Of a stretch of 64,000 nucleotides of DNA, positions 1 through 64,000 are shown one piece after another. Positions within the stretch are counted from its first letter, which is position 1. Each line of letters starts with the position of its first letter. Both the position numbers and the translations under genes were made by a program. Source of the DNA: Octopus sinensis (lineage: Eukaryota); the NCBI RefSeq assembly GCF_006345805.1, contig NW_021832120.1, positions 314,694 to 378,693 on the forward strand, read 5' to 3'. The notes under the pieces were generated by a model. It saw only the letters and a program-made list of their open reading frames with translations, had not been told where the DNA came from and did not search any database.

Positions 1-458
1 CTCCCAATAATACAATACGCGTCATCTAGGATTCCGCAAATCTTATTAGCTAATCTGGTTAAAGCAGATTTCACTATTGAAAATTCTAAAAAAGAATCCT
101 ACAAAACAAGAATCTATTAATTAAATTACTAAATTACCCAGGAATAATTTTTATTTCGTGTCAATAGCGTCTTAAGTCGATAAGATCTACAATTTATCGT
201 TATCTTAGGTAAGAAGTAAAAATAGACGTTATTAATGTTTTAGTCGCAAGGAATCGTTTTAACTAGAATTAATAAAATTGGTAATTTAAATCGAGGTCTG
301 TCTCAATCTGGGATCAAATTGTATCATTCTGGGATCGGTGCTAATTTGTGATGGCGTTGTGTCGAAAAATTTTTCATAATAACATTTTTTAGAGACATTA
401 ATCTAAATAGGACGTGATAAGAAGATTGTGTATTTAATTTATACTTTACTTTCGTTTA

Positions 459-2748
459 ATGTGTCAAATGACAGAGGAGGACGTGCGCGTTTCATTCCAC
501 GTATCAAAAATCGTTGATAACCTAAATAATGTGGGAAGACTAAAAAGATCTCCGAATGCATTTCATTCACTTATTGTTTCTAATATAAAAATGATTTACG
601 CTCCTTTGAGAATTAAAAAAATTGTAAAGTTAAGTTGTGGATATTATAGTTCTAGAAATCAGCTCATGCTTAAATTTTTCGCTGACGAGGACCGAAGTAA
701 GACTCTTTCTGTCATAATCGTATGTTTTAATTAAAAATAAATTATCACAAGAAAGAAGAAATCAAAATAAAAACAAAATTCAGAATAGACTTCTCGTGGG
801 ATAAACAACTTAGGGAAATATCAAGTAACTTATTCGTTTCACTATTTTCAGTCCGATTTGGATCTGGTATTTGGTCATATTTTGATTTACTTCGAGGATT
901 AATATTTTTGAATTTATTTTCTGGCTTTATTAATCTCATGTTTGTATATATTCCTAACTATTTAATTTATAATGACGACGACCCTTATTTATTTGATTTT
1001 CAAAATCCAACAAAACAATTCGCAACTGCCAAAAACTGCAGTTTAAAATACCGTTTCAAAAATACTCAAGTCAGTCTGATGTGGTCAACTTTAGACATTT
1101 TTCGGTCAATTTTCATATGGATCGTACAAATCAATATATTACAAAAACGGAATGAACTACGACATATCGATAGCATATTTGATATCATTCATCATTTGTT
1201 ATTTCATTACACTAGTGTATCTTATTTACAGGCTAGACTGTGATTCATAACATTTTCAGGTCGAATCTAAATCATAAACATTCCAATATGATCAAATGGG
1301 AAGAAATGTCCCGAAATATATTTTCAGAATACATTTACTGCATTGATTTATCAAATACTGGCTTTAACATGCTGGGACGAACACAATTTGAACTAATTAA
1401 CAAAATTAGAGTTAATTACTAATTGCTTATTTCAGATGCGGCTTGGTAAAATCGAAAAACTTCAAATACAACACAAAAAAACATTGAAAAAAAACGTATT
1501 AATTCACTTGAAGAGATTTTTAATTAATATGTCGATATTTACTATGTTAATAGCATGTGGATATGGAATATACGGAACAATAGAATTATCATCGCGGGTT
1601 TACTCTGCTATTTACAAGTTTAAAGGATAAATATACGCAGAATACATCACATATTAATACTTTTGTTCAATATTCACCTTCTATTCTGATTGCAATGCTC
1701 AATATAATTATTCCTAAATTGATGGAAACGATATCTACCTTTGAAGAATACAGTGCTAAGACTCAAGTCACTCTCACACTGGTCAGGTAAAAAACTTGTC
1801 ATTATTGTAGGTCGATTCTTGTCAAATTGTCGTCTCTAATTCTGGTTGTATATTCACTGTTCATGCTGATCAGATGTGAGCCAAAAAATACATGTTACGT
1901 GAGTATGGGCAAGTGTCATTCAATACCGGTGACAGAAAATGTCAACATTTTTAGTGTTGGGAATCATATTGTGCAGACCAATTTTATAGATTGGCAATCA
2001 CTAGTTTTGCGATGGGAATTTTTGCCGATTTTTGTGTAAATTTTGTCATTAAGTTGTATTCTTATTTTATCCTATAGAACGGTCAGTCATCGTAAATATA
2101 TCAATAAATTGATAAAAGCTCCTAATTTTTCTTTATTTACTTGTGTCCTGGACTTGGTTTACTTACAATCTATTACTTGGTTATTACTTAAGCTGTATTT
2201 TAGGCTGGCTGCTATATTTTCTCCTCTTTTTCCATTACTGATTGGAGTGGGATTTATTATTCTGTTTTATTTAAAATTGGTTTGAAAGTTTTATTTGATT
2301 TAGTTTGGACTATACAAATTCTTATCGATCCAAGAAAAATCCTACACATTCATTCGTACCATCGACTTGTTTTATAAATTGCTATTGTCACAATTCACTA
2401 TTGTGTCTCTACTAGTGTGGTATATTATATTTGAGTAATATTTTTGTTTTTTACTATAGACAGCCAGTTTCTAAATCATGTGGACCCTTTAGACAATATA
2501 CGACGATGCTGGGCACTTTAAAAAAGTCGTTTGACTCAACAAAAATAACACAAATTATCACATCAAAAACATCTGTACTGTTCATAATAATAATTCTTAT
2601 GTATAAATATTGTGTTTTTGTTATTTTTAGAATTATTATCAGTCAACAGAAAAGTAAATTGAAACATGTCACCAAAATTCTAAACAAAGCAAAAAAATCT
2701 CTTAACGCAGAAAGAAACAAAACTGATATAATTAACTCTCCTTTCTGA
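459..2748 (+). CDS. TMC: Transmembrane channel-like (TMC) protein, 14 exons, 648 aa, apparently intact
   Basis: Manual splicing of 13 introns (720-751, 825-851, 1070-1094, 1232-1259 GC-AG, 1411-1435, 1598-1625, 1787-1810, 1929-1954, 2053-2077, 2180-2203, 2280-2303, 2435-2459, 2601-2630) gives one stop-free 1947-nt frame. TMC motifs: RFGSGIWSYFDLLRGLIFLN, FEEY, CWESYCADQFYRL, FSPLFP, SKSCGPF. Subfamily not resolved. Confidence 0.85.
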
Positions 2749-2829
2749 ACTTTTCTTTTCCTGCTAAATAATATATCTCATTAACATTAACAAAATTATC
2801 TTTATATTTTAAAAAATTTAAGGTTGATT

Positions 2830-3260
2830 TTTAAGTTAAAAAATTTTCGCCCTACTCACATACGGACACCGTATAGAACAGATCTTTAAATTGGATGTTG
2901 AGCTTCCGCGTTTAATCACCTACACTACAATAAACAGAAACTACAAAGAAGAATAACTAATCATCTTCCTACCTCAAATTAATTAAAAATATATGTCGTT
3001 AGTTGTTTCACCATTCTCATCTTCGATCAAGTACATGTTATTTTGTTGGTCTGCCACAACATATTTGTCTTTTCCTTTCTATCATTCTAACTCCAGCAAT
3101 AAAAAGTTTTGAATACACTTCTTCACATGAATCTTCGATTGCACTATGCACATTTAAATAATAATTGTTCCATTTCAGCTCCGTTATTGGATTCTGATTT
3201 TGAGCATCCATGAACAAGTAGAACGGAATTTTTCCGATTGTAGAATGTATTTTTATTGTA
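2830..3260 (-). mobile_element. Degenerate retroviral-type integrase C-terminal remnant (Ginger/gypsy-like)
   Basis: HSTIGKIPFYLF resembles the integrase H-S-T-G-x-T-P-F motif; downstream VGD...RKLNIQFKD resembles the GPY/F region; stops present. Confidence 0.4.
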
Positions 3261-3345
3261 ATCATAAACAAAGTTTTTATTGTGATCATAAAAAATCATA
3301 AAAAAGGTAAAGAAAGTCAAAAATATTCAATAACTAAATAATAAA

Positions 3346-3900
<555 letters not shown>

Positions 3901-4291
3901 AAATTGTACCGTACTACGCACATTTATAGACTTCATCAATTAAAGAATTATTTCTGTTTGGAAGATGATTAGTGGTCAGATGTAATAAAGAATAATTGGT
4001 GGTGGTTGTTTTCTGTTGGGATTGTCGTCTAATGTGTTTTCTTTTTGATTTTCTGTGATTTTTTTGATTTTTTAAAGAACTTTGCTAAGCTTCACAATAC
4101 GCATAAGTTTCTCAGTTTTTAATATTTAAACAGTATAATCTTTCTCTAAAATATTTAACTAATTGTTAATATTGATGTACAAAATAACTATTTATATATT
4201 TCGTTGAATATATCGAAAGTTTGTGTTTTTATACAATCAAATTCCTCACTCATCCACAGGTAAATTTTTGCTTTTATTTTTCCGTAGGTGT

Positions 4292-5666
4292 TAGTCCGTT
4301 TCACAGATACCCCGAATTGGGGCAGACCCCAGGGGTGGGGCACCCCCGCATTTTGGGGCACTTTTTTTTGGCCAACATTTTGGCAGAGTAAAATGGAAGA
4401 TCGATAAAAAATACGGAAATTTTGGGGCACTATAAAATTGTAGGGAATGAAGTAAATAAAATTATATTTTATTAATAAATACATAATTTAAATTTACACG
4501 TTTACTTACATTTTTTTGTTGTCAGTGGTTATAAACTACGAAACAAACAAAATTAAAGATTGCTAAATTGATATCGAAGAAAAAATTATCTGAAAGACAG
4601 ATAATTCAAAAATATAAAACTAGCAAAGGCATGATTTCACGAATAAAAAAAACAATTGTGCTTTTTCTTGAACAAGGAACTGTAAACACGGATGAAGATC
4701 CTATGCCTTATTGTGAGAAATCGAAATTTGATGATCAAGTTTTTGAAATATTTCAGAAACTACGGGAAGATAAAGTTCCAATATCAGGTCCTTTTATAAA
4801 GAAAATCGCCTTATATACGGCTTCAAAGATTGGATTTGATTTTTTCAAAGCTTCAAACGGCTGGCTTGACAGATTCAAAAAGCGTCATGAACTGAGATTC
4901 AAATCAATTTGTGGAGAGAAAAATTCATCTGACTTAATCAATGAGTTTTTTAAAATCCTTGACGAGAAAATTGCGGAATATGGAAGAGGAAATGTTTTTA
5001 ATTGTGATGAAACAGCGCTTTATATAAAAAGGACACCGAGAAAGTCGTTTGTCGGAATAAATGACGATACTTTTGGCTTTAAACAGGGAAAAGAAAGAGT
5101 CACCGTACTTCTTTGTTGCAATTCTATGGGAGAAAAACTTGAGCCATTGATTGTTGGAAAATTTAAAAACCCTCGATGTCTCAAAAATTCTGCTAATTTC
5201 TAAAAGCTGGGAAAAACTTGATCCGAGTTTAATATTTAATTGTTGGAATCAAATTGAAAAGATTCGTGATTCCGTAAGAATTGAAGATAGGATTACAGAA
5301 GAATTAATCAACAATGCCGTAAACGAAACATTGGATGGGGAAAATGACGAATTCGTCGATGATATTTATAACGAAGGTTTAGAAAACGATAACATGGAAA
5401 CAAGTCTAAGAGAAACGCAAGATTCTCTTGATCAGTTAGAAAAGAACATTTTTCACATATCTCCTGAAATGCTCAAAGAATTTTACGATTTTTGACTTAA
5501 TTTTATGAAAAATGTAAGAAGTAAGAGGAAAACTGGGGATAAATTAACTGATTATTTTTCTAAAATTGATTTTTGATGTTTAAAAATCTCTGTTTTATTA
5601 AACCCCTGTTTTTGTGGCACCCCCGCTTTTTGGGGCACTTGGTTCCCCAATTCGGGGATCGGACTG
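4292..5666 (+). mobile_element. pogo/Tigger (Tc1-mariner) element, internally deleted
   Basis: ORF 4568-5203 has a CENP-B-like HTH (FKASNGWLDRFKKRH) and DDE_1 start (FNCDET); TIR core CCCCGAATTGGGG at both ends; right end followed by TA; left TIR degenerate. Confidence 0.85.
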
Positions 5667-5859
5667 TAATTAGAATCTATCAGAAAATTTTTTAAAAAAT
5701 TATCGACTTGTACATAATTATTTTTTAAAAAATAGATTCTAGATCAGAAAATTGTTGTTAACATGAATATTTAAGTCAAAAAAACGAAATTTGATTCACA
5801 GCCAAAGCTTGAATGGTTTGATAATTCCAAGATAAACCGAGGTTAGAAACATCCTATGC

Positions 5860-6620
5860 CGTAATTTTAATTTTTATCTAAAACAAATAGATCCCAATGA
5901 TTATGAAATTACAAACAGAATAAAATAAACGTTCTCAATGCTTGAATATCATCTAGGACACAATCCACCTGATAATTTTCTTCAAAGTCTGATAATCAAA
6001 CACCTGGAAAATTTCAAGAAAAAAATTGATGATTACTTTCCTGATAAAGATCCAATTATAAACTGGATCTTTCAACCTTTCTTGACTTCATTTAAAGAAT
6101 ATCAGGAACTCAATTATCAGCTTAACTTGATTGTCTGCTCAAATTATTTTCAAATGTACTTTATTATTGGATTTTTTGTATTCTCATTAATAATTACTTC
6201 TACATAAATATTACTTCTTATTTTTTAATCTCAGTTGCGAAAGAATTCCCCATTTTGAGTAAAATTGCATTGGAATCAAAACTTGTATTCACAACTACTT
6301 ATCACTGTGAAATGGCGATTTCATGGCTGACTTTTCTAAAACAAAAAATAGAAATAGACTACACAAAAATAGAGCTTGACATAAGTAAAATTATTCTGAT
6401 AATTTTCATGTTTTTTTGTAATTAAGTTTTAATAAAAAAATCTAGCTATTAATATTCATGTTATTTTAAATAATAAATAATCAAAAATTTATAAACCTTC
6501 CCCTGACGAAGCCAAAAATTGTGCGCTAATAGCAAAAAAAATTATTTTATTTAAGGTGGTCCCAACAAAATTTTATAGTACAAAAGTGGTCCCCAGTCTA
6601 AAAAAAGTTGAGAACCGCTG
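5860..6620 (+). mobile_element. hAT (Buster/Charlie-like) 3' remnant
   Basis: HLENFKKKIDDYFP...WIFQPF and KEFPILSKIA...TTYHCE; ends in GTTGAGAACCGCTG terminal repeat at 6620. Confidence 0.7.
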
Positions 6621-7479
6621 CTTTAAATGTTAACCAAACGGGACGGTTTCATTTCCTATTCGAAAAGACTGGATCACAATGAAGACAAAGTGGTTTATTA
6701 GGATCTTGAAGATTTTAATAAATTCAAGAGTAAAATGTTCATCTTTATACATTCTGACTTTTTTGAACACGACCCATAAAGATAACTAGAAATCACGCTT
6801 AGAAATTTAAATAAATTAAAAATTATCGATTTGTAACATAAGATTTTAATTTTTCAAATATTAGCAATCAATCATCGCCCACCGTTGAGAACTACTGATC
6901 TAGAAGATATGGAAAAAAATGTAATCAAAAATGTTATCAAAAATGTTAATATCTCGAGACTTGCTAAAATTTTAAAATAAATAGTTGAGTACTTTTGTAT
7001 GTTGTTTACGGGGTTTTGGAATTAATTTTAAATAAAGCTGTTATTTAGAGTTGCTCTTAACACAAGAAATTGTAATAAAAATGTATTAAAGATTGTATTA
7101 ATCATAAAATCACAATAAAATACACTGGGGCCGTATAGGGAACAGTATCAAATTAACTTTTAACAATTAGGGTTTGGTTAAAGTCTTTCGAAATCGAGTT
7201 AGGATATTCATATTTCAAAACTTAAAAATTTTTTACACATAAAATTGATTTTTTAAAGAAAAATGCTTATTTTAAAATGGAAGACCTCTAAATATAATAA
7301 AAAAATGATAATTAGTAAATAATTTTTTAAAACGATGTTAGGTTTGTTTTTTTGTCAATCTTAGTTTTCCGGAAGTCATTAAAACTAAATAGATTTAAAA
7401 TTGGACTTAGAAAAAAGTAAGATACTTTTTATATAAACGTAATTGATATTAATGAGATTTTGATGTGGTCCATTAATAT

Positions 7480-8260
7480 CACAGTCCATTAAAGAGCCGG
7501 TGACTATTCCGTTTAGTAGATCTACTTTTACGAGAAGTATCGATAATATGGCACAAGATATCGATTCTCAATTAATACATTTGTTAAGAAATGCAAACTT
7601 TTCATTACATATAGACAAAACTAAATTACCAAATAACGATTCTTTTTTATGGGATATGTAAGGTTTAGGAACAGCAAAGAAATTATTGGAGAAATGCTCT
7701 TTTCAAGGAAGATTACAAGCTATATGAAAGGTGTGTCACTGCATAATGAAATTAAAGTATACTTTTGTTAGAATAGCCTTTCTTTTGCAAACATAATTGA
7801 ATGTACCACTGACGGCGCTGCTTCTACATGATTGGTAAATACAGAAGAAGCTTAAGGTATTTAAAATCTATTTTTGCAATTCACTGTGTCATTCACCGGG
7901 ATATTTTAATTGTCGAAAATTACAGGGCTTCTTGTTGTTGTCTTGTATAAAAGTTTACTGGAAAACATATTAGTGCAATAGCCGATAAATTTTACGAGTT
8001 TATATATTATCTCAAGGAAATTTAACCGATTTTAAAACACGATTATCTTCAATTTAGAATAAATTTTGATTTGATTTGATCCCCATATAGATTATTGATC
8101 AATTCATTATTAAACCTTTGCAATATGAATTAAAGCTTTTGAAAAGCATTAAAGAAATTTTGGGATATGCAGTGATTTATCGAACAAATTCCCCAATCTG
8201 TGCACTAGAAGACTTTTTTATTGTTTATAAATCAAATTATTTGGTTAAATGTGGCTTTAG
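7480..8260 (+). mobile_element. hAT (Buster/SCAND3-like) transposase remnant
   Basis: IPFSRSTFTRSIDNMAQDIDSQL...FSLHIDKT, TTDGAAS, IHCVIHR motifs broken by frameshifts; another Buster-type end lies at 6884-6897. Confidence 0.7.
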
Positions 8261-8306
8261 CATAGTATAGTTGATCTCCTGCCACAATAGAAATTCGCCC
8301 CAGATA

Positions 8307-9600
8307 CAGGTGGTGCCCCTAATACAGAGGATATGATAATTGATACCCCCTTTCAACTTGTTCGTTAATTTCTTTAAATAAAGTAGCATTTAAAAGTCAA
8401 AAAATCTATTTTATTTATCAATTAAAAAGTAATCGCTAATTTTCCCTCCAATATTACATATTTTCCTTAAATTCTTGCAGACGTTCATTTTAAAAACATA
8501 ATATTAAGTGCTTCGGGACATATACATTGAATAATGAATTTTCTAAAATATTCATTATATTTTGATGTTATGATTCACAATTTCAGTTTCACACGTATAA
8601 TATAATTGAGAGTCATTTTCAGTTTCATCAAATTCTATTTGCATTAAATCTGAAATATGAGTATCTAAAAGTTCAGATTGAATATTTTGATTAATTTCGA
8701 AATCATTGGTAATTTGTCGCATATTTATCTTTAAAAATGTCTCATAATAATTCTCATAAATATCGCCAATACAAATTATTTCATTTGAATAAGATAATTT
8801 AAAAGAATCGATGATCCCCATACCAAGGGGTTGAAGAATGGCATTTTTTGGAAATTTGAGAAAATAAGATTTGAATAATTTAGACATCTATGACACGTAG
8901 CATTATCATCATTAATTTTTTGTAACCAATTGTTGAAAATATTAATATTCAGACGCATCGTATATAATCTATATGTATAATTTAAAATCATTACTTTATA
9001 ATCCTCAGTTCTTATATTTTTAAGGCATCTGGGTGATTTGTACTTTCCAATAACCAAATGTTTTAAATTTTCACTTTAATGGAACAGCATAAAAGGATTT
9101 TTATTTTTTCTTTACAAATTTTTCTACCAAAGAAATTTTCATCTTTTTGATAAATGATTTATTCGGTTCTTTTTTAATGAAAAGGCAGGTTTTGTCACAA
9201 TTAAAAATGTCTTCCATGTTGAACTTTGTAAAATTTTTTAATTAAATTTTTGTCGGAGGAAATTTTTCACCAGAAATTGCTCTAAAAGATAGTTCATGAC
9301 GTTTTTTAAAGCGGTCTAGCCATCCATTAGAGCCTTTAAAGCTGCTAAAATTTATCGAGTCGCGATATTTCTGGCAATCTTTGTAATTAAACATCCGGAA
9401 GTTGAAATTCAAGTTTCGATGATAGATCTGATTCATAATTTTTGTATTTGAATCAAATCCTTGTTTAGTTTCCATTTTTATTCTAGATACTGTTCCCTTC
9501 CCAACTTTAAACATCTTGGATATTTCCCTTTCATATATGGAGTTTGCCAACGCCTCAAAAATTTTTTCCTTAAAGCACGAGAAAGTTTTTTGGCATAACC
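8307..9600 (-). mobile_element. pogo/Tigger element, degenerate
   Basis: SSFKGSNGWLDRFKKRHEL, VIGKYKSPRCLKN, LQPLGMGIIDSFK across ORFs 9242-9550, 8776-9057, 8555-8887; TA-CAGGTGG end at 8305-8313. Confidence 0.8.
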
Positions 9601-9869
9601 ACAGACTATAATTTAAAATAAAATGTTACAGTCCAGGGCTGCGAGGTCAATGCTTAAAATGCAACAAACATATTTTTTTAGAAAACTTTTCATTGGAAAT
9701 AAAACAAAAAAACATATCATTTCAAATAATAATGACTTAATGATGACAAATTATTATATATTTTCTTAAAATATAATATTTTTATTTTGCTAAAATATAA
9801 TCAATCGCACGCGAAAAAAATGAGTTACTTGAGACTGTCTGCGAGCGAAATGCAAATAATTAAAAATTT

Positions 9870-10135
9870 TAAAATGAATGATTATTATTGTCCTGAAATT
9901 CCAAAAAGACAAAAGTATAGACTAAAAATTGTCTGAATCGTTTGAATTTGATGATGAAAAACAATTTTACTTGAAAAGTGGATTTAGGATGCGATTTTTT
10001 ACTTCTGATCAAGCAGAATTAAAAATTTTAAGTACTTCGTTATTTATGGACTGGGTGAGAATTTTACAATACATGGAGAAGATGGAAATATTATAGAGAA
10101 TGTGCATTTTTCAAGATTAAAAAAACTAAAAACTT
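9870..10135 (+). mobile_element. Internally deleted Ginger-like integrase remnant (N- plus C-terminal pieces)
   Basis: SESFEFDDEKQFYLKSGFRMRFFTSDQAELK aligns by eye to ORF 10606-10881; followed by HGEDGNIIENVHFSRLKK similar to the integrase C-terminus at ~18500. Confidence 0.45.
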
Positions 10136-10211
10136 GATTTAAAAAAAAATAAAACCTTGATTTAAAAAAAAACTTTAAAAGCTCGTTTTTAAATGTTAGA
10201 ATGTTAATCTC

Positions 10212-10342
10212 CGGGTTTCAGTTTAGGGTTTGGTGTCTGTTTATGGTTAGGTTAGGGTTAGGTTAGAGTTTGGAATTGGTGACTTTTTAGGGTTAGGGGT
10301 TGGTGTTTGTTTAGGGTTAGGGATTGGTGTTTTTTAGGGTTT
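10212..10342 (+). repeat. Degenerate interstitial TTAGGG/TTAGG telomere-like array
   Basis: About seven TTAGGG plus several TTAGG/TTAGAG units, interspersed with a TTGGTGT-like spacer. Confidence 0.8.
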
Positions 10343-10605
10343 TCAGTAGACCTACAGTTTATGTATAATAAATCCATTAAATAAGCATATTTTAAAACAA
10401 CTTTTTTTATAGTTGGTTAACTTATTATTCTAAATAAAATCTTGTTAACTAACGTGTCAGAACATTTGATGTGTGTCTTTGTTGTTTTTTAATTTCACCA
10501 TAATTATTTTCAATATTTTTTGTAATATTGAAAATAACTGAATAAATTGAATAACTTCGGACTTAGAAAAAAAAATATGTTGTTTTTTTAGCGAAAAATT
10601 GTAAA

Positions 10606-11260
10606 ATGAGAAATGCGGTCCGGCAAATGGACGCTGACATTAATTATAAAAAAATGGTTCTAGTAAAATTAACACTTGAAACAATTCAAAAAATTAAGAA
10701 TTTCAGTGAATCCGGACTACTAGATGAATGCATCGACTGGAGGGAAAGGGCAAAAATCAAGCGATATGCCGAAAGTTTCACTTTCAAGAATTCCGCAGCC
10801 TACATTGCTAAAAATGGTCGAGAGTTGCGATTCTTTTGTATCGAGGAAGCTGAATTAAAGCTCAAATACATTGAAGTTTGATATTTCCTGATTTAAATTA
10901 GGCTCAACACAATTTAAACCACTTTGGACGAGATAAATTATATAGTTTATTGTCACTGACGATTTAATCCAGATAGATTTAATCAGTCAATAAAACGATG
11001 GATCTCATCCTCTAGTGAATCGAGAGGAAATTTTGGATGCTAAAAGACGTTGTTCGTGATTACAACAATTCTACTCACGATACAACAAAGCAGAGACCCT
11101 TCGAAATATTTTTCAATGTGGATCTTTCCAAAAAATACGAAAAAGGAAATTGGAAGCACTATTAGATTTGATGTCAAAATGAAGACGCGGAAATCCATTG
11201 GCACCTCGTGCTATTAAAGAAGTCAGCTTTTTTGATATGCACACTGGAGGACCCTCTTAT
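10606..11260 (+). mobile_element. Ginger-like integrase N-terminal remnant with a 26-nt intron
   Basis: Removing GT-AG 10876-10901 joins KYIE to AQHNLNHFGRDKLY (zinc-finger H-x3-H-x-GRDK start); downstream sequence decayed. Confidence 0.55.
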
Positions 11261-11304
11261 TATGGTTTTTGCTTATAATTTATTAGTGGCATCCATTACA
11301 ATCA

Positions 11305-11764
11305 ATGGAATCCAATTTGAAGGTAGCAAACGCCCAGACGGGTTGTCCACCTTCCCATACTAACAGGGGAAATCCCTTATTTGGGATTCTACCTGTTCGG
11401 ACACGTTCTCGCTTGGAAATCTCGCTCTGTCCGGCGCCAATCCTGGGCATGCTTCGAGGCAGGCCGAAGACCGAAAGATTCTCAAGTACGGCCACCTTTC
11501 CAACTCGCTGTTCTTTACTTCAATTGCCGTGGAGTCCTCCGGGATTTTCGGCCCCAAGACACTCCGCTTACTTCGCTCGCTCGGCCGACGGATTTCAAGG
11601 ACTAGCCACGATCCAAGAAAGTATTCTTGGCTCCTGGAACGTCTGTCGATTGCTGTGATCCGAGGGAACGGCTTCGCCATTCGCGAGGCTGGCCGGGTGT
11701 CTCGTAAGGCCTTTAATTAGCTTAGCTATCTTTTCACTTCCTTATTGTTTTGATGTAAAAAAAA
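11305..11764 (+). mobile_element. CRE-like non-LTR retrotransposon, 3' end (restriction-like endonuclease)
   Basis: GSKRPDG...KSLIWDSTCSDT, SIAVESSGIFG, LLERLSIAVIRGN; A-run at ~11757-11764. Confidence 0.8.
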
Positions 11765-11910
11765 TTTGTCCTTAACATTTGAAGGTTGTCGCAGTTAACC
11801 TGTGCAAGTGAATGTGCCCAAATCTTAGAAATAAATGTGCATAGATATTTGAAACACCCCACTTGATAGAGAAACAAACTCTGGAAAAAAATGAATAAAT
11901 AAGGATGGAC

Positions 11911-12057
11911 ACAAAATAATGACGAATAAGTTCAGAATATGTAAGAAGAACAGATTATAGAAATCAATTCAAAAAATGTTACAAAATAATGACAAATAAG
12001 TTCAGAATATGTAAGAAGGACAGATTATAGGAATCAATTCAAAAAATGTTACAAAAT
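11911..12057. repeat. 70-bp tandem duplication (about 2.1 copies)
   Basis: ACAAAATAATGAC...AAAAAATGTT starts at 11911 and 11981 with three mismatches; third partial copy at 12051. Confidence 0.9.
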
Positions 12058-12289
12058 GATGATATTTCGGATAATTTGATCATTAAACGAAACTACATCG
12101 CGAATTATTCCTTCTGAATCCAATTACATGCAAAAATAATAACGACGATATTGTAAAAAAAGCACAACATAAAAATAATCCGTGTACTTCCACGTGGCAC
12201 AATTTATTAGGTTTGCCATGAATAATTAAGATAATTAAACAATAATTAATAAAAAATAAGCTTTATTTTAATTAAAACTATTTTATATT

Positions 12290-12346
12290 TTAAGGACTCG
12301 CGGGCCGCACCTATACATGCAAAGAGCCGCATGTTTGACTCCCCTG
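12290..12346. mobile_element. Solo hAT terminus
   Basis: GCGGGCCGCA...CATGTTTGACTCCCCTG matches the CAGGGGTGTCAAAC family ends at 25227 and 57851. Confidence 0.65.
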
Positions 12347-12725
12347 CCTTAGACGATTTAAATCTTTTATTCATTATGCCGTAAATTTAAGTTTTTTTTT
12401 GCTATTAGAGAGTGATTTTTGTATTTTTGGACAATCTTGTGTATGCTTCGGTGATTGATCACAATACTTTCTATCGGCTCAGGCGATTCTTTTGCAAGAA
12501 GTTATGCCACAACTACATTTTGACCATATAGTAACTAATAGTTACCCAGGGTATCATCAAGCAAAAGAACAAATGGCACATCATGTTATTAAAGAAGCCA
12601 GGTTTATTAAATTATATAATAAACAAAATTAGTCACTGGAGGAATGAGGTAGTCTTATGTAAAATAAATTTATAATAAAATAAATTGAATAAAAACGTTC
12701 TTCAACAATGAAATGACTAATTTTA

Positions 12726-13170
12726 CTAAAATCGACGTCCTCTTCCAAAACTTCGATTTCCACCGAATCCTCCCCTTCCACGTGCACCAGAACCACGACC
12801 TCTTCCTCGACTAGCACCTCAAAGTCCTCCGCGGGGAGCACCTCTGCCGCGTGACGACCCCCTTCCCCGTGAATTACTTTCAGGCTGACTAAAGCGAGAC
12901 ATTGGAAGAAGTTTAGCACAATCAACGTAAAAATTGGTTTGATCTTGAAACGAATCAGGTTTTATTCCATGAGATGTTTTGACTGAGCACATAAAACTAT
13001 CTATGGGACCAAGGACATCATCCAACTACACAATAAAGTCAATAAACAAACGATCAAATTTGCTGCTCATTTTCGTTAAAAATGGGTGCATTAAAGAATG
13101 GAACTTGGTCAAATTCTGAGCAATTAAGAAGCAATAAATCGTCAAAGCTCATTTCTTTCGCTCCCAAATT
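12726..13170 (-). pseudogene. GAR1: GAR1 (H/ACA RNP subunit) pseudogene
   Basis: QVPFFNAPIFNEN, LDDVLGPID, YVDCAKLLPMSRF and an RGG-rich tail; two in-frame TGA stops; one short intron; no N-terminal GAR tract seen. Confidence 0.8.
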
Positions 13171-13826
13171 AATTAATTTTAAAATTGAAATGATTATTCT
13201 TATTAATAATCACGTGATGAATTCATTTAAACGTTAGAGATTTTTACAGTGAACCTATCCCTATCTGGAAATAAAATTCGAATCCAAACTAAATCAATAC
13301 TAAATGAATCAATTAACCAAGTGTGTGTATTGCAGGATTCAAACCCTTCTGGATAAATCTTTATGCATTGTCAGGGCTCTCAATTTGTCCCGATAACTTT
13401 CATTTAACGACCGGAATGAAGAACAACCACATGACCCCTCAAGCACATCAAGCGTTTTTTCATCTTTTGCCTATGACATGCGAAGTCAATCATTCGACAC
13501 ATCATACACTCCTTCATACACTATTTCCGGAATGTTTTGTTCTTCAATTGAGACCATCGCACAATTCCAATCAAGTTCGACTCGGACTGGTGATCCTCTT
13601 CAATAGGTCAAATGCATTGGCCGAGAAGGTATGCACACTGTGCAAAAAGTGGAAGGGAAGTAGTCAAATCATATATTTTTGATTCGGAAGCCAAGATCTA
13701 ATTGATGAGTCGATACAAGTTCGATCCATATTCAGACATTATAAATCCAACTTAGTACCAATTGTGTACCAAGATTCCATATAAATTGGTTAAGAAAGAT
13801 ATTCTGGTTGCTGTGATTTCAAATTA

Positions 13827-15333
13827 CAGTCCGACCCCAAAATGGGCAGACCCCAGGGGTGGGGCACCCTCGGATTTTGGGCACCCCCGCAATTTGGGGC
13901 ACTTTATTCCAAAAGTACATTTTGGCAGAAAAAAATAAAAATCGATAAAAAATTATGGAATTTTTGGGGCACCCTAAAATCATTTATAAGGAATTAAAAA
14001 TAAAATAAAATTATAATAAATTAATTATTTTTTGCGGGATGCCATAAACTTGAAATATTTCAAAGACTACGCGTAGATAAAATTCCGATTTCAGGCCCTA
14101 TTTTGAAAAAAATTGCCTTAGTTACAGCTTCAAAAATTGGATTTACTTCTTTTAAAGCTTCCAATGGGTGGCTTGATAGATTTAAATTGCGGCATGAACT
14201 TCAATTCAAGTCAATATGTGGTGAAAAAGCTTCATGTGATTTATCTTATGTGAAAAATTATTTTGAAAAATATGACCAGAAAGTATTAAATATGGACCTG
14301 AGAATATATTTAATTGTGATGAAACTGCGCTTTTTATAAAAAGAACTCCTCAAAAATCATTTGTTGAACAAGGCGAACCGTGTTTGGTTTAAACAGGGAA
14401 AGAAAGACTCACTGTTCTTCTATGCTGCAGTTTAATCGGGGAAAAACTTAATCCATTGATTATTGGAAATATAAAAAACCTCGGTGTCTAAAAAATTTTG
14501 ATGTTCAAGATTTTGGGTTATTGTATTCATCTTCTCAAAATGCATGGATGACTGGAAAGACTTTTATGAGTTGGCTTACACTTATAAATGAATCGTTTTG
14601 CAAAAACAACAGAAAAATATTATTAATACTTGACAATGCGGGATGCCATAAAACTGCCGAATGTTCGAACATCGAATTTTTATTTTTGCCGAAAAATACA
14701 ACGCCCTATTTACAACCTTTGGATATGGGAATAATCAAGATTTTTAAAGATTATTATTCCTCTTTCTTAATGGAATTTTTATGTTTTCAAGATTTCGAAA
14801 ACGATTTTACACATTCTATTGGTAAATTAAATTTGCGTCAGGTTATGATGCTAATTTCAAAAGGATGGGAGAAAATAGATGCTAAAAGTATTGTTAATTG
14901 TTGGAAGAAAATCGACAGGAACCGTGATTCTTATGCAACAAAAAACTGTCTAACAGATGAACATTTAGATCAAGTTGTTAACGAAACAATTGATGGAGAA
15001 TGCGAAGACATGAACAATAATGTTTATGATACATATTCAGAAACCGAAAATAGTGAAAATGTCGTAGCAAAAACAAAAGATCTGCTTAACAATTTAGAAG
15101 AAAAAATTTCTAATGTTGCACCAAGTATGCTCCGAGATTTTTTTGATTTTCGGCGGAAATTGACGAACAATATCAGACAAAACTCTACAAATAAAAAGAA
15201 AATAACTGAATATTTTAGTAAAAATGTTTTTTGATGTTTATTAATGGTTTAATTTTTAAAAAAATAACAAACCCTGTTTTTGGGGCACCCCCGCATTTTG
15301 GGGCACTTGGTGCCCCATTTGGGGGTCGGACTG
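13827..15333 (+). mobile_element. pogo/Tigger element with both TIRs and TA target duplication, 5'-deleted transposase
   Basis: TA|CAGTCCGACCCC ... GGGGTCGGACTG|TA; AWMT, LLILDNAGCH, LQPLDMGIIK motifs; same family as 4292-5666. Confidence 0.92.
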
Positions 15334-15539
15334 TATGTATTGACTTGTCTTCCAAAGGATATAAATGAAATCACGGATATTATTTATGCAGGATAATGTG
15401 CATACAAAAATTTGGTTCTTAAAATAAAATAAGAAGCTCTTGATGGGAAAATATTGAGAAAAAAATTACTACTAAATTCTTCTTGCTAATTTATCCAGTC
15501 TGAAATCCAAAAGTGAAAAGGATACGGCCCTGGACTTTA

Positions 15540-16010
15540 TGTGCTCCTTTGGATATAAGAAGTCGAGAAAGGGAGAAATCACCAGAATATGTACGTTAAT
15601 TGAAGATAGAATAAAACCCATCTATTGCCCCTCCTTCGGACAAGGTTCTTAGTCAACTACGTTCAAAACACCCTGCGGCACCGGAAGATCTATCAGAAAT
15701 TCCTGAGTTGGTAACTGGTTCCGTTTGTAACGCATATTCCGTCACTATAAAAAGTCTCTTAATCGAACAAATTGGAGGAAATTGCATTTAATGGCTAGAA
15801 ATATCTGCTGCTCTCAGTTCAATCCCCTCAGTAGCAGTTGTGGTATTTATGGTATGAAGCCCATCCATCTCAAGGACTTTCTTTCTCCGGTAACTGCTGA
15901 GACGGGAAGACGCCTAATGTTGGCCATCATGTGCATATGTACAAGAATTTTCCCTAGTGAGATCTCTCCTTTCGTACAGGATTTACTTTTCACCGCAACT
16001 GGCTGTCAAA
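15540..16010 (+). mobile_element. CRE-like retrotransposon pre-RT/RT fragment
   Basis: IAPPSDKVLSQLRSKHPAAP and SSCGIYGMKPIHLKD align with IIEPSEQSYASLVERHPSPP and SSGGLDGLRQGHLKD of ORF 20838-21614. Confidence 0.7.
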
Positions 16011-16104
16011 ACGCATTCAATTCTATTCAACGAGATCATATATTAAAATAGAGGAAATGATGGAAGCTGAAGAATTTCTTGATATGTTCAACCATGAGTT
16101 AAAT

Positions 16105-17314
16105 CAGTGATTCTCAAGTGCGGCCCCTGGGGCCGCATGCGGCCCCTAGGATTTAATTTGCGGCCCCTAGGTTTTATAAATGTTTTATTTTTTAATTTAA
16201 TATTTTAATTTTATGAATAAAAAATGTCACGTTTTTTATTTGTTTTTGTGATGTCTGATTCTAAACGTTGTCGAAAACTTTCCGAGGAAAATAGGATTTT
16301 TCAACACATCTGGGAAGAAAAATATTTCATTATTGAGATCAATGAAAGGCTCTTTGCCTAATATGCCATTCTATTATTGCAACTCTAAAAACGTATACAA
16401 TCGAACGGCACTACCGTTTCCACTCTATTCTTTATGACAAATTCACTGGTGTTTCTCGGACGAAAAAACTATTTCTTTTATTTTTATATTTAGATTTTAT
16501 CAACTTCTCCCTGAAATTATTTTATTCACTGAAAATAAAGTGGACAATGCATTATTGAAAGACAATAGATGGGTAGCAGATTTAGCATTTTATGTGGATC
16601 TATCGGTGCATCTGTCTGCCCTAAATGTCGAACTACAAGGGAAAAATAAGCTAAATTATCAAATTTATGGATATATAAATGCCTTCGTTAAGAATTAATT
16701 TTATGGAAAGCGCAGATATCAAATAATGATTACACACATTTTCCTTATTTGTCAGAAAATTCGAAAGTGGCTCAACTGATAAATATTTAAAAATAATTGA
16801 AGATTTAAATTTGCAATTTGATGCAAGATTTCAGGTTTTTAGTATTTAATTTAAGCTGACAGAGCTTTAAAGAAGGTGCAAATTCAATGAGATTATTTGC
16901 ATCTCCATTAATTATGAAAAGTGAGGAGGTTTCCGGGATTTACCAACTGGAATTGATTGATTTGCAAATGATGTTGAACTGAAAAGTTTGTTCAACAACA
17001 TTTCAATAATTGACTTTTATTCGAAATTCCAGAGAACCGATTTCCGAATTTTCATCAATATCAAAGAAAAATTAGCAATGTTTGATCAACATATGTCTGC
17101 GAATCGACATTTAGTAAACTCGTTCGAATTAAAACAAAGTTTCGCAGCAGATTGACTGATACTCATCTGAGTGATTTGTTACGTACTTCAACAAGTAGAA
17201 TTAAACCTAATTTTGATTTTTGGTTAATAAATAATTCTTAAAAATTATTTGCGGCCCCTGTAAATTTTTTTTTTTAATTTGCGGCCCCTGAGCAAAAAAG
17301 CTTGAGAATCACTG
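16105..17314 (+). mobile_element. hAT (SPIN/GTF2IRD2-like) internally deleted element
   Basis: TIR CAGTGATTCTCAAG / CTTGAGAATCACTG; perfect 8-bp TSD AGTTAAAT (16097-16104, 17315-17322); WVADLAF, LNVELQGK, CESTFS remnants. Confidence 0.92.
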
Positions 17315-17501
17315 AGTTAAATGAAGGAATTGCAGAAGAAAATACGAAAACAAAAGCATATTTAGAAATTAATGATGTTGGTGTAACAGAAAACGGAAAT
17401 TCACTGTCAAAGACAGAAATTTCTTTATATGGAAAATGTAAAGAAGAATTTAATTTCCAAAATATGAGAGTTGTATCAATATCAAAAGATTCGAGAAAAC
17501 C

Positions 17502-17827
17502 TACCAAGAAGATTCCATATAAATTGGTTAAGAAAGACATTCTGGTTGCTGTGCTCCTTTGGATATAAGAAGTCAAGAAAGGGAGAAATCACCAGAATAT
17601 GTACGTTAATTGAAGATAAAATAAAACCCATCTATTGCACCTCCTTCGGACAAGGTTCTTAGTGCGGCACCGGAAGATCTATCAGAAATTCCTGAGTTGG
17701 TCACTGGTTCCGTTTGTAACGCATATTCCGTCACTATAAAAAGTCTCTTAATCGAATAAATGGGAGGAAATTGCATTTAATGGCTAGAAGTATCTGCTGC
17801 TCTCAGTTCTTTCCCCCTCAGTAGCAG
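17502..17827 (+). repeat. Local duplicate of 13767-13814 joined to 15541-15838
   Basis: Near-identical sequence; junction at a shared TGTG. Confidence 0.9.
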
Positions 17828-18570
17828 TGGGATCATTGAGCGCTTCAACCAAACGATTACGCGCAAAATCTCGAAAATGTTATCTGAGGATAGTACCAAA
17901 AAGTGGATTAACTGTATTGGAGATGCAGTTATCTGGTATAACCTCTCTACTCATTCTTCTACGGGGTTTAAACTATTCTGTAAAAATAGGTGAAACTCCC
18001 TTTATGAGATTCAGGGGAATTCCAGGATTTAATGCAATAGTTCCAGAATATCCTTTTAGTGAATCAAGAGGTATTTATTTTTGGTCATAATTTAGAAATT
18101 GATGAAGAAATTGATTTAGAAAATGCCGAACATGGACGATTCCAACAATTCGAAGAAGAGTTTAGCAAAATTTGTGCAACCCAAGGTATTAAATAATCGT
18201 CAAATTTTTTGATGAAACAAGTTTAAAAACGTCTAATAACATTGAATCGTCGAAATTTAAAATAAATTTCAGACCAATCAACATCAACTCACCTTATTAT
18301 CGTAGAATGAATAAAAAATGTCTGTTCATCGAAATAAAAATGATTTTAAATTGGGAGATATGGTTTTCTATAAAAATTTATAAATATAGGTCCGAATAAA
18401 AAAGGATTTTGGAACGAATCCTTCACTAAAATTAAATAAATTTGAAAGTCCATATAATTCTCCGGTTAAAATTGTTCAGATTTTTTCAAATAACTATGCT
18501 GAGATTGAGAAAAAAGATGGCTCAAAAGATAAAATTCAAATTCATCGGCTTAAAAAGAAAATTAATTAAT
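17828..18570 (+). mobile_element. Ginger-like DDE integrase, C-terminal half, with micro-introns
   Basis: GIIERFNQTITRKI...W...YNLSTHSSTG-ETPF; C-terminal PYNSPVKIVQ...IHRLKK; GT-AG segments 17966-17989 and 18071-18095. Confidence 0.75.
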
Positions 18571-19669
18571 TTTTTGAATTTTTATTAAAAATTTGTTTCA
18601 ATTTGAGAGTTAAACACCGATATCGCAGTGTGAAACTTTTTGTAAAAAAGGTAAGAATTTAATAAAAATTCAAGTTCCAGTAGCATAATCATCTTTTTTG
18701 TATTTGAGTTTTTTGTAAAATTTATTAAATGACATAAAAACAGATAATAGATAATAAAATTAAAAATAATTACAATATTAAATTTATAAGCTAATTTTAA
18801 CCTAATATTATATTTTATTATTTCAGTATAAAAGTTTTGGCAGAATTTTTTCATCTGGTGCTGATCTTTTGTATAATTATATAAACCCATATGGTTATCA
18901 ATCATTATTTATTAGCGAATCAATAATTGTCGCTCAGGGCGTAGGGCGCGTTGTGCATGTGACATAATTGTATTTGAAAAAAATGGAGAAATGATATCTC
19001 TGTGTTTAAAATTAGGGACAGGCTTGCCAGAAAAGCTAGAACCAACACCATTAAAGAAACTCGTTAGCGTTCTTTTAATGAGGATTAGAATAGAACTATA
19101 AAAATAAACTATAAAATACTAAAAATGATCAATATAGTGTAAAAGAAAATAAATTTAATCGAAAAAAATCCATATGAAACAAGATTAATTAATTGATGAA
19201 ATAAATACAAATTTTCTTGCAAAATAAATCTTATTCAAGATATTTTACAAATGGCCAATTTAATTAATCTTCAAACATATAAAAACGGTAATATTATAAA
19301 AATAAAATATTGATAGGATGAAATAATAAAATAAGAATTAACAAACAGAAATGCACACCACAAGAAAAGAATATAACGTGCTTAACACGTGAATAATTTT
19401 TTTGTATTTAAATCTATAAATTAAGAAAATTAAAAAATAAATAACATTTAATATTTTAGGTTTGTTTAAACTTCGCTAGAAACGTAGATTCAGCCGTTTC
19501 ACATTAGTGAGTACCTCCGCTGTACAAACATACTAATAATGGGCACACATTCATTTATTCAGAACTCTTTTTGACCAAATTTATTGATGTTCTGACGGAA
19601 AGTTAGACAATATAAATCAAATATCTTTTTATTCTGATTTTCTATAATAACTTATTTAACCTTGTTTTT

Positions 19670-20007
19670 TTTTTTTTTGTAAACGAAAACAGAGAGAAAA
19701 GAGAGTTAACAAGAGGACTTCCCCGCCTCGTAGATGGAGAAACAGTTTCCACGTACAATGGCAAGGGAAATCCTCTGAAGGAGCCATCCACACTCACGCG
19801 TGTCGTTTCTCTTGCGAGAATCAGACGACCCAGCTTTTTGAGGAAAATGAGTGACCTGTCACCGATTACGCCAGAGGTCTCCACGGCGATCGGGGTAAAC
19901 AGATAGCGTTCCGAGAGATTGGTGTACTTTGAAATCTTTAATTCTTCTGCTCTGCGAGAAGCAGAGCCAGCTGCGACAGCTGAAGGAGGAACGACAGCGA
20001 CAGCGAC
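19670..20007 (-). mobile_element. 5'-truncated CRE-like insertion with poly(A) and 20-bp TSD
   Basis: KISKYTNLSERYLFTPIAVETSGVIG; T-run on + at 19665-19678; ACTTATTTAACCTTGTTTTT at 19650-19669 and 20008-20027. Confidence 0.88.
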
Positions 20008-20116
20008 ACTTATTTAACCTTGTTTTTAAATTTGAGATCAATCAACAATGAATTAATTAAATACTAAATAATTAAAAAAACAATAAAAACATTAATTATT
20101 AATTCGAGCCTATTAT

Positions 20117-20840
20117 ATGCATTCTATATTTCCGAGAAAATACTATATCCCGTCTCAAATAACATACTCAACTAATCATCTGCCATGTAGCAGAATGCTG
20201 AACAGTGGTTATACCAGAAGACATAATGAAGTTATAAGATGCATCCATTTGCATCTCTGCCACCAATATGGAATCAGGAAAACCAAAAGGTTAAAGTCAC
20301 ACACAGTCCAATCGGTTAGCTCAAATCATAAAGTGGAAATAAGAGTGGACACCACCTTGCAGACAGATGTTCATGTAAAAAATAATAGACCAGATATCTT
20401 TCTCCTTGATAAAACAAAAAACGAAATCACTCTAATTGAAGTCGGAAATACTTCCCACGCCATGTTAAAGCAAGTGGAAGTAGAAAAACTACATAAATAT
20501 GATCTTCTTGCTGGAGAATTATCTCAAATCCACGGTGCGAAAGTAACGATAATCCCCATTGTCCTCACATGTGACGAGATAGTTTCTTAATTCTATAAGT
20601 CTTATATGGAAAGACTGAAGTTGGATGCTTCCACTAGATCGTATATACAATCGCTGACGATTAAAAAGACATTGGAGACCATGCTTGTTGAACATAAACA
20701 TGGAGTGGAAATTGAAAAACATGAGGAACAAGTTTCGAGGGCCACCAACCACCTCCTAAAATTGGCTAGAGAAACAACAGATCCACCAGATTTGCCGGAA
20801 GATGTGTCTCATGTGTCATATGAAGTGTTAGAGAATGCTA
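20117..20840 (+). mobile_element. R4/Dong-like non-LTR retrotransposon 3' end (CCHC + RLE)
   Basis: YTRRHNEVIRCIH, NNRPDIFLLDK..ITLIEVG, EKLHKYDLLA, KVTIIPIVLT, YIQSLTIKKTLE. Confidence 0.85.
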
Positions 20841-23002
20841 GGAATCGAATGCGATTAGTTTGGCGGAGAACATTACGTGTCGAATTGTTTCTGGCAGTTT
20901 CCCTGATAGCATCCTGTTCATTAGTTTGGTGATAGCCAACACGAGCCATACCCCAGAATTGCCCGTGTTACGACCAATAAGATCTTTGAGGTGGCCCTGA
21001 CGGAGCCCATCTAGTCCACCACTGCTGCTCGGGACAAAGGAGAGAATCCCATCTTTTACGTTTTCTTCGGAGACAAGTAGATTGGGTAATTGTCCTGGGC
21101 AAGGAGGAATCCGATGTTCGTCTGGGGGACTTGGGTGACGTTCAACAAGTGATGCGTAGGACTGTTCAGACGGCTCAATTATACGGTGTTGGTCTGCCAG
21201 AGTCCTCACAGCAGCACGGATTCCACCTTCCAAAAGTTTTCGACGGATCGCACTTCGTAGTCTCTGAGTGTCAGAAATAGGCTTCTCATTTTGGGGTTTG
21301 TAGGTAGGCTTCTCTGAGTCTGCGAATAGGTTCCTTGAGACGAATGTGCGGACGTTCTCCTTTACTAATGACGTAAGTAATTTCTCTTCTTTCCCCCTCC
21401 TATGGGGTATGCATAGTGTAAATGGGGCGAAGCAGAATAGTCGTAACCAATCTTCAGAGTCGTCCGAAGAAACTACTTTTTCGATACACTCACATAGACA
21501 GTCCGCGACAGATATACGGGCAGCTTTGGGAATCCTGATCAGGAGTCTTCGTGTATGTGTCAGGGTTGATATCAATTCAAGTATTCCCTGATGGTCTAGT
21601 GCAGACGTCACCAAACTACGGCCCGCGGGCCGGATCCGGCCCGCGACAACATTTTATCCGGCCCGCGCACTATTTCTCGAGATATTCAATTAATACCTAT
21701 AATTAACTTAAATAAAAACTTTAATTAAAAAATTAAACTATTTTTGCAGATGTATTAAATAGATTTTATAAACTCCGAAGTGAGATTGATATTTTTCTAA
21801 CCAGTAAAATAACTATTATCCCGAATTATCAGATCTCTTGCTTGGCTATCAAAATTATCATTTTTGGTTGATGTTACAACTCACATGAATGAGCTAAATC
21901 TGAAATTACAAGGAAAGGAAACTTAATTTGTGATTTCTACAGGATAATTAAAGCATTTCGACAAAAATTGATGTTATTCGAGTCACAACTTGGAGTACGT
22001 CAGTTTTCACACTTTTCTTGTTTTAAAAGTTTTTGTGAGGCAAACTGTAATGAGATCGACATTACTTTCCAAATTGGAATTATCAAAGAATTAAAACATC
22101 ATTTTTTACATAAGTTTTCTGAACTTGACAAAATTGAAAGCGATATAATTTTGTTCGAAAATCCATTTTCTTGTAATGTTGAAAATGTTCAACATGAATT
22201 ACAATTAGAAGTTATTGACTTACAATCAATGAACAGCTCAAAGATTGTCACAGACGGACAAACTCGCTGAGTTCTACGAATATCTCAAGGATGATGAGTT
22301 TCCGAGACTAAAGAATTTTGCGATAAAGATGATTTCTATATTTGGCACAACTTACCAATGTGAGCAAACGTTTTCGAGGATGAAATATGTTAAGTCTGCC
22401 CATCGTGCAAGATTGACTGACGGACACTTAAAATCAATTCTCATGATAGGATGCAGCAATTTAAACCAAATATTGATGAACTTATCAAAAAAAGATCACA
22501 GTTCCATAGCTCTCATTAAAATTTTTGTTTACTTTATTTTTGTTTAAATTTTTTTATTGTAAAAAACACACTTATGAATTTCTAGTAAAATATAATCCTA
22601 TGCACGTGCTCCGGCCGCGTTCATTGTGTTGGGTTCAATCCGGCCCGCGAGTGCAAAAAGTTGGTGACCCCTGGTCTAGTGGGACATGTTTGGAAGGTAG
22701 CGTATAGGAGAGTTTGTCGCATTATCTGGTTGGAAACATGCCCGACAATGCCAATCAGAAATGAGCGCCAGGGCTCTTTTAGTCATTCCGGCACAGGACA
22801 TGTGGAATCCACACGAGCAGGCCGTGCAATGGATCATCCTCTTTCTTTTGTTAATCGTGTTGCATTTTTTGCAGATCTCATCTTCTTTTGCAGTTTCTTG
22901 CATGTACTTTTCCGATTTTTCCTTTCTTTTTTCTCTTCTTTTTTCTTTTTCTTCACACCACAACAGCGCGCGCGTGCAATGGCATCGCCCCTGCCTGTCA
23001 AT
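20838..23002 (-). mobile_element. CRE-like retrotransposon 5' half with N-terminal PHD finger, interrupted by hAT and 3'-truncated
   Basis: ORF 22676-22963 CKKC...CTACSCGFHMSC...WHCRAC (C4HC3); ORF 20838-21614 RIPKAARIS...W...GGLDGLRQGHLKD. The pieces abut across the hAT TSD with a 1-nt frame offset. Confidence 0.8.
21602..22673 (+). mobile_element. hAT (GTF2IRD2-like) internally deleted element
   Basis: TIR CAG(AC/GG)GTCACCAA; perfect 8-bp TSD GTCTAGTG (21594-21601, 22674-22681); LNLKLQG, FGTTYQCEQTFSRMK. Confidence 0.92.
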
Positions 23003-23039
23003 TGAATTAAGTTTTATAAATTTGTCAACAACAGCAAAA

Positions 23040-23315
23040 ATATCTTGACCTCGTACTCTTCCATCAGGATCGATACAAAAAGAAAATCCTCAACGATCTT
23101 GTTTGCCTCGACAAAACGTACAAAAAAACCAAGTGACAAATCAAAGTTATATCAGTCGATTCATCAAACTGGATGCTTATCGGAGAAGAACTGCAGTTAA
23201 TACGATCAACAATCTGAGACAAGATATCACCAGATATATCATGAATTCTTCGATAACCTATATCATTTGACAAAGGGACCTCTTTGAATCCGAATACAGA
23301 ATCGGCGCCAAGCAA
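23040..23315 (-). mobile_element. hAT (Buster-like) transposase fragment
   Basis: VPLSNDIGYRRIHDIS...SIQFDESTD. Confidence 0.75.
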
Positions 23316-23359
23316 AATTCAAGTTTATATAGATAAAACGACCCGGTTTGATATAAACT

Positions 23360-25330
23360 TATTCTAACGCCTGCTGATAAAAAATGTTTGTCGTCCGTCC
23401 TTCCACGACATATATGAATAAATTTTCTCTTCTGCCTACCCTTGAGCATCCCACATACAGCTATTCATGTGAAAACCATTTGCACTCTTATAAACCTTTA
23501 ATGACTGTCCCTGAGACTTGTTTTATTGACATTGCAAAACTCATTTTTAAAGAAAATTGCAGCTTCAATCTAAACCAGGGGTGTCAAACTCATTTCGCTT
23601 TGAGGGCCGCATTTTGTAACAATTTCGCTTTGAGGGCCGCATTTATAATAATTTCTCATTAAGGGAAGATTAGTTCTGATATTTATTATTAAGAGAAACT
23701 AAATTATTGAATTATCGCCCTTTAATTTTGGTGAGAGCTGCTTCCAGAGGATTGACATCTTTTTTTAGATACAATTTTTGATATGTCAGGCTGAGCTATT
23801 CGTGTAGTTCCGACTTTTATTAAAGAGGATAAATTTTCATCAGTTAGTCGTGTTCTTTGAGCAGTTTTTGTCATTTTCATAAATGAAAAAAGCTGTTCAC
23901 ACACATATGTCGAACCAAACATAGCAATGATTTTTGTTGAAAACTTTTTAAGAATTTTTAAACTTTCCAGGAAGATATGAAAAGAAAGCAGGTATTCCAA
24001 CCTCCAAATATTTAGCTTTAAATATAGAATCTGATTGGATTTCCAATAGTTTCATTTGTAAACTTTCATGTGCATTGGAAACATTAAAAGAGAATGGTGA
24101 TGCGAATAATGAAAATTGTTGTTCAAAAGACGAAAAATCATTAAATCTTTCTTGAAATTCCTTTAACAACGATTCTAGTTGTCTTTCATACTGAGAAAAA
24201 TTCATTACATTATGTGCATCACAACAGTATTCCTGAGCTCTTTGCACGTAAATCTTCATTTAATAGCTGAAACTTCCATAATTTTATTTTCGAAATAAAA
24301 AACTTGATATGATCTGACAACTAAGTTATGAGCTTGTCTTTGCCCTGCAATTCTAAATTAAGGTCGTTCATATGTGTGGTAATATCCACTGCAAATGCCA
24401 AATGTTTGATTCAAGATTGATTTTCATTTCGTCTGTGTTTTGCACTTTCATCTCCATAAATAAAATTATTTAAATCTTTTAACAACTTTGTGAAGTGATA
24501 ACCACGGACTGGAGTATAAAAAGGAATGTCGCTGAACTGATTATTAATATCTGTCAGCAGTTTACTAAACTGCCGTGGTTGAGGGGATGACCTCTGATAT
24601 AGTCTACTGTTTTCGTGACCAAACTAACGGTATTTTCCACTTTTAATATCTTTGAGCACGAATATTTCTGATGAATAATACAATTAAAATGAGCATGCTA
24701 GATGAAATATTCGAATTTTAACAAATCAGACTTTAATTGGTGTTTCAAATTTCATGCCATTTCATTAATGTGTTCGGAAACAGTGTTTCTTGTTAATGAA
24801 ATATCTTTAAACAAGATAAATTTTTTCAAGAGCATGAAATAATTGTATGATAGATGATTAGATTGATAATGCCTCTTTAGGTTGTATTCTTTCGGTATAG
24901 CGATAAACTTGTTACATATCAAAAAATGTATTTTTCCATCAACCATTGTGCAAAAATAGAAAAGTTCCCATTTATCTTGAAACACTCTCCGTTCATCTTT
25001 CAAGGAGCATTTCTTTTTTATTCAAGAAGAAGCACGTGACATTAACAAACACGATTTAAAAATACAATTAAAAATTTTAATTAAATGTAAAAAAATAAAA
25101 AATAATTTTTTGCATTTTATAGCCATTAAATCAGACCGCACTTATGTTTGGCAAAGTACGCTGAGGGCCGCACCTATGTCTTTCGAGGGCCACATGCGGC
25201 CCGCGGGCCGCATGTTTGACACCCCTGATCTAAACGGTAATTCATCAGAATAATTGGCAGGATCTAAAATCACCTGCCAATACAACTATTACCCCCAAAC
25301 AGCAGTTCGTTACAATTAATCTATTATGCG
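23360..25330 (-). mobile_element. Helitron PIF1-type helicase fragments (23360-23575 and 25228-25330) split by the 23576-25227 hAT
   Basis: After removing the hAT: VVLAGDFR...LPFRLKLQF..MSFAMSINKSQGQSL...FSH..LYVGCSRVG...NIFYQQALE*. Confidence 0.75.
23576..25227 (-). mobile_element. hAT (SPIN/GTF2IRD2-like) internally deleted element
   Basis: TIR CAGGGGTGTCAAAC at both ends; perfect TSD ATCTAAAC (23568-23575, 25228-25235); RVFQDKWE, FGSTYVCEQLFS. Confidence 0.93.
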
Positions 25331-25339
25331 AAACTGAAG

Positions 25340-25500
25340 ATAGTACCCATTGTATTAACATGGGATGGGCTGGTTACTCAAAAATTTCTACAATATGTAC
25401 ATTCGCTTAACATCAGTGAGAGAACGTATGCATACATTCAATTACTCACTATAAAGAAGACCCTTGAGGTCACTGTTTGTTTCTTATAAAAACAGAGTTG
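25340..25500 (+). mobile_element. R4/Dong-like RLE fragment
   Basis: KLKIVPIVLTWDGLVT...YAYIQLLTIKKTLE. Confidence 0.7.
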
Positions 25501-25789
25501 AACCGTGGGAAAGAACGCTTGAACTGGACAAAAGAATAAACGATATTTATCACCAAATTAGTATGACTTCAACATCGCCCCTGCCTGTCAATACCTCGAA
25601 GGGAAAGAGGCTGGCTTGCCTACCTGAATCACTTTGGGAATAGAGAGTGTAGCGATCAGAAGGATAAGTTTAATTAATATCTGGATTTGATAATTTGTTT
25701 TTGGAAATTATTCCAAAATAAATTTAATATCAAATTTATTCTCAGAAGAAAACTCTTGCTTAACAGAATCAGCTGTAAATCAATACACT

Positions 25790-26620
25790 CGATAATGTTT
25801 AAATGTGAGGAGTCAAATATCGACGTATCTACTTATTTGCAATGAATCTAAAAATGGAACAATGGTCCACGGGGCAAAGCATTGTACTGTCTTTTGCAAG
25901 ATAGGAATTTGTTCTTTGCATACAAAGGATCACTCTGCGTCCATGGTAAAAAAGCAAGCAGACTGTTGACCATATAGCCACGCGATGTGGTAGGATTCTA
26001 AAAACTGATTTCTCAAAGACATAATGAAGTTGTTAAGTGTGTTCATCTTCACTTATGTCGAAGTATGGAATTAAACAAAACAGGAAATTGAAAGGACATT
26101 TGGTTCTGTCGATAATATCGACCCAAAATGTAGAAATCAGAGTTGACACGTTAATTATGACTGAAACGAAAGTCCAGTTCAATAAACATGACATTTTTGA
26201 TTACGAAAAAAGAAATAAATTTAGTAATCAAAGTGGGCATTACCTCAAAAGATAGTTTAAAGAAAGTTAAAGTGGATAAATTTAACAAATACGACCTCTT
26301 TGCAGACAAACTGTCGATCCTCTTTAAAGCGAAAGTAAAGATTATTCCAATTGTCTCGAAATGGGATGGATTTGCGGCAAAATTTTTTAAAATTCATAGG
26401 GATAAGTTATCCATTAAAGTAGGAACTAGGACATAACCAGGCGGTTGTGCTGAAGAGGACGCTGAAGAGTATGTTTATTGAACAGACACGGACTGAAAGT
26501 AGACAATGAAGAGTACTCCTCTGCTGCCAATCAACTTGCGGAGGTGGCATATCGCAAAGACACGCAGCTGAACAATTACTTTGAAGCAGAAATGGAAAAT
26601 TAAGGGAAGTTTGTGGAAAA
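25790..26620 (+). mobile_element. R4/Dong-like non-LTR 3' end, degenerate
   Basis: ALYCLLQDRNLFF, RHNEVVK, VEIRVDT, KVGITS, KYDLFA, IIPIVSKWDG. Confidence 0.8.
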
Positions 26621-26759
26621 CTCTTCTTATTTATTAAAAAATCACTTATTTATTATTTATCCAAGCAAAGAAAAAAATCACTGACGATTTGGATTCTTAA
26701 TTAAATAATTTAAAATAGAATTTACATGATTAATAATAAAAAAAGTTATGTAAAACTGG

Positions 26760-26860
26760 TCCGTTCAAAACCGGTGACATGTGTAACCTTGAATGGCTTT
26801 TTCAACGGATCGCGATATTACGTGGGGATTGCCTGTCAATCCGTGAGGAGTGCAACTAAT
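26760..26860 (+). mobile_element. CRE-like extreme 3' fragment
   Basis: LEWLFQRIAILRGDCLSIRE. Confidence 0.55.
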
Positions 26861-27235
26861 TTAAATTAGAAACAGTTCTTTCATGCAATAAAATATATGA
26901 TAAAAACCTAAGATGTGTATTTTACTTTCATTTTTCCAATGCTTTTTTAATCTAACTGTTTATATATACTTGGAGGCTTTCTTTGATCTTTAGAAGGTCC
27001 ATATTTTTTTGAAAAATGTAGACAACTCAGGAACGGACAAATGGAACAAGATGAAGTAAACTTTATAGTTATTTAATCTTGAAAGTAAATGCTCCCCTCA
27101 GGTTGTTGATCATTTATTTAATTTAGAGAATAACCCCCGTAATAATCACCTCAGATGTGCCTATAACTTTTTGACGTAATCAGCAACACCACAAAGATTG
27201 AGCAATTTGTATGTAATACATTTGAATACATATAA

Positions 27236-28260
27236 TCATAATTTTTTATATAGACGGCCAATACGCTTCCATCCATCACCTCGCTGTTTAATGGGGGATG
27301 AATATATTGACACATTCCTCACAACACGCGACAACACTCCAACATTCTTTGTCCCCTCACAACAAGAAGTACTCATAGACTTTGAAAACCTGGCCAACAT
27401 CCTCTCATTCTCCTTCTTACATTGCTTTCCCATAAAACAAATCACTAACCACATAATATTCTCGCCAATTCTGGTCCTCCTTCTTTCCGCGACTGGATCG
27501 AGTATTAATTCTGGCACAATGATCTTTCCACAATGACTGTGTGTGACTCACAAACATCTAAAAGTCACCAAAACACACAACAGGATTAAAATACTCAATC
27601 CTCGCCAACTGCTCGGGAGTGCACTTTTCCAAGACGGGCCAGAACAACTGCAGAGGGACCAATCCGACGTGTTCTATCTCTACAACACCGACAATACGAA
27701 TACTGTTGATATACCCTAACAAATGTTCCAGACACAGGGATTTTAAGGATGACACGTCTGTCCACATTATTTAATTCCTTACCCTTATTCACTCTTTTTT
27801 GTCCTGAAAACACCCGCGTTTTTGATGTTTTTTTTGAAAGTGACAAATCTTGGACTTGGCTTGTCCTCGAAGGCCTATCCAAAATCGAGTCCACGATCTA
27901 CACTCTCAGTCCTTCAACCACCTTATTCACTGCCTTCCGAGGGATCCGAGTCTTAGGAAATATATTTTGTTGAGGAATTTGGGCTTGTCGATGGGCACAG
28001 GGAGACCATCATTTTTGTTGATCAGATCAACGTTGCGGACAGTTGCCAGGATTAGGGTCTTCTAGTCTCTGATGAGAGCACGGGCCATAAAGCCCACCGA
28101 GCCAGGATGGTTTCGGAAGAGAGCGACCGTCCTTCCTATGCCTGACACTGCGATTGTACAAAACTCGATGTTTTTCATATTTTTGAGTTTATTTAAACAG
28201 TTTTTGATCTACTTTTATTTCTAAAAATATACTCGACTGGAGTCAGGGAAGTCATTTAAA
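27236..28260 (-). pseudogene. ELOA: Elongin A pseudogene (TFIIS-N domain plus Elongin A domain)
   Basis: SGIGRTVALFRNHPGSVGFMARALIRD*K (W to TAG), RVFSGQK, SLKSLCLEHL, PVLEKCTPEQLARIEYFNP, LWKDHC, WREYY; short introns retained. Confidence 0.8.
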
Positions 28261-29959
28261 ATTCCTTTGACTACAAGAACCTCATCAAGTGACATTAATA
28301 TAATAATTTATAACTTTCCTCCCACATTAACATAATAAATCAAAAAAATACAAAAATCTGTTTAATTAAAAAATAGTCCTTTCAACTGAGGGGTATAGTC
28401 TTGCTCATACCATTAATCTCCAACAGGGCCACATCCGGGATAAATGCTTGTTTAATTTTTGGTTGATACAAACCCCAGGCCGTAGTGAAATGTCGTTTGG
28501 AGTGTGCTATTTTAGAGTTTCCATGTTCTTTTATTTTCTTACGTTTCGGGGAACAGATGGTCAGCTCGTGTTGTTACAGATCTCTTGAAGTTTTTGATAC
28601 ACGAGATTGAGTCTTGGGATAAAAGCGTGAGAAAGACATTTGTGCAAAAGAGGACCTTCACCACCTCAACAAAAAACTTTTCTTTTTCCTCGTAAATCAC
28701 GTTTTTAGGTTGGAAATAACATCTTTGAACTAAAAGACACAATAACGCAGAATTTATCAAATCTATCAACTTAAAATAGCCATTGGGCATTTTTTTCTGT
28801 CTCTAAAAAAGAGAAATGATGTCATCAGTAACAGTCCATTGAACTTGTCGTATAAAGACATAATACAGTCAATCCTTTGCGGAGATGTCCCTATGGACGC
28901 TGATGACTAATCAACCCCTAGAAGAATGGTCGAGGAGCATGTTAGCAATGAATATTGATGTGTGTTAGTTTAGGCATCACCAGTGAACAACATTCGTCTA
29001 TATACTTTTCAGATGTATCCCTGTCTCAGTGAAGGAGATTTAATTATTTCCAGAGGCACCAAATAATCGAAAATATCCCAATCGTATGATCAAATCGATT
29101 CAACTATATACCAAATATCCCAAGTGGCTAAAGATACGTACGAGCTTAAAGATATCAATAATTTGACTGATGATAAAAGAATTCGTTGAGAAATCAATTA
29201 TTATACAATCTATTAGGTAAGATCTTTGTGGATTTGCCAAAGTTCAAATTTGAACTCCTAACAAAAACAAAAATTATGTTAAATTAATATTAGAAAATAA
29301 CTTTTCTCCTAACATAGTTTGATCCACAGTCAAAAAACTTTAACAATTAAATTATTCAAACTGCCTTTCTTATTTGAAATTAAATTAATTATTTTGTATA
29401 TCTAACGTTGAGAGGCCCAAAAATTTCGAATAAGTTGATAATTACTCGATTCCTCAATTTATAAAATGTAATGTAACTCACATAATTTACAAATAAAAGC
29501 ATTCCATTAGGTGTAATTAAAATTCTGTGGGATATTTTCACAAATATTTTTTCAGCCGACACGGAGGAAAATTGCGATACTTAAAGAATTCTTGTCCACC
29601 AGATCCCGATGGAAGGCATAGTCTTTGAGTGTTGAATGCAGAATCGGGCAGCCTCAAGCCAAACTGACGAACCCACCGACTACAAGCAACAGAATAATTG
29701 TCTTTCGGTAAGGTTTCTTACAAAGATGTCTGTGAGAATACTTAAAGTAGAGTGAGGGGATAGGAAAGCAGGAAGAACCAGATCTGGATCAAATTAAATT
29801 GCCTAGGAAAGTGCCATGATCAAATGGGAAAAAATATTGTACTTTCAAGGATAAAAATCCTTATACAGCGCTAGGTCAGTCAAAAAGTTATTCATCACAG
29901 ATTAAACAGGATTTGACATTTCTGTATTATGACATACATGGTAGTGGGACCCATTAGAG

Positions 29960-30365
29960 CAGTGCTTCCTGATTGGGAGTGCCTGAAATTTTTTGGAGGT
30001 GCCTGAAGTTAAAAAAATAAATTGTAGAGTCAATTTTTTATCTTTATTTTTTTCCATTATTTCAACAAATTATTACATTTCACTATGGAATGCAAAAATA
30101 TCTTTCCTAAAGATTATTCGTTTCTTTAAAACTATCAGCAATTCCTAGCATTCTCTTAACCTTCTTGCAAAAGATATAGAAGTAGTTGACGTTAAAGAAA
30201 CTATCGTAAAAGTAAATACTTTCGGAATGTCCATCTTCCAGTTGTATGGTACAAATCTGCTGGAGGAAAAAAACTTGTTCTTGCAATCGATGTTCGCTGG
30301 AACACTATCAGATTGTTTTGAATCTTATCTGGATAATTTTTTTTAATAAGTATTTGTCAAAATTA
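29960..30365. mobile_element. hAT-like terminus and decayed C-terminal remnant
   Basis: CAGTGCTTCC end preceded by CATTAGAG; weak dimerisation-domain-like translation on minus. Confidence 0.4.
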
Positions 30366-30372
30366 ATGTTGA

Positions 30373-30780
30373 TTAATGAAACGGGCTGGAAGCCGACGCG
30401 ATTGAGAAAGATTTAGAGCGTACTATCGCGAAGGATATCCGCTCGAAAAACCATTTCAATTCGCGGGCGTGGCCTGTGAGAGCGAACATGCGGGATCCGA
30501 TCTCCTGAACGAAACTGATTGCCTTTCCGCCCGAGGAACCGGAAGTCTTAACCGCGAATGGAAGGAGTTGGAACTTCGTCGTAAATGAGGAGTACTTCCA
30601 CATCTTTTTGCATTCCGCGGTTGTGGCGATAGATCCAGGGGCGGATGCGGACATCAGCAGGTTCTGAGACGAGAAAGAGTCCACACACTTGGCATCCCAG
30701 GTAAAAGGCTTCCCCCTGTTGAAGGAAAACACAGTGATCCCGTCAGGCCTTTTCCCATCCCGTCAGGCCTTTCTGAATAA
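30373..30780 (-). mobile_element. CRE-like 3' end
   Basis: RPDG (locally duplicated ~20 bp), GKPFTWDAKCVDSF, FAVKTSG, WFFERISFAIVR. Confidence 0.8.
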
Positions 30781-30789
30781 TTGGTCTAC

Positions 30790-31450
30790 AATTCTGAGAA
30801 TTTGTGAAGAACACAGATCCTATATTGATACAGATATTGCTTCTAAAGTCAAAATATTTGCTTAAAACGTCGTGTTGAAGAATATTTGCGGCTGATTAAA
30901 CCAATTGCTGTCGCTTTAGACAAAATGCAAAATGATTCTACAAAGATTTGCCATTCTGTAGAAATTTAGAAAGAACATGAACAAACTTATATGGACTATG
31001 AATTTATGGCTATTTTAGAAAAGTGAAAACTCGAACTGATCAAGCATTAAAACCTTTCCGCTTACTTCCAAATCTAATGGACCTAGCCTGTAGTGAGAAT
31101 TGACCTTGCTTTTTAATATTGTGCTGAACATTATGAATATGCTTTCCTGACTCTGATTAATTTCAGAGCAAAAGCTGAACCATTTAAGCAATACATGTTG
31201 GATCTAAACTTATTGAGTAAAGTACCACCTATAGCTTGGTGGGAGTCGAACTCTTGTCAGTTATCTTCTAAAACAATTTCACTCTTCAAAAAAATTCTTA
31301 GAACAGCTGGCTCAACAGCTGAAATAGAACGAATTCTTTTGAATTTATGATTTTTTACATTTGAATGTACAAAATAGGCTTAGATTTGAAAAAGACTGCC
31401 AAACTTATCTTCATTTACAAGCTTTTAAATAAATTATTATTAAAAGCACT
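30790..31450 (+). mobile_element. hAT transposase C-terminal remnant
   Basis: LIKPIAVALDKMQND, PIAWWE, STAEIERI. Confidence 0.7.
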
Positions 31451-31479
31451 GCCGAGAAGTCATAAACTAATTAAGCTTC

Positions 31480-33250
31480 CCTTGTGCGCGTGAACAACAA
31501 TACTGTCCCACAACCTTCTCCAGGTGCCTCATTTAGCATCGATGGAAGTGTTGTCCTTGGTCTTCCTCGGAATGCGTCTCCGCATTGCATATTGGCAGTA
31601 CAAACGAGTTGTATATCCTTATTTTCGTTTTTCCAGTAAGCTTCTTTTTAGTTCCCCATAGAGACATAAGCTTTCTAAAGGCTCCATTAGAAAGGATTTT
31701 CCTTCGGGTAACATCCTCTGTGTCTCCCAGGAGCGTTCCCAACTTTTTGCGCCTTCTCCATGATTCATCAATGCGTCTTTCCGATCGGCTTAAGGATATA
31801 TATTCGGTTTTTTCGGTGTTCACAGTGAGAAAGAGAATTTCTCCGTTGTCCGACACAAAGTCCAAGTCATCTGCGTAGGATATTCCGTGATAATCATTTT
31901 TTATAACTGATTTAAAGTCCCTCAGAGCGGCCTCAAGATACACAATAAAAAGCACGGGAGATAGCGAGTCTCCTTGTGGAACACCCCGTGTTGTTTCGAA
32001 GTATCTTGATGTCGTCTTTCCGACTTTAACGGCAAGTTGGGTGTTCACTAGGAGAAGGTTTATCATTCTTGTTTCGTCTGAATGGAGGAAGCTCTTTAAT
32101 ACTTCCATAAGGAGCCCTCTGTGAATGGAGTCGAAGGCCCGAGTCATGTCTACCCCAAGAATTTCAATACACTTTTTATATTTTTGGCACAGGGCACCAG
32201 TCCATCAGTATGTCCAAATTACATCACCTGTTGATCTTCCCTCCCTGAATCCACTCTGTCCATGGGATAGAAAACTGTTTACTCGGTCTTTGATTCGAGT
32301 CAGTATAATTAGCGATAATGTCTATCTCAATGTTGATAGCAGAATAATCGGCCTCAGGTTGCCAGGAGGTCCTCTCGGTTTCCCGGGTTTTGGTAGTGGA
32401 ATTAACAATCCTTTCCAATATCTAAGTTTCCGTTTTCTTTAATTGCTTTGTTCAGTATGTGTGTGATCACTTCGGCCAGCTCGATTGGTCTAAATTTGAG
32501 GAGCTCTGCAGGAATGTCGTCTGGTCCGGGGGACTTTTGCAGTTTAATTTCTTAATGGCATCCATAGTTTCTGTAATATTAATATGACTGATTATTCGAG
32601 TGTCTTGAATGTTCAGAATTTCATTGACTTCGCTATTTTGGTTGAAAATTTCGTGGAAATATTCCGAAATGATTGCAGTTTTTTCAGGTTCACTAATAAC
32701 TGTTCTTCCAAGTTTATCATGCACAGTAATATGGTTTGTTCTTTTTCCTCTGTTTATTAAACGAACAGCTTTTAACATCCTCGTTCCATTCTTATATTTT
32801 TCAATTTCAGCCACTTGCTCCTCAACTTCTTTTCGTAATTGACGTTTTCTCCGTCCATAATATGTTTGCCGGCTGGCTTATGTCAATTTTGTTAATTTCT
32901 CTTCTGAGATTTTCACTGTACTCAATTCTCTTTGATTTGTCGTAAACAAGTTTCTCTGTGTCGATGGTTTCCATTTGTCCTGTTCTTTGTACGCCAACTG
33001 TCCCATGTAATCTCTTTAAAACAATCCTAGTCACAACCACTTAATGATCACTGCTGGTTTCAAGGCCATCTCTTTAAAACAATCGTCTCTTGGAGACAGC
33101 AGATACTGACACGGTGATTCCAGAGATCCCGTGCAAGTTGGTGCTGTTTGTAAATGGATTTCAGTCCTCTTGTGTTAAAGCTCCCAAGTGAAAACGTGGG
33201 GGACGTCGTGAAAGTTGTAAAACGCGAAAAACACATATCCGTAACAGACA
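31480..33250 (-). mobile_element. RTE-clade LINE, internally deleted and frameshifted
   Basis: GSFNTRGL...CCLQET jumps to SDH; RT motifs RAFDSIHR, GVPQGDSLSP, YADDL. Confidence 0.88.
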
Positions 33251-33671
33251 GAGGTAAGTCACCACCTCAACCAAAAAAATAAATAAATACGATTTCTATT
33301 TTTCTATTTATTTTGAACAAAAATCATTTATTTCATAGAAATCTGATTTAAATCAAAACAATCCTGTTTAATCAAAAAATGTATAAAAAAAATTTAACAA
33401 CCCTGATTTTAAGAATCTTCTAGCCAAAGCACATTTCAAGCAAATGCCTCTACTTCCATTAGAATATACACCCCTAAACGGAGAAATAAGTAACAAAAGG
33501 GACTTATTCGGTCACATTTTGAAATGGACAAGAAAAATCTCACGATTTAAGGTCCCAGACGATTTAAGGTCCTGAGAAAGCTTTCAAGAAACAGAAAGAA
33601 TTGGAAACAATCGATAAAACCAGGAATATTTTTAAGGAACAAAACCCAAAAAACAGAAAATGACAAATAAA

Positions 33672-35450
33672 CTAAGAGATAGCAATTGGACTGGTCTCAT
33701 TCCTGAGCCAATCAATCAAATAAGCAGGCTTATTTTGTCGTTTTAATTCATTTCCAACAACCTCAAATACCCGCTGATGATACTCATTAATCCATTCAAT
33801 CTATAATATAAACATCACTCAATAAACCTCACCTAAACACAACATTTCCACTAAAATCAACTTTTTCTGAATAGGGAAAAGAGTTATTGTTTTAAACTGA
33901 CAAAATCCTTCAAAATCCGACTGGATTACTTTCACTAAACTCTCAATTCTGATCCCCAACAACCCATCCTCGAAGTACCCAGGCTCTACCATAGAAATTC
34001 AACAAAAACCATTGCTGAGAATCATTCCAGGGACTAATGGAATGTCATCTACTCGACTCCTGAGAGATATCCCCATCGGTCCTACAGATAACTAACCGTG
34101 GACTAACCTTCATAAACATTGAGACAACATCCAACTCCGTGACCAGTCCCATGTTGATAATCCCGCCCTTTATTCCACAAAAACTGCCTTGCCAGTGTAT
34201 CCAGTCTATTTCCTGGAATGTCAGACTAGACTAAACAACCAGTTGTCTTTGGTGGAAAAATAGCTCTTGCTAAAGCTATATGGCCACGGAGGACTCTTGT
34301 GAACATTTCCCTCTCATATTCAGTCGGAGATCCAAAATGGACAGTCCTCGTGACATCTGTGGTCCCTTCCCTGCATATTCAAATGTAACAACATACAAAT
34401 ATTGTCCCCCAGAGTCACATAAATATAATAAACCTACAGCTAAAATCACGTGATATACCCTCTTAGATCATTCACCAGACACTAGCCTTATATTCATCGA
34501 CCTCCTCTCCTTCAATAACTCTCTTTTCCAGCAAATAAAAAAGCTCAGTAAGAGCCACTGCATCTTTAAGATAGGCTAATTTCATTCCAGCTAATTCCGT
34601 TGGGTTCTTCACTGCCTTCAATCTACTTAGTCTGGTGATTTGGCGTATCGATTTCTTTGACACAAAAATAACTGCTCTTTTTAGGAATCTCCATTTTTAT
34701 CAAAAAAGAAACACCCAGCATAATTCTTGGGGACAAATCAGAGACCGAAGACGCGGAAATGTGTTACTGTATTTTTCCAAAGTAATTTTTTGAGAAGAAA
34801 AATATCCTCCGTTGACTTGAGAAATTCCAAGATGTCTCAAAACCGCAGAATCAACACGTGATTTGTCGTGGATAAAGAGAAATACCTCTTTTTTGGGTAA
34901 TGATTACATAAGATAGAAACACTGGATTGTAATTTATTTCAGATCCCCTTAAATTGAGCAACCCTTTAATAAGAAATGACCACTAACAGGCAATCTCGTC
35001 CAAGGGAGTCACCAAATGTACAGAAACTCTTTCGGCTTTCATATTTTCTCGGACTTTTTCGACCTTCTCTTCCCAGGAAAGTCCCGTAAATTTGATTTCG
35101 AGTGGAAAAATCCTTGATTTGGGCACTGCTGGTCTTTCCTTCCAAATTTTATCCACCAAATTGTCCTGAACTGCAATAAAACCAAGTTTTTTTCTTTCCA
35201 ATCTTGCTGAAAGTGACTCCCACTGGTCTAAAATATAAAATAACTAAAACTACTGAAATCTAGAAGGGCTGGATCTATATAACGAAAATTCGGTTAGAAT
35301 CAATTAGTCTTAACAATGTTTAAGAGTGAATCAAAATTGCGTAAAACCCCTACTTATTCGAGTAACTACAAGCCAATTTGTTGCCATTTCAAGGGTTATT
35401 GTTAAAGAGCTATTTGGTTATCAATTGTCACTGTGCTTCAGATTAAAATT
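33672..35450 (-). pseudogene. XPNPEP1: Xaa-Pro aminopeptidase 1 pseudogene
   Basis: [67 protein letters not shown]; at least seven 24-28 nt introns; frameshifts, stops and a missing ~40-aa block. Confidence 0.88.
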
Positions 35451-35804
35451 CGATAATAACAAAATTTTACTTCAAAATATTATTTCTGCTGGTTAAGTAA
35501 AAGAAATTGATTTTAACGTGTCAACATTGCTAGGATAGATTCTCAAAACTCATCCCATTATTATTTATCTCAAAAAAATGAAGAAAGCTAAAATTGGATT
35601 TTGACAAATAATAAAATTATCGGACAGTAATTTTTTCCAGTAAATATTGCAACTAAGCGCATCTAATTGGACTATTAGAAACGAATGTTTGGCAATTGTA
35701 TGTTTTCTAATGCTTTAAATAATGTAATGCTTTAAATTGCGTATTATTTAATAAAATAATTTTGAGAATGTCTATACGATGGTCGAGGTCGATATACCGG
35801 GAAA

Positions 35805-38800
35805 TTATTATTATTAGCACTGTCATAGGAACATAATGTAATTTAAACTAATTAAGTTCCCACATGTGCCACATATGAGACTATCTTTTCGGTCATAATT
35901 TTCCATGATGTGCGGTTGTATGCTATACTCCTGAGAGTATCTAGGTCGTCTCCATTTTTCAGTTGTCTTTTAACGCGTTGTAGTTCTTTTGAGATTACAA
36001 TAGGTAATGTATTTCGTGGGCGTCCTCGGGACGCAGATCTTTCGTCCTTTGCGTAATATGATTCCATTGCCCAGTTAGCATAGACATCCTGGTCGAGTCT
36101 TAGAATGTGGCCCAATAGGCGCCAACGTGCTTCGGTAATGTCCACACTGACGGGTCTGCTGTTGCAGATATTGTATAGGGTGGAGTTCTTGATTTTCTTT
36201 GGCCAGTTGATGCCAATAAGAATTCTTAACTGTCTTCTATGGAATGCATCAAGAGATTTTGATTCAGACTCAGATATTCCCCATGTTCCTCCGTTGTACA
36301 AAAGTATGGGTTTAATAAAAGCATTGTATAATTTGGCACGTAAGGCCGTTCCAACCTCGCGGTTTCGTAGCCAAGTGGTCCGCAGTTTGTTAAGTGCAAC
36401 AGTCGATAGCATCTTTCTCCTCATAATGTCTTCACTATCTCCTAAAAGAGTTCCAACTTTTTTCGAGTTTCGCCATTTTTCGTCTGTCCTATTTGCCTTT
36501 TTCGGTTGAGTTAGTGACGCAACTCTATTGCACAAAGTCTTAATCACATATGAGGCTACAAAGAGATTTTACTTTGCTATCATTCAATGTCAGAGGACTA
36601 TCTGACCTATCCAAGCGAAAAATCCTATGCCGGGATCTGAATGCATATGGTGCAACTATCGGATGCTTTCAAGAAACGAAGGTCAAAGGCGGGCTAGATG
36701 AGATACACAACGAGTATCGAATCATTCTCCTTCCATCAGAATCACGTCATTATGGGCAGGGGTTTGGCATTCATAAGACCTTTTGGAATTCAATTCACAA
36801 ATACTACCGTGTGAACGACCGCATATGTGTACTACAACTGAGACAAAAAACTTTGACCAACACGGATCGAATAATCAGCATTATAAATGTCTACGCCCCA
36901 CAAAGTGGAAGACTGAAGAAGAACGTGGATGAACTAGACTCTTTCTATCACATGCTATCAAAGACCTACACGAGTATAAAAACATCCTTCCTTATACTAA
37001 TTGCCGGTGATTGGAATGCTAAGGCAGGCAAAGGCCGTGGTGAAGAAGTGTTCATGGGCAGACATGGACGGGGGATAAGAAATGCACCAGGTGAAATGCT
37101 TGTGAACTTCTGCAGCATATTCAAGCTACTGCTATGCAATACGGTCTTTCCTCATGCGGCACGTCATAAAACCACGTGGACCGGACTAGAAGAAACAAAA
37201 ATGGGGAGTACGTCAACATCTATAATCAAATCGATTATATCATCTGTAGACAAGAAGAAAAACATCGATTGCTGGATGCCAGGTCATATGGCGGGGCACT
37301 TACACTGAGCGATCACAAAGTCATTGTGGCACGATTGAGACTGAAAAGAATTTTTGGATCGCCTCTTTCAAAAGAAAATGAATCAAACCGAATTAGATAC
37401 TCAGTGGAAAAACTGATTACATCAGATGTTACCAAGGAAAAATACTCCCAGGCAATCATCGAAAACCTAAAAGTAACAGAAACGGTAAAAGACCCAAACA
37501 AAAGCTGGGATATATTAGAAAAACTTATTCACAAAGCTGCAACGGAAACCATTGGAACGACTGCATTCAGAAACCACTCAAACCCATTGAATCCAAATGT
37601 TGCCGAAATGGCAACAAAACAAAAAGCCATCCAACTGAAAATTGAAAACACCAACGACAAGGAGGCAAAGGAAAAACTCAAAAGAGAACGTAGGAAAATA
37701 TCGAGAACAATCAAGAAGGAAAATCTTAAATACGTGAAAGCTTTATTAAACTCTCGAATATCAGAAGTTGAAGACTTAAAGGATGGTGCGCAAATGTACG
37801 CAGCCATCAGACTACTACGCCGACGACAACAGAAAACAAAACTGGTTGTGCACGATGAACATGGGAAAACAATTGGAAACCCAATCGAAATGGTAAATAC
37901 AATCGCCGACCACTTCGAAATACTATTCAATGGCAGGGCCGATGCTCTCGATGAGGGTGAAGAACGTTATCTAAACAACAAAATAACACACCTTGAAGTT
38001 TTGAAGGCTATAAAAAAATTAAAAAACAACCGTGCGGCGGGTCCAGACAACATCAACGGTGAATTGATAAAGTACTCCCCAATGGAGATCTCAACTATAA
38101 TCACAAATCTCCTGAACGAGATGTTCCATGGAAATACCATACCGCCTATTGGGAAAGGAACGCTAATTCCTCTCCAAAAACCCAACAAGCCGCAAGGTCC
38201 TCTTAACAACATTCGCCCAATCATACTCTTGAACACAATAAGGAAAATCTTCTCACTCGTAACACTGGAACGTATTAAGGACCCTGTTAATGAATATCTG
38301 TCGGCTAGCCAAAGTGGATTCAGGCCTGGGCGATCAACTGCAGATGTAGTATGGGGACATAGATGGATCTGTGCCATATCTCAGAAATTTAAAATGGCGA
38401 CCACAATATTGGGCATTGATATGAGCAGGGCATTTGATACAATCCGCAGAGACAAGCTAATGGAGATCCTCAAAACCATTCTTGACAATGACTCGATCAG
38501 AATGGTTCGAGCACTACTTATAGACACCGAGTTAACGGTGAAGATCGGACCCGTACAATCAAGATCTTTCAAAACAAGCATTGGAACGCCCCAAGGTGAT
38601 TCAATATCACCTGTACTATTCATTGTCTATCTTGAAGCGGCACTAAGAGATCTGAGAAAACTAGTGAAGACTACTTCAATAACTGAAGTGATATATGCCG
38701 ACGATGTAGACTTTTTGTCTCATGATAAGTCGACACTCGAAGAACTGCTGAACATTGCTCCTCATGCACTGGAAAAATGGTTCTTAAAAGTGAACATAGA

Positions 38801-38823
38801 AAAAACCGAATATGTAACAATCA
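35805..38823. mobile_element. Near-full-length RTE-clade LINE with inverted 5' segment (APE+RT on + 36510-38823; C-terminus and tail on - 36509-35805)
   Basis: APE SFNVRGL/FQET/GDWNA/QIDY/SDH; RT GTPQGDSISP, YADD; (TAA)4 tail at 35805-35816; flanking ATACCGG(G/A)AAA at 35794-35804 and 38824-38834; one frameshift near 37180. Confidence 0.92.
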
Positions 38824-39699
38824 ATACCGGAAAATAAATAAATAAAAATAATTTGTGTTAAATTTTTTTTACTTATTTAAATTGTTGGAGACTGGAACAA
38901 GCAAAGCTTCAAATGGAAATTATTGGACAGCATAGGAGGACTCATTATAAGAATATATTAGTGATTTCTGCAACATGAAACCTCTATGCTTGTAAATATG
39001 ATATTTAAGCAAAGAGCTAAGACACGACAACATAAACCGGCAAAGAATCAAAATAGAATATCAGTTTATGTACTCGTATTCCATTTTTGGTAAATAAAGG
39101 ACCTTAAAACTCCTTCGCCAAATGGGCCGGTTATTCTTTTATTTTTTAATTGAGAATTTAATTTAAAATATTTTGACAAGATATATTTGTTTCTAAAAGT
39201 CAGAATCCTGGATAATTTTAAATTTTATTTGTAATTTGAAAGTTTGATTTTACTCATATTGAAGTGGAATGTTTTGGGATGTATTTAACCAATCTCCCTT
39301 TTACATAAATGTCTTTTTTTACTTTCAGCCTACTTTCTTTTGGCTCCCTAAATGATAACATACGTGTAATCGGTGGTTTCTTTCTTCATTCTCCTAGCTT
39401 TAAAAAAGTACTCAACATATAATTTTTTAATCCTTTTACTTCCAACCAAAATGTAGGTCATCAAATGTATAGTTTTCATAAAGAATATACTATATTACAT
39501 TCATTTGAAGAAGCGTTTCAATTTTGTAGTTCATTATGTCCTCATTATCTTTTCCGCTTTATATCTTACATTCCCTCAATATTATCAGCTCCATAAGCTG
39601 ATTTGACCTACAAATTAATTTTGACAATCCAACTCCATGTGTTATGGCCACTCTCATGTCAAAACAATTGTCACATGTGTACCATACAATTATTATCAG

Positions 39700-42610
39700 A
39701 GAATAGAATAGAATAGTGTTTATTGAGCGAAAAGAAAAAGAAAAACAAGGAAGAAAAACATCGGCGGGGAGATAAAAACAAGGCACCGAAGTGTCTCTTT
39801 CCATGCGTATCCCCAATACTAGTCATGTTTGACGACAATTCTCCAAGACCATCCGGATCGTGGGCACAGAGGATTCTTGTGAGTCTTTTAGCCTTCCGTC
39901 AAGTTGTACTCCGTAAGCCAATTTCATAGCGAAACGTCTTGTCTTTTCCAACTGTTCGATCAGGTAGTCACTCTCCTCCGTACCGTACCAGCCCTCGTAG
40001 CCATATGTGAGGACTGGCTGCACACACGTTTTGTATACGTAGATGTACGTTTCCGGATCCAGATGGAACCTGGTTAAGCTTTTGAGGATCCTCACACTCC
40101 TCTTTCTCTGATTTGCTATATGCTCTACGTACGAGCCACGACAGTTAATGGTTGCTCCCAGGTAAGAAAGATTTTTTTTTTTCGAGAGATCCATCACATA
40201 GCTACTCATCGCATATGCACAAGACTCCGCATAGCGACTCCCTCTCCGCAACCATGAAATGGTGCTCTTCTCCGGTGCTAGGGTCAAACCCTTCTCTATA
40301 GTCCACATCTTTAGCGTTGCAATGTATGATTTCAGTCGTCTCCAAGACTGCGATATCCTTTTCGAGGTATCCATGACCAGGATATCGTCAGCATAGATAA
40401 CGAGCTTGCCAGTACGTGTCGACGGCAGAGGAATGTCCGCCAAGAAGAGGTTGAACAGAAGTGGACTCAAGATAGATCCCTGCGGGACTCCCCTTCTAAG
40501 TTCCACACACCCCGATAGGCGGTTTCCACAGCGGACAAATGATTGTCTTCCTGACAAGAAGCTCTCCAGCCATCGATAGGTCTTTATCCCGGCTCCGATG
40601 TCATGGATTCTGGAGAGTAGGCCCAGGTGCCACACGCTATCGAAGGCTTTGGCCAGATCCAGACACACCACAGTTAGCCATGCTTCATTTCTGTCAGCAC
40701 GGGATAATTGGTGCTCTAACTCCCTGAGGCAGTCCCCTGTGGATCTTCCTCCACGAAATCCCCATTGTTCAGGTAAAAGCAAATTTTGTGATTCTATATG
40801 ACCAGAGAGTCTGTTAAAGACAATCTTTTCCATTGTCTTAGAGAAAGCACAGATGAGGCTAATTGGCCGGTAGTTCTCTTCTAGCAGTGTCGATTTACCA
40901 GATTTTGGAATCATTCGAACAATCGTATGCTTCCACGCCGATGGAAGGTGTCCGAACGTCTAGCTGGCGTGAAACAACATAGTCAGTGCTCGTATCAAGA
41001 TTTCAGGGGCCTTTTTTAACAACATCTGAGGGATGTAGTCGAAGCCAGGCGCCTTGTTCTTCAACCCAGCAATTGCCCTTTTAACCTCTTCCTGTGTTAT
41101 CGTCCACATAATGGTCCCTCGGATAATTGCAAAGAGCCAAGCTTGTTCACAATTCGGTCATAAGTCCCTCGTGGAACGGTAGATTCGACCTTTTGAACAT
41201 GACTGAGTTGGTTCCTGAGTACTTCCGGGATACGATCAGAGGAGATATATTTCCCGTCTGGTTCTTTTAGTGAAATTTCAAATCCTTTGGCATCATTTCT
41301 GGTAAGGCGTTGATATGCTTTCTAGAAATTAGGGGTTCGCTTATCCAGTTTTCTGCATTCAGACCTCCATTTACATTCGACCTCAGTCTTGGCCATTTTT
41401 GCAATAGTAGATTTTATCTTTCGATCTCCAATTTCAGGCGGCATTTGATTGACTCAACCCGACATCTTCTCCTGCGATTTTCCAGGGTACCTTTCGTTCT
41501 GATCAGAGTGACAAGTTTCGAATTCATCCGCTTTTGCGTTCCTTTGGGTTTCCATACATTTTTTAATGCATAAACATCCAGGAATTTTATGATTGACGAT
41601 CTAAGGTGATCATCGAGATTGTCAATATCATCTCTGCTTCTCAGAGGCTGAGACACGACATTTCGAAGAGAATCCCGCATATATGATTCGAATAAACTCC
41701 AGTTCATGTTCACGAGGTTGTAACCAATGAACAAGTCCTCCGTAACATTCATAGTCATCTTTATCAACATCGTTTGCGGCACGTGGTCAGAGCCAATGTC
41801 CGCTTCCAACCTCGGTATGTAACATAAAGGACTAATTGATGCCGAGCATAGAAAGAGACCCAAGCGATCAGCCCTGCCTCTGTCTGCATAATGATTCACT
41901 TCTTCCGATGTAAAGACCGAAAAACCCAAGCTACTGGCCAAGTCCTCAAGGACAGTTCCATCCATATTCGTAGTTTCACATCCATAACTCACATTTTTGG
42001 CATTAAGATCTCCTGCTAGGATTGACAGGCAATTTTCCTCAAAGAACGTCCCAATAACGTTTGAATAGCGCCTTAGCGACTTTGAGTACATTCCCCCGAC
42101 GGTTAGCCAGCCAGCAGTCGTGTGCAGCTCGAGCACAATAAGTTCACAGAGTGACTCCTCCACAATTCTGATGTTTCTTACCTTAAGGTTCGCCCTGTAG
42201 TAGACTGAGGTTCCTGTCCCCGCCACTGAGTTTATTTTCCATGGTATATTAATAGACTTATAGCCTTCGAATTCCACCCTCGTAGCTTCCTTCAGCTTAG
42301 TCTCATTGATAATCAATATGTGAGACTTCGCTGTGGCCAGCAGGAGCCTCAGCTCCGATGCCCGTCTCGCAAGCGAGCGGGCATTTAGAATTGTCAGAGC
42401 AAGGAATCCTTCCGACATGGGTGGCTGACCTCCCGTGGGAGCGCCACCTTTTTCGGTAAAGGGGGTCTGCCTGCTTTCCGTTTGCCACCGGTTTCAGCCG
42501 GCTCTGGAGGCGTCCCATCGTCCTCCAGCCGGGCTTCAGGGCTTGGCAGCTGAACTCCAGATTTTGCTACTGCAGTTTTCTTCACTGCTCTCGCCTTCGG
42601 GGCGGTTATA
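39700..42610 (-). mobile_element. APE-RT LINE (Jockey/CR1-L2-like) with ORF1 remnant
   Basis: APE ILNARSL/INETKL/AGDLNA/SDH (41414-42418); RT YRPISL, GVPQGSILSP, YADD (39823-40914); AATAAA then (TATTC)n tail at 39700-39716; linker has stops. Confidence 0.88.
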
Positions 42611-42909
42611 AATCGTATTTATGATATTTTTGACTTGAATTTGACTTAATTTATCTTGTGATATAATTCCAATCGATTATTTCATTTTCTGTTCTATTGC
42701 ATTATTTAGCCATTTAACCTAACAACTTGTTGGCACTCTTGAAATGGGCACTCACTTAAATCAAAGAATAAATTTTCAAAAACTAAATATAGAGCTTTAC
42801 TTCTGTTCCTTTGTCTGACATTCATGGAACCTCGATTTTTGGGCCACTTTGGCCACCCAGGCCGTACTGTGTATTTATTTGTCATATAATAAATATATTT
42901 TGACATAGA

Positions 42910-43924
42910 ATGAATGTATTAATTAGAATATCCATGGATATAAAAATGACTCGTTCATCTGTGCATGTTTTACTCTCGGGAAACAGACTGCCCATTCCTC
43001 TCGCACAGCAAATTGTGTACAATATTGCCAAAGGAAGGGCATTCGGGTACTCAACAGACGTCTCAATCACATTATATCAACTCAAAGGAGACGATTCTGC
43101 TCTTGAAAAACTAGCGAAAGACTTGAAGGAATGTTGCCTTCCTCTTTTGAAAGATGTGAAGATGTGGAAACAAGAAATAAGTCCTGACTACACAGTCGTC
43201 TATCTCGACAAAACAGAACACGTAGTGGAATTAGTGAATATTGCTAAAGAAGTGGGGAAATGGAAAAGTGGATCAAAAGTAGTTTGATTGATAAATGAGG
43301 TGGTGATTTTTGGTCGAGGAAATGTGTGCCTTCTGGCCTCCCTTTTGCGAGATGTGGCTATTTTTAACGGAGTAGAACCTGCACTGAAAGACAAGTTTTA
43401 TAGTACAGCAGTCACTGCTCACTTGCAAAATTATGTTGTCGCCTGTGTAGCACGACATTGCGGCATTTTGCCTGGGGAAGTAAAACATTCGGTGGTGTGG
43501 GGATCAGAAAATCCAATTCCTGACTTGTCCTATGAAACGAACTCAAAAATTGATGACAATTGGAAAATATTTACAATTAAGAATGTTATATCTTTTTCTT
43601 ATTTTATAGAAACTGACGAAAAAAATATTTCGAGAAACCGACCTGGCATTTGCCCTGTGTCGTCACCTTCTCTATTTGACTACTCCACCTGATTGCACTG
43701 TAAGCGAATCAGAGACTGATTGGATTATGATGGGAGTCCCCTCAGGTGGTGCCTATGGGCTTGCCCCTACACTTGTTTTTGGACTTCCAATGGTCAAACG
43801 TGGCAGTTTGAGGCAACTCACTGATTTGACTCCTGACGAGTTTATGAGTGAAAAGATTTTACTTGCTGCCAAATCTGAACAAGAAAATGTTGAATTAGCG
43901 AATAAATACATGTCGCAATTATAG
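42910..43924 (+). CDS. Cytosolic malate dehydrogenase (MDH1)-fold protein lacking catalytic motifs (MDH1B-like), 3 exons, 322 aa
   Basis: Exons 42910-43278, 43300-43584, 43610-43924 (introns 21 and 25 nt) give a stop-free frame; ECCLPLLKDV, VKHSVVWG, MGVPSGGAYG, FMSEKILLAAK align with MDH1. Confidence 0.8.
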
Positions 43925-44199
43925 TTTGCTCTAATAAAATGATTATTCACCGTTCAAACTTGTAGTCGAAAGATTTATTTTTGCCAATGAACATACGGCT
44001 AAATTCTAGGAATGAATTCCTTTTCTTATAACTTTGTAATTTGTCACAATAAAATCAACTGGAAAAATATAATTTGCCAAAAAATAAAAATTAAGAATGA
44101 CTCACGCTCTCCTATACGAGACTATTCCTAGATATAATTATTATATTTCCTTTTATGTAATGGTTAAGATCACATTATATAAATTGTATTGATTAAAAA

Positions 44200-44271
44200 G
44201 CCCAAGTAGCTCAGTGGGAGAGCGTTAGACTGAAGATCTAAAGGTCGTTGGTTCAATTCCGACCTTGGGCA
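44200..44271 (+). tRNA. tRNA-Phe: tRNA-Phe (anticodon GAA)
   Basis: Complete cloverleaf: acceptor GCCCAAG/CTTGGGC, D GCTC/GAGC, anticodon stem TTAGA/TCTAA with loop CTGAAGA, T stem GTTGG/CCGAC with TTCAATT; TTTT just downstream. Confidence 0.97.
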
Positions 44272-44439
44272 TATTTTATAAATATTAAATTAAATAATTT
44301 TTACAGGCAGGGAATATTTAGAAACAATTATTAAAAAATCTTTACAGTGTGTTGATAAATTTTTTTAAGAAATAACCTATTTAGTATCGTTTTAGAAAAA
44401 AGAGCATGATCATAAGCCACTTGCAGTTGCACGCATGAT

Positions 44440-44800
44440 TAACTGTGCAATGCCTCGAACGACAGCTATTCAGATTTGTTGGAACAACTATTACACTTCC
44501 CGAGGCTCCCCATGTCGCATAGGGACTTTTCCTCTGACTTCTTTGATGAAAGAGGTCGTTAGAGGGGCGTTTACCCTAGATGTCTCCATATTAATGGGGA
44601 TGACGCGATACCGTTGTCCAAGATTTGCACATTTCCTGGTCAGTCAACAGCAAACTGATGCTGGGCGATGTCTTGGCTGCTGTTTGTCTGATCTCATTGA
44701 TGGTACCTGTTCTTCCTTTAACAAAATTCGTTTTCTTCGATTGAAACATCCTTTCGTCCCAGTTGATATCTGAGAACCTCCTCAAGTGATCAAACCTGCT
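44440..44800 (-). mobile_element. CRE-like 3' end, degenerate
   Basis: RYRVIPINMETS...GEPREV..LFQQI*IAVVRG. Confidence 0.65.
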
Positions 44801-45399
44801 CACATTGTTTTCTCAAATGACGTTATAGCTTTTTTTGGCTCATTTCCGTTGAGTAGCAGTGGTAGAGTGGATGGCCTAAAACGTAATACTTTATAAGAAA
44901 TGACATTCTTTGTAGAAACAAAATAAAATATACTTCGATTCTTATCCAGGGTAGCCAATCTGTTATTGTGCAAATAGAAAAAAACTTATTTTGTCATAAG
45001 CCTAAGTACCACCGTGGCAGAGATCGTTCACTGAAATGTAGATGTTTAGAGCAGTAGACACAAGATTTAAACCAACTAAAGAGTTTATGTGTCTTGTCAC
45101 AATCAGTACTAGATAAAACCGAACAATTGTTTTTATAATTCTGGAAACCATATGCAAAATATAGAAAACACAGTCTCCTAAAGGATGATACACGGGGACT
45201 GTTTTGATGCAAATAAAAAACGATTTGATCAAAATTGCTTAATTTATTATTTCAATTAAAGTGTCCATTATATAAGTTTCTCAGAATATTTTGATATATC
45301 TTTGGGCGTTTTTAATGTTATTTATCCAGAAATTATTGGAAAGTATATTAAGTAATTTCACCGTCCCCTGAATCAAAACACCCCCTTTGGCTTTAAAAT

Positions 45400-46200
45400 G
45401 AGTTGGCGGATACGAGAGGGAAATCTTTACTTTCCCAAATGGAATCCTTAACAATCCTAAACGACCCATCGAGGTACACAAGGACACAATTCAGAGTGAC
45501 TGACAAACCTATATCATCCGATGTAACTCTATGATCTTCATTTCTCGCATCATCTACGGAGTGCTCAGTCCTCTATGAAACGAGAAGCGATCACAACCCC
45601 ATCGCGGTGAAGATCAAGAGAAGTTGTCACCAGGAAAGTTTCCATTCCATACAATTACAAAGCAGCCAACTGGCCATGGTTCCAAGAGATATTGAACACG
45701 AAACTAAAGAATTGCAATCTGTGCAACTTATCCCTAGCCCTTTTCAACCTTTTCTAGAAGATCTCCCCCCCTCCTTCGACAATAATGACATTGTCCTCTC
45801 ATACGTGGACGACATCGTATTAGCCTCACGAGACCGGGACATCCAGAAGGCCTCTGAAAGGCTCCAAGCTAATTTGGATCGGCTGAACTTATGGCTGACG
45901 GACAACCGGCTCGTGGTAAACGCGGCAAAGTCCGCCAAGTCCCTCTTCACTTCCGACAAAAGATTGGGAAGGACTTCAATCGACTTAAAGCTGAACAATG
46001 TGTCCATACCCTTCTACAGGAGTCAGACGGTCCTAGGGGTAACCCTCGACATGCACCTCTGCTTCTCCCCGCACGCAGACAACCTCCTTCGCAAATGCGA
46101 AAAAAAAACTGAACATCTTCAGAACTCTATCCGGCATATGGGAAAACAGGTCACACCCGGTCCTGGCGAATATCTACCGCCATTACTTCGAACCATCAAT
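45400..46200 (+). mobile_element. APE-RT LINE fragment with large internal deletion
   Basis: SDHNPI and NYKAANWPWF (end of APE) join directly to LFN/FLEDLP...YVDD...LGVTLD (RT core). Confidence 0.8.
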
Positions 46201-47042
46201 TCCCTACGCCTGCAGATCATGTTTTACAGAGGGTCGAATCTTAGTGCTCGACATGTATTTTTCTAAAATTATGTATTTATCTTTGTGACTTGGGCATATA
46301 ACACTAATAGACCTAAAAAATGGAACAAAGAAAAATTGGAACAAAAATCAGGTTAGTCATTTAGAACACCAAAAATTTTAATTTAAGCACAATCTTCTGT
46401 GCATAGAAGATTGCTGGGAGCAGGGTATCGACAAGGTTGCAATCTATTATGAGTAAACAAACACAACATATGCTTGTGCTGTGATTAGTATTGCTCCATT
46501 TACATTTGGAAATATTTGTACACTTTTGGGAGCTAATGTGATAAAATGAAAATTTTGTTCATTAGGCACTTTCGTAATCCTTAAGTAAACGAAGAAAAAA
46601 AGTAAGCAATTGGGTGGCTAAGGGAGAATCCTTAAATGAGAATAGCAAAGTATACATTGTGGGTTGGGACCCATTTGTGTAAATGCACATTTTCTTTCTC
46701 TCATTCATACTACACAGTCAGTAATTTAAAATACAAAAGGGCGACTGGATGACTGAATTTTGGCGACAGAAAAATGGAATTTGATGGCATTTCACTTTAA
46801 TGTAAAAATAGAATTCTTACAGAGTTCTTAAATTGCCTAGACTTGCAAAAGCATCTATATCCAGGTAAAGAAGATTACTGCAGAGATACAGTTATCTAGT
46901 GATTTAAAATATTTGAATGTACATCTGAAATAAGTGATCTAAGCTATCAAATGAATTTTTTTTAGTATTCTCGTTAATGAGTCTCTATTACACTTACTAG
47001 TATTAATTCTCCAAAGTTGGGATGAGTGGATTACTTTTTATT

Positions 47043-47680
47043 GCTGCCCGCGGAAGAAGTGGCGGAAACGGGAACCGCGGTTTCCGTGACCTGGATGCCA
47101 AATGTGGCGGAATACAAAAGGGTTTGCGAAGTCTTTGATTTCTAGCTTGAACTCAAGCTTATGGCAGATGTTGGCTTGGTTTCTCATCTTTATTGACTCG
47201 AATAAAATTGGCTTCCCAAACGCGCGAAAATCTAGTCTTCTAAACTAAATTTTCCGCGCAAATCTACGTGTCTCCTGCATTCCGTTCACTACTCTGATGC
47301 CTCAAGTGGGAGTAGTTGAGTTCGAGGATTAGCATCAAATCACCGTGGCTGACTTACCGGGACTTGTGAAAGGATTCTCGGTTGGTGGGGGATTTTAGTT
47401 TTTGAAACACGTTGAGCGGTGTCGTTTTTTGATGTTTGACCTTGATCATTATCTCGATTTATTTCGTCTGTTTAACGACTGAAAGTGTTAGTTGGAGGAC
47501 TACAAGGAGTGACTGAATCGAATTCCTTTCTTGTAGTGTCGATTTATAAGACGCAAGTCGGAGTTTTGATGGATTTGTTCGTCTGGAGGACACTCAACTC
47601 ACCTCTTTCGCTATCTCTACCAAATTGGCATTGCCGACTAAATTACGCTCTAAACTCTTTGCTTAATGTAGTGAAATTAG
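47043..47680 (+). pseudogene. Obg-family GTPase (MTG2/GTPBP10-like) pseudogene fragment
   Basis: ARGRSGGNGN, LELKLMADVGL, GFPNARKSSLL, PFTTLMPQVG, VADLPGL, FLKHVERC; several TAA/TAG stops; short intron with mutated acceptor. Confidence 0.8.
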
Positions 47681-47879
47681 TGTACACCAGTAGAACAAGG
47701 CTTGCCAGAATGCACAAATAAAGGTCACTAACGTATCTTACATAGTGATGTATAGTGGTCACCCAACCAAAGAAGGAGTGTGATCTGTAGCGCTTAACCA
47801 AGGGAATTACTTGATCCTGCTACTTTTGTACTCCATTTGGGGGAACATATTGTCCACACCCTCCCTCAACACATCCATC

Positions 47880-48480
47880 AATGAATTGCATTTTTGTTCC
47901 GTAGAATTATTTTTTGCAACATTCCATTTTTTCCACGTGGTTTACTGTTCTCTGCAAGCTTAACAGTTCTAAATAAAAGCGAAAAGAAAATTAGGCTCAT
48001 CGCTGTGGGTAACATATTCAGGAAGCTCACTGCGAAAATCATTCTTAGCGATTTTTTTCCTAATTTGAGTTCCCATTTGTCGCCACGTCAGTTCGACGTT
48101 GATGTGCGAGGTCTTTATGAGCCATCGGGAATTGGTCAATAAGTGCAATCCGAAAATTCCGTTTGTTGCAAAAATGGAGAGAAACTGTCTCAAATGAGAT
48201 TTACCCTGGCGGACATGTTGGTTTTAAGGACCGTTACTCAGTCTGCGTCGTCTCCTGGCTTTGCGTCTTGCCGGGCCGAGGGAATCAAAGGGAGGAAGTT
48301 CGCGTCCATTCCTGATGCATACAACTTCGTCCCAATTGCCGTGGAGATGAGTGGCGTGATTGGCCCGCTGGGAAGAGGATTCTATCTGTAATTGGGAAGC
48401 TGATCGGAAAGAAAACTTATGATTACCCGGAAACCAGCTGGCTGTATTAGAAAATATTTAAAGCAATCTTGCGAGGTAAA
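47880..48480 (+). mobile_element. CRE-like element, RT and RLE pieces joined by deletions
   Basis: KIRLIAVGNIFRKL...LSPRQF; YNFVPIAVEMSGVIGP. Confidence 0.75.
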
Positions 48481-49289
48481 TAGTTTGTTGTGAAATTACT
48501 GGCAAATCATAACTGTTTACACAACTTTTTTTGATTTGAAAAAATGATTCCCTTATTAAAAGACATGTATTTTCTTGTAGTTTATTATGACAGATTTGGC
48601 TGTTTATAAAAGTTTAATTCTATAGGCATCCGCAGAAAAAGTAATAGAAAGATGCCAACAAACTTTCATTCAAAAGGAAAAAAAGCATTCAATAGTTTTT
48701 ATAATATTTATCAGAAGCCGCCATAAGGAGACTGGAAGTTGCCTACCTTTCGTTATACTTTATTGTGAGGTATGTTCGGATATGTTCTCAGAAATAACGC
48801 TCAAAGTCTCCCTGACCGATCCACATACTGAAAGTCCGCATACCGGAACTATTCGTTTGTAAACCTAAGCAAAGAAGTTCTTTAAAAATCAAAAAAATAA
48901 CAGAAAACCAAGAAGAAAACACATTAGACGACAATTCCAACAGAAAATAACGATTTATGCCAGAGTTTCTCATCGGGGTCCTTAGAAAAAATAAGTGCGT
49001 CCCCATAATTTTATATTTTCAATATATTTTTAATGTAGTCTTTGTTTCTTTTTCATAAAAATGCTCTAAATATACAAAATAAATTTTCTGCACACTTTAA
49101 TCGCGTGTTTTAACGTAGATAAAAAACGATTCTGGTGTAATTCTTATGTTCAATATTGATTCATAAAAAGAAGGAAATAATCGAATTTGAAGGAAATAAT
49201 CGAATTTTATCATAAAAATATGTATTACACACAGCGCAATTTATTCCTTTATTTCAACCTTTCTCTGATCTGCATAAACAAAATTCTGA

Positions 49290-50520
49290 AAAATTCTGAA
49301 GGAAAACTTACTTTTTAAGACGCTAGAAAAAGAAAAAAATTACTTGTCAAAGTCTCAACCATTCGAAAAAGACCTATTTGAATAGTTTGTTAAAAAACGA
49401 TCATTTGGATTTACAATCTTGTAAAATCTATGTCTCTAAAAGCGACGAAAGTTTCTAATATTCAAGAATTTCAAGCATCAAATGGATGGTTTGAGAAATT
49501 TAAAAATTGATATTGCATTGCTTCTCGTGCTATATGTGAGGACAAATTAATTTGTTGAAACTTCTGTAATTGATTGACAATTTTGCAGAGAGCCTCAATA
49601 GAAAATTAGAACAATTTTGTTCAAAAAATATTTTTAATTTGGACGAAACTGGATTGTTTTTAATTTTTGTCGAACAGAAAATTAGCTGTTGACTTGGACA
49701 AAAATCTATCTAATAAACCGATAAAAGAACGAGTAACTGTTATGTTTTGCGTTAGTATGATGGGAGAAAAACTTGACTCATTTGTTATAGGAAAAGCCAA
49801 AAATCCACGCTGCTTTAAAGGAAGAGGAAATTTAATTAATAATTTAAATACAAATCAAATAAATAAGCATGGATGACATATGATTATTTCTCAGAATGGC
49901 TCATAGAATTGAACAAAAAAATTCTAATTTTACTTAATAATGTTACTGTACACTCACATGGTTTAGAGTTCAGTAACATCGAAATCTTATTTTCTCCCAA
50001 ATATAGCATCGAAATGATAACCCCTTGATCAAGGAATAATAAAATCATTCAAAGACAGATATAGACAACTCCTATGTGCCCAGTTGGTTGAATTTTATAC
50101 CAATGATAGAAATATAGATCACGAAAAAGTTACGGAAAAGTTGAAGAAATTCACTGTGGTGAATTGCTTGAAATTCATAAATCAAGCTTGGTTAGAAGTA
50201 TCTGAACTGAAAATTAAAAATTGTTTCAAGAAAGCATTTAAAAATGCGTTAATACAGAACCTGACAGAAATAGATGAAAGATGATGAAAATTGTTTGATT
50301 CGTGAAAATGATCAAATTGACGACGAAAACTTTATACAGAACTTTTCGAGAAAACTAAATCACCATGACGAAGTTGAAGAGGTAGATGAAAAAATTTATG
50401 TTCCGACACTGTATGAAGCTAGTGAATATGTGAAGGCGCTTGAATTATGGTTTTTTGAGAATAATTGTGAACAAAGAGGAAAAGTATACAAAATATAAAA
50501 AAAATTTAAAAATTATCAAA
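49290..50520 (+). mobile_element. pogo/Tigger transposase, degenerate
   Basis: FQASNGWFEKFK, IFNLDETGLF, KERVTVMFC, VIGKAKNPRCF; ends not resolved. Confidence 0.8.
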
Positions 50521-50559
50521 CTAATCAATTTAAAAAAATCACAAGAACATATCTAACAA

Positions 50560-50900
50560 ACTCAAAGAAAAGAAAAACAAACTGGTGTCAGTTCGCCAAT
50601 ACCCTCAACTACAAAACAAAAACACTCTTCAAAACAATAAACAGCATCGTTAACTCCAAAAATGGTCTACTTATTGGCAAAGAACATGCCAATCTGTTGA
50701 TGAAGCACTTCAAAAACATCAGCCACCGCACACGAGACTGCCACTCACACAGACCACGAGTACAAAAATACCCCCTTGAGCACAATTACAATTCATTCAC
50801 TCAAGAAGAAGCTTATTCCATTTGCAACTAACATATGAGTGTGAGACGGCATTTTCAACACTACCTACCATTAAATCAAAATTTCCAAATAGATAAGATG
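50560..50900 (+). mobile_element. LINE linker fragment fused to hAT dimerisation-domain fragment
   Basis: NWCQFANTLN...FKTIN then IPFAT-YECETAFST..IKSKF. Confidence 0.55.
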
Positions 50901-51065
50901 TGTCAAATAAAAAAATTAAAAATCATTTTAGTTTCAAACAATAATTTATTAAGTGTCATTTCTCATAGTAATCAAAACTAAACCATATCATATAATAAAT
51001 TTCTACTCAATGTCCAAAATAACCATTTATTTAAATAGAGAAAAATAAAGAAATTAATGTTAGTT

Positions 51066-51580
51066 TCAAATTCGATTTCCAATATCATCAATTTTCTCCG
51101 ACAAAAATTCTATAAACTGTACGATCATGTTGATCACATTTAGATCATTCGGTGTCAGATTCTCTTCGTTCAAAATATATTCGTCTAACCATTGGTCTAA
51201 TTCTTCAATTATATACATTATGTAGCAAATTTCATTTAATTCATTTTCAAGATAGTCATTATTCTCATTATTGTTCGGGGTTGGAATTCTTTTCACCATT
51301 TCTGTTTCTTTTAATTTGTTCCTATTTATAATAAAATTTAATGCGTGGAAAAGATTTTGTTTCAATCTAGCATTATTATTCATGAAATTACTATTGTGTT
51401 AAAAAATCCAGTTTTTACGATTTAAGTAAAAATCTTTTTTAATTTCGTCAAATTTTATTAAACGAGATATATTTTAATTCTTCAAAACTTTAATTTTGCA
51501 TATTTGAAATATTTCTGAGTTTTAATATGTCATTGGTTTCATTTATATTATGAGTAATTTATATTTAACGTTATTATGAC
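51066..51580 (-). other. Orphan acidic/Asn-rich coding sequence, copy A (105-aa open part 51066-51383)
   Basis: Aligns at protein level with copy B (53628-54150); no recognised family. Confidence 0.5.
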
Positions 51581-53229
51581 TCATTTTTTGTGCTAGTTTA
51601 TTAATTTTAATATTATACAATATAGAGACAATTTTTACAATATTTTATTAATACAAAGAAGCTAATTAACTAATTAATTGCCTAAAGTCCTGAGCCTTAG
51701 ACGTGAACATCAATTTTTACCATAAATTAGTATTTATTTGAGATTATAATCTGTTTAAAAAATTTACAAAATAACATAAAACTGAATTACAGCAGACCAC
51801 GATTAATTTGTAAAAATTACGTGAAGCAAGATATTGGTTTGGCTATCAGTTTGAAATAGAAGACAAAAATGACGCAATTTTGTTATAACATTCGAGAAAG
51901 AGTCAGCTTTAGAAAGAACGTGGGTTATATTTTATTAATTAAAACTAAAAAATTGACATATGTATTCCTTACTCTTCTGTGTTATTGATTCCTAACTTGT
52001 ATTACTACGATTTTTTAAGAATTACATTTGTGGACTTTATAATAGCTATTAATAAATTATAGGACAAGATTATAAGAGAAACTATAGAAAATTCCTTTAA
52101 ACATCCATTTTCTGATATTCAAAACAAAAAACCAAAAAATAAAACAAATAAACATTTATTATTTTTTACTAATCATTTATTAACAAAGGAGCAACATCTT
52201 AGCTAGACTTTATGCAAAGATATGAAAATAGTAAGGAATATTAATTATGTTTTTTGAAGTTGAACAGTTTAACAGAAATACGGGAGTAATTTCTTTTGGA
52301 AATTATGAATGTTATGTTTTGAAATATTATATTTTCTTTGTATCATAATTCTGATTAAAAAATAGACTACTGATTTTGATTGTTGGAGAATATCAATTCT
52401 AACATAAGTTTTAAAAATATTAAAATGCCCCCAGCTAATATAAATGATTTAAATCCATTATTAAACATTTTTTTAATTCTAATTTTTAGAGAAAAAGTCA
52501 AAAGTTAAAATTAATATTCCACATTTTACCACACTGTGTTTTGTTCTTGTGTGTCTGTTTTTTTGTTGTTAAATCTATCTTTTGATCCCTATTATATGTT
52601 TTTTTGAAAATTTTTTGAGAATATATTAAATAAATGCATTTTATTAAAAATTAAATACTTTGTTTATTTGTCTAATATTTTTACAGAAGAAATTAGTCAA
52701 ATTGATTTTCATTCTCGTATCAATGATTTAATTTTTATTTAAAATGCTTTCCTATTTATCAAATTAAAATTAGCTAAAGATAGTGAGAACCAGCACAACC
52801 TGCTTTATTATTTCATATACATGTATATCACTGGTTGGATGATTCCTTTTTAAAACCAAATGAAAATAACTTGAAAACTATTTAAAAATATCTTGATAAT
52901 AAAATTAAGTCCATTTATTCTATTTTGTATCACTTTCTTGATTGACCGCAAATCCCATATCAGAAATTTTTCCCAACTAATTACGAATTTTATTACATTC
53001 TAAATATTTTAGATTTCTTGCAATTCACAAAAGAAATTTTTTCTCAATTTCTTCATTTTATCTTTAATTGTGAAAAAATCAAAATTATTGTGTTTCTGTA
53101 TATCATTGATTTCTTTATCTGCTAGAAAATTGGTCAACGAACAAAAATACCAAATATTTTTTTTGATTTGATAATTAAGTGATCACAAACTCATTAAGGA
53201 AAACTTGATTCTAACTAAATTACATTTTT

Positions 53230-53570
53230 CACTGCTATAACTCTAGTATGAAAATATCTTAGAACTTTAAGACAGCTTTATTCCATTTTAGGACTATTGG
53301 AAAAATCTTTACTTCTCATTTGCAAGAAGATAGTATTTGTGTTATTTCCCAACCAAAACTTGTTATAACAGTTCTTGTGGAAAAAATGCGAACTTCGATT
53401 AAAATTATTTCATTCTTCTGTCTTGTCGTAAACAAAAATATTGAGGTTTATAGAAATAGATTCTTGTTTTAAGTGTCAACTTTGATTTTGGAATTTTGGG
53501 TCGACATTATAGACACATCCGAATGTCTTTTCAGTTTACTGCTTGATCATCCATACGTTTATCATGACCG
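53230..53570 (-). mobile_element. R4/Dong-like RLE remnant
   Basis: KLKRHS..SIMSTQN, KPQYF, KYYLLANE; heavily decayed. Confidence 0.55.
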
Positions 53571-53627
53571 AATGTAGGAAATTGAAATTTATTTTAATAA
53601 GAAAAAAATAAAAGAAATAAATGATAG

Positions 53628-54150
53628 CTAATTATTGTTTCTGTTTCTGAATCGATTTCTAATAACATCACTTCGCTCCGACAAAAATTGTATAAACTGT
53701 TCAATTATGTTGATCACATTTATATCATTCATTGTCAGCTCCTCTTCGTTTAGCCATTGGTTTAACTCTTCAAGTGTAGATATGATGTTGATAATTTCAA
53801 CTAATTCATTCTCAAAATTGTCGTTGTTCTCATGATTTTCCGGGGTTGGAATTCTTTTAACCATTTCTGCTTTTTTTCATTTTTTGCTATTTATAATAAT
53901 ATTCAACGCGTGAGAAGATTTTGTTTCAATCTAACATTTTTGTTAATAGTATCACTTTATTTTAAAAATATCAAAATTTTATACTGAAGTAAATTTTTTC
54001 AATTTCCTAAGTTTTATTAAACAAAATATTTTTTAATTGTTCAAAACTTTTGTTTTGTACATTAGATATATTTTTATGAATTGTAATTTGTCATTAATTT
54101 TATACATATCATGAGTAATTTATATTTAACATTGTTGTGACTCATTAGTT
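53628..54150 (-). other. Orphan coding sequence, copy B
   Basis: MVKRIPTP...FLSE homologous to copy A; upstream frame broken. Confidence 0.5.
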
Positions 54151-54262
54151 TATTAATTTGTAACTTAACCCCAAAGCGGCACTCAAATTGAGAAATTAAG
54201 TCGCAAATTATTGTTATATTTTTCATACGACGCGCTTTCCTTATTTTCATAGAGCACAAGAA

Positions 54263-54650
54263 ATGCAAATTTTACCATTTGAAGAGGGGAAACCCCTAGT
54301 CTGGGACGCAACCTGTGTGGACACTCTCTGCCCGTCCAACATTGCCGGGAGCGCAGTGGACAGACTGTATGCCGCGGAAAAAACGATGAGGGCAAAGGAG
54401 AGAAAATATGAAACGCTGCGAGACCGATTCCTGTTCTGTCCGATTGTGGTCAAGACAACTGGAGGAATAAGTGGGAAATAGCTTCGCTTCCTAAAGAAGC
54501 TTGGACGCTTAGCCAGATTAAAAAGCCACGACACACGTGAGACCCGATGGCTTCTCCAGTTGATCCCCGTTGCTATCGTGAGAGGCAACGCAACGTCAAT
54601 TATGTTGCAATCTATGAAGATTTTCCCAGTCATCCAAGCAGGCTGGGAGC
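54263..54650 (+). mobile_element. CRE-like 3' end
   Basis: GKPLVWDATCVDT, KERKYETL, FCPIVVKTTG, VAIVRGNA. Confidence 0.85.
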
Positions 54651-54699
54651 TATAAAATTTGTGGCCAATTTGAGAGGGTTGAGTGTATTTTAATACCTC

Positions 54700-56259
54700 T
54701 TTTAGAGTTAATATCTTATTAGTGGAAATGTTCCCTCAATCAATGAAATAAGACCAGCTCTAGGAAAGGGACTAAAAGAGCGAACAGACGTTTTGAAAAA
54801 GTCCGGCGACCTTAAATAGAACAATATTAGAAAATTATGGCTAGTTTTATTAAACAAAGTCAAATAGCAGGAAGCGCGAATCCATCGTAGGCACTGGTAG
54901 TCCAAATAGAAGAAATATCCGGGAAAACAATCTCCTCTGCCTGCACAGCGCTCGATTCGAGGTTTCCTGGCTGAGGCATTGATTCCGACTCGGAAACAGC
55001 ACGATATCTAAACCTCCTGGGAAAGTAATCACATCATTGAACTCTCCATGCGGTACCTCTGGCTGTGGCGTTCAATCAGCACATTGAAACGCTGAGCATA
55101 CTCCATCCACTCCCGCACGTCCGAAAGAGCCACTTTGAACTCTAATCAACTTAAACAAGAACAAACTTTCCGTGGCCATTTTTTCCGCACATTTGGCTTC
55201 CGCTGGTTTTTCCTGACTCAGCAAATCAATTGTGAAATACGAAGAAGCCTACACGACTAACCAAAGAGGAATACAAACATGACGGAAGGTCTTGTCGAAG
55301 GATTTTGCGATGTCAATCGAAGCCAGAATTGTTCGAAGTGGTGGTTTGTTGTTAAAACCATCCGCAATGAAGTCCGTTAGTTTTGTTAGGTGCGTAGAGG
55401 TGGAGTGAGATGGGCGGAAACCATGTTGGGATCTAAGAGATGGGCCGAAAAGAACCTGGGTCTCGAGAATCCTTGTTCGGCTTGAGTGTTGGGATTATAG
55501 TTGATTGTTTCCATAACATGGGGATATATCCAACGTTCAATGAAGTTTGAAAGATGTCCGTGATGGCTCAAAGTCCATTCGGCCCAATGATGAATGCATA
55601 TTCCGTCTGGGCCTTTCTCTGGCGAATTCTTGGCATTCAAGATTAGGGCACGTATGTCCACCAGTCTATCTTAATCGGAGAGACATTTGGTGACGGAGGG
55701 GGATTCAATATATGTACAAGATTTGATCTGTCGATGTTGATATGGCATTTGTTTTGTAGAATGTGGTCAGTATTATCCCGTTAATACTTGATAATCTGGA
55801 GCCCGAGTTGGAGTCCTGGACGTCATTCCTCTTTATTGTACGTCTCTCTTTTATGAGATCAATGATCTCCTTTGTGAAAAGTGGTTTTCCCCACGGATGA
55901 ATCCTTTAGGAACGTATTCTTTAGGAAAGTAATTGGTAGTGAAGGGAATGATGAGGGTGATGAGACCTCCTCCATTCAGTCCGTTAGGGCGGTCCATACA
56001 AACAGTTGAAAATTCCTTGAATCGAGGGGTAGGACGTCAGGCGGGTTTCCTGTATTAAGGCCATGTCCATGAGAGGATAAGAATTCCATTATCTCATCTT
56101 GTTTACGGGAGATCCCATTAATGTTTATTTGTAGAATGGTGAGGCAGTTCGAAGGTACCAAATTGGGTTCAATATCGCTGGGGAGGGCAAGTGACTCATG
56201 GAAGAAGTTGAGGGCTACTTCGAAGACAGCCAGAAGATCCAAGGGATCCAATGGGGAGA
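54700..56259 (-). mobile_element. APE-RT LINE (I/Jockey-like), heavily deleted
   Basis: ILQININGI (APE start), GPDGICIHH, IDIAKSFD, GSSAWSSM-like RT remnants. Confidence 0.7.
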
Positions 56260-56267
56260 GTATAGAG

Positions 56268-57851
56268 CAGGGGTGTCAAACATGCGGCTCGCGGGCCGCA
56301 TATGGCCCTCGAAAGACATAGGTGCGGCCCTCAGCGTACTTTACCAAACATAAGTGCGGTCTGATTTAATGGCTATAAAATGCAAAAAATTATTTTTTAT
56401 TTTTTTACATTTAATTAAAATTTTTAATTGTATTTTTAAATCGTCTTTGTTAATGTCACGTGCTTCTTCTGGAATAAAATAGAAACGCTCCTTGAAAGAT
56501 GAACGGAGGGTGTTTCAAGATAAATGGGAACTTCTCTATTTTTGCACAATGGTTGATGGAAAAATACATTGCTTTATATGTAACACGAACATTGAACACG
56601 AGACTAAAAAATTGCAATCTTTGCAACTTTAGCTTTCTCGGCAAAGACATTGGCTTCTTCTCGAAGATCATTCTGGAAGCAAGAGCAATGGCTATTCCTA
56701 AACGTCCACCTCTCGCTGCTTGTAGTCGAAGGATATCCGGTCTGGCCAAGGAGAGAAATCGCCTCAAAAGGTCAAACCGGATGTCTTCTGACATAATTAC
56801 CCGCATCCGACACTTAAACAAGGACTGAAGTCCAATGAACTCAGACACACCTATTTGAAATGGAATCGAATTCTTTCTACCGTGAACCGCAATCGTTCAA
56901 CGGTGAAGTGTGGAAAGCCATTCGGCACGTGGTCAGGGGGGACGCTCCCGAACCTTTCGAAGATTTTGATAAAAATGACGTGAACAGCCTCATGAATTTC
57001 TATGCGAAAAATGCACATAAAGATCACAGGAAATCCGACTCACTCTCCTCCAACAGAAGCCTAAAAAAACGGGCTGAACCGCTCCTCCTCTCGGTAAAGG
57101 AGGTGGAAGATACCTTGCACTCAACAAAACCTTTTTACTCTCACGGCCCGGACAAAATCCCGGTGATCCTATTAAAAAACCTCGGCGTCGAAGGTGTCAG
57201 ATTTCTAACAGCAATCTTCAACCATTCTATTAACAAAAACGTAATTCCGGCTTTATGGAAACAGGCCTTAATAAGGCCGATACTGAAGCCTGGAAGACCA
57301 AGAGGGGACTCGCTTGATGAGGTCTATCCCGGGTCATCATTTGCTCATTTTCATTGTATTATTCATCAGCAATATTTGTGCTCAAAGATATTAAAAATGG
57401 AATCGGTGTTAAAGGAATTTCGTGAAAGATTTAATGATTTTTCGTCTTTTGAACAACAATTTTCACTATTCGCATCACCATTCTCTTTTAATGTTTCTAA
57501 TGCAGATGAAAGTTTACAAATGGAACTAATCCACTCAGATTCTGTACTTAAAGCTAAATATTTGGAGGTTAGAATACCTGCTTTCTTTTCATATCTTCCT
57601 GGAAAGTTTAAAAACTTAAAAAGTTGTCAATCCTCTGGAAGCAACTCTCACCAAAATTAAAAAGCGATAATTGAATAATTTAGTAACTAAATTATTAACT
57701 AAAACTAAATTTTAGTTTCTTTTATTTTGGTTATTCATCATAATAAATATCAGAACTAATCTTCCTTAATGAGAAATTATATAAATGCGGCCCTCGAAGC
57801 AAAATTGTTACAAAATGCGGCCCTCAAAGCGAAATGAGTTTGACACCCCTG
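56268..57851 (+). mobile_element. hAT of the 23576-25227 family carrying an internal LINE fragment (~56585-57308)
   Basis: TIR CAGGGGTGTCAAAC both ends; perfect TSD GTATAGAG (56260-56267, 57852-57859); chimeric ORF 56860-57660. Confidence 0.92.
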
Positions 57852-57859
57852 GTATAGAG

Positions 57860-58690
57860 GGTCTTTTTGGAAAACAGAATAAGCAAGTAGAATTTGTTGA
57901 CATATTTAAGATATCAGGATTTGTGTGATCACCTGACAGTGATGAATGGGAAGTACGAAAGAGAACTGACTCAGCAGATCTCGGAAAAGAAATACATCAC
58001 GGAATATCTTAAAATGAATTTGCAAGGAAAGGGTTTGGAGTCGATGATCTAAAAAGGCCTTGAAATCTACGAAGTGAACACCAAATTGTCAGCGCTGAAA
58101 GAAAAGGAGAGACAGGCATTTTAAGGACAGCTGAGGCAGCTCAGACAAGAGTGTCGAAAATATAACATTGGGTACTGTGGCCGAGTGTATCTTAAGCCGG
58201 AAAATTGGCTTTGCTTGAGAACTTTAAAATCCAAAAGGAGGAAATTCTTGACAAAATGAGCAAACTAGAAAACGACATTCAGGAAAACGAGTTCAAGAGA
58301 AAGGAGGAGTTGTGCGAGAAAGTGTACGAGTTCTTGAATATGGTATTAATATTTTAATTTTTGTACAAAAGGAATATAATTCAGAGGAATACCAAATCGG
58401 CAAAGAGGAATTGAGTCATCTTTTGCTGTCACTGCTGTCTTTCAAGTACTCCATGGGAGTCTTTGACAGTCAGACCGAGAAACTTTATAAACAACTGCAA
58501 TCACTGGAAGAGACGAAGGAGTAGTTCTGCATGTTCAAAATAGACTAACCCAGCATCAAATCGAAAAAAACTTTCATTACCGAATTGGAGATCCTGGAAT
58601 GGTCCCGCCGAAAGACAGAATACTGACGAAAAGTATTGAAAAACAGAAATCGCAATTGCTGGGGAACAATCGAGTCTACACAAAATACTT
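57860..58690 (+). pseudogene. CFAP157: Coiled-coil ciliary protein pseudogene fragment, CFAP157-like
   Basis: YQDLCDHL...KKYITEYLK...GLEIYEVNTKL..KEKERQAF*GQL and ENITLAGKLALLENFKIQKEE resemble CFAP157 from memory; 24-29 nt introns, stops, small deletion. Confidence 0.6.
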
Positions 58691-58699
58691 GGTGAACAA

Positions 58700-59150
58700 A
58701 ATAGCAGAAAATCACAGTATCTGGGAAACCTGAAATTCGCCCCATCTCCATTTTTTCAGACTTGAATCTCCCACGTACTCCTAATTGGCCATCACCACAT
58801 GTAGACGCTCTAAGCAGACGACTGGCATAACTAAAATACAGCAAACCCACGTTAATTCAGAGTGTAGCCATTCCTGTGGCCTTTTCGGGTTACAATATGG
58901 TTGGGATAGCACAGACTGGGTCGGGGAAGACATTGGCTGTTTCATTCCCTCGGTGACTTTCTTTAGTATTTGATTCCCCCCATGGATCATATTGCTAGCA
59001 TGTCCCCTGTACGGAGAGGCGACGGTCCAATCGTTGTGTAGTATTTCAAGGTTCTAGTGTTGGTGCCGACCACGGAATTAGCTCAGCAAGTGAAGTGCAG
59101 GCTTACTAAAACATTTGGTTTGTTTCTGGAATTAGTTTCCCTCAAAATTT
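58700..59150 (+). pseudogene. DDX5: DDX5/DDX17 DEAD-box helicase N-terminal pseudogene fragment
   Basis: KITVSG, PTLIQ, MVGIAQTGSGKTLA-YLIP, RGDGPI-VLVLVPTTELAQQV; TAA stop; introns of 30, 28 and 18 nt; truncated after motif Ia. Confidence 0.85.
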
Positions 59151-59859
59151 CAATTTAGTTCTAATTATAGTTTATATTGGCTACAAGGTGAAGATTCGAG
59201 CCGTATCTATGTCTGGACGATCGTGATTACAAAAAAATTAGAGAACATGCGTCTAGAATACAAACTCTTAGCTACGTCGGCAAATAACGTAACAAGTATT
59301 TCAATTAATGTTGGGGCAATCAATAAACAACTAAATAGAGGAAGTAGCCACCACGAGACATCAATGAAACCTCTCGAGGACACGGACGCTGTATTCCATC
59401 CCATAAGTCAGGCAAAAGAAGGTGGATCGGAAGCGAAAGGGAGGAAGCTGAAACCAATATTATCTGGATAAGATATTCTTAACGGTATTGGTAACTATAA
59501 CGATCAAATTGTCAAATAGTGTTACTGATTGAGAAGTTGACTATCCAGACGACTCAGTTTCCCTACTGCAATACGAATAGGTAAGTGTCGGAACATGACG
59601 GGTCAACGGTTTGTTTGTTCATAAAAGAACAATCTTAATTATTGGATAGACTAAATTTGGTTTGTTTGTCTAACTAAACTATAATTTAAAAATAGTTTAA
59701 CAATTATCGAACAAAGAATTAAACTAAGATTAACTTTCTTTTTCAATAATACATAGATGCTCATTAGCCACAGGAACGTTTATTTTCATACTCTTCTTCT
59801 CGCTATTTTTAATACATTTTAATTGGATATCCGAATAATATTGGTCTATTAAACTAATT

Positions 59860-60190
59860 AATTGCTCTGTTTAAGTTGATTCTGTACTTAAAAGAAGTCA
59901 AAATGAGTCCGAATATATTTCCTAGTCCAACTTTTATAGATAATTCCCAATTCACTGCTAACAGATCATATTTATGCATTTTTTCAACTTTGAACTCTTT
60001 CAAGCGGCTTTCCGAAGTTATTCTTATCTCGTTAAGCGCGATCTTATACGAGTTGTCCAAATGGCTCAATTGCCTTGCTGAGGAAGAATCTTTCCTGCAT
60101 TGTTTTTTCGTTTTACAATACATGCTCCCATCAACTTGGACAACTTTGCCAATTCCACTTATACAATCTAATAATACCAGTGTGTTCAGA
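59860..60190 (-). mobile_element. R4/Dong-like RLE fragment
   Basis: QYCKTKKQC, EIRITSESRLKEFKVEKMHKYDLLA. Confidence 0.7.
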
Positions 60191-60194
60191 AAAT

Positions 60195-60620
60195 TAACTA
60201 AATAATCAGCAAAAACCTCACACTGGGAGTAAGACTAATTAAAAATCCTGTAATTACCCATTCCAATTGCCGCCGACACCATAAAATTGTGTGTCTGTTA
60301 AAGCTCCACATATACATAAAACGAATACATGATTGTAAGAAAACTGTCGTGGCTGCGAGCCACTTACCTAAAAATAAAGTACTCTATTATTATACTGTTT
60401 CTAAGAGAAGTATAAGTTCGGCACTCGCTTTTATCGCACACTCATGTTGTATTCTCCCGCTGATAGAAAATGGTCATCAAATGTTTTTTAAGGCACTTCT
60501 TTTCTTTCACAAAGATTCCAATCTCTTGAATAAATGGAACTAACTCTATTTCAGAACGTGAATATTCGTAGTCCTTCAGCTTTAATATTTTGCATAACAA
60601 CTGTATCACTTATCCTTACA
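60195..60620 (-). mobile_element. Second, degenerate Merlin transposase (N-terminal part) with 28-nt intron
   Basis: PFIQEIGIF...KCLKKHLM...VCDKSECR...SLRN|SKWL...MYMWSFNRHT aligns to the intact Merlin; intron 60368-60395. Confidence 0.65.
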
Positions 60621-60834
60621 ACAACAAAGGCACCGCAAAACCAAAGGCCTGGAAGTTACTGAGGTTTCGTTTGCACCAGCAACACAAAGAGAACTTTTAA
60701 TGAAAGATCAAAGAAGTTAATTATTCTAACTAATCCGGAATATTCGAGTTGAAACTGAATTGCTAAATACTGGAATTTAAAAATGGAAATATAGCATTTT
60801 TTATGTTTGAGGAAGTGATATTGTTTGAAAAAAA

Positions 60835-62238
60835 GGTACTTTTGTCGAAGTGGTCGCAGTTTTTTTAGAAGATAATTAAAATTAATTAATTTTTTTAGTG
60901 AAAAATAGATTATTTAATTTATAACCCTCTATCAATAATTTAAATGGTTATTAAAATTATTTAAAAATTTATTTAACCAATTTAGTCATTTTAGTACGCG
61001 GCATCCAAATTCCAGGACTGTAGAAGGAATTTATGTCTTTTACAATCTGTGCAAAAGATTCCTTATAGTTCTGTATTTGTTTTCGCCACATAAATTCTGA
61101 AAAAATAACTAACTAAAAAAACCTGCGAAATAAGATCCCAGATGATGTCTTACAGCTCCTCTTTGAGCTTTATTCTTGCATTTTGCACTTCCCCACATTC
61201 GTTCTACTGTCTGGGTGTGCACTCCCGTCGTTGGATCCACAAAGAATTTTCTGAATATATTATATTTCCTTACTTATGGTTAACGGTTTCGTGTGTGTAG
61301 CCGTTTTCAACCAATTGATCAGTTGAATACCCTAAATGTTAATCAAATAATGCTAACCTTTCCAGCAGTCACTATAAATAATGCTTCCCACCTCGACATA
61401 TCGAATTACTAGACTGAGCAGTGTTTCTCTGCTCCTATCCGCGACTGGTTGCAGAAAACACTGTTTGGTGGCTCGACAAATACCACCGAAGACCCACTGT
61501 TTTGGTAAAACTCTTCCAGAGTTGTTTTTCCGTTTGGAAAACATACTCTCGTCTACCTCCACAATCATACCAGGACCACCTGAAATAAACATTAATAATA
61601 CCAATTTTGCCGTCAGATCTTTTAACAAGTGCGTCCACACAGACTTCACGTAAAAACATAGCCCAATCGACATATGTATGTTCACCCCAATTGTATTCGT
61701 GATGAAGCCATTTGAAGGTATGCCTATCGTAACTCCATAAGTATATGTAGGCGATGACATCCTCAAATGGCAATCTACAATTCTCTAACCAGGTATCTAG
61801 AATTATTTGAGAGAAATTATACCTTTTTTAATAGAACATTGGACTCTACAACCAACTCTTGAGCATTTCCAATTGAGCTTCGGTCCCAAGACTAATTCCA
61901 TCTGATGTCCCTTCGGACATATACGTGATTTTGAAAGGATATCCACATTTTGCAGAAAATGCACTGCATCCTCCTTACTTATTGGGAGCTGTCGGAATTT
62001 GATGTTGCATAAGTCCACAACAGAATTTTCCATGTGACCTATAGTGCCAGTTTATATCAATATTAGGTACATGCTCGCCATAATATTAAAAAAATTAGAA
62101 AATAAATTAGTAAAAAATTTAATAATATTTTAAATTATTGATAGAGCGACTTAAATAAAATATAATATATTCCACCTCAAAAATTATTAGATTTTTTAAA
62201 AGGCCTAAAAAAACTGCGACCACTTCGACAAAAGTAAA
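60835..62238 (-). mobile_element. Merlin (IS1595/ISXO2-like) DNA transposon
   Basis: Perfect 32-bp inverted repeat 60837-60868 / 62205-62236 plus a shared subterminal CTCTATCAATAATTTAAA; no TSD recognised. Confidence 0.92.
60969..62033 (-). CDS. Merlin transposase, 6 exons, 313 aa, intact DDE
   Basis: Exons 62033-61823, 61796-61602, 61579-61358, 61331-61274, 61250-61123, 61096-60969 total 942 nt with no internal stop; VEVDES, SDCWKGY, VNH, HTQTVERMWG, SYFAEFMWR. Confidence 0.9.
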
Positions 62239-62857
62239 TTTATTCTGTTATAAAAATTATTTAAAAATACTCTTTCTTATATGAGGGAATCTTTTAAAGA
62301 TAGGTTCAAAATAAATGTTTAAATAAAAAGAAAGGGCAACTCTGTCGTTTGTGATCATCTATGTGCTATAAATCATCTATGTGCTAAAGTAAGGATTTTA
62401 ACTTTATTGCCATTTGAAGTTAACGCAGCATAGTTCGAAATGTAACTATTGGACGTGACATGTAAGGAATTATGGGCATTAATGTTTATTCGCCTTTCAG
62501 AATAACTTGAAATTTTGGAAAAGAAAAATTATTCGGTAAAATTAAGAGTGATATCAATGTCATATTAAAGAAACCTGAGATTGTGATTTTCAAAACTTGG
62601 AACTCTCTCCCGGATTCATTTTATAACTGAAAAAAATTTGACAATATTTAGATCACTTACAGTACCGATAAAAAAATTCGATTCGCATTTATTTAAAATA
62701 AATACTTAAGTTTCTATAAGCGTTTTTTTCTATTTGCAATGTTATTTTTTTGTGGTCCAATTCGACGAAAAATTTTTTGTGGAGTGTTTTGTTGATTCTC
62801 TCGTTGGTCCAAAGATGACTACAACAACAAGAAAATAGTTATACCTTATGCAATAAT

Positions 62858-63672
62858 TAGGGCAACCACAAAGTTGACCTAAAAAAAGCAAAAATTGACC
62901 TCCATAAAGTCAACAAAATTGATTCAAAAAAGATGAAAGTTTACCAGAATGTAGACCTAAAAAAAGTTTTTCAGATAATTTTTGTGCAATAATTTTTTCT
63001 GGAAACATGAATTATATAGAATCATATAATATTTGACGTTTTCAGTTTTAAAATTTCGGTCTTTGGCCAAAATTTTATGAAGAACTGAAAACAAGCGCTC
63101 TACTGATTAATGCAGGATTCCTTAGTTTATATAAATGAATATTTGCTGGAACAAATGCCTCAGTCAGATTTAGTGAAAAATCATTGGTATTAACAGTGGT
63201 GGGAAGAAACGTTTTAATCGCCTTTTTAGATTCGTTTATATGTGAAATATGTTTCTGTGTAAATCTGTGTTTTTCAACAAACCATTTTTTATGGCATGTT
63301 ACACAAATATCGCATAAATTACAATATAATGCTCCACCCGGGGTAATTGAAAATTCATTGGGAAATTCTTAGATAATTCTCAAGGCTTTCGAGTAGATAG
63401 ATTTTTTCGACTTAGGCATCACAACAACAATGAAATAATAATCAGCGTGGCTGAAAATTTGATATTTATATTTTTTAAAAATTTTTAAACGGAAAATTAA
63501 AAAATGACACAAAAATTGACAAAGTTGACCTAAAACATGAAAAATTGACAAAGTTGATCTAAAAAACTTTCAAAATAAAAGTTTTTTTAAAATAAAAATT
63601 GTATTTCTAGTATTTGTATGAAAGAATAATTATTTATTGTTGAGTTGACTTTATTGACTTTTGGTTGCCCTA
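62858..63672 (-). mobile_element. hAT element with CGGBP1-like zinc-finger N-terminus, internally deleted
   Basis: TIR TAGGGCAACCA; TSD G(C/T)AATAAT (62850-62857, 63673-63680); MPKSK...EFPNEF...LYCNLCDICV...HRFTQKH...EAFVPANI..YKLRNP with one stop. Confidence 0.8.
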
Positions 63673-64000
63673 GTAATAATATTAAAATAAATTAGTAAGG
63701 TAGAGGAGATCAACCTCCAGCTGACAACGGTCGGATTAACATCATTAAATAATATTAACCTAATTAATTCATTTGAATAAATCATTATTGGAAAAAAGTA
63801 AATCATTATTGGAAAATGTATTAACAAATAAAATCGCCTTAAAAAGCAAGGGTGCTTCAAGAAAAGGTTTTTGTTTGGGCGGAATTCGACTGTATTATTT
63901 CACGTGTTTATTTTTACGCTTGTATGTTTCGTAAAAAATTCTAAGATTAATTATAATACAAAAATTAAAATTGATAAAGATATAAAACATGTTAATATGA

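Follow-up and report, generated by a model that had tools for sequence, protein, structure and literature searches.

A single recent insertion of an RTE-like LINE of about 3.0 kb, with its 5' 2.3 kb inverted by twin priming, very probably occupies positions 35794-38834 of a 64,000-nucleotide stretch of Octopus sinensis DNA (GCF_006345805.1 NW_021832120.1:314694-378693; hereafter the window, with positions counted from its first letter). This reading, which an earlier note on the same DNA had put forward, is supported by the features seen here: one TSD, a direct tail-bearing arm, an inverted 5' arm beside the upstream TSD, and a near-exact partition of the element between the two arms. With its ORF divided between the two strands, the window copy was dead on arrival.

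The element family and its uninverted copies

The consensus of the octopus RTE-like LINE is 3,022 bp long, with a 47-nt 5' UTR, one intact 975-aa EN+RT ORF that stops at nt 2975, and a 35-nt 3' UTR followed by (TAA)n. The 35-nt 3' UTR and a (TAA)4-7 tail were present in 14/14 copies, with no poly(A). The first bases of the element (CGGTTGAGTTAG) were taken from uninverted and other copies, including L003 and L014, and the position of the 5' terminus is fixed by L003, L012 and L014. A domain search of the window arms returned RVT_1 (E=8.5e-31), with weak matches to Exo_endo_phos and Exo_endo_phos_2 that fell under the Pfam cutoffs, and gave no match for a zinc finger in the family. The EN part is named 'craniofacial development protein 2-like' by NCBI, a label that goes back to the domain which bovine Bcnt acquired from RTE-1/BovB and that hints indirectly at RTE affinity. 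The TSDs of the family are 7-14 nt long (mode 10-11), 10/13 of them begin with T, and a T run lies 8-15 nt upstream of the TSD in about half of the insertions. The architecture of the element, rather than an RT phylogeny, supports its putative assignment to RTE.

Two uninverted copies, L003 and L012, have the full length and serve as colinear references; L001/2, L004 and L006-L011 are uninverted and 5'-truncated. Identity of the uninverted copies to the window arms is 99.2-99.9%, except for L008 (97.6%), and the family is young and probably active. For reference at the breakpoint, an in-window paralogue (about 31506-33182) was set aside as too distant (53% aa identity), and copies of 99.8% identity were used instead. 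Indels between copies point to some consensus noise in the assembly.

Layout of the insertion in the window

Alignment to the uninverted copies bore out that the two parts of the insertion are arms of one element in opposite orientation; L001-L003 are colinear at 99.7-99.9% identity and confirm the inversion. On the left, the TSD copy ATACCGGGAAA (35794-35804, plus strand), which is the downstream copy in the sense of the tail, adjoins the (TTA)4 complement of the tail. The (TAA)4 microsatellite tail itself lies on the minus strand at 35805-35816, as had been claimed, and other copies have (TAA)4-7 in the same place. It is preceded on the minus strand by the 35-nt 3' UTR at 35817-35851, with the end of the window ORF at 35852, corresponding to the consensus stop at nt 2975. 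The whole direct, tail-bearing arm spans 35805-36498 on the minus strand (nt 2329/2330-3021; 99.7-99.9% identity to L001-L003) and codes for the last ~215 aa of the ORF (ANRTDEKW...AHVGT*).

Between the arms is a filler that reads TTTTT on the plus strand (36498-36502), where the consensus has GGA. Read the other way, the filler is AAAAA following the reverse complement of the 5' terminus, and it is untemplated by the element at that place. The T at 36498 is ambiguous and could belong to the direct arm or to the filler, so that the arm ends at 36497/36498 and the filler is 4-5 nt long.

The inverted arm (nt 1-2322/2323) follows on the plus strand at 36503-38823 and is 99.74% identical to L003 over 2,325 nt. 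It starts from element base 1, with the complete 5' terminus CGGTTGAG..., and ends in ...GAATATGTAACAATCA(A). It carries the 47-nt 5' UTR, the ATG at 36550, the EN domain and the larger part of the RT domain; that the inverted arm includes the start codon had been noticed before and holds on the plus strand. Compared with the consensus, a 1-nt deletion in a G run at 37183-37184 on the plus strand (GGG in the consensus, GG in the window) divides the ORF of this arm into 36550-37308 and 37176-38837. The right TSD copy ATACCGGAAAA (38824-38834, plus strand) is the upstream copy in tail sense, and its first A (38824) could equally be element nt 2323. The adjoining target flank TAAATAAATAAAAATAATTT (38835-38854, plus strand) is, in tail sense, a T-rich stretch that directly precedes a TSD with an initial T, an arrangement that is the published insertion signature of RTE elements (PMC6007223). 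The flanks around the insertion read ...GGTCGAT on one side and TAAATAAATAA... on the other.

One TSD and a near-exact partition

The two 11-nt TSD copies match at 10/11 positions and directly abut both outer ends of the insertion. A match of this quality at those ends, with a slack of +-2 nt, occurred in 128/200,000 random placements (p~6e-4), which upholds the claim that one near-perfect 11-bp TSD brackets both parts. The copies differ by one base, and ~0.03 substitutions are expected in 22 nt at the element divergence of 0.13%. Nothing comparable to a second TSD was found at the inner junction, and neither arm has a TSD of its own.

The element sequence at the breakpoint is AACCGGGAGG, and intact copies read across it as EYVTIN-RE-ANRTDEKW in protein (P0071) and ATCAACCGGGAGGCAAAT in DNA. 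Relative to L001-L003, the window lacks 5-6 nt, CCGGG(A) (nt 2324-2328/9; codons R-E). The protein had been described as resuming with essentially no loss; the partition is indeed near-exact, but these 5-6 nt are gone, and the 'PKK' that seemed to open the resumed protein is read-through of the reverse-complemented 5' terminus and the filler. By chance, breakpoints that arose independently would lie within +-6 nt of each other in about 0.4% of cases (p~0.004). The substitution rates of the two arms against the same consensus are 0.09 and 0.29 per 100 bp (the direct arm has 2 substitutions in 693 nt), and both arms are equally young. No long inverted duplication was found between the arms, which indicates a partition of the element, not a fold-back.

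The arm boundary had been drawn at 36509/36510. It has to be moved: 36503-36509 (CGGTTGA) belongs to the plus-strand arm, and the TTTT at 36499-36502 is filler. A parsing in which the 3' arm starts from TCAACCG and the 5' arm from GTTAGTG was rejected, as L003, L014 and the window all put CGGTTGA at the 5' end of the element; it also needs a change from GGA to AAAAA 7 nt inside an arm, for which it offers no explanation. In L014, CGGTTGA is fused directly to an unrelated position inside the element. The TCAACCG seen at the inversion point is the 5' terminus in reverse complement, followed by the 4-5-nt A/T filler, and is not the sequence that the element has at the internal priming site. The 8/9 match between ACCGGAAAA and ACCGAAAAA, on which primer complementarity had been based, exists as letters and was misattributed.

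The complementarity itself is retained on stronger support. The left TSD and element nt 2323-2329 have the exact 7-mer ACCGGGA in common (7/7 between the left TSD and AACCGGGAGG) at a 2-nt offset (p~0.006). In register, the window has only 1 nt of microhomology at the primer-2 site, and the 6-7-nt match needs a 2-nt bulge or extension from a mismatched 3' end, either of which would be plausible for LINE RTs. The predicted duplex of the overhang at the breakpoint has an energy of -14.4 kcal/mol and ranks second of three comparable sites on the 3-kb RNA, all three of which include CCGGGA. At the inversion junction, the window has at most 1 nt of microhomology (A/T at 36498) beside a 4-nt filler.

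TCAACCG, the reverse complement of the 5' terminus, is also identical to internal nt 2320-2326. This 7-nt coincidence permits an alternative, less parsimonious parsing of the inversion junction. Joining of the cDNAs through this 7-nt complementarity was rejected: it predicts GCCTCCCGGTTGA, and the window has GCCTTTTTCGGTTGA.

Inversion recurs in the family

Among 13 O. sinensis insertions, four further copies (L005, L013, L014 and L015) are independently inverted. They lie on different contigs of GCA_006345805.1 and have different breakpoints, perfect TSDs of 10-13 nt and the same geometry as the window copy. Since these four share the architecture and have perfect TSDs, mis-assembly or chance appears very unlikely as the origin of the structure. 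Arm ends were placed by automated exact extension, and the junctions of three copies with SNPs were resolved by eye. The inverted fraction in an orientation-unbiased subsample was 3/12 (25%, 95% CI 5-57%), which suggests that 5' inversion happens often in this family.

The arms join to within microhomology, as near-perfect partitions, in 3/5 inverted insertions; in the other two, no more than the initial ~40-50 nt of the element are inverted, and these are fused to a truncated 3' arm. The inverted arm extends to nt 1 in the window and in L014 and to within 1-3 nt of it in L005, and stops 14 nt short in L015. Counted in register, the five events have 1, 3, 4, 0 and 2 nt of microhomology at the primer-2 site (Fisher combined p=7.6e-4). 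At the inversion junction, microhomology amounts to 1-2 nt in the other four inverted copies, none of which has a filler.

Proposed course of the insertion

We propose that the element's endonuclease nicked the plus strand at ...ACCGGGAAA^TAAATAAA, and that the resulting 3' end, with the plus strand of the left TSD as the first-strand primer, primed cDNA-1 on the (UAA)n tail. A second nick 11 nt away would free the minus-strand overhang 5'-TTTCCCGGTAT-3'. The putative second primer, the minus strand of the right TSD (5'-TTTTCCGGTAT-3'), would then pair with the same RNA at CCGGGA(GG). Its final T would sit on A2323, with 2 nt bulged or mismatched, and it would prime cDNA-2, which would run 2.3 kb up to the 5' end of the RNA. 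The duplex of primer 2 and RNA would stop cDNA-1 at nt 2329/2330, and this stop would explain why neither arm contains exactly those bases that had annealed. A few untemplated A's would be added to the 3' end of cDNA-2 (...CTCAACCG), and a template jump or end joining would link it to the 3' end of cDNA-1, which would produce the 4-5-nt filler. Fill-in synthesis would create the TSD. Under this scheme, the pre-insertion site would have read ...GGTCGATATACCGG(G/A)AAATAAATAAATAAAAAT..., with the 11-mer present once.

A paralogous empty site was not found in ~270 kb (the rest of the window and 15 loci, with the joined flanks as query), where the only matches were 35-37-nt AT-rich chance ones, none of them across the junction. 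Exact-protein look-ups of the window ORFs (231 aa and 252 aa) found no record of the locus in another assembly, and a search for an anchor with the neighbouring 363-aa RT ORF (39823-40914) found no homologue at E<=1e-60.

The same geometry could also result if cDNA-2 was not primed by the annealed overhang, with a random start on the RNA or a template switch of the RT followed by end joining, and with CCGGGA fortuitous. The 1 nt of in-register microhomology in the window, its absence in L014, which has one extra base, and the unremarkable duplex-energy ranks of L005, L013, L014 and L015 would agree with priming of this kind. On the other hand, the terminal microhomology over the five events is above chance at the combined p of 7.6e-4, the bases deleted in the window are exactly those that the target matches, and the end of cDNA-1 is the start of the proposed primer duplex in three events. 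We consider this origin of cDNA-2 improbable.

A full-length insertion on the minus strand in which repair or recombination later flipped the stretch from the element/TSD boundary to an internal point would yield the identical final order of segments, and the filler and the 5-6-nt loss could then be scars of end joining. Such an event, however, needs one breakpoint exactly at element base 1 and the other at the target-matching CCGGGA, and no inverted repeats long enough for recombination are present at the breakpoints. A single young family would also have to undergo such an event five times, each time at a different internal point and with the TSD left intact, and L014 and L015 would require an extra deletion of ~1.6-1.8 kb. 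We regard a flip after integration as slightly more improbable again.

The element might also be colinear in the animal, with the 2.3-kb segment flipped by the assembler. A multi-copy family with 99.7-99.9% identity is a setting prone to assembler errors, and the indels between copies hint at consensus noise. An assembler flip, however, would not make the filler, the TSD-matching loss of 5-6 nt, or a TSD beside an internal position of the element, and it would leave four copies on other GCA_006345805.1 contigs with the same architecture, different breakpoints and perfect TSDs to be explained. The arms are also without overlap, unlike palindromic chimeric reads. An error of this kind has a lower probability still.

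Least credible, with hardly any chance of being right, are two adjacent independent insertions, a 5'-truncated minus copy and a tail-less plus fragment: nested and adjacent insertions are common in this region full of LINE and transposon debris, but 3'-truncated tail-less copies are not a product of target-primed insertion, the fragments complement each other in element coordinates to 6 nt or less (p~0.004), the pair has a single TSD with none for either fragment, and the arms are equally diverged.

Comparison with twin priming in other LINEs

Twin-priming 5' inversions of mammalian LINE-1 (L1) were reportedly described by Ostertag and Kazazian in 2001, and twin priming is the accepted explanation for 5'-inverted young L1 copies (~30%). 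The 5'-inverted share of young human and chimpanzee L1 insertions has been put at ~31%, and about 95% of L1 inversions have microhomology (Kojima 2010, PMC2912911). The octopus family resembles L1 in having a direct tail arm, an inverted 5' arm beside the upstream TSD, one TSD of at least 10 nt, a small loss at the arm boundary, and microhomology that ties the upstream end of the target to the internal priming point; its inverted fraction of 25% (3/12, CI 5-57%) is also comparable to that of L1. Unlike L1, the octopus element has a single ORF, a microsatellite tail instead of poly(A), TSDs of 10-12 nt instead of ~15 nt, and a mollusc host. At the inversion junction, the window has the 4-5-nt A/T filler, whereas microhomology is frequent, though not obligatory, in L1.

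Yamaguchi, Kajikawa and Okada (2014) proposed that 5' inversion needs a 3' overhang of 10-20 nt pairing with the LINE RNA, and cited a peak of 10-12 bp for the TSDs of the RTE clade (PMC4245944). The TSDs of the octopus inverted copies (10-13 nt, 5/5) fit both the overhang proposal and the RTE peak. In the assays of that study, 5' inversion was restricted to human L1 in human cells, apart from one Nimb-2_DR insert, and it was concluded that 5' inversion depends on the LINE species and the host (PMC4245944). In the octopus, by contrast, inversion is frequent, in a non-L1 element and in an invertebrate.

RTE elements have an ORF of ~920-1,070 aa in an element of ~3-4 kb, with an N-terminal APE-type endonuclease followed by the RT (PMC1291365), and a short 3' UTR that ends in AT-rich simple repeats (PMC1291365, PMC2887409). 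The octopus element is like RTE-clade LINEs (C. elegans RTE-1, BovB, schistosome SR2/SR3 and lepidopteran RTEs) in size, single ORF and short UTRs, and its T-initial TSDs with an upstream T stretch follow published RTE patterns (PMC4245944, PMC6007223). RTE-2_OV, an RTE expressed in the brain of Octopus vulgaris, is ~4.5 kb long and has a 3,327-nt ORF (1,109 aa), a C2H2 zinc finger and UTRs of ~600 nt (Petrosino et al. 2022, PMC9115989). The two elements have the same genus and clade label, are young and apparently active, and carry a 3' microsatellite. Identity with RTE-2_OV is ruled out by the size and domains of the present element (3,022 bp, 975 aa, 47/35-nt UTRs).

Implications

Our literature search found no report of 5' inversion in RTE elements or in molluscs, though a mention of RTE inversions in Ichiyanagi and Okada (2008) is possible, and it appears that twin priming has so far been documented almost only for mammalian L1. 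We think it rather likely that target-primed reverse transcription by an RTE-clade element in a mollusc intrinsically and often (in about 1/4 of insertions) leads to twin priming. If so, cDNA-1 would typically be halted by the duplex of the second primer, leading to loss-free partitions, and cDNA-2 would usually end at RNA base 1 or a few nt off and might gain untemplated A's. In that case, 5' inversion would be no peculiarity of L1 in mammalian cells, and would instead be a general consequence of a second-strand overhang of at least 10 nt that is able to anneal to the template RNA. The octopus RTE family would then extend twin priming to another clade and another phylum, at a rate similar to that of L1.

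The octopus data fit the idea that the length of the overhang decides whether second priming can occur. Active RTE, Dong-R4, CR1 and L1-Tx1 families coexist in octopus genomes (PMC13282606), and if octopus LINE families differ in TSD length, this idea could be tested by a genome-wide census. LINE activity has been claimed in octopus brains, and the topic is a live one (PMC9115989). Inverted copies hold nearly every base of the element and yet are dead on arrival, which affects counts of 'potentially active' octopus LINEs. Repeat annotators report such copies as two matches, and gene predictors report them as paired 'genes'.

The arms of the insertion compared with a colinear copy

The 15 loci compared with the insertion at window 35794-38834 are GCA_006345805.1 contigs encoding the O. 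sinensis protein P0071, its cluster mates, or two EN-domain proteins. One of them, L003, carries the element uninverted and at full length (3,021 bp), and both window arms match it in opposite orientations. Element nt 1-2323 corresponds to window 36503-38824 on the plus strand (99.74%), and element nt 2329-3021 corresponds to window 36498-35805 on the minus strand (99.71%). Divergence from the family consensus gives both arms the same young age (0.09 and 0.29 substitutions per 100 bp). In a protein search with the RT-containing ORF, P0071 was 100% identical over the covered part, and its reading ...EYVTINREANRTDEKW... is uninterrupted across the breakpoint originally proposed.

The minus arm carries the (TAA)4 tail (35805-35816) and a 35-nt 3' UTR, then the ORF with the C-terminus ...SYVAHVGT*. 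On the plus arm, the ORF starts with the ATG at 36550 and encodes an endonuclease domain (weak hits to Exo_endo_phos and Exo_endo_phos_2 that stay under the Pfam cutoffs), with the RT domain downstream (RVT_1, E=8.5e-31). The family majority consensus is 3,022 bp long, with one intact 975-aa ORF (nt 48-2975), a 47-nt 5' UTR, and a 35-nt 3' UTR followed by (TAA)n. Relative to this consensus, the window copy has 4 substitutions and a 1-base deletion in a G run at 37183-37184, and it is because of this deletion that the ORFs 36550-37308 and 37176-38837 are out of frame. The G run belongs to a further ACCGGGA (element nt 680-686), and the lost base may reflect a true mutation, a mistake by the RT, or a homopolymer error in the assembly consensus.

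Junctions and target-site duplication

The L003 copy starts directly after its TSD with CGGTTGAGTTAGTGACGC, and the L012 copy starts with GGTTGAG. L014 has ...CTAACTCAACCG, the 5' terminus in reverse complement, fused to an unrelated site inside the element. Hence CGGTTGA at window 36503-36509 is the element 5' terminus on the plus arm. The earlier note had read the same bases as a breakpoint sequence, TCAACCG, on the minus strand, and its 'PKK', taken as the resumption of the protein, is a read-through of the reverse-complemented 5' terminus and filler. The filler at the inner junction is 4-5 nt long, TTTT at 36499-36502 and an ambiguous T at 36498. Across the breakpoint, uninverted copies read GTAACAATCAA|CCGGGA|GGCAAATAG. 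Since the window plus arm terminates at ...ACAATCA(A) and the minus arm opens with (A)GGCAAATAG, CCGGG(A), encoding codons R-E, is missing from both arms.

A single TSD surrounds both arms, as first proposed. The 11-mers ATACCGGGAAA (35794-35804) and ATACCGGAAAA (38824-38834) lie directly outside the left and right ends and match at 10 of 11 positions, which only 128 of 200,000 equally placed random pairs reached. Repeats of this length and match are common elsewhere in the surrounding 3.2 kb; the significance of the TSD repeat is its position, not its existence. The sole mismatch is a C-to-T on the strand that would be exposed as single-stranded overhang. At the divergence of the window copy, 22 nt should have gained only about 0.03 substitutions, so this change may date from integration itself.

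Complementarity of the target site to the element RNA

The ACCGGGA in the left TSD copy equals element nt 2323-2329, a stretch running 3' from the point where the inverted arm stops. A run of at least 7 nt in common with the 22-nt breakpoint stretch was found in 0.6% of random genomic 11-mers, and CCGGG in 0.2%. CCGGGA occurs three times on the whole 3-kb RNA, and the overhang 5'-TTTCCCGGTAT-3' at the real site gives the second-best predicted duplex (-14.4 kcal/mol). With primer and RNA in register, pairing is limited to the terminal T on A2323, and for the hexamer it requires a bulge of two primer bases. While these sequence matches are observed, we infer the pairing details of the primer-2 overhang on the RNA. 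The tail-primed cDNA-1 would be stopped by the primer-2:RNA duplex and cDNA-2 would start on its other side, so that loss of exactly the paired bases would be expected; the element bases deleted are exactly the paired ones. The case made earlier for primer complementarity is amended and, through ACCGGGA, made stronger.

Recurrence of 5' inversion in the family

Four more inverted insertions were found, each with its own perfect TSD of 10-13 nt and a different breakpoint. In L005 (L005:8018-11034), the inverted arm covers element nt 2-4..1086 and the direct arm nt 1084..3021, with the TSD TTAGTCTTGG, 3 nt of microhomology at the primer site and GG at the inversion junction. In L013 (L013:3935-6608), the arms are 351..2385 and 2384..3021, with the TSD (AA)TCAAACTAA, 4 nt of microhomology and AG at the junction. 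The inverted piece is merely the first ~40-50 nt of the element in L014 (L014:5181-6620; 1..49 inverted, 1631..3021 direct; TSD (T)ATTTCATATCTA; no microhomology, one extra T; junction G) and in the older, 1.4% diverged L015 (L015:5358-6604; 15..54 inverted, 1813..3021 direct; TSD TGTGTGTCGC; 2 nt of microhomology; junction GT), and in both, 1.6-1.8 kb of internal sequence is lost in addition to the inversion. The window insertion (1..2323 inverted, 2329/2330..3021 direct; TSD TTT(C/T)CCGGTAT) has 1 nt of microhomology in register plus ACCGGGA at an offset of 2 nt, and its arms, like those of L005 and L013, meet to within the microhomology. The in-register values over the five events (1, 3, 4, 0 and 2 nt) are far above those at random RNA positions (Fisher p=7.6e-4).

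Sampling via the 3'-end protein cluster does not depend on orientation, and of the 12 independent events reached in this way, 3 were inverted (25%, exact 95% CI 5-57%); L005 and the window copy were left out of this rate because their ascertainment was biased. For insertion counts, L001/L002 and L009/L010 were merged, as each pair is one insertion on two contigs. Their flanks are 98-99.98% identical, and each pair probably represents haplotypes left uncollapsed or a very recent duplication. The window event is not isolated, as 5' inversion recurs in this young octopus RTE family.

For a normal insertion to be inverted after integration, one breakpoint would have had to hit precisely nt 1 and the other the hexamer matching the target, on five occasions, and no inverted repeats that could drive recombination were found at the locus. 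Two independent insertions side by side would not have one TSD in common, and a tail-less fragment would have to end just where its neighbour starts (p~0.004). If the assembler had flipped a segment of a colinear element, the flip would leave no filler, no TSD-matching loss and no TSD copy next to an internal part of the element, and the error would have to recur on five contigs. A fold-back fails since the window arms partition the element with no duplication between them. Taken together, the sequence argues that the window insertion is an RTE-family insertion inverted by twin priming; the original observation was real and its interpretation very probably right, with the junction coordinates corrected.

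Comparison with known elements

In geometry, TSD, near-contiguous arms and microhomology, the window insertion resembles L1 twin priming, and about 31% of young L1 insertions are 5'-inverted, about 95% of these with microhomology (Kojima 2010, PMC2912911). It would be a further case of an already known kind of event, the twin-priming 5' inversion. Yamaguchi et al. 2014 (PMC4245944) saw 5' inversions only with human L1 in human cells and in one Nimb-2_DR insert, suggested a requirement for a 10-20 nt overhang, and cited a TSD peak of 10-12 bp for RTE. The octopus inversions fit this overhang-length rule and extend the phenomenon; no report of 5' inversion in RTE elements or molluscs was found in the literature searched, and an earlier mention may exist elsewhere.

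Like RTE-clade elements, the octopus element is about 3 kb long, has its EN and RT in one ORF, and closes with AT-rich repeats after a very short 3' UTR (PMC1291365, PMC2887409); its TSD is T-initial and downstream of a T stretch, the RTE signature (PMC6007223). By this architecture it is a putative member of the RTE clade. RTE-2_OV, with 4.5 kb, a 1,109-aa ORF and a zinc finger (PMC9115989), was ruled out as the same element given the 3,022-bp length and 975-aa ORF of the family, which plausibly belongs among the 13 RTE families reported as recently active in O. vulgaris (PMC13282606).

Further observations

CGGTTGA (36503-36509) is the exact reverse complement of TCAACCG, which adjoins the internal priming site on its 5' side (element nt 2320-2326; window 38817-38823), and this 7-nt coincidence caused the initial mis-parsing of the inner junction. 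It could pair the RNA 5' end with the breakpoint region; no evidence of its use was found, and cDNA joining via the heptamer was rejected, as the predicted junction differs from the observed one. An A run follows the reverse-complemented 5' terminus (...CAACCG-AAA...) in window 36498-36502, L003:3820-3823 and L014:5230-5232; the A's are filler in the window, TSD in L003 and element sequence in L014. The L012 5' junction has four extra bases, CTCT, instead. Such bases at the 5' terminus may have been added to the cDNA end without a template, and the window A/T filler would be compatible with untemplated A addition followed by a microhomology search.

RefSeq gene models lie on pieces of this family at L005:10001-11041 (protein P0121), L008:6001-12625 (P0141, a Sec1-domain gene fused with the element RT) and L004:10001-12525. 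An inverted arm is labelled 'craniofacial development protein 2-like' and 3' arms 'uncharacterized protein'. Such models are artefacts of annotating young LINE copies.

At 34.7% GC the window is AT-rich, with transposon debris throughout; in essence it is a transposon graveyard, and no host gene is obvious. The paralogue used as yardstick in the earlier note (EYISLSRSERRIDESW; ~31506-33182, minus) is a fragmented copy of a different RTE-like family, with an aa identity of ~53% in the RT and 41% towards the C-terminus. Another LINE remnant (39823-42418, minus), some 1 kb beyond the right end of the insertion, holds a 334-aa ORF with Exo_endo_phos_2 and a 363-aa ORF with RVT_1, the latter with 0 homologues at E<=1e-60 in a large protein collection. 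Pogo/Tc5-like DNA transposase fragments (HTH_Tnp_Tc5, DDE_1) and a further weak RT fragment lie at 4568-5203, 14521-15234 and 45607-46266, all on the plus strand.

What the first reader, a model, noticed from the sequence alone, without database searches (positions are those of the whole stretch)
60835..62238. Potentially active Merlin transposon whose transposase is split by five host-type micro-introns
Seen: GT-AG introns of 26 (61797-61822), 22 (61580-61601), 26 (61332-61357), 23 (61251-61273) and 26 nt (61097-61122). Removing them gives an exact 942-nt, 313-aa frame with the DDE triad (VDES, SDCW, VERMW), within perfect 32-bp TIRs. Four of the five are not multiples of three, and the splices restore conserved motifs such as IGGPG, WKGY and YFAEFMWR. 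Established: Merlin is related to intronless bacterial IS1595. Inference: five introns in ~1.06 kb means this transposase depends on an unusual short-intron spliceosome, which could restrict horizontal transfer, allow splicing-based (e.g. germline) control, and hide the element from ORF-based annotation.
Basis: partly seen in the sequence, partly recalled or inferred. Interest (0 to 1): 0.86.

Follow-up and report, generated by a model that had tools for sequence, protein, structure and literature searches.

The report
Merlin transposon with five micro-introns
A 1.4-kb Merlin "cut-and-paste" transposon carries an intact transposase gene split by five real introns of only 22-26 bases, the same intron type as its host's own genes (most likely a dicyemid, a tiny parasite of octopus kidneys), and a second Merlin family has introns at the same five places.

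Summary
On the minus strand of 60835-62238, removing the five GT..AG segments at the stated coordinates (26, 22, 26, 23, 26 nt) gives a 313-aa DDE_Tnp_IS1595 transposase. It aligns without gaps across all five junctions to intronless Merlins of nematodes and arthropods, and it keeps 31 of 31 highly conserved residues.

New evidence: a second, decayed Merlin family has micro-introns at the same five positions and phases, plus a sixth. One fragment lies at about 60050-60640 in the window, and a fuller copy lies in a contig labelled Octopus sinensis. So these are old, conserved spliceosomal introns, not decay.

"Host-type" holds. Cellular genes in the window (aminopeptidase P-like, TMC-like) also need 21-28-nt introns.

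The window's repeats match contigs labelled O. sinensis at 77-99.9%, and those contigs also carry micro-intron genes. The DNA is therefore most likely from a dicyemid, the octopus renal parasite known for introns of about 27 nt.

Corrections:
- All five intron lengths, not four, are non-multiples of three.
- The perfect 32-bp TIR is 60837-60868 / 62205-62236.
- One terminus lacks the family's GG, and there is no target-site duplication, so this copy's own mobility is doubtful.

Verdict: a new variant of a known kind, of moderate interest.

The parts
60835..62238 (-). Whole Merlin-A element, 1404 bp, with the transposase gene on the minus strand
   Evidence: Bounded by inverted repeats. The ends were set by comparison with relatives that start GGTACTT and end AAGTACC.
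60835..60868 (.). Terminal inverted repeat at the 3' end of the gene. It reads GGTACTTTTGTCGAAGTGGTCGCAGTTTTTTTAG, with the canonical terminal GG present.
   Evidence: The GGTACTT terminus is shared with S. ratti (L005), L001 and L006.
62205..62238 (.). Terminal inverted repeat at the 5' end of the gene. Positions 62205-62236 are perfectly complementary to 60837-60868. The last two bases, 62237-62238, are AA where CC is expected.
60878..60974 (.). Subterminal inverted repeat, left arm. It is 97 nt and 72% complementary to 62099-62195.
   Evidence: (I1).
62099..62195 (.). Subterminal inverted repeat, right arm
   Evidence: (I1).
61823..62033 (-). Exon 1, 211 nt, ATG at 62033-62031. It encodes a Cys/His-rich N-terminal region (C39, H43, W55, C57, C62).
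   Evidence: The N-terminus MENSVV resembles the Merlin-B start MNDTVV.
61797..61822 (-). Intron 1, 26 nt, phase 1: GTATAATTTCTCTCAAATAATTCTAG
   Evidence: Merlin-B has a 25-nt intron at the same position and phase, 28 nt in the window fragment.
61602..61796 (-). Exon 2, 195 nt
61580..61601 (-). Intron 2, 22 nt, phase 1: GTATTATTAATGTTTATTTCAG, splitting KIG|GPG
   Evidence: Merlin-B has a 21-nt intron at the same position.
61358..61579 (-). Exon 3, 222 nt. It holds catalytic D145 (VDES) and D206 (SDCW).
61332..61357 (-). Intron 3, 26 nt, phase 1: GTTAGCATTATTTGATTAACATTTAG, splitting WKG|YS
   Evidence: Merlin-B has a 27-nt intron at the same position.
61274..61331 (-). Exon 4, 58 nt
61251..61273 (-). 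Intron 4, 23 nt, phase 2: GTAAGGAAATATAATATATTCAG, splitting NHK|KFFVDP
   Evidence: Merlin-B has a 16-nt GT..AG segment in the same phase, at the same distance before VDP.
61123..61250 (-). Exon 5, 128 nt. It holds catalytic E245 (VERMW) and K252.
61097..61122 (-). Intron 5, 26 nt, phase 1: GTTTTTTTAGTTAGTTATTTTTTCAG, splitting YFAE|FMW
   Evidence: Merlin-B has a 28-nt intron at the same position.
60969..61096 (-). Exon 6, 128 nt, with the TAA stop at 60971-60969. An AATAAA hexamer at 60973-60968 overlaps the stop.
   Evidence: A polyadenylation role for the hexamer is inferred only.
60050..60640 (-). Decayed, truncated fragment of a second Merlin family (Merlin-B). It covers the N-terminal half only and lies about 200 nt from Merlin-A. 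It keeps intron 1 (28 nt) and a damaged intron 2.

Best explanation
This is a copy of an autonomous-type Merlin (IS1595-like) DNA transposon. It sits in the genome of an animal whose spliceosome routinely removes introns of about 20-30 nt. That animal is most probably a dicyemid mesozoan, the renal parasite of Octopus sinensis.

The transposase gene has six exons and five spliceosomal micro-introns. A functional 313-aa DDE transposase can be made only if all five are removed. Because the element moves as DNA, the introns travel with it.

The introns are not recent accidents. A second Merlin family about 45% identical in protein carries introns at the same five positions and phases. The five were therefore already present in the common ancestor of the two families. 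The nearest relatives in nematodes and arthropods have none.

Shown: the gene structure, homology, conserved catalytic residues, conserved intron positions, and host genes with the same type of intron.

Inferred: that the introns are actually spliced, that the protein is active, that the host is a dicyemid, and that the introns were gained in this Merlin lineage rather than lost everywhere else.

This particular copy may be unable to move. One terminus lacks the conserved GG and no target-site duplication is visible.
For: Gene structure:
- The Pfam DDE_Tnp_IS1595 domain hits the spliced product at E=5e-19.
- Ninety homologues were found, the best at about 50% identity and 91-94% coverage. All are 290-300-aa Merlin transposases.
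- The alignment is gap-free across all five junctions.
- The profile hits change frame exactly at the five segments.
- Every intron is a non-multiple of three, and retaining any one gives a stop codon. Intron GC is 21% against 41% in exons.
- The protein matches 31 of 31 columns that are at least 90% conserved among 63 homologues.

A second family with the same introns:
- Merlin-B in L011 has GT..AG segments of 25, 21, 27, 16 and 28 nt at the same five positions and phases, plus a sixth of 27 nt.
- Removing them and patching two frameshifts gives a collinear transposase that also hits PF12762.
- A and B are sisters in a neighbour-joining tree, with 84 of 100 bootstraps.

Relatives without introns:
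- The genes of N. lugens (843 nt for 280 aa) and S. ratti (828 nt for 275 aa) are single exons.
- L001 and L006 are single ORFs.

Host introns:
- The Creatinase_N_2 domain of an aminopeptidase-P-like gene at 33.5-35.2 kb is complete (profile 1-161) only after 22-24-nt GT..AG segments are removed. One example is DEIA|24 nt with a stop|WLLNLRG.
- A TMC-domain gene at 0.7-2.7 kb also needs micro-introns.

Literature:
- Among animals, introns under 30 nt are known only in dicyemids and myxobolid myxozoans, with the 5' splice signal reduced to GTa (PMC13644364).
- Dicyemid median intron length is 27 bp (PMC6543705).
- D. japonicum was isolated from O. sinensis. It has 6.2 introns per 1155-nt mean CDS, 49% repeats and 36.7% GC (PMC6736024).
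- The Merlin gene has 5 introns in 942 nt, or 5.3 per kb. The host figure works out at 5.4 per kb.
Against: - No transcript evidence is available here, so splicing is inferred from sequence only.
- Only one full copy lies in the window, and no near-identical copy or protein was found in any searchable collection.
- There is no TSD, and the terminus at 62237-62238 reads AA instead of CC. Relatives L005 and L006 have perfect 8-bp TSDs and GG/CC ends.
- The host assignment conflicts with a database label. The window's LINE is 99.7-99.9% identical to contigs deposited as Octopus sinensis.
- The A+B sister grouping could be partly long-branch attraction. Raw A-B identity (45%) is lower than the identity of A to some intronless Merlins (50-51%).
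Confidence: 0.85

Rival explanations
1. The window is genuine octopus DNA, and the micro-intron Merlin reached the octopus germ line by horizontal transfer from its dicyemid parasite. In octopus the 22-26-nt introns could not be spliced, so the element would have been inactive from the moment it arrived.
For: - The LINE at 35804-38824 is 99.7-99.9% identical to three contigs of GCA_006345805.1, labelled O. sinensis. Other repeats match those contigs at 77-97%.
- The element is a single copy without a TSD.
Against: - The same window holds conserved cellular genes (aminopeptidase P-like, TMC-like) with micro-introns.
- The 'octopus' contigs themselves carry micro-intron genes: a formin FH2 gene packed into about 1.4 kb in L010 and Merlin-B with six micro-introns in L011.
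- It is more economical to suppose that all of this DNA is dicyemid.
Confidence: 0.06
2. The gene is a domesticated, host-co-opted Merlin transposase that has acquired ordinary host gene architecture, rather than a mobile element.
For: - Intron density equals the host average (PMC6736024).
- The ORF is intact and all conserved residues are kept.
- There is no TSD and one terminus is imperfect.
- Intron-bearing Tc1-like genes of bivalves have been read as domesticated (bioRxiv 10.1101/656579).
Against: - A perfect 32-bp TIR and 97-nt subterminal inverted repeats closely flank the gene.
- The termini match those of mobile relatives.
- Sister family B, with the same introns, is decayed and exists in at least two copies at different loci that are 77-86% identical. 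That is how a transposon behaves.
Confidence: 0.07
3. The five segments are not introns but chance insertions in a decaying pseudogene.
For: No RNA evidence is available. A permissive scan for GT..AG-bounded segments produces many spurious 'spliced ORFs' in this window.
Against: - All five inserts relative to intronless homologues start with GT and end with AG. My rough estimate of the chance of that is below 1e-9.
- All five lie within 22-26 nt and are AT-rich.
- They sit at exactly the positions and phases where an independent family also has GT..AG inserts of different length and sequence.
- The rest of the ORF carries no lesion.
Confidence: 0.01

Closest known systems
Merlin superfamily of eukaryotic DNA transposons (Feschotte 2004, as summarised in PMC8101967). 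The nearest sequenced members are the ISXO2-like elements of Strongyloides ratti, Panagrellus, Nilaparvata lugens and spiders.
   Same: - The DDE_Tnp_IS1595 catalytic domain, with no Zn_Tnp_IS1595 domain.
- A transposase of about 300 aa in an element of 1.0-1.4 kb.
- TIRs that begin GGTACTT, as in S. ratti, L001 and L006.
- 45-51% protein identity.
   Different: - The relatives examined are single-exon, whereas this one has five 22-26-nt introns.
- This copy lacks the 8-bp TSD that L005 and L006 show.
- It has TT instead of GG at its 5' terminus.
Bacterial IS1595 / IS1016 insertion sequences
   Same: The same DDE transposase fold family (PF12762), TIRs with terminal GG, and 8-bp TSDs as the family rule (PMC8101967).
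   Different: They are prokaryotic and intronless, and they are only distant in sequence.
Merlin-B, the second family found here (L011 about 12360-13329, and window about 60050-60640)
   Same: All five intron positions and phases are shared. It is the sister of Merlin-A in the tree (84% bootstrap). It comes from the same genome, or at least one sharing this repeat library.
   Different: - About 45% protein identity.
- One extra intron, inside VER|MW.
- Different intron lengths: 25, 21, 27, 16 and 28 nt.
- Decayed by frameshifts and truncation.
Drosophila P element (own knowledge)
   Same: Production of the transposase depends on removal of introns, so splicing can gate activity.
   Different: It belongs to a different superfamily, has normal-sized introns, and its tissue-specific intron retention is demonstrated experimentally. 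Nothing of that kind has been shown here.
TLEWI, Tc1-like elements with introns in bivalves (bioRxiv 10.1101/656579)
   Same: A DDE transposase gene that carries spliceosomal introns.
   Different: TLEWI lack TIRs, are low-copy, and are interpreted as domesticated. This element has perfect TIRs and a decaying multi-copy sister family.

Membership tests
Merlin superfamily | Transposase with the DDE_Tnp_IS1595 (PF12762) domain | tested here: met
   E=5.2e-19 at 69 bits against a cut-off of 27, over residues 150-276.
Merlin superfamily | Conserved DDE catalytic triad within the three Merlin blocks | tested here: met
   D145 and D206 are invariant. E245 lies in VERMW and is followed by K252. The protein matches 31 of 31 columns that are at least 90% conserved.
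Merlin superfamily | No N-terminal Zn_Tnp_IS1595 domain (distinguishes Merlin and IS1016 from other IS1595 groups) | tested here: met
   PF12762 is the only Pfam hit at E<=0.01. The criterion comes from PMC8101967.
Merlin superfamily | Terminal inverted repeats with a conserved terminal 5'-GG | tested here: inconclusive
   There is a perfect 32-bp TIR. The GG is present at 60835-60836, but the other end reads TT on the element strand (AA at 62237-62238). Relatives have GGTACTT at both ends.
Merlin superfamily | 8- or 9-bp target-site duplication | tested here: not met
   The flanks are GAAAAAAA / TTTATTCT, or AAAAAAGG / AATTTATT with the inner ends. Neither pair matches. Relatives L005 and L006 have perfect 8-bp TSDs. 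This is a property of the individual copy, not of the family.
Merlin superfamily | Multiple dispersed copies or evidence of transposition | not testable with these tools
   The source genome cannot be searched. No second family-A copy was found in the window, in the fetched loci or in metagenomes.
Spliceosomal (U2-type GT-AG) introns | GT..AG boundaries whose removal restores a reading frame collinear with intronless homologues | tested here: met
Spliceosomal (U2-type GT-AG) introns | Position and phase conserved in a diverged paralogous lineage, while intron sequence and length drift | tested here: met
   Five of five positions are shared with Merlin-B.
Spliceosomal (U2-type GT-AG) introns | Removal from transcripts | not testable with these tools
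   No RNA data are available.
Dicyemid (micro-intron animal) genome as host | Conserved cellular genes interrupted by introns of about 20-30 nt | tested here: met
   The aminopeptidase-P-like and TMC-like genes in the window and the formin FH2 gene in L010. Literature: PMC13644364, PMC6543705.
Dicyemid (micro-intron animal) genome as host | Sequence identity to a dicyemid reference genome | not testable with these tools
   No dicyemid assembly can be searched here. The link is indirect: repeats are shared with contigs deposited under O. sinensis, the host species from which D. japonicum was isolated (PMC6736024). Myxobolid myxozoans are the only other animals known to have such introns.

The most novel reading that the evidence does not exclude
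A Merlin lineage gained five to six spliceosomal introns after it settled in the dicyemid lineage. It reached the same intron density as host genes (about 5.3 per kb) and kept those introns through the split into at least two families. If so, a mobile element has taken on the host's gene architecture. Possible reasons are that expression in this genome needs introns, or that introns shield the transcript from silencing of intronless 'non-self' RNA. As a by-product, the 22-26-nt introns would confine the element to hosts whose spliceosome can remove them.
Probability: 0.3. Interest if true: 0.65.

Novelty: new variant of a known kind. Interest (0 to 1): 0.5.

Why it matters
Introns shorter than 30 nt were long thought absent from animals. 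They are now known only in dicyemids and myxobolid myxozoans.

This transposon matters for four reasons.

- **A compact test object.** Its intronless relatives give an exact expectation for each splice junction, so it is a natural, self-contained test of how such introns are recognised. A genomic construct and a cDNA construct should differ in activity in any cell that cannot splice them.
- **Introns in a mobile element.** Five positions are shared by two families that are only 45% identical, while the outside relatives have none. Introns can therefore be fixed and kept for a long time in a mobile element, at host-like density. That bears on how and why introns are gained.
- **Annotation.** ORF-based and standard eukaryotic gene finders will miss such elements.
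- **Assembly hygiene.** The analysis suggests that contigs deposited under Octopus sinensis, including one of 854 kb, are dicyemid DNA. This affects anyone who uses that assembly.

Tried and rejected
1. **Exact look-ups of two LINE ORFs**. Neither is on record.
2. **Homology search with the spliced orphan ORF at 42910-43925**. No hit. My first guess that it was a malate dehydrogenase is not supported by Pfam.
3. **Metagenome scan with the Merlin protein**. It returned only one distant relative at 47% identity, and no second copy.
4. **Cluster look-up of the best homologues**. It gave no names or accessions, so it said nothing about their source organisms.
5. **A dynamic-programming scan that chains ORFs across any GT..AG segment of 20-30 nt**. 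It is far too permissive. It produces many spurious chains and picked the wrong intron 2. I used it only to nominate regions, which were then tested by homology.
6. **A myxozoan host.** I considered this first because of PMC13644364 and the abundance of Merlin in Thelohanellus and Myxobolus (PMC8101967; bioRxiv 10.1101/2024.02.09.579586). I dropped it once the repeats matched contigs deposited under O. sinensis.
7. **An octopus host with parasite-to-host transfer.** I considered this next and largely rejected it, because cellular genes in the window and in the 'octopus' contigs also have micro-introns.
8. **Micro-introns in the two pogo/Tc5-like elements**. Their frame breaks are simple indels or an internal deletion. 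No introns are seen in ORF stretches of 660-780 nt.
9. **A TSD or insertion site from comparing the Merlin-B upstream regions**. There is no homology upstream of the start codon.
10. **Literature on intron-containing Merlins or dicyemid transposons**. Nothing relevant was found. The Merlin survey PMC8101967 never uses the word intron.
Full report
**1. The observation**

The gene lies on the minus strand. Removing them joins six exons of 211, 195, 222, 58, 128 and 128 nt. The result is a 942-nt CDS from the ATG at 62033-62031 to the TAA at 60971-60969. It encodes 313 aa.

The product hits Pfam DDE_Tnp_IS1595 at E=5e-19 and no other family. A 23-nt core of the terminal repeat occurs exactly twice in the window, against zero expected.

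There are three corrections.
- None of the five lengths is a multiple of three. Their sum, 123, is a multiple of three, which is why the first and last exons share a frame.
- The perfect 32-bp repeat is 60837-60868 / 62205-62236.
- No target-site duplication is present.

**2. Are they introns?**

Three independent lines say yes.

*(a) Homology.* Ninety relatives were found. The best are about 50% identical over 91-94% of the length, and all are Merlin transposases of about 290-300 aa. In an alignment with 14 of them, the spliced protein crosses all five junctions without a gap, through conserved motifs: KK|DTW, KIG|GPG, WKG|YS, NHK|KFFVDP and YFAE|FMW. A profile of the homologues, run against the three raw frames, gives six hits in alternating frames whose profile coordinates abut at the five segments.

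*(b) Consequence of retention.* Retaining any single segment gives a premature stop. The segments are 21% GC against 41% in the exons.

*(c) Conservation in a second family.* A contig fetched for another reason (L011) holds a second Merlin, which I call Merlin-B. After removal of six GT..AG segments of 25, 21, 27, 16, 27 and 28 nt, and after two frameshifts are patched, it reads as a collinear transposase. Five of those six segments sit at the same codon position and phase as introns 1-5 of the window element. Their lengths and sequences differ from ours. The sixth splits VER|MW, which is uninterrupted in the window element.

A truncated Merlin-B fragment lies in the window itself at about 60050-60640. 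It is 77-86% identical to the L011 copy and still carries intron 1.

A and B are about 45% identical in protein. They are sisters among 65 Merlins in a neighbour-joining tree, with 84 of 100 bootstraps on a 36-taxon subset. Long-branch attraction cannot be excluded, but the shared intron positions point the same way.

ORF restoration alone would not have been enough. A permissive scan that chains ORFs across GT..AG segments finds many spurious 'spliced ORFs' and chose a wrong intron 2.

**3. Relatives lack introns**

The annotated genes of Nilaparvata lugens (843 nt for 280 aa) and Strongyloides ratti (828 nt for 275 aa) are single exons. L001 and L006 are single ORFs within complete elements. 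L001 is probably from a nematode, because it carries TTAGGC repeats. The many hits on contigs of about 1 kb also appear to be uninterrupted ORFs, since each protein nearly fills its contig (checked for L002, L007 and L008).

These relatives fix the family's termini as GGTACTT...AAGTACC, with perfect 8-bp TSDs in L005 and L006. By that standard the window element's true ends are 60835 and 62238. But the end upstream of the gene reads TT where GG is expected (AA on the plus strand), and the flanks do not match.

The encoded transposase looks fully intact. It matches 31 of 31 columns that are at least 90% conserved among 63 homologues, against 26 of 31 for Merlin-B. Whether this copy can itself be mobilised is doubtful.

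**4. What is the host?**

Most of the window is transposon debris.
- LINE reverse-transcriptase and endonuclease ORFs.
- Two pogo/Tc5-like elements.

It also holds cellular genes that make sense only with micro-introns.
- An aminopeptidase-P-like gene at 33.5-35.2 kb on the minus strand. Its Creatinase_N_2 domain is complete (profile 1-161) only after 22-24-nt GT..AG segments are removed. One example is DEIA|GTTAGTGGTCATTTCTTATTAAAG|WLLNLRG. It also has a 27-nt intron inside Peptidase_M24_C.
- A TMC-domain gene at 0.7-2.7 kb.
- An orphan ORF at 42910-43925 that needs introns of 21 and 25 nt. It has no detectable homologue.

So 'host-type' is right.

According to PMC13644364, animals with introns under 30 nt are dicyemids and myxobolid myxozoans only, with the 5' splice signal reduced to GTa. 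The median in Dicyema is 27 bp (PMC6543705).

A search with a LINE ORF then gave a 100%-identical hit labelled Octopus sinensis. At the DNA level that LINE is 99.7-99.9% identical to three contigs of GCA_006345805.1. Four other stretches of the window match the same contigs at 77-97%. A spread of identities across several repeat families is what two loci of one genome look like.

Those 'octopus' contigs also carry micro-intron genes.
- Merlin-B in L011.
- A formin gene in L010, from an 854-kb contig, whose FH2 domain (profile 5-86 and 192-338) is packed into about 1.4 kb.

D. japonicum lives in the renal sac of O. sinensis. Its genome is 67.5 Mb, 36.7% GC and 49% repeats, with 6.2 introns per 1155-nt mean CDS (PMC6736024).

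The simplest reading is that the window and these contigs are dicyemid DNA, whatever label they carry. I cannot verify this against a dicyemid assembly.

The alternative is that the DNA is true octopus DNA holding parasite-derived insertions. That would require cellular genes with unspliceable introns in octopus. I rate it at about 6%.

**5. How it most likely works**

The element is a cut-and-paste Merlin. Its transposase pre-mRNA must lose five micro-introns to encode the DDE enzyme (inferred). Because transposition goes through DNA, the introns are copied with the element and can persist through family diversification, as the A/B comparison shows.

Intron density is 5 per 942 nt, or 5.3 per kb. 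Dividing the published D. japonicum figures gives about 5.4 per kb. The mean exon length of 157 nt is close to the published 198 nt.

The outside relatives are intronless, so the parsimonious history is gain of five introns in the A+B ancestor. The sixth was then either gained in B or lost in A. This history is inferred.

Not every DNA transposon here has introns. The pogo-like ORFs run 660-780 nt without interruption.

The following ideas are reasonable but untested:
- the micro-introns limit transfer to other hosts;
- they allow splicing-based control;
- they protect against silencing.

**6. Comparison with what is known, and novelty**

The element is a member of the Merlin superfamily by transposase domain, catalytic residues, TIR sequence and size. 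This copy fails the TSD criterion and is ambiguous on the terminal GG.

I found no report of intron-bearing Merlins or of dicyemid transposons. The broad Merlin survey does not mention introns at all.

Introns in transposase genes are ordinary in other superfamilies, for example P and Ac (own knowledge). It is expected that a resident element would carry its host's type of intron. The new points are the conserved five-intron architecture across two Merlin families, the contrast with intronless relatives, and the extreme intron size.

I class it as a new variant of a known kind, with interest about 0.5.

**7. Limits**

- There is no RNA evidence.
- There is no access to the source genome for copy number, TSDs or polymorphism.
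- The host identity is inferred.
- The tree is a simple neighbour-joining analysis.

Noticed in passing
L009, L010, L011 (GCA_006345805.1 contigs VCDQ01008487.1, VCDQ01000570.1, VCDQ01006421.1): These contigs are deposited as Octopus sinensis. They share several repeat families with the window at 77-99.9% identity, and they carry micro-intron genes: a compact formin FH2 gene at L010 17.4-19.3 kb and Merlin-B in L011. They look like dicyemid parasite DNA inside the octopus assembly, including a contig of 854 kb.
   Followed up: partly
L011:12360-13329 (minus strand): A decayed Merlin-B copy with six micro-introns of 25, 21, 27, 16, 27 and 28 nt. It has two frameshifts and a truncated 3' end. 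It may have inserted into a Tc1-like gene at a GGTACTGTTGC terminus near 13494. An IMPDH/CBS-like sequence lies directly downstream at 11092-12108.
   Followed up: partly
window 33548-35243 (minus strand): An aminopeptidase-P (XPNPEP1)-like gene with Creatinase_N_2, Peptidase_M24 and Peptidase_M24_C domains, interrupted by many 21-27-nt GT..AG introns. No Creatinase_N domain was detected. The full exon structure was not worked out.
   Followed up: partly
window 731-2747 (plus strand): A TMC-domain (transmembrane channel-like) gene that can be read only after removing about eight micro-introns. The intron set came from a permissive scan and has not been verified one by one.
   Followed up: partly
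window 42910-43925 (plus strand): A 322-aa ORF obtained by removing a 21-nt intron (43279-43299, in frame and containing a TGA) and a 25-nt intron (43585-43609). It has no homologue in 5.8 billion proteins and no Pfam domain. It may be a fast-evolving orphan gene.
   Followed up: yes
window 35804-38824: A young LINE copy whose 3' part (35804-36498) is inverted and placed directly upstream of the 5' part (36499-38824), relative to the collinear copies in L009-L011. This resembles a twin-priming inversion.
   Followed up: no
window 4535-5495 and 14025-15233 (plus strand): Two pogo/Tc5-like DNA transposon copies with HTH_Tnp_Tc5 and DDE_1 domains. One is internally deleted and the other is frameshifted. 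Neither shows micro-introns in its long ORF stretches, in contrast with the Merlins.
   Followed up: partly
window 44200-44271 (plus strand): A single tRNA-Phe (GAA) gene, the only Rfam or ARAGORN hit in the window.
   Followed up: no
L001:1470-1530: The closest complete intronless relative, from ENA ERZ27259939, carries TTAGGC-type telomere-like repeats inside the element. That suggests a nematode source.
   Followed up: no
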